Origin: Camelus dromedarius
Taxonomy: Eukaryota
Length of the DNA: 64,000 nucleotides
Reading direction: 5' to 3'
Assembly: GCF_036321535.1 (NCBI RefSeq)
Contig: NC_087436.1
Location: 60,142,001-60,206,000 of the forward strand
The position numbers and the translations under genes were made by a program. The notes beneath the pieces are model-generated. The model worked only from the letters and a program-made list of their open reading frames with translations. It did no database searches and was not told the origin of the DNA. Positions 1 to 64,000 of the stretch are shown here, one piece after another. The stretch's first letter is position 1. Each line of letters starts with the position of its first letter.

Positions 1-811
1 GTAGTTCTTGTCCCTGGGAGTATTATTTCTGTGCCCTGACTTAGTGCAAAAGAGGAAATGACTACCTCTACTAAGTTGGATTATAGGATAGAAATAATTT
101 CCCTCGTGTTTTGAGCGTGACTTCAGAATGTGTTTTTCAATAAAGAGGCAAAGTTATATGTATTCAGGAGATAATGCAACATGATAATAGATGTTGCTGT
201 GTTAGATTAACTACATGAATTTGTTTTTGTGATTAGCATAAAAAAATTCATGACTGTAAAATAAATTCTGTAAAGGAAAATGATCAGATTAAGAATCCTA
301 ATTTAAAAATCTTTCTGGAACATATAGATGACAATATTATACAGACTTGAAGTCAACAATTATTAATAAACAATGTAGAGGAAATAATTTCATGAGTTTT
401 CTAAGTCATATGGCAGTCACTGAATTACATAATGACATTTATTAATAAGATCTGTAATGACAATTATGAAGGAAGGAAAGAAGCAAGGCAGGGAGGGATA
501 GGAGAGGGAGGGGAGGATTGATTTTATGCTTTTTTTGAGATTTGTTTCAATACTTTTTTTTAGTATATATTCCTTTTATATTTTTCATTTGCACAAGTGA
601 ATAAGAAAAATTCCCTTCACATTACACACTGATAAATCTTTATGATCTTTGTAGATACAGAAGTATCTCCTGTAAGAAGTACATTGTTTAACAGTGTTTT
701 TTTTTTTTTGAAAATTCACTTTTTATTATAGTGTTCTAGACATAAAAAAGAAAGTCAATTATCTTGCCCAGGGCTTCAGACAGCCATAATCTTCTTTGTT
801 TTCTTGGCAAA

Positions 812-1175
812 ATTTCTTTTTCTTTTAATTGAAGTATAGTTGATTTACAATGTTGTGTTAGTTTCAGGTGTACAGCAAAGTGATTCAATTATACAAATAC
901 ATGCATATATATTCTTTTTCAGATTCTTTTCCCTTATAGGTTATTACAAAATATTGAATATATTTCCCTCTGCTATATAGTAGGTCCTTGTTGTTTATCT
1001 ATTTTATAAATAGAAGTGTATAATATGTTAATCCCAAACTCTTAATCTAAAGAAAAAGATACAAATAAACTTATTTACAAACCAGAAACAGACTCAGAGA
1101 CACAGAAAACAAACTATGGTTACCAAAGGGGACAGGAGAGTGGGGAGGGATAAATTAGGAGTTTGGAATTAAGAG
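812..1175 (-). mobile_element. 5'-truncated, 5'-inverted L1 3' end (artiodactyl type)
   Basis: 812-1047 is the reverse complement of an L1 3'UTR (T-tract, ttgaagtatagttgatttacaatgttgtg...). About 1045-1172 is the adjacent upstream L1 3'UTR segment in + orientation (aaactatggttaccaaagggg). Confidence 0.8.
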
Positions 1176-2205
1176 TTTGCTTCAATATCTTTATACTGAA
1201 TCATATAACCTGAAATATTGAAATTTTAACATGAATGATGATGACCCTTGTCAATTCCATTATAATAATAATAATTACTATATTTATTAGAGCTGTGTTT
1301 TATCAGGTGATTGCAGTTTTAAATATTTCGCTAAGGTCATAAGTGAAATAATTTAAAGCTGAATGTTAAAAGATCAGCGTCCTAATATCTAGGGCTGCTG
1401 AAGAGCCAATGAAGTACCTTGCTGCAAAATATCTGAAGGCTTGCAGCAGAACTGGGCCTGTATTTGAAAGACTAAAAATACTGTAAGACTATAACCGAAG
1501 TATTTAATCAGAGCCTCAGGTTGCGATCGTTGGAAGATGGCAGTGCATTTTATTCTATGTAACTATTCAATCAAGAAAACGAAATACAATGATGACAAAA
1601 TTATTTCTCTTATGGAAGTGCTGTAAAAGAGATTCTTATCCTTAATATCACATAATTACTATTTCATAGAGTAAAACAGCTGGATTCAGCACTAAGTAGG
1701 AAATACCCTCTCCTCACTAAACTAAGAAGGATACATTTGATTTTGAACTAACCCTGGACATGACCTCATAGTAGAACATAGAATATTTGATTTTAATTTC
1801 TGATAGCTTCTTTCACTGGCATTTAAAAAAAATAAAGCAATATGGGCAGACATGCCTTTAAAATTACTTGATGCAGTCAATGAAGAACATATTTTATTTT
1901 CTATCATTATATTCAAGGAAAAAATATTAGTAACCAATCTAATTTTACACTGGTGAAATTTAAATATTTATTACAAATTCACCAGGTTAGTTTTTAAGTA
2001 TCTGATTAGTTATAATTGTCATCTAACTCTAATATGCATATATGGAAATAAATATATACATTTATATATTATAAAATATGTATTATTTTAAATGCTAAAA
2101 TAATCTTTCTTCAATGCAGCTTTTTAATATAAAGATCTATCTTGAAATCCATTCAAAAGATAAAGTTTGAAAGATAAAATTGATAAAGTTTAATTTATAA
2201 AATAA

Positions 2206-2488
2206 GTTTATGCTGAGGAGAAAAAGATATGAACAATTTGTCATCTCTTATTTGACCATTTTTTAAATTCTTAAAGTAATTAAACCAAAATTAATACAAT
2301 TGGTATATAATAATTATACCAAAATAATTACAACTGCACATATTGCCAGGGCAATATAATATATTTAGTTATTTTGGTAAATTATTATATACCAATTGTA
2401 TTAATTTTGGTTTAATTACTTCAAGAACTTAAAAATGGTCAAGTAAGAGATGACAAGTAGGTCATATCCTTTTCTCCTCAGCATAAAC
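2206..2488. repeat. Long imperfect inverted repeat (about 124-bp arms, short spacer)
   Basis: Left arm gtttatgctgaggagaaaa...ccaaaataatta is the reverse complement of right arm tagttattttgg...ttctcctcagcataaac, with about 10 differences by eye. Confidence 0.95.
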
Positions 2489-4039
2489 CCATAAAGGTCC
2501 ATCTGTTCAAAAGTTAAAGATTATAAAATAGAAACTGTCTGAAATACAAGACTATTCTTTATTAAACGTTATTTTTAAAGTACTCTTATTGTTTATAGAG
2601 ATGGAAGGGAAATTAAGTCCTTTATTTAAAATAAGGGGAATAAACAAGGATATCAGGAAAAAAATGGATTAAGTTTAGTGAAAAAATGTAATCTGGAATG
2701 TATGAAGGGACTTCTTTACTGAAGGAATAAATTCAGAATTAATATATCAACTCAGAGTATGAAAAAACAAAAAACCTTCAGTTAAGAATGATCAAGACAA
2801 CAATATTCTTGAGAGGAATATTAAATGCTCAGATAGATAGAAATGTTTGATTATCTAGAAATGTTCTAGTGAACTCAGACATCCTGAGCACCATCCAAAC
2901 ACTAAAGCAAAATATAGTGTGCTACAAAATAGTGTGCTAGACAGCTATGTATATATTATTCAGTGTATACATGCATACAATACATACGTGTATTCAATGT
3001 ATACAATGGAGAGAAAGAAAGTTTAGAAACACACCAAAAAACTACAGAAAACATTCCAGTATACAGGAAAGTATCACAATATTAAAGACGTTCTTGTTAG
3101 TTCTAATCTTGTTAGTTGATGATGTATAGGGCAACAAAAATGATCCTAACACAAATATATTCTGTAATAGACTAACCTTTTATAAAATTAATAGTCAATA
3201 AAATTTCACATCTCAGTTAATACTAGGATGACTTCCCAGAAATTATGTCAATGTTTTCAGGGGTTAGATTTTTACTGAAGACAATCAAAAATGCAATGCA
3301 ACCAAAATGCAATAAATTCCAAAGTGAAATGACAGAGCATGCAAAAATTGTAGAATTCCACTAAATTCACAAAAGTGAGGTAGAAAACTGCTCAAAACAC
3401 ACACAAAACCACTGACAAACCAGAACTGTAAGATATAGAATTAGAGAAGAAAAACTTGTAAAGGATAGCTAGAGAATTTGTACAAGAAACAAAAATTCTT
3501 TGAATATCACAGATTACATCCTTGAAGAAACTGAAGCCCTCAAGCATATTTTTTACAAGAGCTCCTCTTTATGATGGTGCTCAAAAACTCAAGTGTGAAT
3601 TGAAGCTGTTACATATTTCTATTGTTATCTTTATGTCTGTAAAGTTGCTTCCCCAAAACAATACTCGATCATTCTTTATCCATTCCTTGCACTGAAGCCA
3701 TCATTGTAATCATCATCTAAAATAAATTTATATTTTATTTCATTTTTTCAGACAAATTCTTAAATGTTTCTTCTGCCTCCAAAGTATTTACTATGCATTT
3801 GGGGTCTCCATTTGTGATATATTTATCTTAACGGGCTTTTTTTTCCTGAGTCAACCACCTGCACCAAATCAGTTATAGCACTCAATGTTTTCTTAAAGGA
3901 ATGCATTTTACTGAATTTACAAGAAAAATTACTTACAGTATTAGAACACCTCATTTTTCCAGAGAACTATACTCACAGTTATGACCAAACTCCTACTTAG
4001 TAACCATCAATCTCTTGCCAAGACAACTCAAATGTCTAC

Positions 4040-4680
4040 AACTGACTCCTTGCTTCTGTCACTGTCCTCCACAATCTTTCCTACATATTAAAAATGATTT
4101 TTTTCTTGTTTTATTAAAAAATATCTTTGTCGTCCTCTCACTTAAAGGTTTTGGAAGACGTGCCATTAGATTTAAATCCAAATAAATTACATACATTTGC
4201 CAAAGTCCTACCTCTTTAATCTTATAGCAGGTTAACCTCCTTGCTTGATCTGTCTTAGTCACATTAGCCCTTTTTTCTGTCTATTGACCACAGCAAGACA
4301 TTAGGGCCTTAGGGCCTTATTATTCACTCTTGCCAACCCAGGAAACCCCTGCTCTTGCATTTGTATATGGCTGGCTCCATCTTGTTATTCAGATTTTATT
4401 TCAAACTTCACCTCATCACTGGGACTTCAGATCACTCTCTGTATCAAATTGGTTAGCTCCCCTAACTCATCACTCTGTTTAAGCACATGTCGCGCCAGTC
4501 CCCACATGCCCACTTCAATGTACTCACCTCACAAATGGCCTTCCTAACCTATTCGTTTACTTGCCTACTGTTTGCCTCTCCAGACAGGAGTATGAATGCC
4601 ACAAGGGCAGTGACTTCACCTGTCTTGCTCTCTACTGTACCCTAGTACCCAGAAAAATGCCCAGAATACAGTAAACATTA
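4040..4680. mobile_element. L2 fragment
   Basis: Pyrimidine-rich degenerate sequence ending in L2 3' motifs (ccacaagggcagtgacttcacctgtcttgctctctactgtaccctagtaccc). Confidence 0.6.
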
Positions 4681-4703
4681 AAAAAAAATGTGTTTAAAAG
4701 ATG

Positions 4704-4923
4704 GTAACCACTATATATAAAAACAGATTAAAAAAACAAATTTCTTCTGTATAGAAAAGGGAACTATACTCAACATATTGTAATAACTTTTAATGAAAAA
4801 AATGTATTAACGAATATAGGTGTATGTATGCATGACTGGGACATTATGCTGTACACCAGAAACTGACACACTGTAACTGATGATACTTCGATAAATAAAT
4901 AAATAAAAATTTTTTAACATATT
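4704..4923 (+). mobile_element. Short L1 3' end with TSD
   Basis: L1 3'UTR (gcatgactgggacattatgctgtacaccagaaactgacac) and (TAAA)n tail. TSD tgtttaaaagatg at 4691-4703 and 4924-4936. Confidence 0.85.
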
Positions 4924-5739
4924 TGTTTAAAAGATGACTAAATGAAATGGAAAATCATTTAAAATTAACTCAAATGTTTTTTATTAGAAGTACATTTTCA
5001 ACAGGTAAACAATTATGAGCTACAATCATTTTCTTACCCACAGATTTATAATTCATTTTTGTTCATTTTGAGTCATTTAAGTTCCTACCACTGAGTTTAC
5101 CTTCTTAGGAACATCAATTCCTTTTTTCATATGCTTGCATAATTTCAGAGTTAACATTAAAAGAAGTTTTTTGTGCTCTCTCAAGAGTGAAGTGATCTCA
5201 AAAATTTCTATAACCCAAGAAAACTGTACTATATTAAAACAGCCAAAAAAATAGTTTAAAACAGGGTGAAAGGAGGCTTTCTGAAGAAACAGAAGTGGGC
5301 CTTTAACATCTGAGTTCAGTTTAACGTTACCTCAGGATCTCTGCCAATAATTTGAAATTTTATCCAAAACCAAAGAGAAAAAGATCCCAAGCTTAACATT
5401 ATAATTAGTTTTATCCCATCATCCAATTTTATGAGAAATGAAGATATTTCTCTGATGTTCTATGGCCCATCTGCTTTTAAAAATGCAAAAAAAAAAAAAC
5501 CCAGGATTTTGGCCTTGTCTATTATAAAATAGGATAAAATTGTATTTATTAGTCAAAATATGAATCTGTTTTCTAAATATATTTATAAATTCATTCCATT
5601 ATTTTAATCTATCAACATCAACTTTATTTCCCCAAAATCATTTTCTTAAAATCATCTGAATAGTTGAAATATCCAGCTTTAATGAATTTACACATGATAT
5701 CAATAATAAACATGGTATAACTTATTAAAAAGTCATACT

Positions 5740-6015
5740 TGCAGATACTAATGAAAATAAAATAGATAAACAACAAGTGCATACTGTATAGCACAGGAAA
5801 CTATACTCAATATCTTGTAGTAACTTACGGTGCAAAAGAGTATGAAAACAAATATATGTAATGTTCATGCATGACTGAAGCATTGTGCTATACATCAGAA
5901 ATTCATACATTGTAAACTGACTATACTTTAATAAAAAAAAAATACAAAAAAAACCCCACAGCCCAAACATGTCTAATCAAAATAAATAAAATGAATAGTG
6001 CAATTAAAAAAAAAA
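5740..6015 (+). mobile_element. L1 3' end with probable short 3' transduction
   Basis: L1 3'UTR to AATAAA/poly(A) at about 5930-5953, then about 50 bp of other sequence and a second A-tail. Degenerate TSD aaaaagtcatactt / aaaaagttgtaatt. Confidence 0.75.
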
Positions 6016-7029
6016 GTTGTAATTCTACATATTTCAATTTCCTCTTATTTAATACATTTAATAACAAGGTTGTTTTTAGATTTGAACATTACTTACTATA
6101 ATTTACATTTTAAATTTCAAAACATCGTATCTACAAAATGAACACAATTCAATCTAAATTCAAAGATGTAGTTTTAGGGTATGGTTCACATGATAAAATA
6201 TTTCTACTATAATAAATGATCTAAATAAGCTTATTCCAGAGATAAGAAATTAATACAGAAATATAGAAATCATTAATCTGTAATTTGGAAATTCCTAAGA
6301 GTTCATCTTATCCCATATGTTTAAATAAAGACTCAAGTGCTCAAGTTATAGTAAAATTACAAAAATTTCTTTAAGCAAAGGCTTTTTATATGCAGATTTC
6401 TTCAGAAGCTCTCAATAATCACCATAAATTTCCTATTGCTCTAAGAATTCTTTCACATAAATATATTAAGAGATAGAATTATTCATACAATATCTTAAAT
6501 ACATTAAAGATATGGAAGATACAACGAAAATCTCCATCCAGCTAAAAAAGGAACCAGTCCAATAATTTATATCCTATAAAATTAAACCTATATAAAAATC
6601 ACATAATAAGAACATGATAATAGACTCTTCTTTAAAAATCTGCTAATACTTCTTTCAGGCAGTAAGGTCATGTCCAACCATTACAACCTAACCTAGGCAT
6701 GTCAGGCTTTCTCTTAAGTTTGAGGAGCATATTGAATGTATTATATGTCTGAAAATATTTAATAACAAAGTATGTAGCTATTCTACTAAAAAGGCACCTC
6801 ATCAATTAAGGATCAAATATTATAATACTATAGTTTACATAGACATAAAATATTTCTTAATAATTTAGATATTGCATTGGCTAAATAAATTGTGCTACAG
6901 ACACACAATTGACATTTTTAGCACCTAGAAAGATTACAGAAGTATCTCATGACAAATTTGCAACTGCCAGAAACATACTGTATAAGTATATACTACAATC
7001 CTACTAAGTAAAACATGGTATGCATATGT

Positions 7030-7468
7030 GGGACTACCACATAGGTGCTCCACTCAGATCTTCCTTCAAGAAAACCAGCTGTGGGGAGCACACCAGATTG
7101 ACAGCCTCCATCATAGTATTCATCTTGAGACCACACCTCCCCAGTCTGCTCCAGTCAATGACTGAACATGAAAGGGCTCCTAGAATCAGGTCATTCCTAC
7201 CAACCATGGGATTCCTATCATGGGCAACTTTCACTTGAGGACTACCCATTGGACTGGCTGAAACTTTTTCAAATGATTCTGGTCTCTCCTACCCAATTCT
7301 CTCTCCCCTCTCTTCTTACACAGATGTCAGATCTTCATTGCACTCTGAAGATTCTCCAAGACTACCACTGCTCACTCCCCTTTTATCCTTCACAGGTGTC
7401 TCCTCTATTTAATCTCTTGCACATCTAGGTCCATTTTGATGTCTGCTTCTTAGGGGACCAAAACAAAC
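7030..7468. mobile_element. Old ERVL-class solo LTR (LTR16-like)
   Basis: Terminal motif tctgcttcttaggggaccaaaacaaaca. Similar, in opposite orientation, to the element at 32420-32883 (ggtcctaagagaagcagatg). Confidence 0.55.
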
Positions 7469-7847
7469 ATAGTATATATAATTAATATCATTTGTATAGA
7501 AAAAAGGCTAGAAAGAAATCTATCAAACCATTATGATTATTTGAGGAATGCAATTATCAAAGAGAAACTTTTTTTTAAATCACATAAACTTTTCAAAAAT
7601 TCTTTGAGTTCTTTACAAATATTTCACTTTGAAAAATTATTAAATGAATAAATCATTTCTTAAAAACTATTTTTTGTGATGTCATGTCAGTTAACATCAA
7701 ATACAGACTGAAGTGTTGAAGTCATTATTCTATAGATATTGTAATATATTTACTGGCTGCAAACTCTGTATCCTCTTACCATCAATCTGGAACCTAACTG
7801 TCAAGATCATCTTCCTTCAAATGATTGCAGTTAATAGAAAATCAAGC

Positions 7848-8150
7848 AGTATAATGGTTAATTGTACATGTTCATTTGACTAGGCCACGGACTACCCAGG
7901 TATTCAGTGGGCCTCATCAAATCTGAAAGGCCTGAATAGAGTAAAAGGCTGACTAAGGGAGAATTTGCTGTGTCTGTCTGACTGTCTTCAAGTTAGGATA
8001 TCAGTCTTCTCCTGCCTTTGGATTTGGACTAAGACTGGAACCTATTCCACTGGCTCTCCTGGGTATCTAGCTTGCCAACTGCATATCTTGGGATTTCTCA
8101 GCCTCCATAACTGTATGAGTCAATTCCTTATAATGAATCTTCTTACATAG
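7848..8150 (+). mobile_element. MLT2-type LTR (ERVL)
   Basis: tataatggttaattgtacatgttcatttgactaggcc start, and gggatttctcagcctccataactgtatgagtcaattcctta near the end. Confidence 0.75.
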
Positions 8151-8229
8151 ATATAGATATAGGTGTGTATTACATATCCACTAAAGGAACTTCTTTGGCA
8201 TTCCTTATTTTAAAATTAATAAAATTTTC

Positions 8230-9815
8230 ATGCATAGAAAGGCTCATACACCGTGATCAAGTAAGATTGATTCCAGAGATGCAAGAATGGTTCAATATTT
8301 GCAAATCCATCAGTGTGATATACTGTATTAACACAAGTAAGGATAAAAATTACATGATCACCTCAACAGACACAGGAAAAGTATCTGACAAAATTCAATA
8401 CCCTTTCATGATTAAAAAAAGACTCTCAAAGTTGGTATAGAGCAAACTTATCTCAACATAATAAAGGCCATTTATAACAAACCCATAGCTAACTATATTC
8501 AACAGTGATTCAGCTTTTCCTTTAAAATCAGGAACAAGATAAGGATGCCCATTCTCACCACTTCTGTTTAACATGGTATTGGAAGTCCAAGCCACAGCAA
8601 CTGGACAAGAAAAAGAAGTAAAACTGTCACTATTTGCAGATGACATGATACTACATACAGAAAACCCTGAAGTCTTCACCAAAAAACTATTAGAAGTAAG
8701 AAATGAATTCAGTGAAAGTTTCAGGATACAAGATTAATACACAGAAATCTGTTGCTTTTCTATACATTAATTATGAATTATCAGAAAGAGAAATTAAGGA
8801 AACAATCCCATAAAAAAGAATAAAATACCTAGGAATAAACTTAACCAAGGAAGTGAAAGATCTATACTCTGAAAACTATAAAACATTGATGAAGGAATTT
8901 GAAAAAGATACAAAGAAATGGAAAGACATCCCCTAGAGCTTAGAAGAATACTGTTAAAATGGCCATACTACCCAAAACAAAATTGCTAGATTTAATGCAA
9001 TCCCTATCAAAATATCTATGACATTTTTCACAGAATAATCCTAAAATTCATGTGGAACCAAAAAACACCCTAAGTTGCCAAAGCAATCTTGAGATTAAAG
9101 AACAAAGCTGGAGTTAAAATGCTTCCTGACTTCAGACTAAACTACAAAAGTACAATAACCAAAACAACATGGTACTAGCACAAAAACACAACAGAACAGA
9201 GAGCCTAGAAATGAATCCATGCACTTATAATCAGTTAACCTACAACAAAGGAGGCAAGAATATACAATGAAGAAAAGACAGTCTTTTCAATAAGTGGTGG
9301 TGAAAAAACTGTACAGCTACAGGTAAAAGAATGAGATAAGAACATTTGCTCACACCATATATGAAGATAAACTCAAAAAGGATTAAATACTTAAATGTAA
9401 GACCTGAAACTATAAAACTCCTAGAAGAGAACATAGACAGAACAGTCTTTGATATAAATCATAGCAGTGTTTTTTATATCTGTCTCCTAAGGCAAAAGAA
9501 AGTAAAGCAAAAATAAGCAAATGGGATCTAATTAAACAGCAAAAGGAACCATGTACAGAAGTACTTACAGAATAAGAGAAAATGTTTTAAAATGATTTGA
9601 TCAGCAAGGGGTAACAGCTCATATAACTCAGTATCAAAAAATTACCCAATTAAAAAATGGGCAGAAGACCTAAATAGACATTTTTCCAAAGAAAACCTAC
9701 ACATGGCCAACAGGCACATGAAAAAATGCTCAGCATCACTATATAACTGAATTGCTTTGCTGTACACCTGCAACTGACATTGTAAATCAACTACATTTCA
9801 ATAAAAAAAAAAAAA
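8230..9815 (+). mobile_element. L1 ORF2 (RT to C-terminal) fragment plus 3' tip, internally deleted
   Basis: ORF peptides [22 protein letters not shown] and [16 protein letters not shown] motif (ctatttgcagatgacatg) at about 8630. Ends in aataaa-poly(A). Confidence 0.95.
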
Positions 9816-10142
9816 GTAAAAGAATTAACCAATACATATTTGGTGAAAACTCAAATGAACAAAGCAGGGATTTATGTTGGTTACGGTGGTGAAAAAAGAG
9901 AGATTCATTCTGGGATAGATAAGATACAGCTACTACTGGTATGGGTACTTAGAAAAACAAAACCAATAGGATAGTTAGTTAAATAAATAAATCTAAAGAG
10001 ATTATAGATGAAATGTGGAGGCCTATATCCATACTACACTTTAAGCAAATCAAATACATAAACACTGAACTTAGGATAGATACATTTATGAAAACTTTAT
10101 TTATTTTATATAAAAACTTTTTAGACTGTCCAGCTTTTTTGC

Positions 10143-10345
10143 TTTTTTATTGAAATATAGTTGATTTATAATATTACACTCATTTAGGTATACAACATAA
10201 TAATTCAATATTTTTATAGATTATACTCCATTTAAAATTATTACCAAGTAATGGCTGTATTTCCCTATGCTGTACAATGTACCTTTGTTGCTTATTTATT
10301 TTATACACAGTCATTTGTGTCTCTTAATCCCATATTCCTATCTTT
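10143..10345 (-). mobile_element. L1 3' end fragment
   Basis: ttttttattgaaatatagttgatttataat...ttaatccc, the reverse complement of an L1 3'UTR. Confidence 0.75.
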
Positions 10346-10479
10346 CTGATTCTTAGTGTCTCATTAAATAAGTTTAATAATAACTACCTCCAGAGAAGCA
10401 CTCTGATGACAGCTTACTCAAAGAGCCTGCAACGCTAAGCACTCAGTAAACACTTTAGGACATGACTGGGACTACTGGG

Positions 10480-10700
10480 AAGAGCAGTAACTTCGGGACA
10501 AAAGGGCACAATTCAGGTCAAATACTTACATAATATGTAGCCAAATGCACGCTATTAATGTAGCCAAGCACCTAGCCTCTCTTACTCCAAGTTCCTTTAT
10601 CTGTAAAAATGGAGGCAATAATGCCAAAAGAATTTTACCACAGATTAAATGAATAACATGCACAAGGCACTAGAATAATGCCTGGCACATCATGCTTTGG
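10480..10700 (+). mobile_element. MIR
   Basis: MIR core: agttcctttatctgtaaaaatggaggcaataat...attaaatgaataacatgcacaaggcactagaataatgcctggcacat. Confidence 0.75.
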
Positions 10701-10959
10701 CTCACATTCATATATTCTTCTGCATCTTAACTACCCTGTGCATTATGTATTTGTGCAATTACAAAATGAGCCCGGTCACAAAGCCTGCTGGAAAATTTCT
10801 ATGACTTTAGGAATGGCCTCTTTAAGAGTTAAGTTAAAAGAACAGAGAACTCCAGCTGGAACTGGGACGGTGTCAATAAACATGATTTTCAAATCTGTGG
10901 AACCTGGGGATAAACTATAAAAGACAAAGAAAAATATTTACATACTTTCAGATGCAATG

Positions 10960-11160
10960 TGCCAGAGTAAGAGTGAGAAACCTAGAGTTAGGTTGTTGGG
11001 ATAAATGCCAACATAGCTATAAAATTTAGATAAGGTACATAAGTATGCAGAGTTTCAGTTTCCTCTTCTGTAAAATGAATAAGTTCCTACCTATTATGAA
11101 AATGGATGGCATTAGATATGTAAAGTGAACAGTATCTGAAACATAGAAAACAAACGTTAG
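10960..11160 (+). mobile_element. MIR
   Basis: tttcagtttcctcttctgtaaaatgaataag core. Confidence 0.6.
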
Positions 11161-12559
11161 ATATCATACTTGTACACTGGCTATTTTCTGAAGACTTCTC
11201 TTGCTTAGACTGTGTTCTTTTACACTTATTTGGATGATAGACAACAGTTATAGTTTCAGTGTAATGTACTGCATTTAAAAGTCGGATATTTATACTATAA
11301 CCAGTAGATTCTGAAAACTTATTCAGAACAGAGATCTGAAATTGTTAGAACCCCCAAATGCTAAGGTTGTAAACTATGTTTGTCAATGTCAAAATTTTCC
11401 ACTTACCACTGTTGATCTGTAAACTAAATTTTTACTATCCTTATGCTTGAGATGCCCTAATCTTTTATAGCCTTCAAATTGGTTGAATTTTATTGACAGT
11501 AGAGCGGACAGGGTAAAGACGTAAACAGGCGAAAAAAATGGCATGATACTATAAATCATTCCAATTATCAAAGATTAACTATTGTTCAGATTCCATGGTC
11601 ACCAAGCAACATTCTAATTGTGATTCTGTTTTCCATGAAGATCTTTCTAATGAGAAAAATATATGATGAGCGTGCTGATTCAAATAGTTCTGTCTATGTA
11701 ATCATTATAATTTTCTTTGTAAATTAGTAAATTGGAATTCTAGTGGTATTTTAATAAAGACTGGGAGACAGTGTTTATTAAAGTATTGTTACTTGGTGAT
11801 AAAAGGCACTAGAGTAAATTTTTCTTGATGTATCATTTGAAAAACTGTCATTTCACTGAAAAAGAAGACACTAGTAGAGGCAGAATAAGCAAAGATAGGA
11901 AAACTATGTCCATGATGAGGAATATATGTATTAACATATACTTTTTTATAAACATATACAGATGTTTGTAAATGAAAATAAATGTTAAGAACACTACAGG
12001 AAGAATCTACTTGAAGGAACTCTTGGGACTCTTTTTTAAAATTAATAAATTTTTAATAAGTGTATTTATTCTATATTCCATTTTTATATATTTGCTTAAA
12101 TTGTGATATGGACACAGACTTCCACATTTTATCTAGAAACTACATTTCAGGACTTCATGAGGGTACTAATAATATTCAGTTAAGTATTTTCATGTTGGAC
12201 TCCTGTGGATATTGATCCTTTTTGTTAAAGAAAAAGGCAATATTCAGTTTGGAATACCCAACTTTGTTTTTCAAAGCAAAGAGTTGGGCTAGATTAATCA
12301 GGACTTCACAGAATTTAGAGCAGATTTTCACTTTCTACATATCTTCAGTAAGCATTACTAAGCAACAATAAACACTTAAGCGTCCTAGAATAAAGTGTTT
12401 TACAAATCCAAAGAATAAATAATGCCTATTGAATCTCTGTGAAACCTTGGTTTTTCACACCCATTCAAGGTCCCATCAATTTGAATATCTCAACTTCACA
12501 ATGATCATTTGGAGACAGCATACTAAGCAGAAAAGGGTAAAACTCAGTGTGTGAGTGCA

Positions 12560-15500
12560 CTTCCAGAATTGGGGCGTAAAGAGCTCCCTGGACCCTCTCC
12601 CCAGCGAAACAGCCATAACAGGTGAAAATCAAGTAAAGCAGCTACTTAAGATATCAGGAAAATGTCCTAAGGATATGCAACATGAGAAATATTTAAACAA
12701 AATCTAATAAATCTCAATAAAAACAGTGAGAGCCTGTGGCATTTGAGCCACAGTCCACCTCTACCCACACCTAGCTCAGCCTGATGGAGGGTCTATTACA
12801 GGTACTTGCAGTGAAAAACACAGGTCTCTCTCCCCCTACCAGATCCTGCTAGGTCTCTGGTGTCTCCTCAGGAGAAGCAGGTCACCAGCAATCCTCTATC
12901 CCAAACTCTATCCCAAACTCTATCCCAAGCACAAACAACCAAATGGTCTGGGCTCCCTTCACTCAGCCTCCACTCATAGGATTAAAGCCTACCCTAGGAG
13001 TGACTGAACGATGATACCTGGCCCTGACCACCCTTGTATAAGCAAGCTCCTCAGATGTAGATCTGAGATCAACACAAGAACAAGGGCTACTGTCCCCACC
13101 AAGTACCAAATTCATTAGAGCAAGGATGTCACTCCTAGCGAAGTGGGCCACTACTCCCTCCTCATTCTGGAGCACCTGGTCAGGGCTTCCTCCCAGAAGG
13201 AGGGGCAAGCCATAGAAACTGGATGTTCCAAGGTCTCCTTAAGGGGACTGCCTTTATTTGGAACAGAACATGGGAAGTGCTAGTGTAAGAACACTGTTGA
13301 CAAGAATGAGGATTTCATGGTGAGAAACAGGAGAATGGTAGCTCTCTGAGAGCAAGAAGGACAACAGTAGAAAAGCTAGAAGTTTTAACAGAGAAAACCA
13401 GGGGGAAATGCAGCTAAAGAGAGCACTACTAGGGTAGGAGTAAGTCTCAAAGTCTAGTCTCAAGGAACACCTCTGCAAAGGTGCCCAAATTTAACTGGAT
13501 TAGACGGTAGCACAGTCTATGTCCCCACGTGTTGTTGAAAACAATAGAGCAATCAGGTAGCATTAGTAGAGACTAACAGCTGGGGACGACATCAATAGAA
13601 ACAGACCAGCTAAAAATTTAACAGTGAAAACAAAGTAAGAGACAGCCAAAAGAGATTGACTAAAGCCACTACCATCTCTTGAGAGGAAACATGCCCAGGT
13701 GACTGTACACATGCCCAAGGCAGTACCTCTGACGAATGACATCAGAGACTACACACTGTGAGGGTAACGGACTTTATTAAAATAGTTAAACAAAATCACT
13801 AAACTAATAAACAAGCAAACAATAACAACGAGCACAAGAAAATCTTGAAAGTGACAAGAGGAAAATAATGTGTCCATACAAGGAAATCCAAATAAGAGCA
13901 ACAACTGGATTTTCATCAAAAACAATGGAGAACATAAAGCAGTAAGATGCTTCAGTCAAAGTGCTGAAAGGAAAAACAAACATTAGTTAAGAATCTCATA
14001 TTTAGCAAAATAATCTTTCAAAAATGAAAACAAAGACATTCTCAGGTCAACAAAAACTGAGAGAATTCACTGCTAGCACATCCACCTTTCAAGAAATACT
14101 AAAGGAAGTTTCAAAGGCTGAAAGCAAGTGATACCCAAAAGTAATCTGAACCCATACCAAAAACCAAAGTGTGTCAGTAAGGGTAGTTACTAGAAGATTA
14201 TAAAAGACTATATAATTGCATCTTCTTCTTTTTTCTCTTAACTGATTTCAAAGTAATTGTATAAGAGAATATGTATATAATTACACTGTTGGGCATATAA
14301 CTTGTAGAAAGGTAATATATTTATCACACAGCACAAGGCAAAAGAGTGAGACCAAAGCTGTGCTGGAGGAAGAAAATGATACCTGATGGCAGAGCAAGTT
14401 CATAGGAAGAAATGAAGAAAACCAGTAATGGTATATGAAAAGGTTAATGCAACAATGGCTACGAATATATACTTACTCTCCTTTATTCTCTCAGTTTCCT
14501 TAAAAGACATAAAATTATCTAAATAATTATAACAATGTATTGTCTGGTTTGTTACATAGACTCTAAGTGTCTGTCTCTGTTTTCTCTGTTTCTATATATA
14601 TGTATATTGATGTATATGTTTACATATATACGTATGTGTACAAACATACACACACAAAGTAATATCACAAAAGGGGAAGCTCTCATATAAAACTATATAA
14701 GAGTAACATTTCTGTAACTCACTGGAATTATATTAGCATAAATCCAAGGTAGATTCTAATAAATTATGATGTATACCGTAAGCTATAGAACAAGCACTAA
14801 GAAAATAACTAATATATATTAATGTGTGTATAAAATATAAAATTAAGTGGCAGATATAAATCTAATCATATCAACAGTAAGATTAGGTATTTAATGCATT
14901 AATTAAACAATCCAATCAAAAAGAGATTGGTTCTTACACTCGATACAAATAACAATAGCATCCAAAATATGCTATCTATGGGAGACATATTTTAGATTCA
15001 AAGATACAAACAAGATGAAAACATAAATATACCATACCAATAGCAATGCAGGAAAGCAAAAAGGTTACATTAATATCAGACAAAATACATTGTAAAACAA
15101 ACAAGACAATTACTAAAGATAAAGAGAGTCATTGAACAACTGAAATCATACAAAATAGGTTCCTCAACCACAAAGAAATGAAGTTAGAAATTAATAACAA
15201 AAGGTAATTTGGAAAGTTCACAAATGTGTAGAAACTAAATAATGCACTTCTTAATAACCAATGGATCAAAAAAATTTTTAATCAAAAGAGAAATTAAAAA
15301 CTGCTTTGAGATGAGTGAAGAGTAAACAACTTATAAAACATAGCATAAGCAGTGCATTGAGGGATATTTACAGCTATAAACACATTAAACTGGAAGAAAT
15401 ATTTCAAATCAATAGCATCACCTTTCACCTTGAGGACAGCTGCAAGAAAAGACAAAATCCAGCACACACAGGCTAAATGAAATAATAAAGATTAGTGTGC

Positions 15501-16520
15501 TAATTACTGAACTAAAAAGTAGAAAATACAGAAAATCCAACAAAATTGAAAAAATTGACAAAATTTCAGCAAGACCCCAAAAAAGAAGAACATTGAAATT
15601 ATTAAAGTAAAAAATCGAAGAGAGAATATCACTACCAACCCTACAGAATTACAAAGAATACTATGAACAACTGTATCCAAACAAATTAGAAAAGTTAGAG
15701 GAAACGGACAAATTCCTCAAAGACTCAAACTACCAATACTGACTCAAGAATAAACATAAAACCTGAACAGGCTTACAATAAATAAAGATAATTAATTAGT
15801 CATTTAAAAATCTTCCCAGAAATAAAACACCATGACAAGATGATTTCACTGGTGTATTTTACTAAACTTTTATAGAAGAATTAATACCAATTCTTTACAA
15901 ATTTCCAAAAAAAGGAAATGCTTCCCAATTTATTCTATGAGGCCAGTATCAACCAATACCAAAACCAGAAAATGGCATGGAAAAGAACACTAAAGACCAA
16001 TGTTTATTATGAATTTACATGCAAAATCCTCAACAAAATCCTAGCAAACAAAATAAAAGGGTCATACACCATGACAAAATGGATTTTCCAGAAATGCAAG
16101 GTTGATTTAACATCCAAAAATTAATCATCGATTAATTATTGTAAAACACCATAATCAACAAAATTAAGAAAAATAAACCACATGATATCTCACAGATGCA
16201 CCAAAAGCACTCAGTAAATTCCAACATACTTCCATGATAAAGACTCTCAACAAACTTAAGAGGGAAACCCTCCATCTGATAAAAGACAGGTATGAAAAAT
16301 TCACGGTTATCGTAATACTTAGTGGTGAAAACCTGAATCCTTTCTTTCTAAACTTGGAAACAAGCAGGGATGTTCACTCTTGTTATGCCTATTCAACATT
16401 ACACTAGAGGTTCTAGACAGGGCAAACAGGAGAAAAAAAGACATTCAGATTGGAAAGAAAGAAGCAAACCTATCTCTATGTGCAGATAGCATGATCTTGC
16501 AATTAGGAAATCCTAAGGAA
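12560..16520 (+). mobile_element. Ancient L1M element: 5'UTR, ORF1, inter-ORF and ORF2 remnants
   Basis: GC-richer 5' region, ORF1 remnant (about 13840-14130: gaaaatcttgaaag...tcaaagtgctgaaag...aaactgagagaattc), then ORF2 remnants (LPNLFYEASI, KILNKILAN). Heavily decayed. Confidence 0.85.
12894..12929 (+). repeat. 12-bp tandem repeat x3 (ctctatcccaaa)
   Basis: Read directly from the sequence. Confidence 0.9.
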
Positions 16521-18899
16521 CACAGAATACACAGACACACAGACACAGACACACATTAGTGGTGTGCTTTCCCTATTGAGCATGACTAGCAGGAAGATTC
16601 AATTGTTATAAAGATCAACTTTCCCACTAAGCTTTCCTCTATTTCCCTGATGGGTTACGTGACTCACATAGGCTGTGAAATAAGACTATCTTATTATGAG
16701 GAATAAGAAAGAAGTTCATTATGTCTTTTCCACAGAATGATGTTTTATTCTCCTAGAAGAGTAACTTAGATGTGTACCACAGTCTGGAGCTCAAGAAAAG
16801 TAACTAAAAATTTAAATGTTCTACAAATACGTCAGACAATAGTAAGCAAAGAGTTTATCTGTATCTACTACCAGCCAGATCCAGGTAGAATACAAGATCC
16901 AGCAGAGTGAGACCGGAGGGTCACGGGGTATTTAATGGCAACACATCCCCTGGAGTTAAGTAAGGACTGGAACAGAAGATTAGTGTTAAATGCCGGAGGT
17001 TTTTAAGTTCTCTGCTTACTGATCAGTAAATTACCAACTGTATAATGATTCTGAGGTAAAATCTGTAGTGCAGGACCAGCAAAGCAAAGCCCAGTTAAGA
17101 AGCAGGAATCAAATAGTCAAGTGACATGAAGAATCCATTTTTTGTGAAGTTACCATTAAGAATTGTTTGTTTATGCTCAGATTTTTCATCTTTGACCCCT
17201 GTAAAGTAATACATTCATTCATTCAATACATATTTATTAAGGATCTATTACGTGTCAGGCCCAGGAAAATAATGGTGTGCAAAAGACAATGTCCTTCTGC
17301 CAGTGTTATATGTAGCTTTCTAAAGTCCATTCACCAATTTACCATATTTTTCACTTTCAACACACACAGAAGAACTCTGAGCCCTATAAATCTAATCATC
17401 AATGACACAACTAAATATGTTTGCTGATTTATTCAAACTAAGTTATAACATAATATACAACCCCTGCCAGTTTTTCATTTTGCAGATGTAGTCAATCAAA
17501 GTAATTTTAAAAATTTTGTTTTCTCTGTTATTTTTTTCTTTTTTTTTACCTAAAAAGCTATGTTGGCAGTATTGGAAATTTTATAGTAAGTGATATACTT
17601 TAATACATGATGAGAAACTGCTTCATTTTAAAAATCAAATCAAATTTGCTTTCCTTTAAATCAAGCAAAACAAAAATAGGAACCAAATGGTTTCAAAATG
17701 AAAGGAGAAAAGAGATCCCATACATATATACAAATATTATAAATCCACTTCATATATATGAAAATGACTATATGTGAAAATAACTGTGTAACACTCTTAG
17801 TATCTTTAGTAACCCAGATATCTCTCTATAAATATGTCATGTATTTATTATATAGTCATAATTTTATGGTTTTTTAGTCTATATTTACATTTTGCTAAGA
17901 CAGTCACTTCCATTCTATCTTGGGATAAAAACAGATGTTTTCAAAATTTACCATAAATCTGGAGAAGTAGTAATACAAATTTGAAACTATCTATATTTTT
18001 AGTTATTTTTCAAGTTAGAATCTGATTTTTACAACAAAGAGTTAGTTTAATTCTATGCAAAATTATACTTAATATTTCTATGCAAAATTATAAAATAAAA
18101 TCTGATGTTGTGAAAAGTGTTGGTCACTTTAGTATGCAGAGCACTCTGTTTCTCATAGCAAGTTTTTTCTTCAATACCTTTTCCAAGTTAATTTTCTATC
18201 TATATTTTCCTGAGATTATGGTGAATTATTATTCAGATAGTAACCAGTATGTATCAACAGCTACAACTAGGTGCTTTAACCTTCTTCAACTCTGTACTAT
18301 TTCAAAATTATATAGCACTTTCTTGCCCATTGTTTTCAAAGGCACATACAAATTTTGATAACTCTGGTAACATATAGTTAAAACATTTATATGTAAATCC
18401 AAAACTGGCTCATAAAAGTGTTTTCCAAATCCAGTATATTCTTTCAGTTTCTAACCCTGATTAATGATGCATTGATACTTTTTTTTAATGCCCCCAATAC
18501 ACTATCTGTTCTACAAGAAAAAGTCAGAAGTTTTATTGAATCCTGACCCACGTTTTTGATGATCTGTGCATGTGTGTGTATACACATGAATGCTGACAAC
18601 AACTTGGACAGCTATATTCTTGGCAAAAAATAAGAGCAAGAGAGAACCATTTTGGCTATGAAAGTTCCACTTATCACCTCCACCATCTGTTTATCCCTCA
18701 GACTCTATTGTACCATACACACATGAATCTTATTTAAAATTTTTAAAAATTAAAAAAAAAAAAACCTTCGGTCTAGCCTAGGGCTCACTTAATTAATAGG
18801 ATGCAAAATGTGTAGGCAAATAGAGGTTAATTCTCACATTCAGATACCAACAAAAATACACACAAGTGATGAGGGTCAGGTAATAGCAAAGAGGCAACA

Positions 18900-20090
18900 A
18901 TACGGAGCTCACTAGTACCTTTCCACATCTTGCCAACCCACACAATTCATTTTGCCTCCACTTTGGATTATCCTGGACCTATTCTTTGCTTTATCTACAC
19001 CCTCCATTTTTACCTCATCTGTTCCCATAGTGATGACTTTCTAATCTATGTATTCATCCCAGATTGCCTCCTGTACTTCAGACTTATATGTACAATGGCC
19101 TATTTAATATCTCTGCAAGAATGTCTAGTAGGTACCAGGTTGAACTATATGAAATTACTATTCTTGATGGTCAGAAATTAAATATAAACAATTTCACATG
19201 GATCAAATTAATATTTAAATTTAACTCTAATAAGCCCGGAATTTCTCACTCTCTCCATCAAATCTGTTCCTCCTTCTCAATAAACTCCCCCCATCATCCA
19301 CAAACATACTAAAAACATTCAGTGGGGCTCTCCAGGATTCCTCTTTTTATTTACCACCCACATCCAACCCACTGCAGTCAAAGCCACATGGCTTTACCTC
19401 TAGTTTGGCAATAGCACACATCTCTCTGGGATCTCTACTTCCATTCTTGCCCCCACAATCATACTCCACAGACCTACAAGAGTTACCTTTGTGTCCATTT
19501 TCTGATTAAAACCATATAGTGGCTTCTACCTAAATTCTATACCCCTTATGAAATCTGACCTAGGCCTGACTTCTAACCTCATCACCCACTACTCTGCTAT
19601 TACTACCAGGGATATTTAGGTCCTTTGCCATGATTAACAACCCCTCCTCCACTCTTAGCTGTCATGTGACTGACCCTTTTTAGCCAATAAAACCTGTTTG
19701 TTTTTCGTTTTTTGTTTTTATTTGATTGTACCATCAGTTACAGTGTGTCAATTTCTAGTGTACAGCACAATGTCCCAGTTATGCATATAAATGACATATA
19801 CTCATAAAACCTATTTTAAATATCAGCTTCATAGGAGACCTTCCCTGACTATCCAATCCAAAGAGGCTGCTCAGTCACTCAGCCACATCACCTCATTTCA
19901 ATTTTCTGCCGTAGGACTTATCACTACCCGGTATTTCCCTTGCTTGTTTTCCCAACTGATTACTGGTGTCTTTCCCAACTAGAAAATAATCTTCCTGAAA
20001 GCAGGGATTGAGTCCATGTTGTTCACTGCTGAATCCTTAGTGACTAGAACACTAAGTACCAGTGGAGACTCAATATTACAGAAATGAATA
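18900..20090 (+). mobile_element. L2
   Basis: L2 3' motifs (gatgactttctaatctatg; tcctgaaagcagggattgagtccatgttgttcactgctgaatcc; gaaatgaata). Confidence 0.75.
19696..19803 (-). mobile_element. Very short young L1 3' end nested in L2
   Basis: Reverse complement of an L1 tail (cagttacagtgtgtcaatttctagtgtacagc), flanked by ataaaacct on both sides. Confidence 0.8.
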
Positions 20091-20179
20091 ACTTTTTATT
20101 GAGATCAAGACAAACATATTTATTTGTATTTTAGTCAGCAAGGCACTTACAATTATAATGAAGTTCAGGAACAAAGGCA

Positions 20180-20400
20180 CATGGCAGCAAAGATTAGGAT
20201 CTGACATCAGACTTAAGCTGGATTGAAATTTCATTTGTAAATTTTAAATTGTACGACCTTGAAAAAAGTTTGACTTGTCTGAGACTTTAACTTCCTCATG
20301 TTAAGATGAACACATAAACACATTATTTTTAAATACAAAAAGTGTTGAAAATCAAAACTCTCAAGTGTGAAATGCAACTACGAACATGCTGGTGCTTAAA
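20180..20400 (+). mobile_element. MIR (degenerate)
   Basis: tacgaccttgaaaaaag...tctgagactttaacttcctcatgttaagatg core. Confidence 0.5.
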
Positions 20401-21419
20401 AAAAGCTTTTTCCATTCCTTTATCAACCCACAGGATGTCAGATGATCAACTGGTTTGTAATCCCAGTAAATAATAATGCTCCCGCCTGTGAGAGGGGTAA
20501 CTATTTAAGGATGATTTAATATTTAGAGAACAATATTAATGACCTTCTCTATAATCTCTGTTTATATTTATTCTCAAAGAAGAAAAAAAGGAAAGCTACC
20601 TATTCTGTTCAATTTTCCTAGGTTACTAGAGTCTTTCCAGTTACAAATATTTTATAAGGTGTTCTGGGACATCTTAATTAGATAGATAAGCCTAGCATTT
20701 CAAAGCTGAACATAATCACTGCAATTGACCATTTTACAAACACCAGAAGGTGGAAGAGAGTGTGTGTGAAGTTGGCCTGAAGGAGTTCAGTAACAGGGTC
20801 AAAATCTGTACCACTAAACAACTATTTCAACTAAAAATTCTTCACATGTAGATCGATATACTCATGTGGAAATTAACACAAATGTTACCTTGAAGCATCA
20901 TGCTCATTTTTGCATAACTGGTCTGATTTTTACAATATGTAGGAACTAAAACGCTACAGCTAATTCTCAACTAACAATGGGCTGTTATAGGAGCAAGTAA
21001 TAAACGCAACCCACCAAAGAATGTCTTTTTCCTGTACTCTGTGACTTATGAGATGGAAACTAAAAGGAAGCCGATTAACGATCCTAACACACCTATTAGC
21101 TTAGAGAAAGGTCAGCTACCAGCAGCTTAACTCTTTCAGATGAAGAGACTGATTACCTCATGGAAGAGCCGAAAATAACATCAGGCTAAATTTTCTCAAG
21201 AACTGAAAGCCACCGCACAGGTTTATCTTAAAAACAGAATTTAAAATGTTTTTAAAATGCTATTCACAGTTTTAAATAGCCAAATTAGGGAACAAGCAGA
21301 CTTTTTGTGATATTCTGAATCCCCTTGATTTTCTCCTCCCAGTATTCAGAATATAAATAATCTCCAGTACATCAAATAATCTGCATCAAACAGACTTTGA
21401 TATTTAATATTGAAAGTAG

Positions 21420-21640
21420 CTAAACTAGGTTTCAGCACCTTCTTCATTCCAGATACTTTTCATTTATTATTCTAGTTAATCCTCACAAAAACCTTACATG
21501 AGAGGTGTGATTATTTGTATTTTGTAGGCAAAGAAACATGGTTTAGTGAGATTACTCAACTTGGCTAAATTCATAGGGCTAATGATAGAGCTGGAATTCA
21601 AACCCAAGTCATGTAACCCTAAAGTGCATTCTCTGTCCAC
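21420..21640 (-). mobile_element. MIR
   Basis: ttaatcctcacaaaaacc...attttgtaggcaaagaaacatgg...gagctggaattcaaacccaag. Confidence 0.7.
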
Positions 21641-22564
21641 TCAGTCATGATGCCTCTAAGTACATTTCTAAGCAATTTAAGAACTCAGACATGTTTCTGA
21701 ATCTTTCTGAAAGGCATTTAACCCCTTCCCGATTATACCACACCACCTCACTGTAAAAAAACATAATGAATATTTCTAATGCTGGACCATTAATCAGGGC
21801 TTTTACTAATGAAAATGCAACAATTCTTATTCTAAACTTGTAAAGTGTACATAATATCATGATGGACTAATCCTGCCAAGAAGTTCAGAAACTGTGAATC
21901 TATCAAACATCTTGCTACAATTAGCAAAACCCAATTTCATAATTCTCTACCCGTCAGAATAATCAACTGTTTAATCTACAATATTTATTATATAAATACC
22001 TGTGTACAGCCTCTTCCTCATTAAGAGAATATAGTGATACAACCTTTAAGTAGCTTGCTTTCTAATTGGTGAGGTAAGAAATAAACCTAGAAATATTCAA
22101 TATATTTATTGGTATAATGGTATGACAGAAAACAAAAAGGAACTTTAATAATTCACTATGGTGAAAATTATTATTTCCATTACTATAATATTTAAGAAAC
22201 AATGTTAGAGAAATAAGAATCTATAAAATAAGCCACAAAGATGAAATCAACACAGTTTTTGTTATGTGAGCCATAGGGGGAACACGAAAATACCAGTAAA
22301 AGCCTCAAAAGGAAAAAGAAGGTTCCCAGATGTAAGAAAGAAATGATTTTTTAAAATTATAATATATTCACCTTGCTCATTCATATCACATTTCAGTTTT
22401 CATCTATGTATGTATATTAGGGGAAATAGAAGTAAAAGCTGAGGGACTACAAATCTAATAGAAATTATCAGCTGAATTTGAAAATTATCAAGTTATTAAA
22501 ATTATCGAGTCCTTAACAGCCAAAGAGCCAAATACTTTAATTATTTTTATCTTTTAGAAGCCAA

Positions 22565-22800
22565 ACTGTGTAGTGGAATGGGCCTGCGCTTGGGGATGTG
22601 CCATCCAGAACTGTTATCTCTGTTCACCCTTTTAGCAATATGACCATGTGTGGTTCTCCTGTTGTGCCTGAACTTCCATTTAAAACTAAGAGGTCCTAAA
22701 TAACATGTATCTTAGAGGACTAGTATAGGATTGGTAAAGACAATCAATTCTGTACGTATCCATCTTGTACTAGAGTACACTCAATAAATGCTATCTATAA
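22565..22800 (+). mobile_element. MIR (degenerate)
   Basis: gtgtagtggaatgggcctg...tgtgcctgaacttccatttaaaac...cactcaataaatgcta. Confidence 0.5.
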
Positions 22801-24714
22801 TTACTTTCTACCCTTTATAACCAAAGGAAAAAATAAATTTATGGCTTTCAAGCTTAATGTTCACAGAGCCATGGAAATGATGCATTTTTGGAATATCTGT
22901 TAATTGATAACCTACTATATCATGTATTAGCCCCATCTTCTTATCCATCCTTTTATCTCTTTTTTTTTTTTTTTTACTGTTTTTTGTTCTAAATGAGTTA
23001 TCTATTTTTGAGCCAAATATTTTGCACAGTTCTTGGTACTGTGGCAGAAACAGACAAAATATCTACAATTGAAAAGCTAAAGATTTTAAGTTCATTAAAG
23101 TTGGGAGCAGTAACATTTTACTCCTACATCTGCTATAACGTAATATTTTGTTAATTTTCAGTAAATGGAGATGGGTTCATTCACAGACCTTATTATCATG
23201 CATTAAATTTAGGTTAAGTAGAATTTATCTTAATGTTAGAAGATTTTAGGAAATGGTTTTACATCAAAGCATATTTCTTCTCCTATAATCATTCCATTTA
23301 CTCACTTTATAGATGTGAATCATAATGGTTTTTATAGCATCACCTATTTTCCATACTACAAATAAACCATTTTTACTTAAGTGTTAGTTTCTCAATTCTC
23401 ATGTTCCTGCAACATTCCAGAAACTATAAGTGTAAGCAATTTATCTGTTGGATTTATTCATGTTGGAATTTTTAACATGTATAATAAAATAACCTCTTCT
23501 CCCTCATTCTTTCACCTAAAGGAGGTAGAAAAAGCACCCTGAGGAAAGATTAAAAATCCAAAGCAAACTGCCAAAACAATTATAGTATTTCCATCAAAGG
23601 CCTTTTGTCCTTTAACCCAAGAAAGAATAAATCATTTTATAACAAACTTGTTCTATGTCCTGGGTGCTAGAAAAAAAGTTTACTTGCCAGTGGTAATTCC
23701 TACATTAAAGCAAAAAATAGATATATTGTGAGTGAGTTAGCACATGCTGTTACTATGGTTCATAATAAACCAGTTTTATCCAAAAATTATTAATCAGCAT
23801 ATATCTTTTTAAACACCTTATTGACACTTGTACACCTATATACCTGTCTCTCACATATACATAGTAGTTGACAGCTCATTGTTACATGATTGCAACAGTA
23901 TATGAATATGAATGCAAATGATAGCACCTTTAGAACACCAGGAAGCAGTCACTAACACTAACTTTTTCTCACCTAAACAACAATAACGGTTGTATGAATA
24001 GCAGGGAAAAGAATGACTGCCTAGTAACAAATTGATCTATGCATTGCATGCTCCTCAGTTCCTCAAAATCAATATTGCTCTTTAGCTTTGCCAAATGAAC
24101 TGCGTGCTATTTCTAGCTCAGCCTTTAGGGGTAAATAGTTTCCTCACCAGCTTATAAAAGAGATCCAAATGGCTCAAATTAGAATAGAGTTTACTGAAAC
24201 TCTCTGAGTTCTTTCCACTGTGGTTGCTCAAACACTTCATCTAAAGAATTTGGGTAAACATACAGTGCCGTATATAGACAGGCTTCTATCTCACTGCAGA
24301 GACCTATGGGTGGTGTGTATACAAGATACAGTGAAATGGAAGCACAGTCCTAAGCTCTCAGCTATTGAAAACAAAGATAATATAACTCATCAGGATAGAC
24401 AAGTACAAGGGGCTAAAATTAGGGCACCTGTAAAGAACATGACATCCTTAAGGCAAAGGGAATTGCTGTTTTTGCTGTAACACTAACTACAAAGCATCAA
24501 AATGTGATACAACATATGCCAGTTATGAATTAATTGCCTTCCAGCTCTAATGCAATCTTCAATAAATGCAAGCTTTATGATCATAGGTGGAATTCATTTA
24601 AGCATTTCTTCTTTACAATGAGCATGATGTATGCTGGACAGACACTGCAGGAAGAAGGGGTCCTCCCAAGGTTTCTGCTACTGGATTTGGGGGTTTGGGG
24701 GGGATCACTGGTTT

Positions 24715-25331
24715 TGGTGTAGATGTTAAGACATTCAGTGGAGCTCTACCCCAGCTATGCATGGTGCCCAGAATGTATGATTCCTTGCCAATCTTGCAAT
24801 CTGTATCAGTGCCAGAATTGTCTATGCAGGCCTGGGTGATGCCTGTCTGAACCTCTCGTGGTCCCTCTGCAGGCCCCTCACTCTGCCCACGAAGCAGCCT
24901 GGAGAATGCCCACACCCTTTGATTGTCGCATGTTTGACTGCCAGTGCCCCTCCTGCTCTCTCTGCTGCCAGCTTGTGCAGCAACTGCAGACCACCTCTGG
25001 ATGCATGGCCAAATCCCTGAATTTCTCTGCTAACCAATGGGATGAATTATATCTTTTCTCCAAAGATCTGAACACCTCCTAAGTTTGTCCTCTCCTTGGT
25101 ATACTCCCTTGGCTCTAGAATATTACAGAAGTTTCCCTGTATTTCATAGTTACTCTGTCATCACAATTTTTTTTAGGTATTCATTTTTCTTTTTTCTTTT
25201 TTTTTACTTTTTTTATTGAAGTATAGTCAGTTTACAATGTTGTGTCAATTTCTTGTTGTCACAACTTAATAATTTTATATATTAAGCTTCCTTACCTTCT
25301 GTGGTTTCTATCTCCTAACTGGACTGATACA
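24715..25331. mobile_element. ERVL-class solo LTR (LTR40/LTR41-like)
   Basis: GC-richer block ending tgtggtttctatctcctaactggactgataca. The overlapping ORFs here are non-genic. Confidence 0.55.
25166..25253 (-). mobile_element. Minimal L1 tail insertion inside the LTR
   Basis: T-tract plus ttattgaagtatagtcagtttacaatgttgtgtcaatttct. TSD-like flanks tgtcatcacaa / tgttgtcacaa. Confidence 0.75.
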
Positions 25332-25668
25332 CAATTCTACCAAAACCTGGTATCAAATTAATCTGTGATTCATATTTTGAAATAATTATAAGCTACACAT
25401 AAGAAGTAAATAAAAATATGAAATTGATCAATTTATTCAAGAAATTAGAAATTAATTGACAATACATAACAATACCAAATAAATGAGTTATTCTGAATAT
25501 CAGCAAATAGTGTGGCTTAAGTTTCAAATATGCAGCAGCAATCGTTTTTTACATTAATGTGACCATCTTTCGATGTCAAAGATCAATGCATAAAGTGCAG
25601 CACATGTCTCAGTATCACTTAGGTCATCAAAATCCCTAGTTGTAGCCTTCAAAAAGATTGTTATTTAA

Positions 25669-25811
25669 GGGGGAGGGGATAGCTCAATGGTAGAGATGCT
25701 GTTTAGCATGCACGAGGTCCTGGGTTCAATACCCAGTACCTCCATTAATTAACTAATTAATTAATTAATTTTTTAAAAACCTAATTACCTCCCCCCGAAA
25801 AAAATTTTTTT
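25669..25811 (+). mobile_element. tRNA-Ala-derived SINE (camelid vic-1 type)
   Basis: Head gggatagctcaatggtagag...ttagcatgcacgaggtcctgggttcaatacccagtacctcca resembles tRNA-Ala(AGC) with A and B boxes. Followed by a (TTAA)n linker and cctaattacctcccccc tail. Perfect 16-bp TSD aaaagattgttattta at 25652-25667 and 25812-25827. Confidence 0.9.
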
Positions 25812-28054
25812 AAAAGATTGTTATTTACGAAGATTAACTCCTATGAATTGTACGTGCATTGTTTCCTAATTAATGTCCAAAGTGTGCTTTTTATTGTGAA
25901 ACAATGGCCAAAAGTGTGTTTTCATTATTGAATATTCTGATTCTAGAGGAAAATCCACCAACATAATAATGAAAATGAACTGTTTGCAAACTTCATTCCT
26001 CATAGAGACAAAACAAATGAAATACAAAACAAATGTTCTTTTCAGTATTATAGAGACCATTTTTGTTTCAAACAATGTATCTGATTCTTTGATTATTTGG
26101 AGGGGAGAGAGAGTGTGTGTGTGTGTGTGTGTATAGAAAATAATTTGAGGTTAAAAAAAAAAGCAGTAACAAAACCTGCAACTTAGATACAGTATTTCAT
26201 GGAAAATGTTAGGTGTTGCATTATTCTACTTTTGGCAAAGCTTGTTATCCCCACATGACCTTTCAATACCATTTGTAGAATGCCAGACTGAGCTCTCTAA
26301 TGCCCTGCAAGCTTTACTTCATTAAGAACTTTCTGTAATCTAGAGGAAACATGTTGTGAAGAACCTTAATCAGCCATCCAACAGAAGCAATGATTAATAG
26401 ACCCCAGGACTATTTGATCACTGGCATGCCATTCCTGGAGTTTGTAGTAGGATATCACCATATTCCTGCTGCCCCATTATCCTAGATAAACAATTGAAGT
26501 TATAGAAAGTACAAGGACTTCAAAGAAAGGTTTGACTTTTTGAGCTATAGTATTTTTTTTTTTTTTTTACAAACAATGATTTTGACAGCATTTCTCCATT
26601 TCTTATCAGCACCCTGGGATAATATAGGTTCTCATTACCAGCACCTTGTCTAGAAATACGCTGTTTCTGCTGTTGAAGGCTCTGATAAACATACAATCAC
26701 TTTAACAAACACTCTAGGGAGCAGGACACACAATTTTGATTAAGAAAACTGTTGAATATTAACTAGCAGTGCTCAGAGACAATAGCTGAGCAACTTGTCC
26801 TTGAAAAACATTACACCAAACCTATTCTCAAGGAAAAATGTTGGTGTTTGACAGCTGCCATAGCTCTGGAAACTGAAAATGCATCTATTATTGCAGTAGT
26901 AGGCTTTCAATAATATCACCATAATTAAGGTGCTGTCATTATTTTCAATTTAAAAGTTCTCCATTCACAGGTTAATAAATTCAGACATTAAAAAAAAATG
27001 CCACTCTGTAGTAGCATTTGGTAGCATTTCCATTTCCATAAACTCTCTAAGTCCCCAGTTTTAATGAATTGTTTTCCAGATCATTGTTTTGTTTTGTTTT
27101 AATCTTCCAAGAATTCACAAACTAAAGTTTTCTATGGTTGTGTATAGTAAAGATAAAAATGACTGCAATCTGTGTAATAAAGTAGTTAATACTTTCTTGA
27201 AAAAGCTATTGAGAAGTATTCCCACCAGTCTGTTCCAGTGTAAACTCTGAATTCAACCACTTGCAAACCTCACTTGCCTAAACAGGTTTAGAGTATAAAG
27301 GGTGAAAAATTATCTAGAAAAAGCTAAAAAATTTCTTATACATACTGTTAAAACAAAACAAGAACATTAAGTGCAAACAATAAAGAGAATCTTACTCATA
27401 AAAGTATATTTATCAATGCCATTTGTCATCCTATAAAGTTTTAAAAGCTCTTCTATAATTTTAACTACATTAGAACATTAACTACATTAGTATCTTCATG
27501 CAAGAGGCATAAATTCTTGCTAAAAACTAAAAAATGAGGAGGATAGGAAATATAAGGCAACTAAATTTTATTTCTCTCTGTACTACTTCCTGATCTTTAT
27601 TTTATCCATAGAGTTCTTTACAACATATGCTGGCAGGTAGCTCAGAACATAACAAAACACACATCTACATATGACGTTTAAATAGAATGACATTGTTAGG
27701 TTGTTTTTCATATACTAACATACTTTTTTTTAATTCTAATTTTAAAATTAAAAAATCAATTAAAAATAAAAAATGTATATTATACACGTACAGAAACATC
27801 CTAACATGTATGTGTTATGATAACCTTAAATGTATAAATACATTCCTTTGTGATGTTTCATAAATCACATATTTACATTTTTAAATAAAATTATATTCCT
27901 CATGCAATATACTGGAAAAAAGTTCTGAATGCAAATTCATTCTATAAATCCATACATTTGACACATCAAGAAGCTCATTCTGTCTGAAATGTACGTGTTT
28001 AAGTAATAACCAATCTCCATTTTCTTAATTAATGAAACACAAAAGCAAACGAAA

Positions 28055-29870
28055 CAGGTGAGGGAGATTGAGGTGCAAGTTTCCAGTTGGAAAATAAATG
28101 AGTTGTGGGTATGAAAGGTACAGAATGGGGAAAGTGACTAATAAGCCACATCTTTGTATGGTGACAGACGATAATTAGACTTACTGTGATCATTTTGAAG
28201 TGCATATAAATATGAAAGCACTATGTTGCTTAACAGGAACTAGCATAGTGTAGATCAATGATATTCCAACAAACAAAATCATATAAAAAGTGATCAGATT
28301 TGTGGTTGCCAGAAATGGAGGGTAGGGAGAGGAGGAATTGGATGAAGGCAGTAAAAAGGTACAAACTTCCAGTTATAAAACAAATAAATCTGTAGATTGC
28401 CTTGTGCAATATGGCAATTTTAACAATATTGATTCTTCCAATCCAAGATCATGGGATATCTTTCCATTTCTTTAAGTCATCTTTAATTTCCTTAATCAAT
28501 GTTTTGTAGTTCTCCATGTATAAGTCTTTCACCTCCTTAGTCAGATTTATTCCTAAGTATTTTATTCTTTTGGATGCAATTTTAAAAGGGATTGTTTCTT
28601 TATTTTCTTTTCCTGATATTTCATTGTTAGTGTAAATAAATGAAATTGATTTCTGTATGTTAGTCTTGTATCCTGCTACCTTGCCAAATTATTTTATAGT
28701 TCTAATAGTTTTTGTGTGGAGCTTTTAGGGTTTTCTACATATAGCATCATGTCATCCACATATAGTGACAATTTTACCTCTTCTCTTCCAATTTGGATCC
28801 CTTTTATTTCTTTTTCTTCCCTAATTGCTGTGGCTAGGACTTTCAAAACTATTTTGAAAAGAAGTGGTGAGAGTGGGCATCCTTGTCTTGTTCCAGATTT
28901 TAGTGGGAAGGCTTTCAGTTTTTCACCATTGAGTATTATCTATGCTGGATGTGGATTTGTCATAAATAGCTTTTATTATGTCGAGATATGTTCCCTCTAT
29001 ACCCATTTTGGTAAGACTCTATCATAAATGGGTGTTGAATTTAATTGAATTTAGCCAAGACATGGAAGCAGCCTAAATGTCCATCAACAGATGATGGATA
29101 AAGAAGTTGTGGTGTATTTATACAATGGAATACTACTCAATGATAAAAAAAGAATAAAACAATGTCATTTGCAGCAACATGGACGGATGTGGAGATCATC
29201 ATTCTAAGTGAAGTAAGTCAGAAAAAGAAAGAAAAATACCATATGAAATCACTCATATGGGGAATCTAAAAAAAAGAGAGAGAAAGAGAGAACACTAATG
29301 AACTCATCAATTCATCTACAAAACAGAAACAGACTCACAGACATAGTAAGCAATCATATGGTAATAGGGGAAAGGGGGTACATATAAAAACAGATAAGAA
29401 ACAAATTTCTTCTATATAGCACAAGGAACTATATTCAATATCTTGTAATAACCTTTAATGAAAAAATATGAAAACGTATTCGTATATACATCTATGACTG
29501 GAACACTATGCTGTGCACCAGAAATTGACACACTGTAACTGACTTCAATAAAAAATTAAATAAAACTTCAATTAAAAATTTTTAAAATAAATAAGTACTA
29601 GGGATGTAAAGTCAAATATGACCACTGCTGTATGTTAGTATGAACGTTGTTGAGAGTAAATCCTACGTAAATTATTAGAGTTCTCATCACAAGGAAGAAG
29701 ATTTTTTTCTAATTATTTTATTTTGTATCTATATGAGATAGCGGATGTTCACTAAACTTACTGTGGTAATCATTTCATGATGTATATAAGTCAAATTATT
29801 ATGCTGTATACCTTTAACTTATACAGTGATGTCTGTCAATTATATCTCAATAAAACTGGAATAAGAAACA
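28055..29870 (+). mobile_element. Older L1M 3'UTR interrupted by a younger L1
   Basis: ...aaaaggtacaaacttccagttataaaa (to about 28385) resumes as ataaataagtactagggatgtaa...ttctcatcac...caattatatctcaataaaactgg (about 29590-29870). Confidence 0.8.
28389..29590 (+). mobile_element. 5'-inverted younger L1 nested in L1M
   Basis: 28389-29040 is antisense ORF2 RT region. About 29053-29590 is sense ORF2 end, 3'UTR and A-rich tail. aaataa-type repeats flank both ends. Confidence 0.85.
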
Positions 29871-30639
29871 TAAAACTTTCCATTATAATTGCAGGTAGGT
29901 TGGATATGCAAGCTTGTATTTCCAACAAGAATATTGTACTCTAACAAGAATATTGATTGCTTTATCCTAAAGGGGAAAATAGTTGACCTTAAGAAGAGTA
30001 TCCTGACCAGGACCTTGATACAAATAAATGTTTTTTCTTACTAGACTACTTGTAAGCAATTAAAGAAAAGAAAAAGAAATACTTCTGGTATAGAACTAAG
30101 AGTTATTTTGCCCCATGTTTTTTCAACTAAAAAATGCAGACAGGTTTTGCTTTCAGTTGATAAAGAATTCAGCAATGTAATATTCTCCTTAGTTAAAAAG
30201 TCTGTATTTTAAATGTTTTTAATGAGTAAAGATTTGTAAATCTTCATGCTATTTCCTTATTTTCCAGCTTTGAGACAACAGTGCCCTCCTTGTGAGTCAG
30301 GATTGGAAGCAAGAGTGAAAAAGAAATCACCCCACCAACAAAATCACTTTGTCCCTGTAAGCCTTTTGATATAAGTTGTATAAATTATTGATAGGGCTTC
30401 AAAGAAAGATTTGACTTTTTGAGCTCTAGTAATTATTATTATTTTACAAACAATGTAAATCAAACTGAAAGCACCCCTGCTGGATAGCAAAGTTGTTTAT
30501 ACTTACATAGTTTTTCTTTAATAATTAGCATGAGTCAATTCTTACGTAGATAAGTATACATTCATGATTTAAATTTTAAGTGCTCTTTATTATATCTTTC
30601 AAACTAAAATATCTAATCATTCTAAGGTTCAAGGGTTTA

Positions 30640-31225
30640 TGTTTCCAGGACTGGTGGGGCACTGCATGAGGGAAGATAGAGTCACTGAGGAAAAGAAATC
30701 TCTCAGGAAGAAGAGAAAAGAGAACTGAGATGCACATGCTTGGTTCAAGGCCAGCTGTCCCAGATGCTAGGGTAGATAAAGTGTACCTCCCACTGTCCTC
30801 TGCCCCAGGTTCCACGGACTTAAGCCTGAGTCCTAAGGCAAAGGATCTACAGGTAACGAGCAAGTTGAAAGCCGAAAGCAGCTGCTTGTCTACAGGATCA
30901 CCCTGGGACACTGAGAGCCCAAGGTAGCAGCAGCACTGGCACTGGCAACAGCAGGGCTGGCGTTGTTGGCAGCAGAACTAATGACAGCATCAGTGCACTC
31001 GGTGATAACAGCGTGTCTGGCAACAGCGGGAGTTCCTCCGGCCCCCACTACACCAGCTCCCTGCACCGTAAGCGTCCACAGCCTGGGTCTGAACAGCAGC
31101 ACAGGAAGCAGACAACGGCAGAGCTTCCATGCTGACTAGTGGCACTTTTGACTCTCAGTCACTGACAGCACAGAAAAGCCTGGGTAACATGACGGTTGTG
31201 ATAGCATCGACCCTGCAGTCAGCCA
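30640..31225. mobile_element. Possible ancient LTR remnant (MamGypsy-like, GCA-rich)
   Basis: Local GC- and CpG-richer block with repeated gcagca/ggcaacagc motifs and no splice or gene context. Family assignment is a guess. Confidence 0.3.
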
Positions 31226-31229
31226 CAGC

Positions 31230-31430
31230 TGGGTTAAAACCCAGGCACTGCCATTTTTATGAGCTACAGTGACACTGGTCATGTAATTTAACCTCTCAAA
31301 TGCTCAGATTTCTTCAGTGCAAAATGGAAATAATATTAGTCCTTATCTAACATGATTGTTGTGATACTTATGAGATAATTTACTTAAAAAACTTACTATC
31401 TGGCAGATGACAGAGGCTCAATTAAGGTGG
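31230..31430 (+). mobile_element. MIR
   Basis: gtcatgtaatttaacctctcaaatgctcagatttcttcagtgcaaaatggaaataata. Confidence 0.75.
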
Positions 31431-32419
31431 CTTTAAAAAATAAATTGCAAATCAAAAACTCCACGTCGTGAGAGCAATGTCTCATTACCAAATCTCATGC
31501 GATATACCCAGGGATTCCAGAATTTATCTCAAAAGAGCATGAGAGGTCAGAGTATGCGTGATCTCAGAGGAATGTTATATTTTGGCTGCTACTTGTGCCC
31601 TGGTTTTATCGCCTGTATAAACACAGGAGGCCTGGGAATCACAGGCTGGCCTAATAACCATATTCTCTGAATTTTTTAATTTCAAGTCTTCAAAGGAAGC
31701 ATTTATTTTTACATTCATTTGACATAAGCACAATATTTAAAAAAAAAACTTTAAAGAATTTCACATCAAATCAAGATCAGTAAGTTAATTTCAGTACATT
31801 TTAATTTCTTCTAGAATCCCACATATATTCTAAGAGATGCATAATTTAATAGTATCCACACTTCAAAACTGATTATTATTTATTTGTTATGTGCTAATTG
31901 TGCAAGATCTGGATGCATTGTTCATATTAATAAGACATATATTAATAGGAGAGCAAAATGGAAGATTATTTTCCAAATTATAATAAATAGCACCAGGATT
32001 GATAAGTTTTTCTACACTTCTTTCTTTAATCATTCCTAATGTTTGTGCTATCTGCCCAGAAAACAAGTGTGTTGCAAGAAGCTTACTTTAAATAGACATC
32101 TTTTACTAGACACTGATTTAATTCCATTTTTGAGCTCAGTTTAGCGATTCAAATGACTCCAGAGAGTTACAAATACAAGCAAATGAATTAAACTTTAAGA
32201 CCAAATGCAAATGCACCTTTACAATTCTGAAGAAAATATTTTCCAAAGTATAAAGTTTGTGATTCAGACAGGTATCTCTTGCCTTACTTCTTAGAATTGT
32301 TATAAAATGATTATCCAACTCTGCCTAGGAGTCATTAGATGGCACAGCACAGTATTACAGGACTGCAGAGTTAGAAGAGACCTTAAAATTTGTCTAAACT
32401 GACTCATCTCCCCATTTAG

Positions 32420-32883
32420 GATCTTGGTCAGGTCCTAAGAGAAGCAGATGCTGAGCCAGAATTAGGAGTAAAGATTTTTTATTAAGGAGTAATTTCTATG
32501 AATTGATAACAAGGAAGAAAACAGGATTATGTAGGGGAAGACTTCAGGTCACAAAACAGATCCTATGCTTCTGAAAGGAAAGGGAAAAATAGAACAAGAA
32601 GAATAATAAAAAGAATGCAGTGCAGATCTCATGAAGTCTTGACCAATCTAACAGGGAGAGTTTCAGAGCAAAGACAGGCTGCAGGAGAGGTCTGCATTGG
32701 CAGAAACGGACAGGCTCTGTCAATTGCTGGGAGATGAACTGAAGAGCATCACCTTAGCTTGAACACTGCGAAGGATTCTAAAGCTTCTGCAGCTATACGT
32801 GTCAGCCAACTATACCCCTCACAGCTGAAAACCATTTATTTCTTGAAAGGAGGCCAAGTAGCATGACTCCGTGACTGCCACAC
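32420..32883. mobile_element. ERVL-class solo LTR (LTR16-like)
   Basis: Starts tcttggtcaggtcctaagagaagcagatgctgagccagaattaggag and ends gactgccaca. Confidence 0.55.
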
Positions 32884-33369
32884 ATCTTAGCAAGGCGCTA
32901 AGCCAAAGTGCCTCGGCTCGCCAGCAATGGGCAACATACTGCCTCATCAAGTGCCCACACCATTTTTGATAGCCCACCACATAGGACAATTCAATATTTA
33001 ATTTCAGTGTGAGGAAAACTTCATCACACTGAAGTTAAATATAATTATTCATATGTGGCTTCTGATCATTTTAACTTTCCATTTCTTACATTCTCAAAAC
33101 CAATTATATTCCTCTTACCAAAGCAGCCTTCAGATAGTTGAAAATAATTTTCTTATCCTACTTGAATTTTCATTTGTCCAGTTTTAACAATCCAAATCCC
33201 TTAAATATCTTGGAAATCCCTTTTCTAGAGGAACTAGAATCTCTTTTGGCTGAGGTCTCAGTATATCGGTATGAGCATAAAGATAACAGAAAATAATACT
33301 CTGTCTTCAGTCCCTGAAGACAAAGTAAATTTGGAAATCAGTGAGTATTTCAGATATCTACTTCTATTT

Positions 33370-33805
33370 AACAAAACACTCCAAAACATTTATTTGCTTA
33401 TGATTCTACAATCTGACTTAGGTTCTGATGGCTGGGTTTTTTGACTAGTCTCACTTTGGTCGCTGTTGGAACAATCTTCTGGAGGCTCATTTGGGGCTGA
33501 AATCCAAGATGACCCCAGTGACATGCCTGGTGCTTCAGCTAGGATGGCCGGAACAGCTGATGGCTAACCATGCATCTCTCTCCTGACAAGCTCTCTGGTT
33601 AGGGTAGTCAACCACATTTCATTGGTGGCTCAGGGATCCAAGAGAGCAAAACGCTAAGCCCAAAATTGGCATAGCATTACTTAAAGCACCCTATATTGGT
33701 CAAAGCAGGTCACATAGCTATCTCCTGGACTAAAGACAAGGAGAAACAGATACCACCTCTCAATGCGAGGAGCAAGAAAGTGTTTATGGCCAACTTTATC
33801 CACCA
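33370..33805 (-). mobile_element. MLT1 (MaLR) LTR
   Basis: atttatttgcttatgattctacaatctg...ctatattggtcaaagcaggtcaca...ccacctctcaatg. Confidence 0.7.
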
Positions 33806-35106
33806 CTGAGACAAAGCTGTTGTAAAGCCAGTACATATGAAGCATCAATCTTCAGGGAATGAGAAGAGACAGAAATTAGGGGAAAAGACAGAGTAAAGAG
33901 AGGGAATGGCCCAAACAGAGCACATAGATTCTGTACCAAAGATAAGAGTGAAGAAAAAAACAATTACTTTCCTGTGGCAATCTGATCCAGTAATAATCTA
34001 ACACTAACTTTAGAGTTTTACTGAAGTAAGAGCAAAGTCTAGTTCCAGTGTTACTAGCTGTATGACTCTGGCCTTTTCCATTGCCTTTATAAACCTCATT
34101 TTATCAACTGTCAAACAGAGAATATGGTATCAGTCTTTTTGGGTTGATAGAGGAGACTCAAATGAGGATTTGAGAAATTTGTCCTACTCAAGACTGGGAG
34201 CTTATAGTTTCGGTGTTCTATTTTTTCCTCCAGTTAGTTTTTCTTCTTAACTTCAAGAGAGGTACCAGAAGGTAACTCTGGAATCAGGAAAGGTGAGTTA
34301 ATAGCAAGGTAGAAGCAGAGTTGAACCAAATTTGGCAGAGTATCATGGGTTCTCTTATTATTGGGAAGTTACATATGTGGGAGTTTGGAGAGCTTGCACA
34401 TTAAATCACAGAGGGCTTCTTGGGTATACAAGTCAGAGACTAAAATAGCAAATGATAAAACACAGATAATGATGATGGAACTATATAAAACACTTCCTGC
34501 CACAAAGACCAATTTCACTGGTGCCAGGAATTTTCAACTTACACCTACTTTCACTTAACAGTGCAGGACCCTGAGCAATCCGTTACAACCACCGTTTTAT
34601 AACAATTACCTGTAAAATCACTTCAAATATTTGTTAGGTGATACTGACATCCCACAGAACAACACAAAAGAAATGGAACAGTGAAAAAAAAAGTGAACAA
34701 AAATACAAACCCTGAAGGCCTTCTTGTAATATATCAACATCAAGACTCTGCCTTTCCTCTGTCTTCCAATGAATGCTGGAGCTCTAACTAGGAATTCAAA
34801 TTGATTAGCTGGGTTACCTACATGACCAAATATAAAATCCCTGATCACTTAGATTTGACCTATGTTGCTGCCCAGAAATTCCAAACCATCTCTTACTAAT
34901 AAATTAAACAAACAAACAAATATTGATTTTTAAAGGTACCAAGATAATACGCATTTACATAGAGCAATTTTTCAATCTAATAAACTGCAGTTATCCAATA
35001 CACATTTACTGAACGTGTTTTTACCTAAGTACTGAGAATTCTAAGACAAATAAGACATTAACTTCATGAAGTCATCAAGATCTTATTGTCAAGAATATTA
35101 ATTTTG

Positions 35107-35792
35107 GGTTTTCATGGGATTCTTTTGCTATTTTTCCCCAGGTTTATTAAGATAAAATTGACATATATAATCATGTAAGTTTAAAATGTATAATGAGGTA
35201 ATTTGATACATAAATATATTGTGAAATGACTGCCATAGTAAGGCTAGTTAACACCTCCATCATCTCACATAACTAACATTTTTTGATGAAACATTTAAGA
35301 TTTACTCTCTTAGTAATTTTCAAGTATATAACACAGTATTTTTAACTAAAATCACCATGTGGTACATTAGATCCCCAGAACTTACTTATCTTATAATTGG
35401 AAGCTTGCCCCTTTGAGCAACATCTCCACATGTTCCCCACCCCTAGGGCCCTGGCAACCACCATCCTACTCTGTTTTTATGACTTTGGCTTTTTTAGATT
35501 TCACATATAAGTGAGATCATACAGTATTTGTCCTTGCCTGACTTATTTCACTTAGAATAATGCCCTCAAGTTTCATCCATGTTAATCACAAATGGCAGGA
35601 TTTCCTTATTTTTTATGAAATATATTCCATTTGAATAATATTCCATCATGTGTATTTGTGTGTGTGTACCACATCTTCTTTATCCATACATTGGCTGCAC
35701 CAATTTACATTCCCTTCAACAGTGGAAAAGACTTCCCTTTTCTCCACATCCTTGCCAGGACTTGTTATCTCACATTTTCGATAACAGCCAAG
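35107..35792 (-). mobile_element. L1M 3' end with TSD
   Basis: Antisense L1 3'UTR (gagatcatacagtatttgtc...gacttatttcacttag; aatttacattcccttcaacagtg). TSD gaatattaattttg at 35093-35106 and 35793-35806. Confidence 0.85.
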
Positions 35793-36439
35793 GAATATTA
35801 ATTTTGTTTATTTCCTTTTCATAAGAAAAATAAGCTGAGAGAACACACAAAAGACATTCTATAATTGAGTAAGATTCTTCTACCTATCTCATATTCAATG
35901 CAATACAGAATTTTTTTAGTTATATGGTTTCTTCTAGATCCAAAATCATGTCATGTATAAACACTGGATTAACAGTGTTCATATTTAAGATACTGCCTCC
36001 AGTATGAGTTCCTCAATGTCATAAAACATACTCAACATATTGTAAATTACTATGTGTTCTGACCCTAAGTCCACCTTTCTCTCTCCACTGTGACAACTCT
36101 TAGAATACCTTGGCCATATTACACTCCAGAGATCAATGTTCACATGAATCTCCCATGTTAAAAAAACCAATGCAATCTGCATTTCTGTGACCCAAAGACA
36201 CATACTTGTTTGCAGTCTGTAGTATTCATAACCACTTACTGGGCTCTCAGCTCCCTCCATGATACAATAATGAAGAGTTAGTTATTTCCATGTATGCTAA
36301 AATAAAGAGAAATATTACTTTATCCTGAATCTCTAATAAACATTATTAAATAAACATTGTCTTTTATCACATTCTTACAGCTTTATGACCAAAAGTATAT
36401 AGTGAAAAAATACATATTAATTGTTTTAAACACATAGAG

Positions 36440-36890
36440 AAAGTCAATCCAAAAAAGGCTACAAACTATGTTATTCCATGAATGTAACAGTTTTGAAATG
36501 ATAAAATTTTAGGAATGGAGAACATATTAGTGGTTACCTGGGGTTAGGGATAGGGTGGGTGGGGCAGAAGGGAGGTAGGGATAGTTATATAAGAGCAAAG
36601 GGAAGAACCTTTGTAGCGATGGAACTGTTCAGTATCTTGACTGATCTACATATGTGAGAAAATTGTGTAGGACCACACATACACACACACACATACACAC
36701 AAGTAAGTACATGCAAAACTAGTGAAATCTGAATAAGATCAGTGCAGTGTATCAATAAAAATATCTTAGATGTAGTACTGTATTGTAATTTTTTGCACTG
36801 GGGGACACTGAGCAAAGGGCTCACATAATCTCTGTTATGTGACCAACTGTATATGAATCTCCAGTTAGCTCAATAAACATTTAAAAAAGA
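36440..36890 (+). mobile_element. Old L1MC/ME-type 3' end
   Basis: atggagaacatattagtggttacctgggg...gatggaactgttcagtatcttgact...caataaa. Confidence 0.7.
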
Positions 36891-37614
36891 AACCTACAGA
36901 AAGCAACGCTTTCATAAGAATCCCAATATGAACTAAGTATGAAATATATTCATATACATATGAAAGCTATAAATGTAAAAGATAAAAAGATATAAGGAAA
37001 ATCAAATTAAAATTTTTGAAAATGCTGTAGTGACAAGGGACATGAAAACACTTTGAAATTTAAATACCAATGTAAAACAGTATGTTCAAGTTGTATGATC
37101 TGTTCTCTTGTTCTAATTCTCCTATTTTCATTTGGAAACAATATGCTAAGCCAAATTTTAAAAGCAACTCCTAAATCCAGCCAAGCTCAAACCTGCCTTT
37201 AAGAACAGAAGCAATGCTATTAAAAAGATTCATTCTCTAAACTATGCACATAATTCCTACCACCAACAGTGAGGAACATTTCAATGCGGTGGCATGAATT
37301 ACGACGTGAGAGAGAAGAAAGGAAAATTAATTACAGGAGCACAAAAGACTGGAGTGGATCAAAGTATATTTTAAATTCCAAATATTTTATACATGTCTCT
37401 CTTTTAATATGCTAATCAGAACCAAGACACCCTCTTAGTAACAGTAGGTCCCAGGAAGATTCCACTTAAATATGTCCCTCTCCAAACATGGGACATGTCT
37501 GTCTAACCCTGTGCCTCTAAACCAGGGTTGCCTATTCATTCACCTGACCACCAACTCTTCATAATATGAAGCCTTACTCATATAGCATTAGTCTGAATAA
37601 TTATATTAATTCTA

Positions 37615-37745
37615 CCATTGGGGTAACCATATGTCCCAGTTCCCATGAGACACTTCTAGTTTATAGATGTTGTCCTAGCACTATTATTAATAATGTCTCC
37701 TTTCACTCTCAAAGTGTTCCTGTTTGGACAGTATTTTTTTTACAG
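37615..37745. mobile_element. hAT-Blackjack MITE (MER81-like)
   Basis: ggggtaaccatatgtcccagttcccatgagacacttctagtttat terminal motif. Confidence 0.55.
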
Positions 37746-38819
37746 GCACCTTCTCTATTATGAATAAGGTTTATATCCTGCCTGCTTGACCCCTATTGCC
37801 CAAGTTTTGCATTGACCCATTTGGTGGGAAAGTCTCCAATAAACAGAAGTCAGACTAGAGTGGCAACATGGTACACCAATTCATTTACTAAAATAAACTA
37901 CAATTATTTTAAATAAAATTGTATATACTACTTAACACCAGCACCTACCCCAGTCCCAAGCCCACAGACTTTTATTAAATTAAAAAAAGATGATAAATGT
38001 TCAAGTTTTCTTGGACTAAAAGAGAATTTTGGAGACAGTGTTCAAACAACAAGGGAGGAAGGTTTCCTTAACTTGACAGAAAAAGTCGTGATTGAGATTT
38101 CACAGCCAATGCTTAGAATGTGCTTTGTAAATATTCAAGAAGCATCTAAAAACGCAGTGAACAGACACATTTCCTAAGTAGGTAAATTAGGTGTGTTACC
38201 TTTCTTTCCACAAAGCTATAACCACTTCCCCACTTGGCACAGAGAGCTATGCAGAAAATGGGAAAGCACACAAAAATACTGGCAAGAATTGGACTTCTCT
38301 AACGGAGGGGTTTCATAAAGCCATTCACAACTCTCTCTACTAATTCAGGATCCTCATGGATCCCCACCCCAGAAATCATTCCCAGGCATCCAATTATTTG
38401 CTACATCAGCCTGAGAAATTCACTCCTTGATTTTTGGTGTGCTTGTATTACTGTTATAAAATGAAAACATAGGAGTCATCCTTAGGCTACTACATAGAAA
38501 ACAAAAAATAACAGGGTTTTTAGTACGGATTTGATTTTTCTCATACATAAGCTATGTTTTATTCAATTAACCATAATAAAAATCAACCAGAATCGGTCAT
38601 ACTTGATGTGTAATGTAGGCAAAACAAACAAAGAACTCTTATCATTTGGCTCTCATTTCTGGTCCTCTACCAGCTTAGTTCAAATAGTCAAGGCCTCTAA
38701 AATTATTTCTACTTCCTTTGTCAAAGCTTATTTGCAGAAGAGGCTACAACTATTCATACCACAAGGTAAGAATTTATGAAGACTTAAGGAGTAACTCCTC
38801 CTAGGAATTCAATTTAAAA

Positions 38820-38863
38820 TGTGTGTGTGTGTGTCTGTGTGTCTGTGTGTGTGTGAGAGAGAG
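38820..38863. repeat. Compound (TG)n(GA)n microsatellite
   Basis: Read directly from the sequence. Confidence 0.9.
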
Positions 38864-41059
38864 ATAAGGGTTTAAGTTTTAGACCTAAGGTCTAAACTAC
38901 TTAAGTGAAAAATTGATACCACAATTTGCTATTTTCAAAATAATGATTTCTTTCTTTAAAGTACATAAAATGGCACAAAGATAATACTGTTTTCTAAAAA
39001 TCAATTCCCGACTATATAAATTTAATTTAAAAACTATCCTCAATACTTCAAAAAGCCAAACTGTATCACAATTAATATTACCAAATAACTAAATTAGCAT
39101 TATTTACACAGCTATTGATTTCTCCATAAAAAAGAGAAAGGAATGAGAGAAAAATAAAAATCAAGATGATACTAAAATATGCATTTCTGTATCTGTGGTA
39201 GGAGGGTACCTCTAAATTGCTTCTGATCAGTTACACTTTTTTGAAACAATACACGTATCTGTAATGATCAGGACCAGATCTAGCTGGTTCTTACAGATAG
39301 TCTTGGCAAACTGTCGGTCACCTGGTAAATTAAAGTGATTCATCAATGTCATTGCTGTTGTAAATACACAAGATTGGCTAGCTAAGATGGATACAAAGTA
39401 CAGAAAAGGTACCAGCTGTGTTGGATGCTTGAATTTTTTTTTAGACAGGATATACACTTCATATATGCTGAAGCCTATCAAACCTGATTTGTTTTGTTAT
39501 GTTGTCAGAAATCCTTTTTATTAAAATCTTTCAAAGAACAATAGCTAAAGTCACTGAAAAAAAAATAGCACATTAAATATCCTTAATAGCTATCTACATT
39601 TTCTTCCTAAATTAAGAGTAAATTAATAAAAAATGTAAACAGATATTCACGTGCAGGGGAAAAATGACAAAGCTGACAAAGTCAAAAAAGGAAGGAGAGA
39701 TCGTGGGAAAATAAGCATCAGAGAAGGTCAGACTTTCATTATTATAATTTTTTTTAATGTAAGAGCTAAAGTGATAAAATCAAATATTTTGAATTACCCG
39801 GTTTTAGAAATCTCCAAAGAAATAATGGTATCATAGAAATATTTAATAACATTTTCCTTATTTATTCATCATTATTACACTGATTTCCCAGAGATCCATT
39901 CCCTCATTCCTAATTTATAGAAGCAATTTGAAGACCCAGATGTCCAGTGCTTTATTCAATAACTATTTATTTGAGCATGGGGTATTTCTAAAGTGTTGTT
40001 TTAGACACAAAAGTGGCACTAAAACAAGTCCCATAACAATCCTTGCCCACAAATAATTATGTTTCTCAATAACTAAAACTGAAGAACATTCCATATGCCA
40101 TATATAAGTATTAGAATCTGAAAAATCTTTTATTTCCAGTGAATAATAGTAAGGCATGATTTTTAATCAAAATGAATTTAAACTCACAAATATATTTGGG
40201 ACTGTAGTTCAGATAAATGATCTAGACTGAGGATGTAGGTTTGAAGACATGTACATACATATAATAGTTGGAATGATAAGAATAGATTGTATATAAAGTA
40301 TGATTGTCTCAAGATAAATATTTAAGGAATACCAGACGTCTACAACTGGATATTCACTCTAAAAAAATAACTTAATAAAGAATTAATCAATTCCTTCCAA
40401 ACTTACTCCTTTTTCGAAATGTCCAAACATCAGGCTTTTAAGGCCCAAAATACAGGAATTAGCCATGACATTTTCCTCCTTCTCACCAACTCTCAACAGT
40501 CAATGCATCTTACAGATTTTTCCTCCTAAACAGTTCATCCCTAGTTCTATACCTCTAATTCATGTTACCATCATTCTAGCCTACATTATTCAAATAGGTT
40601 TTAGCTTTCTTCTCTCTCTCTGCAGTCTTGTTGACTCTTTTTTTTTTTTTTTTTTGCATTAAAGACAATATTGTCTTCTAAAATGCCAACTTCACTCCTT
40701 TTCCTAGACCCTTCAAAATTTCTTTTGGTCTTCGGCTGAATTTTAAACCTTTTCAGAGGGCATAAAAATGCACTGATTATCAAACTCATATTTCATCAAT
40801 AAAACCCCTAAAAACAGGATGTTCCTTTACTCTTGCAATTTTCTGGTTGAATGATCTCAAAACACTTCCTTTCCCTGAAATCACTTGGGCACTAGACACT
40901 TGATAACAGAAGAGTACAATCTCCAGCTGTAATTAGAAATCCTTCTACTCTTTCCCTATATTATGCCCTAGTTCATTGAAAAACAAATGTGTAACACATT
41001 TGGCATCTGCATCTAGAGAATTGCCTCTGAAATGTAATGCTCAAACAAGTCACCCAACA

Positions 41060-41200
41060 GTGGAGAGGGATGTTTTTAAAAAGCACATTCTGATTCAGCA
41101 GGTTAGGGATGGAGCCTGAGATTCTGCATATCCAACAAGCTTCCAGGTGATACACCTGCTACTAATCTAGGGACACCTCACATTTGAGAAGCAAGGGTCT
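41060..41200. mobile_element. MER5A-like hAT-Charlie
   Basis: attctgattcagcaggttagggatggagcctgagattctgcatatccaacaagcttccaggtgat. Confidence 0.8.
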
Positions 41201-43019
41201 GTGCTATAGAGAAAGTTCAGTTCTTTTCTACCAACTTATTCACATCTCCTCAGGGATAAAGGATACAAATTTTATCCATCAGAATTTTTCACGAGTGAGT
41301 GTAATTCATTAAGTATTCTCCATATGCATACAGAACACACACACACATATCCACTCTCACAGCATAGCCCGTCTTCTGAACCTGCAGCACCCTGATCCTG
41401 GCAGGCTCCCATCTCTGCCCCTGACCTCTTGCCTGCTTCATATTTCCCTGGGACAATGCTCCCATGGGGTGGGAGTGAAGGGAAAGTCTCAAAAATTAAA
41501 TCTGGGACAGGAGTTACAGACTTTCACCTTAACTTCCATGCTTGTGAATTGCACAACTTGAGCCTGACAGGGTATCTTTTTGGATCTGTTTCATCAAAAA
41601 AAGAAGCACATTTTTGAAGAAGCCATGTTTTCCATTGTACCTTTGCCAAAAAGTTCCATATTTGAGACATCACTGGGAAATGCCTGGCCCATTAGTAAAG
41701 AGATACTTTGATCCCCACATGACCAAGAGTGTCCTGTTCCTATTTTCTATCAAATAGAGCACAGGCTGGGTAAAGAGTTTTAGGTTTCCTACCTAACCAC
41801 CTACCCTAACCTAGATCCTATCTTTAAATTTAGTAGCTAGGAAAATCTGATGTATTTTACTATATAAATATATTTCTAAAAGGTGTGTTTGTTATCCAGT
41901 AGACAGAATACTTATTTTTAAAGTGAGCATGCAAAAGTATTGCTGAATATTTTAAAACTGAGCTCAACAGTGGTTTTTTTTTTTTTTTTTGAACTTCAGG
42001 AAAGTCAGCTTATTTTGAAGTGTGTACATGATAGCTGACTCACCCATCATTAAGCTTGCTAATATGCCAAAGATAGGATGTAACTGGTTATATTTCCTGT
42101 AAACAAGTAGGTCAAGAACGTCCTTTTCCCAGTAAGTAGCCTAAGAAATATACACATTAGTGAGAGGACTTTCATTTACTAAACACTCACCCAAGTGAAA
42201 GACACTTTGAAAATGCTTTTAAAAGAAAACATTTTTATAGAGAGCTTCATAAAAAGGGCTGCAATGTAATCTTGTATTGTTAATAATAATGCTTCACTGG
42301 CTGAGTATTACACTTAACCCACTTCTCAGGAACAGTGCACATGCTTCGAAGAATTTTTGTATAACTCCTATCTAATCATTTTTAAATAACCTATTTCTTT
42401 TGATAAAATTCTACTCATCCAGAAGAAATCATGTAAAAAGAAAAATATAGCACTCAGAACATTAATTCATGACACATTTCTTTAAAATTAATGAGCTTTT
42501 AAAGCTAGAGTTCTTACTCATCTTTCTCCCCTTAATAACAAATCTGTCAAAAAGAATTTACATAACTGTGCAATCAAACATAAATTGAAAAACCAAACAG
42601 GAATGCTCTATTAGAAGGAATAAAATCAGAATAAAATGTAACATTCTTAGTAGAATATACTTACTACAATATTCAAAATGCTCTCTAAAAAGTAATGTAA
42701 GAGTCTCAGCAGAAGATAGGGATTCTTTTTAATTTTTCTGAACTTCAGTTTCTTCTTGTATAAAATAAGGGAAATGTTTAAAAGATTACCTCTAAATTCC
42801 GTTATCTCAAAAATCTATATGATAGTTCAAATACCAGAGTTCACTTCACCCAAGACTGAATCAGTAAGAACTCTGATGGTGCCTTTGCTACTTACCAAAT
42901 CCACTGCCTTGTAATGACTTAGCAAGTACTAGGCTAGATTCTGTTAGAAGAAATAAGAAATGCACAATTCATTTATTTTTGTGAACAAATATTCATTGAT
43001 CACTATGCCATTCGATAGA

Positions 43020-44790
43020 TTGTATTTTAGACTCATAGGCTTTAACCTCCAATACGTCCCTGAGTGCTCTCCAGGAATCCTATTAGCCCATCCCACTCCA
43101 ACTCACCTCGATGATCTATTCATACCTTTTCCTCTCCTTTCAAATCTCCAATAATTTCCCCCACATCCTCTCAGATGTTCTTATCACTGAAAACAGAAGC
43201 ATTTGGAAAGAACTTCCCCAGATTCCCAGTCCCACAACTCCAGCCCCCTTGGCCCTATGCCCATGTGGTCTGCCTTCCTTCTCATTAATAAGGATAAACA
43301 CTTCACATGCTTATCCAAGGCAAGTTTCCACATTTGCACAGCATTCCATTCCCCCTCAGCTACTCAGCGGTCTCACTCTAGAAAAAAAATCGTGCTGTTT
43401 CTTAGCCCTACAGTTAATTTTATCTTCTCTTCTGAATTATTCTATCAGATTCTTCCCTGTAAGCATAATGCATTTGGTCACAGAAACAAACAAACACACC
43501 ACAGTCCTTTCATTCCTCCCTCCATCTAGCTACTATCCTATTTTTCTTCTCTTCCTTTATAGCAAAAGAGTTGCACATACTTGCTGGCTCCAATTATGCA
43601 TCTTCCATTTTAAATGTACTCCAATCAGTTTTTTTAATCACCACCATTTCAAGTAAGTAGCTTTTGTCAAAGTAATGAATAATCTCTATATTGCTAAGGC
43701 CTCTGTTAAATTCAGTTTTCACCTTATTTAAGACCTATCAGCAGGCATTTGTCAGACTAGACTAATCCCTTCCTGACTAATCCCTTTCTTTAATTGGCTT
43801 CTGATACAACACATGCTTGGTTCTCCTGCTCCCTCCTTGACTTCTCCTTCCACGTGTACTTGCTAGTTCTTCCTCATCATTTCCACAATCTCTACGTGTA
43901 CACGCTCTTCAGCATTCAGCTCTCGAATCTTTCCTCTTTCTTAGGTACACCTCTTCCCCAGGTGATCTCACCTAGATCCACACTTTAAATGCCAGTTTTA
44001 TACTATGTACTCCCAAGTGTGTATTTCTAACCTGAACCTAGCCTCTGAAATTCAGATTCACGTATTCTATAGCCTACTCGATATTTCAACTTGGATGTCT
44101 AATACACATCTCAATCTTAGCACGTCCCAAAGGAAACACCTGATCTTCCCCAAACACCTGCTCATCTCACAAACCCCCATCTCAGTAACTGGCAATTCCC
44201 TCTGTGCAGTCCAGCCTCTAAACCAGTCATCCACAAGGTCCCTTTCTCTCACACCTCACAATGATCCTCTAGCAATTCAGGATGACCCTACTGCCACCAC
44301 GACCACCCTCATCAAAGCTACCATCTGCATTCTCCTGATTACCCTGCCACTGAGGTACTTTCAGTGCTGAAGCCAGAGTACACCTGTTAAACATGAAGTT
44401 GATCTTCTTTTTAAAAACACCATAACCTTTCTTATATCACACAAAATAAAAGCCAAAGTCCTTCCAAAGACCTTCATAACCTAATTTCCCCCATATACAC
44501 ACTGGGCCTCCTCTCCCAAGAGGCCACCCTGCTCTGGCCTCTCCTCTTCAGTCGACAGGCCAAGCCCTCTCCTGACAGGAGGATTCTGCACTTGATGTTC
44601 TCTGCCAGAAACACTCTTCCCACAAATTTTCCACCCAAAGATCTCTGCTCAGATGTTACCTTTTCAGAAAGACCATCCCTGAACATCTGATATAAAAATG
44701 CACCCATTATTGCATTCCTACTTACCTTCATTCTGCTTTACTTTTCTCCTCAGCACGTATCACTGTCAGACACACTATATATTAACTCTC
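43020..44790 (+). mobile_element. Long L2 fragment (3' ORF2 region)
   Basis: C/T-rich L2 motifs (gcctactcgatatttcaacttggatgtctaatacacatctcaatcttagcacgtcc; tctctgctcagatgttaccttttcagaaagacc). Explains the 181- and 121-aa ORFs. Confidence 0.8.
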
Positions 44791-45796
44791 TTTTGAAGTT
44801 AAGAATACAGTGCTCCCCAATATCATCAATTTGTAGTTAAGTCAGATATGATATATTGCTGGTAAACAACTTTCTAATATGATTAAATATTTAATATAGT
44901 TTATTCAAGGTTGAAATTATTTCTAAAACTTTAAAAAGTCAATCCTCCAGGTGCATTTAACTATATGAGAAAGTCTCTACCCTTTTGAGTGAAATAGCAT
45001 AAAGAAAGCAAATGTGATATAAACAAAATAGAAACTCTAAAGTGCCTTAAAATGGAATTATCAACTTTTAAATATTCAGTAGTAATAAAAATATTTCCAA
45101 TCAAAAGTGTTGTATTATACGCTCAAATGATCAGTTGCACCACATATTTAATCAAACACAATTAATTTGTATATTGACGTATCTGACAACCCAAATACAT
45201 ACAGCTGCTTTTTGAGTAACCTTCAAAACTTGGGCTCTTTATAGTGAATATTTAGGAATTCAAAATGACAATATCTTACGGTAATTTAAAACTCTCTGGA
45301 CTATATATAAGACGCTTTGATTAAAGCTTTACAGACAAATCGAAGAGTCTCTAGAAGAAGGTGCCCAATGTGATGATACATCTTGAAAATTTTTTACTTA
45401 ATGAAAGCAGTATTTGATGAGAACCGTATTCAAATAGCCAAAGGGCTGACATCTGGTTGATGTCTGCACTCCACCAATATAAGTTAGGTAAGTTACTGGA
45501 AGGAGTCTGTCTCATTAAAGAAGTATTGTGTTTTCTCCCACCTCTAAAATTATTTGACTTTTTTTTTTTTTTTTACTCCTTCTATTCTGTCTGTTGACAT
45601 GCTCAAAAGACTTTGGAACTCTTTAAGGATAAGAAAAAGCAAAGACAAAAACAAAACACAATGAACTTCCTTGATTATCTTATTGCTCTCAAGAACTTAT
45701 CAATAAACTTTATAAAAATATATTTCTAATACTATCATCCTTATCTAATATTATTCAATAACTCTAAATCACCCATAGAATGAAATTCAAGTTTCT

Positions 45797-45965
45797 CGTG
45801 GCAGATTACACTTTCCAAAGACGGTTGCAAGAATACTCTCATTCCACCATCTCTTCATCAATGTGATTTTGTCACTCACTTCCTTTGGAAGCAGAGTCAA
45901 CCTGCCCTCTTCCTGAATTGGGGCTGGACTTAGTGACTTTCTTGTATTCAACAAAATACAAAGGA
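45797..45965 (+). mobile_element. MLT1 (MaLR) LTR 5' fragment
   Basis: gtggcagattacactttccaaagacgg...tcctgaattggggctggacttagtgactt. Confidence 0.65.
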
Positions 45966-47050
45966 TTTTATGGAGATGTCAAGGTCAACCAGGAGCTCTT
46001 TGAGCAACACCCCCAGATCTCTATTCTTACTCACTTCAAATGTGAGTGTTCCAGTTATGTAATCCTTCTCCTTCCCTTGAATTGCAAGAATGGCACAAGA
46101 CTAACCATGGCTTGGATGAACCAAGAGGCATCAACAATAGAGATACGACTTACAAAAGGTTAAAAACACAGAAGGGATTTGAGAAACCCACAAATTTCTA
46201 GGCTTACTGGACTGAAAGCAGAATTGAAGATCTGCTGATCTTACAACAAATGGAGGTTTCAAATGCTTTTATTCTTTCTAGTAATAGCTTAAAAGAATTC
46301 TTCAAGAAGTTTATTTGTATTCCAGTGATGCACAGAAAAGCTACTAAATTCCTAGCCACTGTTATATTGTTATGCAAAGTAAAATGTCTATGAAACTGGA
46401 CTTTTTTTAAACATTTGGTGGAACATTTGATGGAAATGTAAAATGTTGAATGTGTAAGAATACACACATGACAATTTAAATTAAACAATATATCTTTCCC
46501 ATAAGAGAATATGATTATCATAAAGCTAATTAAGTCATATAACAAAAGCATGACTGTGAAAAATAGAATTATTTTGATAGTAATCAATGACAGAATTAAA
46601 AGTTGAAGTAAAATATTTCAGTTCAAGAATATATTTTTTAAATAATTATATTTTTTTAGCCACTGAATTTATAAAAAGAAAATTTGGAAAAGAGAACTAT
46701 GGCATTGTTAATACATGCATATATGTTTCTCGTTATTTAAGAAAATCATGAAAGATTCTGGAAAGCTTATTAAATAATGTTTACATGAAAACAAATGCTT
46801 GTTTTCACGGTGTCAGTGGGATCTGAATACCAATTCTCTGCTAAATGTTAACTCGTAGTAGGCACCTGAGCTCCACAAAAACAATTTCACTAATTTTACA
46901 ACTTTTACTTTTTGACCATTAACTAAAGCTTAATATAAGTAATGAAATGTTTTAAATAATAATTTTAAATATCTTACACTTATCAAAACTACTGCCTAAC
47001 AAAATCAAACAATCATTGAGTTTTGCCATACGTGTCATTAGAAATGATAG

Positions 47051-47265
47051 CAGGGATAGACTGGGATTTCAAAATTGTAGAATAGATAAACCAGATTATA
47101 CTATATAGCACAGGGAAATATACACAAAACATTATGGTAGCTCAGAGAGAAAAAAATGTGACAATGAGTGTGTATATGTCCATGTATGACTGAAAAATTG
47201 TGCTGAACACTGGAATTTGACACATTGTAAAATGATTATAAATCAATAAAAAATGTTAAAAAAAA
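47051..47265 (+). mobile_element. Young L1 3' end with TSD
   Basis: L1 3'UTR with aataaa and poly(A). Perfect TSD agaaatgatag at 47040-47050 and 47266-47276. Confidence 0.9.
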
Positions 47266-49859
47266 AGAAATGATAGACTACCTCAAACTGCACAGAAAAT
47301 AGTTATTAGCAACGCAGATGAAGACAATTATTTAAACTTTATAATTCAAACTTAAGAAACAACATGCTGAATGCACAGTCAATTTTAAAGCATTAATTTT
47401 TCATTATACTTGCATAGATTTTTCAAAGGTAAGTTCTCTGAAACAACAGCTGATGTTCTTAAAACAATGTAAACAGACAAGACTGAAGCGTAGACCACTT
47501 GCTTGCAGGTGCAGGTCAAAGAATGAAAGGGGAAATGGCTGTTCAATTTCCTTCTTTTTAACAAAAGACCTCTCCCCTACATAGCTGTTTCTTGGGCTAT
47601 TCAAAACAATGCAAACAGAGCATGGATGGGCAAAGAAGAGATTCCCCTGGTTGGCAGTAAGCAGGAAGTCTAATTTTTTAAATTATCTTAAGATTACAGC
47701 ACGGAAAAACAACATGATACTAACAGAGGAAAGCTGCAGCAATTTTAATAATACCAGAGAAACTAACTTGGAAAAAAAATGACAATTAAAAAAAAACAAA
47801 AAAACCCATAGACTGAGATGGTTTTACTCAATCTTAGAGGGCAAAAAAATTAAATTAAATGTGATAGGCCTTTAGAGATCACAGATAAAGATAATTTTTT
47901 TAAGTGATTAAAATAGGATTATACCAAAATTTTAAAATCAACAACAATAGACAAACACAATGAGCTTAATCATTCAGAGAAATTTAGTTTGGAAAGGAAG
48001 TCCTAAGGATTCAATTTGGCCCAAAGTAAAGGAAGACTGAAATTCAAAGTGAAATACCACACACACTGAAAATACTTTATTGTACATTCTATAATTCTTA
48101 AGTATAATTAGGACTGTCTTAGGGTCCCACTGATTAGATTCATAGGAAAGCCAGTATTATAATTTAAGCAAGGTCCTTAGCTAAAAGTTGAGGGGTTTTG
48201 CATCATGGACTCCTCTGATAATCAGAACATAGGCAGTTCAAAGAGGAGCACAGCCAGACATCCACTTCATGCAAGAGAGTCTGGTGTGGTTAGGCTGCTG
48301 TCACTTCTCCTTAACCTAAGTGCTGGATGCTGTGGGTTCTGCTCCTCCATCATCTGCCCTACTCTGCCGCTCACTGCTAAATCTTGGTATCATTTTCCCA
48401 GATGCCTATCTATGCCAGTACTTCAAAGAAGGGTGCTCCAAGGGCAAATCCATGCCCTTGTGCTAGGTTTGGCTCTGGGTGCCCCTCACTTGAGTTCTTA
48501 TGACCAGAACACTTAGTATTTATTCTTTTTTGTATCCACATTGCTATCTGTTTCAGTGGATCAGCCTTTACAGCTTCTTCATACAGTGAAGGGAAATAAT
48601 AAGGAACAGAAGACTGTCCAAACTGTAATGAGCGCCACTGCTTAACACAGGAAGGCCTCTGGGCATCTTCTGGAAGGACAAAATAAGAAGACCGGAAACT
48701 GATATCAGACAAATATTTTCATATATTGTCAATACAGAGCCTAAAACAATACATAAAAAAGAAAAATCAACTGCTTTGTAATAAACAATATTTAAAGCAA
48801 AGTCATGTGGCAAATCATTTTATCCTGTCTCTACAAAAGAATATCTACCTGTGAAATCATAGCTGTTACTGAAGACAAACTGTAAATAAGTATTTTGAGA
48901 GTGTTAATTTTAAAATTAAAAAATAAAATAATGATGAAAAATTTAGAGTCCCCTGTAATATTTTTTTGAAAATCTGTTAAAAACCAGTGGATATTCAAAC
49001 ACAGATTGCAAATATTCCTGGGCCTTTTAAATTACAGAATATGTAATGAGGTACAAGCAAAATACTGTGCCTGTCATTTATCAATTTGCAAGAGTCATTA
49101 GAAATCACATAAGCAGCTGTGGTTTACGAAAAATACATTTCCATAGATGAGGAGATAGGTAGTAATTTCAGTGAATAAATGAATAAATGTCATCGTCTAA
49201 CCAAATGTGACAGATTGGCTATGTAATTAGAAAGACATAATTAAAGTATTCCTAAATTCCGGAAGTAGTGATAAAACACTCTTCATGCACATCTTACATA
49301 GACTGGCTAAAGTAGAAAAATACATTAGGGTAGTGCTCTCAAGTTATATGTTCCACAATCAGACTCCTTAGCCCAGCAAGTTTGGGAAGAGTGGGTTATG
49401 CAAAATTAGAAAGGTTTCTTTACAAGACACTCAGGAAAATTTAGTATTTGTGACTCACCCAGCAGGGTTATCTAGTTGTTGACACTTACTTAAACCGAAA
49501 AATTCTATTTCCTCATAATAACATGAAAAATTACCCTTCGGCTGAATATTCTTTTGGAAATATTTTGTCCAATGTTCTTAGAAAATACAGTAAGAATGAC
49601 CATTATCACACTCCTTAAACTGCATAGTGACCATCCTTATCAGTAACATGAAATATATTACAAACTGGTAATCTGCTCGACAGCTGGAACTCTTATGATC
49701 ATTTCAGTAAGTTATGTTTTAAAATCTAGCAGTCCTTATTGTTAGATATTCTTTCCTTCCAACTACATAAACCCTGCTAAACTTTAAGGACTCAGAACAA
49801 GTTTTACATATTCCTTATATGTCTACACTTGTTTGATCCAAACTTTCTTTGACCATCCC

Positions 49860-50170
49860 TAATGCTAATCTTAACCAACAATTTCCAATACAGTAGCCAC
49901 CAGCCATACATGGCTATTGGCGATTTAAATGTGACTAGTGCAAACTGAGATGTGTTTAAGTGTAAATACATACCGATTTCAAAAATTTAGTAATAAAAAT
50001 GTCTCATTAATAATTTTATATTGATTACACATTGAAATGGTAATATCTCAGATATATTAGGTTAAATAAATGTATTATTACAGATAATTCCACCTGTTTC
50101 TTTTTACTTTTTAATGGCTACTATAAAACTTAAAATTACACATGCGTTTCGCACTATACTTCTATCCAGT
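49860..50170. mobile_element. MER33-like hAT-Charlie
   Basis: tccaatacagtagccaccagccatacatggctattg...aactgagatgtg...aattccacctgtttctttttactttttaatg. Confidence 0.8.
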
Positions 50171-50259
50171 AATAGGCTACCAGTAGTCAGAACAGAAGTG
50201 TGTGCGTGCACGTGTGTGTGTATGTGTCTGTTAAGGTGGGAGTGAAGGGGCAGAGTTAA

Positions 50260-50465
50260 TACTGTAATGAAGAAACAGTGTTGGAATCAGACACCAGGAA
50301 TGTGAACCCTAATTCTTCCACTTGCTGTGCAATATTGAGCAAAGTATTTAAATGAATCCAGGTTTTTTTCCTGATAGAAGCAAATACCAAGGTTGATAAG
50401 CATTAGGAATAATGTACATAAGGAGACTAGCACATCATTTTCAACATAAGGTAATTATTATTACT
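50260..50465 (+). mobile_element. MIR
   Basis: ttggaatcagacaccagg...ccacttgctgtgcaatattgagcaaagtattta. Confidence 0.55.
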
Positions 50466-53064
50466 GTAAATAAATATGAAGAAACACAAAAATCAATCAA
50501 AATCCAAGCTCATAACTTTTACAAGTGGTAGGACTTAATGACCCTACAGTTCTGAGGAATTCTGCCTTGCTATTGCTCTTAGTTTCTGAAAAATAAAACT
50601 CAGAAGGATTATAGCCCAGTGTACGATAAAGAAGAAACCATAGCAACATTATGAGTGGCCTATTGTGTTGACTAATACACACATACAAATTCATAACATG
50701 CAGTGTTCCAAACCTATCACTGTTTTAAAAAACAATAAGTGAACAATTAATTCTAACAGTTCATAAAAGCAAAACACAAGTATGGAAAAATACAAAGGGA
50801 CTTGTTATTCATACAGGAGCCAGAGGGTATTCCAAACTACACAAAATGTAGTATATTATACTAACTGCATCTTTATGCTTGACAAAGACTAAATACCAGT
50901 AGTTCAGAGTCTTGGAAACCAAAGCTCTGCCTATTATCAATTAGTATATTTGAAATTAGTTCACTGTTTAAGAAAAAGTACTATACTGAATGAATTTAGC
51001 ACTGATTATCCTAAGTCTCCCTCATACATTTTTTTTTTGTTCAGTTTTACTTTCCTTTAAAAAAGAGGAAAAGGAGAGGGGTGGAAAAGTTAGTCATAGT
51101 ACAAGTTGGGTTTGCATAAATTTTTAATTATAAAATATTGTTTCTATTAGTCAGGAAAATTATCTCATTTCAACAAAATTATTAACCATGGTAGCAATTA
51201 TAAAGTAAGTTTGATTAGACCAAATTTGGATAATACTTTCGGGGAGAACAAAAGGGGTAATTAAATAATTAACTAGGATTTTTAGCAAATTTGATTATAG
51301 ACTTTAGATCTTCTTTATTTGAACAAAAGGGAAATAATAAGCAGAAGTTCAATATGACTTGAAAAATCAATTCTTCTCTTCTAGCATTAATATAATAAAT
51401 GTTACAATATTTATGAATTTGGCTTATGATATTTTAATTAAATTTTCTATGTTAAAATGTTATTTTTAAGTTTAGAAATCTCAGGAAAAGAAAGTAAAAC
51501 ATTAAAATTACAAACCTATTTCAAAATCAGTATTTTTAAGCCTGAAGATTGCTGATTTCAGCAGATACATCAATGGATTCCTTACAAAAGATCAGGATGA
51601 TCTCTGAATTTCTGTGTTATCAGACACTCTTGAAAAAGTCAAAGATACATAAAGAGATTAGTAAAAAGACTGACAATTTGAACTTTTCTAAGTAAAAGAT
51701 GAACCTGTTGAAAAATGAGTTTAAAGTTGTAATCAAACTAAAGATAACATAAAGATAGTCACAGTAAATGGAAAGATTATAATAATCTAAAAGGTTGCAG
51801 GGCTTTTATGCTAGTTAAAACTATCCTGTTCATACAAACCTTGCAGATAGATATTTCTGAAAAGAATCTATTGATTCTTCATCACTTTTTTCAAAGAAAG
51901 AGCTCTTTTTGGACAGATGTGTTAGTGCATTACTATCAAAAGGTCTCTTACATGATTGATTTGAAATAGTTCTTTGAAATTTAAAGGTCAATAAGCATCT
52001 CTTCTAGTGCTAACTGTAGATGGTGCATTGAAGTTTTCTGCAAAAGCTGAATCCTTTTAGAGTTGAAATTTGCCAAGAAGAAGTTGACTGAAATTTCATG
52101 TTAGACCTCCCACAGGGTCTCATTTTGCAAAAGCAAGTGTCAAAAAACATTTCGCCATGGTATAGAAAGATTTTTAAAATCTGTTTCTGTTTCTATTATA
52201 ACATAGTACCAATCCTGTATGTTACAGCAACTCATATTTCACCTTTGCCTCTGAAAAAAGCTAGTGACTTCAAATGCTCAAATACTTTATACACCATTGC
52301 TTCAGCTATTGGAAGTATAAAACAGTGGGCTAGGAGTACTGAATTTTTTAAAGCTTCTCTTTTATTAAATGGTGATAGGAATGCCTATAAACTAATTTTA
52401 AAAATATACACCTAAAAGCTGGCTAAAAACAACTCGATTTGGGATAGTTCATTGATTATTTTAAGGCAGTTAGCATTGACAATACAGTGTTTCCATTTCA
52501 ACCTTACTCATATTTTATGAGAACATTTCCTACATTCCTGAAATTCACAAAACTTAGTGTACTTTCAAAAGACAATCTCTAGATTTTCTTCATAAGAGTA
52601 ACCAAATTACTAAGATTATACTAAGACTGTAAGAATTACTTCCTCTTATGCTATATAAGATTTTTCTGATCTGCTCTTAGTTTAGCTAGTAAGTTTAGAG
52701 CTTCCATGTTTTTTCAGTTTTTGAAAAACAAAGTGCACTTTTATTTAAACAACCCATTGAACTTTGGCCTTCCAGCTATTAACCAGTCATAAAGTAATAG
52801 TATAAATCAAAACCAAAAAATGAGATCATATATTCCACAGCTCAATAAACTCTATATTTATATACCAACTTTGTATATACACAGTACAAGTGATTTAGCT
52901 GAACTCAGACTTTAAAGAATTTATGTTTTAAAGCTGGGGGACATTCAAAATACCATTAAGTCTCAACCTCTAGTCATTTAGAGTATAGTAAGATGCAGTA
53001 TACATAACTGATCTATTTATCTATATAAGTACCACTAATAAAGTTCAAACTAACAAGTATGTAA

Positions 53065-53310
53065 ATAACAAGAGCTGCCAGTTACTAACTATAGTTTATA
53101 TGCTGGATACTTCACCGACTGCCCTTCAATCATGATTTTACTTAATCTTCATAACAGTGGTACAGCATAGACAATAGCATGCCCACTTTTAGAGGAGAAA
53201 ATTAAGGCTTAGGTTAAATAAGCTGCACAAAATTAAGTTACTGATAACTCAGTGGGCTGGAATTCTCACTGAGGCTGCTTATTCCAAACAAAAATCTTTT
53301 CACCATAATG
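53065..53310 (-). mobile_element. MIR
   Basis: ttaatcttcataacag...cccacttttagaggagaaaattaaggctt. Confidence 0.6.
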
Positions 53311-53687
53311 TCGCGGTCCTAGAATAAAAACCAGGGAGCTCTTGTCTTCCTAAGGCATCATACTGTGACTACTGATCCACTGGACCTACAAAAACCACCC
53401 AAATTAATACACCAACACATTCCATAAAAACTTAATGAATTTAAACTGAATGAACGACAGACTGTCATAAATTTACAGTTGATACAGTACAAATTTACAT
53501 GCATAAGCATTTTAAATATCCATCATGATCACCTAATACATTATATAGAGAATGAAATCAAACTCTCTGATTTCAAAGTTTCTAGTGTGTATCTTTAACT
53601 TTAGCTTCCTTGTTCTAGGCACCAGACTTTTAGGAAGTTTATTGAAAACACCAAAGGACATTTTCCTCATCTATTCTTTCTCTTGTT

Positions 53688-53691
53688 TATA

Positions 53692-53722
<31 letters not shown>

Positions 53723-53726
53723 TTTT
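53688..53726. repeat. (TA)n-T(n) microsatellite
   Basis: Read directly from the sequence. Confidence 0.9.
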
Positions 53727-54799
53727 AAATCAGGTACGGTACATTTTTAAAATGCACGAATATCTTCCAGCAAGCAGAATTGTTCTAAGCTTTTAATGAT
53801 CTGTATTTAAAAATAACTGGAATATTAGTGTTATTGAGCAAAAATAATGTTAAGTGGCTTTCTCGGATAGCACTCAAGAGAGTACAGGTACAAATGAGAT
53901 TAAAGAACTATGCAGTAGGTAAAACTACGGGATCAGGGGATCAAATGGAGTAATAGCTTTCAAGACTATGTACTGCAAATTTACAGTTCTCCAAATGATT
54001 TTGTCTCTATTATCTTAATCTATAAAATAATTTCTTGAGCAGAAAAATGTCTCCAAGGTCTCTTGTTTTCATACTTAGCTCTTCAATTCCAAATTCAATG
54101 TCCTTACCACTGTACTAGGAAGTGGCCCTCTAGGCAGTACAACATATGAAGTATGACCATAGATTTCTCACTCACTTAGCAACTCTATAATGTACTGAAC
54201 ACCAGCTAACTGGCAGGAACATGTTACAAATTTGAGATTTGTCTGTGAACAAAATAGACCTGGCGCTGCCCTGAGGGTAGCTTTAGAAGACTAGGTCTCT
54301 CATATGACAGTTAGAATTAGTCTTATTATTCAGAATTATGCATCCATGGTTCCTTACACATTCACCTGAAGAATATCAATTTTATTTTTTTACCAATAAA
54401 CTTGCCATTTACTAGAAAATAATGATACCCTGCTGCCCTCAGTACACATGAGGTGCTCCTGAGGCTCTCAATGGGGTGTCATTTGTATGCTGCAGTGGTA
54501 ATAAGCATCCTAATAAAATTTATTCTAAGATTTACCTATTTGTGTTACACACGCTTTCCTCCAGAAAGAAAAAAAAAAGTGTGTTCTCATTTTTATTTTA
54601 TAGATGTCTACATACTTTCATGACATGAAGGAAAATATTAGTGGTACACTTTTAAATTATTCTTTCTTTTTATTCAGACCTGATCCTCTAGAAATACAAC
54701 ACTTAAAAATTGAACTAACTTCCTACTGTAGCAAACCACCTTCCACTCGAAAGAAAGATTTTCACCTATTCTGTTTCATCCATTTACATTACTGGCAAT

Positions 54800-55050
54800 G
54801 TAAATTATCTTCATTAGTAACTGTTATGGGCCAGGAACCCTGCACTAGGTGACCTGCATATTTTCTTGACGACAATCCTAATCCTTAAGTGCTATTATTA
54901 TCCTCACTTTCATACAAGAAAATAGTCTTAGTGATGTTAGTTATGTTTTTCAAGGTCATAAAACTACAGTGAGGCAGCAATGGTAGAATTCAAACCTAGG
55001 ACTTAATGGCTCCAAAGCTGAAATTCACAACCTCTATTGCAATACTGCTT
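54800..55050 (-). mobile_element. MIR
   Basis: attattatcctcactttcatacaag...caaggtcata...gaattcaaacctagg. Confidence 0.65.
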
Positions 55051-58000
55051 CTCAAAATAAAAAAATGAATGTTTATTGAATAAATTAATAAGATGTGCTT
55101 TTATTTTCTTTTCATATTCTCTCCATTCTGTTCTTTTTATACCTTTATAACTAGCGGGAGTCTTTTTCCTGTTGGTTTTGGCAAATTCAGGGAGAGAGAC
55201 AATTCCTTATATATAACCTAACTCAATGCCAATGTTTTTAATGTTGAGTAGAAAATACCCATATTCTATAAGTCACAATTTAGCTCTTTATTCCATGTGG
55301 GGAAATATGATTTATTATTGCTTTGGTTTTATTTGTCTGGATTCACAAAAAAAATGTAAATTTCTTAAAGGCAGGAAGAGTTATTGTGATGAATCCTTCT
55401 CATGTTGCCACTTCATAAGAATGATGGAATTTCCACCCTTCATTAGAGGAGACTGTTGGAGGAAATACTATCAGCCCCTCTCCTAAATCTTTACCAGTTC
55501 CTTGCCCAGATATGAGATGTCTGACCATCCAGAACCTATGGTGTTGCTGGGATGCTTTCCATAAGTGGGTGCAGCCACTATGAGTTAAAGGCCAGTTAAG
55601 AGCAAGCCCCTTCATGCTCTCCATCATGTACTTTAAGCACTCCCCCAGTGTAGTAATAGGACTGCCTCTCTCTCTAGTCTTTCTACTTTCTCTTGGTAAC
55701 TCCCACTTCACTATTTTGACCATGGATTAAATGATACTGGTCAACAAAGGACCAGGCAATACAGGTCAACTTGGCTTAGGCACTGGGGGCAAATAACCTC
55801 TTTCTGACTACCTATCTCATCCTGGTGGACAGGTTTCACACCAGTTGTACACCCGACGCTCAGACCGATACAATTACAAAATAGGCAGAGACACAATGAA
55901 AAAGAGGCCTCATTTATGGACTCTAAGCAGTATCAGGCAATAGTTTTCTAGGGAGCTGTACACTGGGAGGGCTTGCCCAGCCATGTCTTCCACTTTTTCT
56001 ATAAATCCTGTAACAGTTTAGTAAGTTATATACATAAATAACTGCTCAATCAAGCTATCCCAAAGAGAAACCATAAATTATAGGCAAAGCAATGTTCCTT
56101 AAATATTTTTAGATATAACACTCAATTCTCAATAGGTTTTTTTGATTTTTGTTAAGAACAGAGCATAAACTTTGGTGTTCTTTTTCAATTTGTATTAGCT
56201 ATAAAAACTTAACATTTTATGTATTTTATGAGCAGAGTTTCAAATTTTCTATTTTCAAGTTGCTGCTGCTGCTAACCATTTTGTTCCAAGTACCAGGAAG
56301 AAATCCTTGGTTCCTATTAACAGCTGCACCTAGCATCTTGCCCAAAGAAGTGCTCTTTCCTAATCACGGAAGAGCTGACGAGAGATGACAGAGCAACCAG
56401 ATGGCAGTTTGGCAAAAGCAGCAAATGCAGGACAAAATAGGGTTTGAGCTAACTGAAATACTATCAGTATTGTCTTCGAGCAAGTGGCCAAGAATTGCCT
56501 GCCCTTTAGAATTTGTGAATTAATCAAGCATGCACACACACACACACCTATGAATAGCTCCTGTGATACTGAAATGTGAGGAGGAATTATTGGAGAGCTG
56601 AGAAATGAAAAGTTTTGTCCTTTAGTGTAAGTAAAAGCAGCAAACACTTGTGAGCAATTCTCTGCATTTTGATGAAATCTCTGTCTTCTGACCATGACCA
56701 GCTCCTTGTGGACAGATAATCTCATTATCAAGAAACAGCTCCTGAGGTAGTTCTAAACACAACAATGCACAAGGCCTTGAACTTTCCCCACAATGACTGT
56801 CACAGGAGTCCCAGTGGAGCAGACTGCTTTTCATCACGAACGCAAATACGGATAGGAATGCTCATATTTACTCTTTGGGAGGAGTCCTTTCTCTAGTTAG
56901 TGTCTGACCCTGAGGTAGGTGGTTTTATTCACTGTTGTAGATGTGCTTGCTAAGCCACATGGCATTTCCTGTACTTTATCATTTTGACCAACTATAGTCA
57001 TTAAAAATTAAAGCCAAATCACAGTGTATAAATGTTTAATTCTCTGTGGTCTCATGCCTCTAATCAGAAAAACTATTCCAGAAAAGCCTTTATTGTTCCA
57101 CAAACAACAACAAAATGTAAGCAGATGTTGATTCTACCCCCACATGCTCCTTTTTTAGTGGTAACTATAAAAATCATGTGTCACCATATTAAACTATATA
57201 TTCCACATTTTTTCTCCTAGTAAAGAATAAAGCTCATACTATATTGAAAATATTCCTTTCACCCTCTGCCAATAATATTTAAAATTAAACAGACATACAT
57301 AGTTATCTGTTAGGAAAATCTCAGGAATAAAATCATTCCGTGAGGAAACTAAACCTTCAAGAACCACCACACATGTTTGCCATCCAACTGCAAAAGTAAT
57401 ATATTTTTGCATATGAAGCAAATATATGGAAAGAGAGAATAAATCCTGCAGAGAAACAGAGTAAGAAAAAGGAACATAAAAATATCGAACATAGATAATG
57501 TAACTATGTGTATGTTTTTACATACACATATATACATATACACACATATCTATATATTCACACTAAACAAACTTGCACACATTTATATACTCAGTGCACT
57601 TCAAAAGTCAGCTATCTCAGACTTGGAATTAAAAAGCTAAAAGGGGCATTGGGAGGTCATCTGAGGAGATTCTTTCCTTTAGGCAATTTAATGCTTAAAC
57701 CACCAAAGACCTGGCTGTCTATTCTATTTTAAGAGCTCTCCAGGGATGGCGATTCATTATAGCCCACATTGTACTGTACTTGTAATAGACTCACAGGTGC
57801 CTTTCTTGACAAAACCACATTTCACAGAGCCTTGGTCTGACAGGCTTTCGTGGGCACCTTCTATATACACACCTTACTTGTTGTAATAGCATGGCAGTTA
57901 AAGGATTTAGTTTCACTTGAAAATGCAGTCAAAGAGTTCAAAAGGTACGGATTTGTATGTTAAAATGATGTTAATTTTTGCAACACTGCTGCCAGCCACA

Positions 58001-58796
58001 GGCCAGCCATTCATTTCCAACGCCCCTGGGCTAACCCTAGGCAAAAATATAAAGAAGATAAAATTTGTTTTCTGAGTCCACACCCTCTCAAACCCTCTTT
58101 ATTTGCTTGTAGCAACCTTCTTTTGCCATTACTCATCAGCACTGCATCAAGTTAATCAGATTTTTTTCTACTCTGATAGTAATAGTCACCTAGCCTATTT
58201 CTCACTTACTCAGGTCAATTCTTTTTGAAAATTGTTAATCTGAAAAACACTAATCCAGGCTGAGATATCAAGAAGGAGCTAATGGTTTAATAATAACATT
58301 TTGCAGTTACTAGTGAGTTTATAATTTTACTAAGTGCCATGCATAATGATAATTCCATCAAAATAATAGTTCTTTATATTTTCAAATTTATTCTGCAACT
58401 GAAAAAATATATGCATAACAGTGGCTCTGCCAAACTCAACCTTACTTCCAAACCTTTGAAAATATTCTAAATATAATACTATGATGATAAAACCCTGTGC
58501 ATTCACAAAGAACACTGAAAATGTACATATTCATTGTCACTAGTGAAAATGACTGGTATTCCAATTTTGAAAGCCCTTAAATCTCCACTACCCAATTTTA
58601 AACTTGAAAGGAAACAAAAGTAAAAGACACCATAGAGCTACATATATTAGTATCCATACCTCATAACCCAAGCTGGTGGTACAGGGAAGGCAATGGAGTA
58701 GAGTGGGAGGCAGGAAGAATAAATTAGCAGAATTTGCAAAGAATTATTTAAATAAATATTTTTCTTGGAAGAAATGCTACTACTTAACTGCTTCAA

Positions 58797-58844
58797 AAGA
58801 GTAAACCAATCTAAGAGTAAACCAATCTAAAAGTAAACCAATCT
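58797..58844 (+). repeat. 16-bp tandem repeat x3 (aagagtaaaccaatct)
   Basis: Read directly; one mismatch in the third unit. Confidence 0.9.
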
Positions 58845-59519
58845 AAAAGAGGCAAGGGATTTGCATGGTAGAAAATTGGAGAGCTTTCTTTCAGCTACAG
58901 CTTTCAGTCTCAAGAGCACAAAGAGCTGAATTTTAGCCAATTTTCCGACTGATTTTTTTGTTGTTGATGAGCTTGCTTTTTATTCTGCAATTGTTTCTAA
59001 TGTCTTCCAAAAAGAAAGAACGACACTAATTCTTTTATTTGAAATTGTGTATCACATGATCAGTAATTACAGATACAAAGCCTTTTCATCTTTGAAAGGA
59101 TAGCCAGTCCTTCAAGACACTATATTCATCCACAGTATTTACTCATATTTATCACTTCTCTCTCAAAGCAAAGTGAGACAGAACAAAAGGAATCAAAGTA
59201 TTATAAAAGACACTTTTAAAAATAGCAAATGAATGTCATAAATAAAAATATCACTTTCAGTGCAGATTTCTTAGAAACATTCTTAAACCAAGTTTGTGAA
59301 GCTTCCTTAATATGGCCAAAAAAACATAAAAAACTCTCAAATTTAACTGAAGCTTCTACAGAAGCCAATTAAGAAATGTCCAAAGTCTAGTAGTGCAGGA
59401 ATATTTGTTTATTTATGTGTACTCAGTTTACGTAGGAGTGAGTTTGTGAGAGTGAAGTGTAATAAGGGAGGTTGTTACCACCTACCACAGGGCATAGTTT
59501 GAAGGGTGGCAATATATAG

Positions 59520-59695
59520 CTACTGTATTTCATCAAATCTAAAACATCATTCATATCATGTTGTTATTTTACACATCACCAAGAATGAAAAAAGAATGCT
59601 TCCAATTATCCTATGAGTGAGTGTCTTATCACACCAATTTTGAGACTGTATCTTTGTTCTGAGAGATGTTAAAATGTAAAAAAATCTAAAATGGT
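59520..59695. mobile_element. TcMar-Tc2 (MER104/Kanga-like) remnant
   Basis: tactgtatttcatcaaatctaaaac resembles the TA-CCGTATTTCATCGATTCTAAG terminus; internal agagatgttaaaatgtaaaaaa. Confidence 0.5.
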
Positions 59696-61574
59696 GCTTC
59701 TCCCTAGTGATCTGTCAACAAGTTTTAGATTCTCACACTGAGCCATCTATTTAAATAAGGTTATGATTGTAAAAAGCCCTTTTAAAATGCAAATATTTTA
59801 CCCAGGAGGTGTTGCAGATTAAGCCATTAACAGTCATTAAGATGCATTTATCTATTAGCGGTCATTAAAACTGTAAGGAATATTAATTTATCAGATTATC
59901 AGAGCAAAGAGAAGGGGAAAAGGATGCAGAAAGAGATACAAAGAAAGAGTAGGTGCTCGGGCCTGTAGACTTTATCTACCACACAAAAGAGGCTTCTGGT
60001 GCACCATGAGAAGGAAAATGAGGAAATCTCATGCTGCAAAGTTGTGCTTTGAGGATACAAAGCAACAGAGGATGAGAGAAGTGAAAAACAGCAAAAACAG
60101 AAAACAAAAAAGCAAACTTTGCAGTTCTGCCTATATTCTAACATGAAGACAAATCAGAGATTCTTAGGATAGATGAGAAACCCCTAAAGAAACCAAACTT
60201 CTGATAAGGCTTCCAAGAATATTCAAAATATGAATTTCCTAATGGCAGTTCTATGTATACGTGTAATTTTTATATTGTTAAAGGATAAATACTTCAACTG
60301 TTCTAAAGACTAGGAAGCAGTTCACTCACTCATGGTTTCTATTTCTTATTTTATGATCTGTGAAGGTTTTCTCTCTCGAAGGTTTCAGAAAGACACTGAT
60401 TTATACTAAAATGACTCACAATGTTTGCTTTTGATACTAAGAGAAAAGTTCAAAGTTACCCAGGGTCAAATGTCTTAGGTTTTATATACAGCTGTGCCAC
60501 TGACTTCCTGCAAGACATGTAGAAATAATTTAAACTTACCCCACAGGAGTATAGCTCCCTGACACATGTTCCTTGAGGAAGACAGTAAGCATTTTTACTT
60601 TATGATAGAAACGCCATATAAAAATATGAAGGGTGCTGTAGGACTCTGAGCAAGTCCTTTAGCCTTTTAGCTGCATCATCTCTGAAGTAGAGATGATAAT
60701 ATTTGCCTAAAGACAGTGCCCTAAACAGATTATTTCTTGGTGATGAAGATCCAAGATTCATTGGTCTGTCCTACTCCTAGATATGTAAGATAGTTGAGAG
60801 CCACTGAATTCATATATTCCTTGGAAATGGGTAATTTTGCAACTCAATGTGAAAATGCCTAATTGTAAGGAACCTAATATGGCACAATATAAGCTGCAAT
60901 TCAACTCAGCAAACACACTGAACATCTGCCACCGCAAAAGCATCATGTAATCTGTATGAGGCTTGCCTCCACAAGGAGGAATGCAATAATCCTTTGTGAA
61001 AACAGAATGTCTTCCATCAGTAATAATGCCTCCCTTCCTTGAAATTGTATAAAGCACACTACTTTAAAGTACACATTCGATTACCAAGAATCATTTAGAC
61101 ATTTTCAATAGGGAGATTTATATATTATAAGCATGTATAATCCAGTCCATTGAACAAAACTAAAACTTTGCCTGATGACTAAGGGACATTATTTAATATC
61201 TTCCCTCTTGAGATTTAGAGAGTACCTTAGAATGGAAGGAAGTACAAACAGCACAGTCTCTCTTCTGTCAGTATTTCCTCCTCAGTACTTTATAATCAGC
61301 TCCCCAACTTTGTTTAGGTCTCAGACTTCCTGTTCTCTGAGATGCTTTCCCTAATCACAAGGCAAATGTGCTCCTCTGTTCATCGTGTACCCACACTGTA
61401 CATCGGACTTCTTTTTTCAAGGTGTGTATCGAGATCAACATTTAAAAATGATTAGTTTGCCTTTACAGCAATCATCTAGGGGAGATACGATGAGAATATG
61501 TTCACTGTTTTATCTTCAGTAGCTAACACAGATTGTATCTATATCACAGCAAGCTGCCAGAAAAAAATTAATCA

Positions 61575-63940
61575 TTAATATATAGGAAGATCAGTCACCA
61601 TGATCAAGTGGGACTTATCCCAGGGATGCAAGGATACATCAACATACAGAAATCAATAAATATGATACATCACATTAACAGAATGAAAAATAAAAATCAT
61701 ATGGTCATCTCAATAGATGCAGAAGAAGCATTTGATAAAATACATCCTTTCAATATAAAAAAAAAAAGGCTCAACAAATTGGGTATAAAAGAAATGTTCC
61801 TCAACATAATAAAGGCCATAAATGAAAAGCTTACAGCTAACATCAAACTCAATGGTAAATTTAAGATCCTCTTCTCTATGTTCAGGAACAAAAAAGGGAT
61901 GCTCACTGTTGCCATTTCTATTCAGCATTGTACTGGAAGTCCTACCTAGAGCAGTTAGGCAAGAAAAAGGAATAAAAGGCATCCATATCAGAAAAAAAAG
62001 GAGTAAAATTATTGCTGATGACAAGATCTTACATACAGAAAATCCTAAATACACCACTTAAAAACTGTTAGAACTAATAAATGCATTCAGTAAAGGTTCA
62101 GGATACAAAGTCAATATACAGAAATTGGTTGCATCTCTAAACCCTAACAAAAAGTTATCTGAAAAAGAAATTAAGAAAGCAATCCCATTTGCAATAGCAG
62201 TTAAATCAGTGAGATATTTAGAAATCAATTTAACAAAGGAGGAAAAAATATCTGAAAAATGAAAACTCTGAGATACTCATGAAATAGATTAAAGAAGACA
62301 CAAATAACTGAAGAGATATCCCATGTTCTTGAATTGGAAAAACTCACAGTGTGAAAATATCCATAATGCTACCCAAAGATACCTACAGATTCAAAGCAAT
62401 TCTAATCAAAATCCCAATGGCATTTCTCACAAAAATAGAAAAAATGTATCCTAAAATGTGTTGGTAACTACAAAATACCATGAATAGCCAAAGCAATCCT
62501 GAGAAAGAACAAAACTAGAGGCGATACACCACCTGATTTCAATCTATATTACAAAGCTATAGTGATCAAAACAGCATGGCGCTGGCATAAAAAAAGGCAC
62601 ATAAACTAGTGGAACAGAATAGAGTCCAGACATACACCTATACATGTATGGTCAAATAAGTTTTCACAAGGGTGACAAAAATACACAATGGGAAAAGGAG
62701 GGTCTCTTACTTGGTGTTTGGAAAACTAGATATCCATATGTTAAAGAATGAAACTGGACCCCTATCTAACACAACTCACGAAAAATAACTTGAAATGGGT
62801 CAAAGATTTAAATGAAAGAACAGAATCTGTAAAACTTCTAGAAGAACACATAGGGGAAAAGATCCCTAACATTAGCCATGGCAGTGATTTCTTGGAAAAG
62901 GTACCAAAAGCACAGGCAACAAAAACTAAAATAAGCAAGCAGGACTACATTAAACTAAAGAGCTTCTGTATGGCAAAGGAAACAATCAAATTGAAAAGGC
63001 GACCCAAATAAACATTTTTCTAAAGAAGACATACAATTGGTCAATGGGTAATATGAAAACATGATCAATATCACTAATCATCTGGGAAATGCAGATCAAA
63101 ACCACAATGAGATATCACCTCACACCTGTTAGGATGGCTATCACTAAAAAGACAAAAGATAGTAAATGCTGGCAAGGATGTGGAAAAAGGGAGCCCTTAT
63201 ACATTGTTCATACAACTATAAAATGGTACAGCTATTACAGAAGACAGTATGACGGTTCCTAAAAAAGTAAAAATTGATCCACCATATGATCCAGTAATCC
63301 TACTCCTGAGCATACATCTAAAGGAATTGAAGTCAGTATCTGGAAGAGATATCTGCACATTCCAGTTCATAGCAGCATTATTCACAATAGCCAAAATATG
63401 GAATCAACCTAAATGTCCAACAGGGGATAAATGGATAAAGGAGATCACACACACAGAGTGGAATATTATCAGTCATGAGAAAGAAGGAAATCCTGCCATC
63501 TGTATGACATGGATGGACTTTGAGAGTATCATGTTAAGTGAGATAAGTCAGAGAAAAAAATGCTGTATGACATCACTTACATGTGGAATTTAAAAATGCT
63601 AAACTCATGGAAACCAAAAGTGGAGTGGTGATTACCAGGGTCTGAAGGCTGGGAACATTAGGCAGATGTTCTTAAAGGGCACAAACTTACAATATGTACA
63701 TATGTAAGTTCTGAAGATCTACTGCACAGCACAGTCAACAATACCGTAATATATACTTCAAAGCTGCTAAGAGATTAAATCTTAATTGTTCTCACCACAA
63801 AAAGGAAATAACATACATGTGGCATGATAGCGATGTTAAGTAACCCTAAGGTGATAATCATCTTATAAATGTAACAAACCAACACCGCTGTGCAACTTAA
63901 ACCTACACAATGCTATATGTCAATTATATCTCAATAGAAA
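61575..63940 (+). mobile_element. L1 (L1MA-type) ORF2 3' half plus 3'UTR, inserted in an L2 tail
   Basis: ORF peptides [32 protein letters not shown] and [18 protein letters not shown]. 3' end tgtcaattatatctcaata. L2 3' end is split: gttcactgttttatcttcagtagc before, catttgttgaatgaatg after. Confidence 0.95.
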
Positions 63941-64000
63941 AATGCATAGGAGGTCCTCAGAAAACATTTGTTGAATGAATGCATGTTTAAATCAAGGCTT

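What the first reader, a model, noticed from the sequence alone, without database searches (positions are those of the whole stretch)
45280..52537. Chain of phase-compatible minus-strand exon relics resembling a multi-RGS-domain (RGS22/RGSL1-like) gene
Seen in the sequence: six non-repeat segments bounded by AG/GT on the minus strand. (1) 52537-52508: cactaa..tttcag / gtaagg, ECRKCSHKI*. (2) 52384-51840: tttatag / gtttgt. (3) 51628-51516: tactaat..tttttcaag / gtttgt. (4) 48698-48513. (5) 46387-46208: tttcatag / gtaagc. (6) 45463-45280: ctaac..gcag / gtaaga. From segment 2 onward every junction can be read in phase 2; the lengths of segments 3-5 are 113 (114 if one base was lost), 186 and 180. 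Inference from recalled family motifs: AEAMVYKVFEHLKSLAFF has the spacing of the RGS terminal helices (AQxxIYxLMExDSYxRFL). DEESIDSFQKYLSAR..SEIILIFCKE resembles an RGS start (FxxFL..SEENLxFW). Later segments resemble successive RGS22 stretches in the same order. The similarity is far too low for RGS22 or RGSL1 orthologs, so this would be a separate paralog, disabled here (a unitary pseudogene).
Basis: partly seen in the sequence, partly recalled or inferred. Interest (0 to 1): 0.8.

Follow-up and report, generated by a model that had tools for sequence, protein, structure and literature searches.

The report
Unproven RGS-like gene relic in mammal
Six exon-shaped pieces of this mammal's DNA were proposed as the remains of a dead relative of the cilia gene RGS22, but their splice signals are ordinary and their likeness to RGS22 is close to chance, so the stretch is likely plain non-coding DNA, with a very old gene relic still possible.

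Summary
The six segments, their AG/GT ends, lengths and translations are in the sequence as described. Nothing shows they are exons. Their splice sites are of a strength found about 1-70 times per kb per strand, with no excess on the minus strand. No RGS hit came from Pfam, PDB, the ESM Atlas or a 1.8-billion-protein search. Profiles built from retrieved RGS22 proteins score the spliced chain like random chains (p 0.2-0.4); a decayed copy of RGS22 itself would mostly have been seen. The only homolog found (P0001) is as alike beyond the proposed donor as inside the exon (22/34 vs 20/32). For the relic: few stop codons (8 vs 16, p 0.009) and one RGS-sized sub-chain at z 2.6, both after selection by eye; my tests have little power for a distant paralog. 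Verdict: likely chance pseudo-exons (0.6); decayed distant RGS22-type paralog 0.3. The scan noted similar unproven relics in three other vertebrate genomes; no sequence link to this window was found. No RNA junctions or synteny could be examined.

The parts
52508..52537 (-). Segment 1, 30 nt, AG/GT-bounded, ends in a stop
   Evidence: acceptor 5.4, donor 4.6 bits; RGS22 profile p 0.87
51840..52384 (-). Segment 2, 545 nt; frame 0 has 5 stops and holds both quoted motifs
   Evidence: acceptor -1.3 bits; p 0.39 whole, last 61 nt p 0.017 nominal
51516..51628 (-). Segment 3, 113 nt; needs an assumed frameshift to join motif frame and phase
   Evidence: p 0.29; hhalign 0.07%
50290..50370 (-).
   Evidence: acceptor 7.6 bits with CTAAT; 17.7 bits against RGS22 domain 2, p 0.012 nominal, found by search
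48513..48698 (-). Segment 4, 186 nt, open in frame 1; weak donor; homolog P0001 runs on past it to 48413
   Evidence: sub-threshold Pfam DUF5529 hit E 0.0035
46208..46387 (-). Segment 5, 180 nt, open in frame 1 inside a 137-codon stop-free run
   Evidence: p 0.28; no PDB, Atlas or hhalign hit
45280..45463 (-). Segment 6, 184 nt, 2-3 stops in every frame
   Evidence: p 0.26; hhalign 0.15%

Best explanation
The stretch is AT-rich mammalian DNA whose six AG/GT-bounded segments are likely chance pseudo-exons that never formed one gene, and the RGS likeness likely comes from picking frames and borders by eye in DNA whose translations are rich in F, L, I, K and Y. Shown: the sites, frames and profile scores match background. 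Inferred: the DNA drifts neutrally (one homolog, equal identity on both sides of a proposed splice site) and has no coding past.
For: Splice sites at background strength and density on both strands. Open symmetric pseudo-exons are common. No RGS hit in Pfam for 10 segment frames and 24 tiled frames, none in PDB for 5 queries, none in the Atlas for 2. RGS22 profile: whole-window spliced, frameshift-aware alignment scores 43.0 on minus against 39.5, 37.5, 29.7 in three controls; joined six segments 16.9 vs null 16.4, p 0.34; for the two 6-kb tiles holding segments 2-4, 70 of 90 control tiles score as high. P0001 matches 20 of 32 codons inside segment 4 and 22 of 34 beyond its donor, and differs in frame upstream. 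F+L+I+K+Y make up 40% of background translation.
Against: Stop codons are fewer than in random segments (8 vs 16.3, p 0.009). End of segment 2 + 3 + 4 scores z 1.8-2.6 against all four RGS22 domains and the pooled profile (p 0.005-0.049 vs random chains; p 0.065-0.09 vs shuffled profiles). Segments 5+6 give p 0.03-0.046 vs shuffled profiles and both sub-chains are one RGS domain long. A simulated decayed distant domain would score no better than observed, so the negatives are weak.
Confidence: 0.6

Rival explanations
1. Unitary pseudogene: the segments are decayed exons of a distant RGS22-type gene with tandem RGS-like domains (end of segment 2 + 3 + 4 one domain, 5 + 6 the next), dead before the split from the species that gave P0001; the parent would have worked like RGS22, as a non-GAP scaffold in motile cilia or sperm.
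For: Stop depletion; z up to 2.6 for one sub-chain; domain-sized sub-chains in plausible order; an extra RGS-start-like piece at 50370; intact canonical RGS domains score only 17-28 bits against an RGS22 profile, so a decayed distant paralog could hide.
Against: No test passes once selection is allowed for; segments 5+6 against RGS22 domain 2 give z 0.2; junctions do not fall on RGS22 exon borders inferred from skipped-exon models; no intact parent among 10 long hits, all four-domain RGS22 types; needs an assumed frameshift and a weak donor.
Confidence: 0.3
2. Some segments are real exons of something else: a relic of an unrelated gene, or a non-coding transcript (or the intron of a long gene) expressed in reproductive tissue.
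Against: No protein homolog other than P0001; the DUF5529 hit is below its cut-off (17.7 vs 25 bits) and absent for P0001; RNA runs can hold genomic DNA.
Confidence: 0.1

Closest known systems
RGS22 (four divergent RGS domains; radial-spoke component; PMC13443885; PDB 9fqr_Ha)
   Same: Only a by-eye pattern: two RGS-sized stretches with hydrophobic spacing like RGS domain starts and ends; best sub-chain z 2.6.
   Different: No significant profile match; scores far below a decayed RGS22 copy; junctions not at inferred RGS22 exon borders.
RGS domain, Pfam PF00615
   Same: Short motif spacing in segment 3 (SE..L.F..E, with C where RGS domains have W; consensus recalled).
   Different: No hit at E up to 10 or 0.1.
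RGSL1 (recalled as a multi-RGS paralog)
   Different: No RGSL1 sequence was retrieved, so it was not compared.
Pfam DUF5529 (PF17669; recalled as the C11orf91 family)
   Same: 28-residue match around YFPSLY in segment 4, E 0.0035.
   Different: Below the curated cut-off, 28 of 185 positions, not shared by P0001; treated as chance.

Membership tests
RGS domain (PF00615) | Match to the family profile above its cut-off (23.9 bits) | tested here: not met
   single genomic frames only, spliced pieces could not be scanned
RGS domain (PF00615) | Nine-helix RGS fold | not tested
   no fold job sent: no alignment depth and no contiguous reading of a whole domain
RGS22 (ortholog or recent copy) | Significant similarity to RGS22 domains | tested here: not met
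   segments 4-6 score 13-14.5 bits, null 99th percentile 18.4; simulated copy at 0.35 changes per site exceeds it in 83% of pieces
RGS22-type multi-RGS paralog | Tandem RGS-like domains in order | tested here: inconclusive
   z 2.6 and 0.8 against the pooled domain profile; expected z 0.7-2.7 if real
RGS22-type multi-RGS paralog | Exon borders shared with RGS22 | tested here: inconclusive
   none coincide in computed alignments, but borders rest on single skipped-exon models and the alignments are unreliable
RGSL1 | Similarity to RGSL1 | not tested
   no RGSL1 among the 130 listed hits
Unitary pseudogene | Intact ortholog at the syntenic place in an outgroup | not testable with these tools
   no genome held; protein searches found none
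Unitary pseudogene | Conservation bounded by exon borders | tested here: not met
   one homolog, one border: 20/32 inside, 22/34 outside; uninformative if the gene died before the two species split
Unitary pseudogene | Splice signals above background | tested here: not met
Unitary pseudogene | Disabling stops and frameshifts | tested here: met
   equally true of any non-coding DNA

The most novel reading that the evidence does not exclude
Placental mammals carry the fossil of an undescribed third RGS22/RGSL1-type gene with tandem RGS-like domains, a ciliary or sperm scaffold that is intact in some non-placental vertebrates and died before the placental radiation.
Probability: 0.3. Interest if true: 0.55.

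Novelty: not a real feature. Interest (0 to 1): 0.17.

Why it matters
As ordinary DNA it matters only as a warning: RGS-like helical patterns and phase-compatible AG/GT chains are easy to see in AT-rich sequence. If the relic is real it would mark an unreported ancient gene loss in a family now tied to the ciliary radial spoke (PMC13443885), point to an uncharacterised gene to look for in other vertebrates, and allow one to ask what cilia or sperm structure changed with its loss.

Tried and rejected
Own genome: none held. Word-index search with segment 4: 0 of 5 candidates. PDB with 5 segment frames: only E 0.08-0.9 unrelated chains. ESM Atlas: no usable hit for segments 4 and 5. HMMER scan of six frames with a 26-sequence RGS22 model: best 7.1 bits, composition-driven, plus strand. 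First spliced alignment with cheap introns produced nonsense micro-exons and was discarded. tblastn of 11 RGS22 proteins: best E 1.5. In-script hhalign timed out. Search for long multi-RGS paralogs (1632-4660 aa): 10 of 4826 candidates, all RGS22 types; weak negative. DUF5529 rejected as sub-threshold. Motif counts use patterns tailored to the window and are circular; not used. Sequence look-ups in earlier findings: 0 look-alike windows. Paper searches: DUF5529 0, 'RGS22-like' 0, a recalled zebrafish gene name 0, gene-loss combination 0; RGS22+RGSL1 5 papers, listing only, none on a paralog. No fold or complex job was sent.

Full report
Setting. The window is 28-40% GC with LINE-like fragments and a tRNA-derived SINE head at 25673-25744. 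The repeat shapes suggest a camelid (recalled, not tested). No whole genome is held, so synteny could not be examined. Pfam finds nothing above cut-off in 24 minus-strand frames tiling 38.5-40.5, 41-43 and 44-55 kb; the rest of the window and the plus strand were not scanned against Pfam.

Observation. The six segments, flanks, lengths and quoted peptides are there. The phase-2 chain needs one assumed lost base in segment 3, a weak donor for segment 4 (AA/gtgttc, -0.9 bits, with a 9.1-bit donor 23 nt further on) and a weak acceptor for segment 2 (-1.3 bits) (scores from my own approximate matrices). Sites as good as these occur 1-71 times per kb per strand, and AG-GT pairs are as common on plus as on minus in 45-53 kb (90 vs 96 at 3/3 bits; 23 vs 20 at 5/5). 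Symmetric pseudo-exons of 150-200 nt with an open frame occur at 38 minus and 23 plus places. Stop codons are depleted in the best frames of segments 2-6 (8 vs 16.3 +/- 3.4, p 0.009), a figure inflated by selection.

Database searches. Pfam: 1 of 10 segment frames had any hit, DUF5529 at 17.7 bits against a cut-off of 25. PDB: no RGS chain for 5 queries. Atlas: no usable hit for 2 queries. Segment 4 against 1.84 billion representatives gave one protein, P0001 (78 aa, E 3e-4, single unnamed 1277-nt contig). An intact mammalian ortholog of this segment would be expected to appear (inference). P0001 looks like an ORF called on related genomic DNA of another mammal (inference): it matches 20 of 32 codons inside segment 4 and 22 of 34 beyond the proposed donor, and its upstream part follows another frame. 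That fits neutral DNA in both species, and does not separate never-coding from long-dead.

Direct test against RGS22. A short motif scan gave RGS22 exons in metagenome contigs (they hit PDB 9fqr_Ha at E 1.5e-30), and these retrieved RGS22 proteins (120 listed of 895; 10 long forms). I built models from 26 vertebrate proteins, from 18 vertebrate and invertebrate proteins and from 42 pooled domains. Plain HMMER found nothing. Single segments gave p 0.25-0.87; only the last 61 nt of segment 2 (0.017) and an extra piece at 50370 (0.012) were nominal. The joined six scored 16.9 vs 16.4 +/- 2.1 for 500 random chains (p 0.34; four other joinings 0.21-0.39). hhalign gave 0.05-0.26% for 5 of 5 comparisons. 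Forcing whole domains, the end of segment 2 + 3 + 4 reached z 1.8-2.6 (p 0.005-0.049) and 5 + 6 z -0.3 to 1.0; against shuffled profiles p was 0.065-0.09 and 0.03-0.046. An unbiased spliced scan gave the two tiles holding segments 2-4 a score of 1.0, reached by 70 of 90 control tiles.

Power. A simulated RGS22 copy decayed by 0.35 changes per site exceeds the null 99th percentile in 83% of exon-sized pieces (44% at 0.5); segments 4-6 all fall below the 95th. So this is not a decayed RGS22. A held-out RGS22 domain, standing for a distant paralog, falls to z 0.7-2.7 after 0.2-0.35 decay, and intact canonical RGS domains score only 17-28 bits against the RGS22 profile. The observed values therefore fit both chance and a distant relic. 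RGS22 exon borders inferred from skipped-exon models do not coincide with the junctions in the computed alignments; this is weak. The search for long paralogs returned only four-domain RGS22 types. RGSL1 was not retrieved.

Expression. Five runs on record or guessed as RNA hold part of 45000-53000, four labelled reproductive-system at 40-54% of words.

Mechanism and verdict. Most likely (0.6) the segments do nothing and are pseudo-exons picked from an AT-rich background in which F, L, I, K and Y are 40% of translated residues. A dead distant RGS22-type gene is the main rival (0.3); its parent would have worked like RGS22, whose four RGS domains lack the G-alpha contact residues and which stabilises radial spokes (PMC13443885; listing and nine passages seen; supplements not read). 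Exons of something else: 0.1.

Literature and earlier notes. Searches for 'RGS22-like', DUF5529, a recalled zebrafish gene name and a gene-loss combination gave 0 papers each; RGS22 with RGSL1 gave 5, seen as listing only. Three earlier scan notes report similar unproven multi-RGS relics in two mammals and a ray; four sequence look-ups found no link to this window, so they are neither support nor shown to be the same locus.

Noticed in passing
window 2206-2488: Near-perfect palindrome: nested inverted arms of 58 nt (91%) and 56 nt (96%) with 64 nt between the inner arms, probably a recent inverted duplication.
   Followed up: no
window 25673-25744: Rfam tRNA match (31 bits) that is the head of a tRNA-derived SINE, recalled as camelid type.
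   Followed up: partly
window 50370-50290, minus: Exon-like piece with a strong acceptor and an open start (EKNLDSFKYFAQYCTASG); best local match to RGS22 domain 2 in 44-54 kb, nominal only.
   Followed up: partly
window 39553-39322 and 42096-42044, minus: Two further AG/GT pairs with good scores (6.8/9.2 and 10.2/8.8 bits); no Pfam hit.
   Followed up: partly
window 26514-26566 and 30393-30445: 53-nt direct repeat, 87% identical, 3.9 kb apart.
   Followed up: no
proteins P0122-P0126: RGS22 models of 1705-1803 aa in horse, kangaroo rat, tamandua, naked mole-rat and cave fish carry about 550-630 extra N-terminal residues, with a weak F-box match in the two mammalian ones scanned; recalled as read-through from the neighbour FBXO43.
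   Followed up: partly
   Followed up: no
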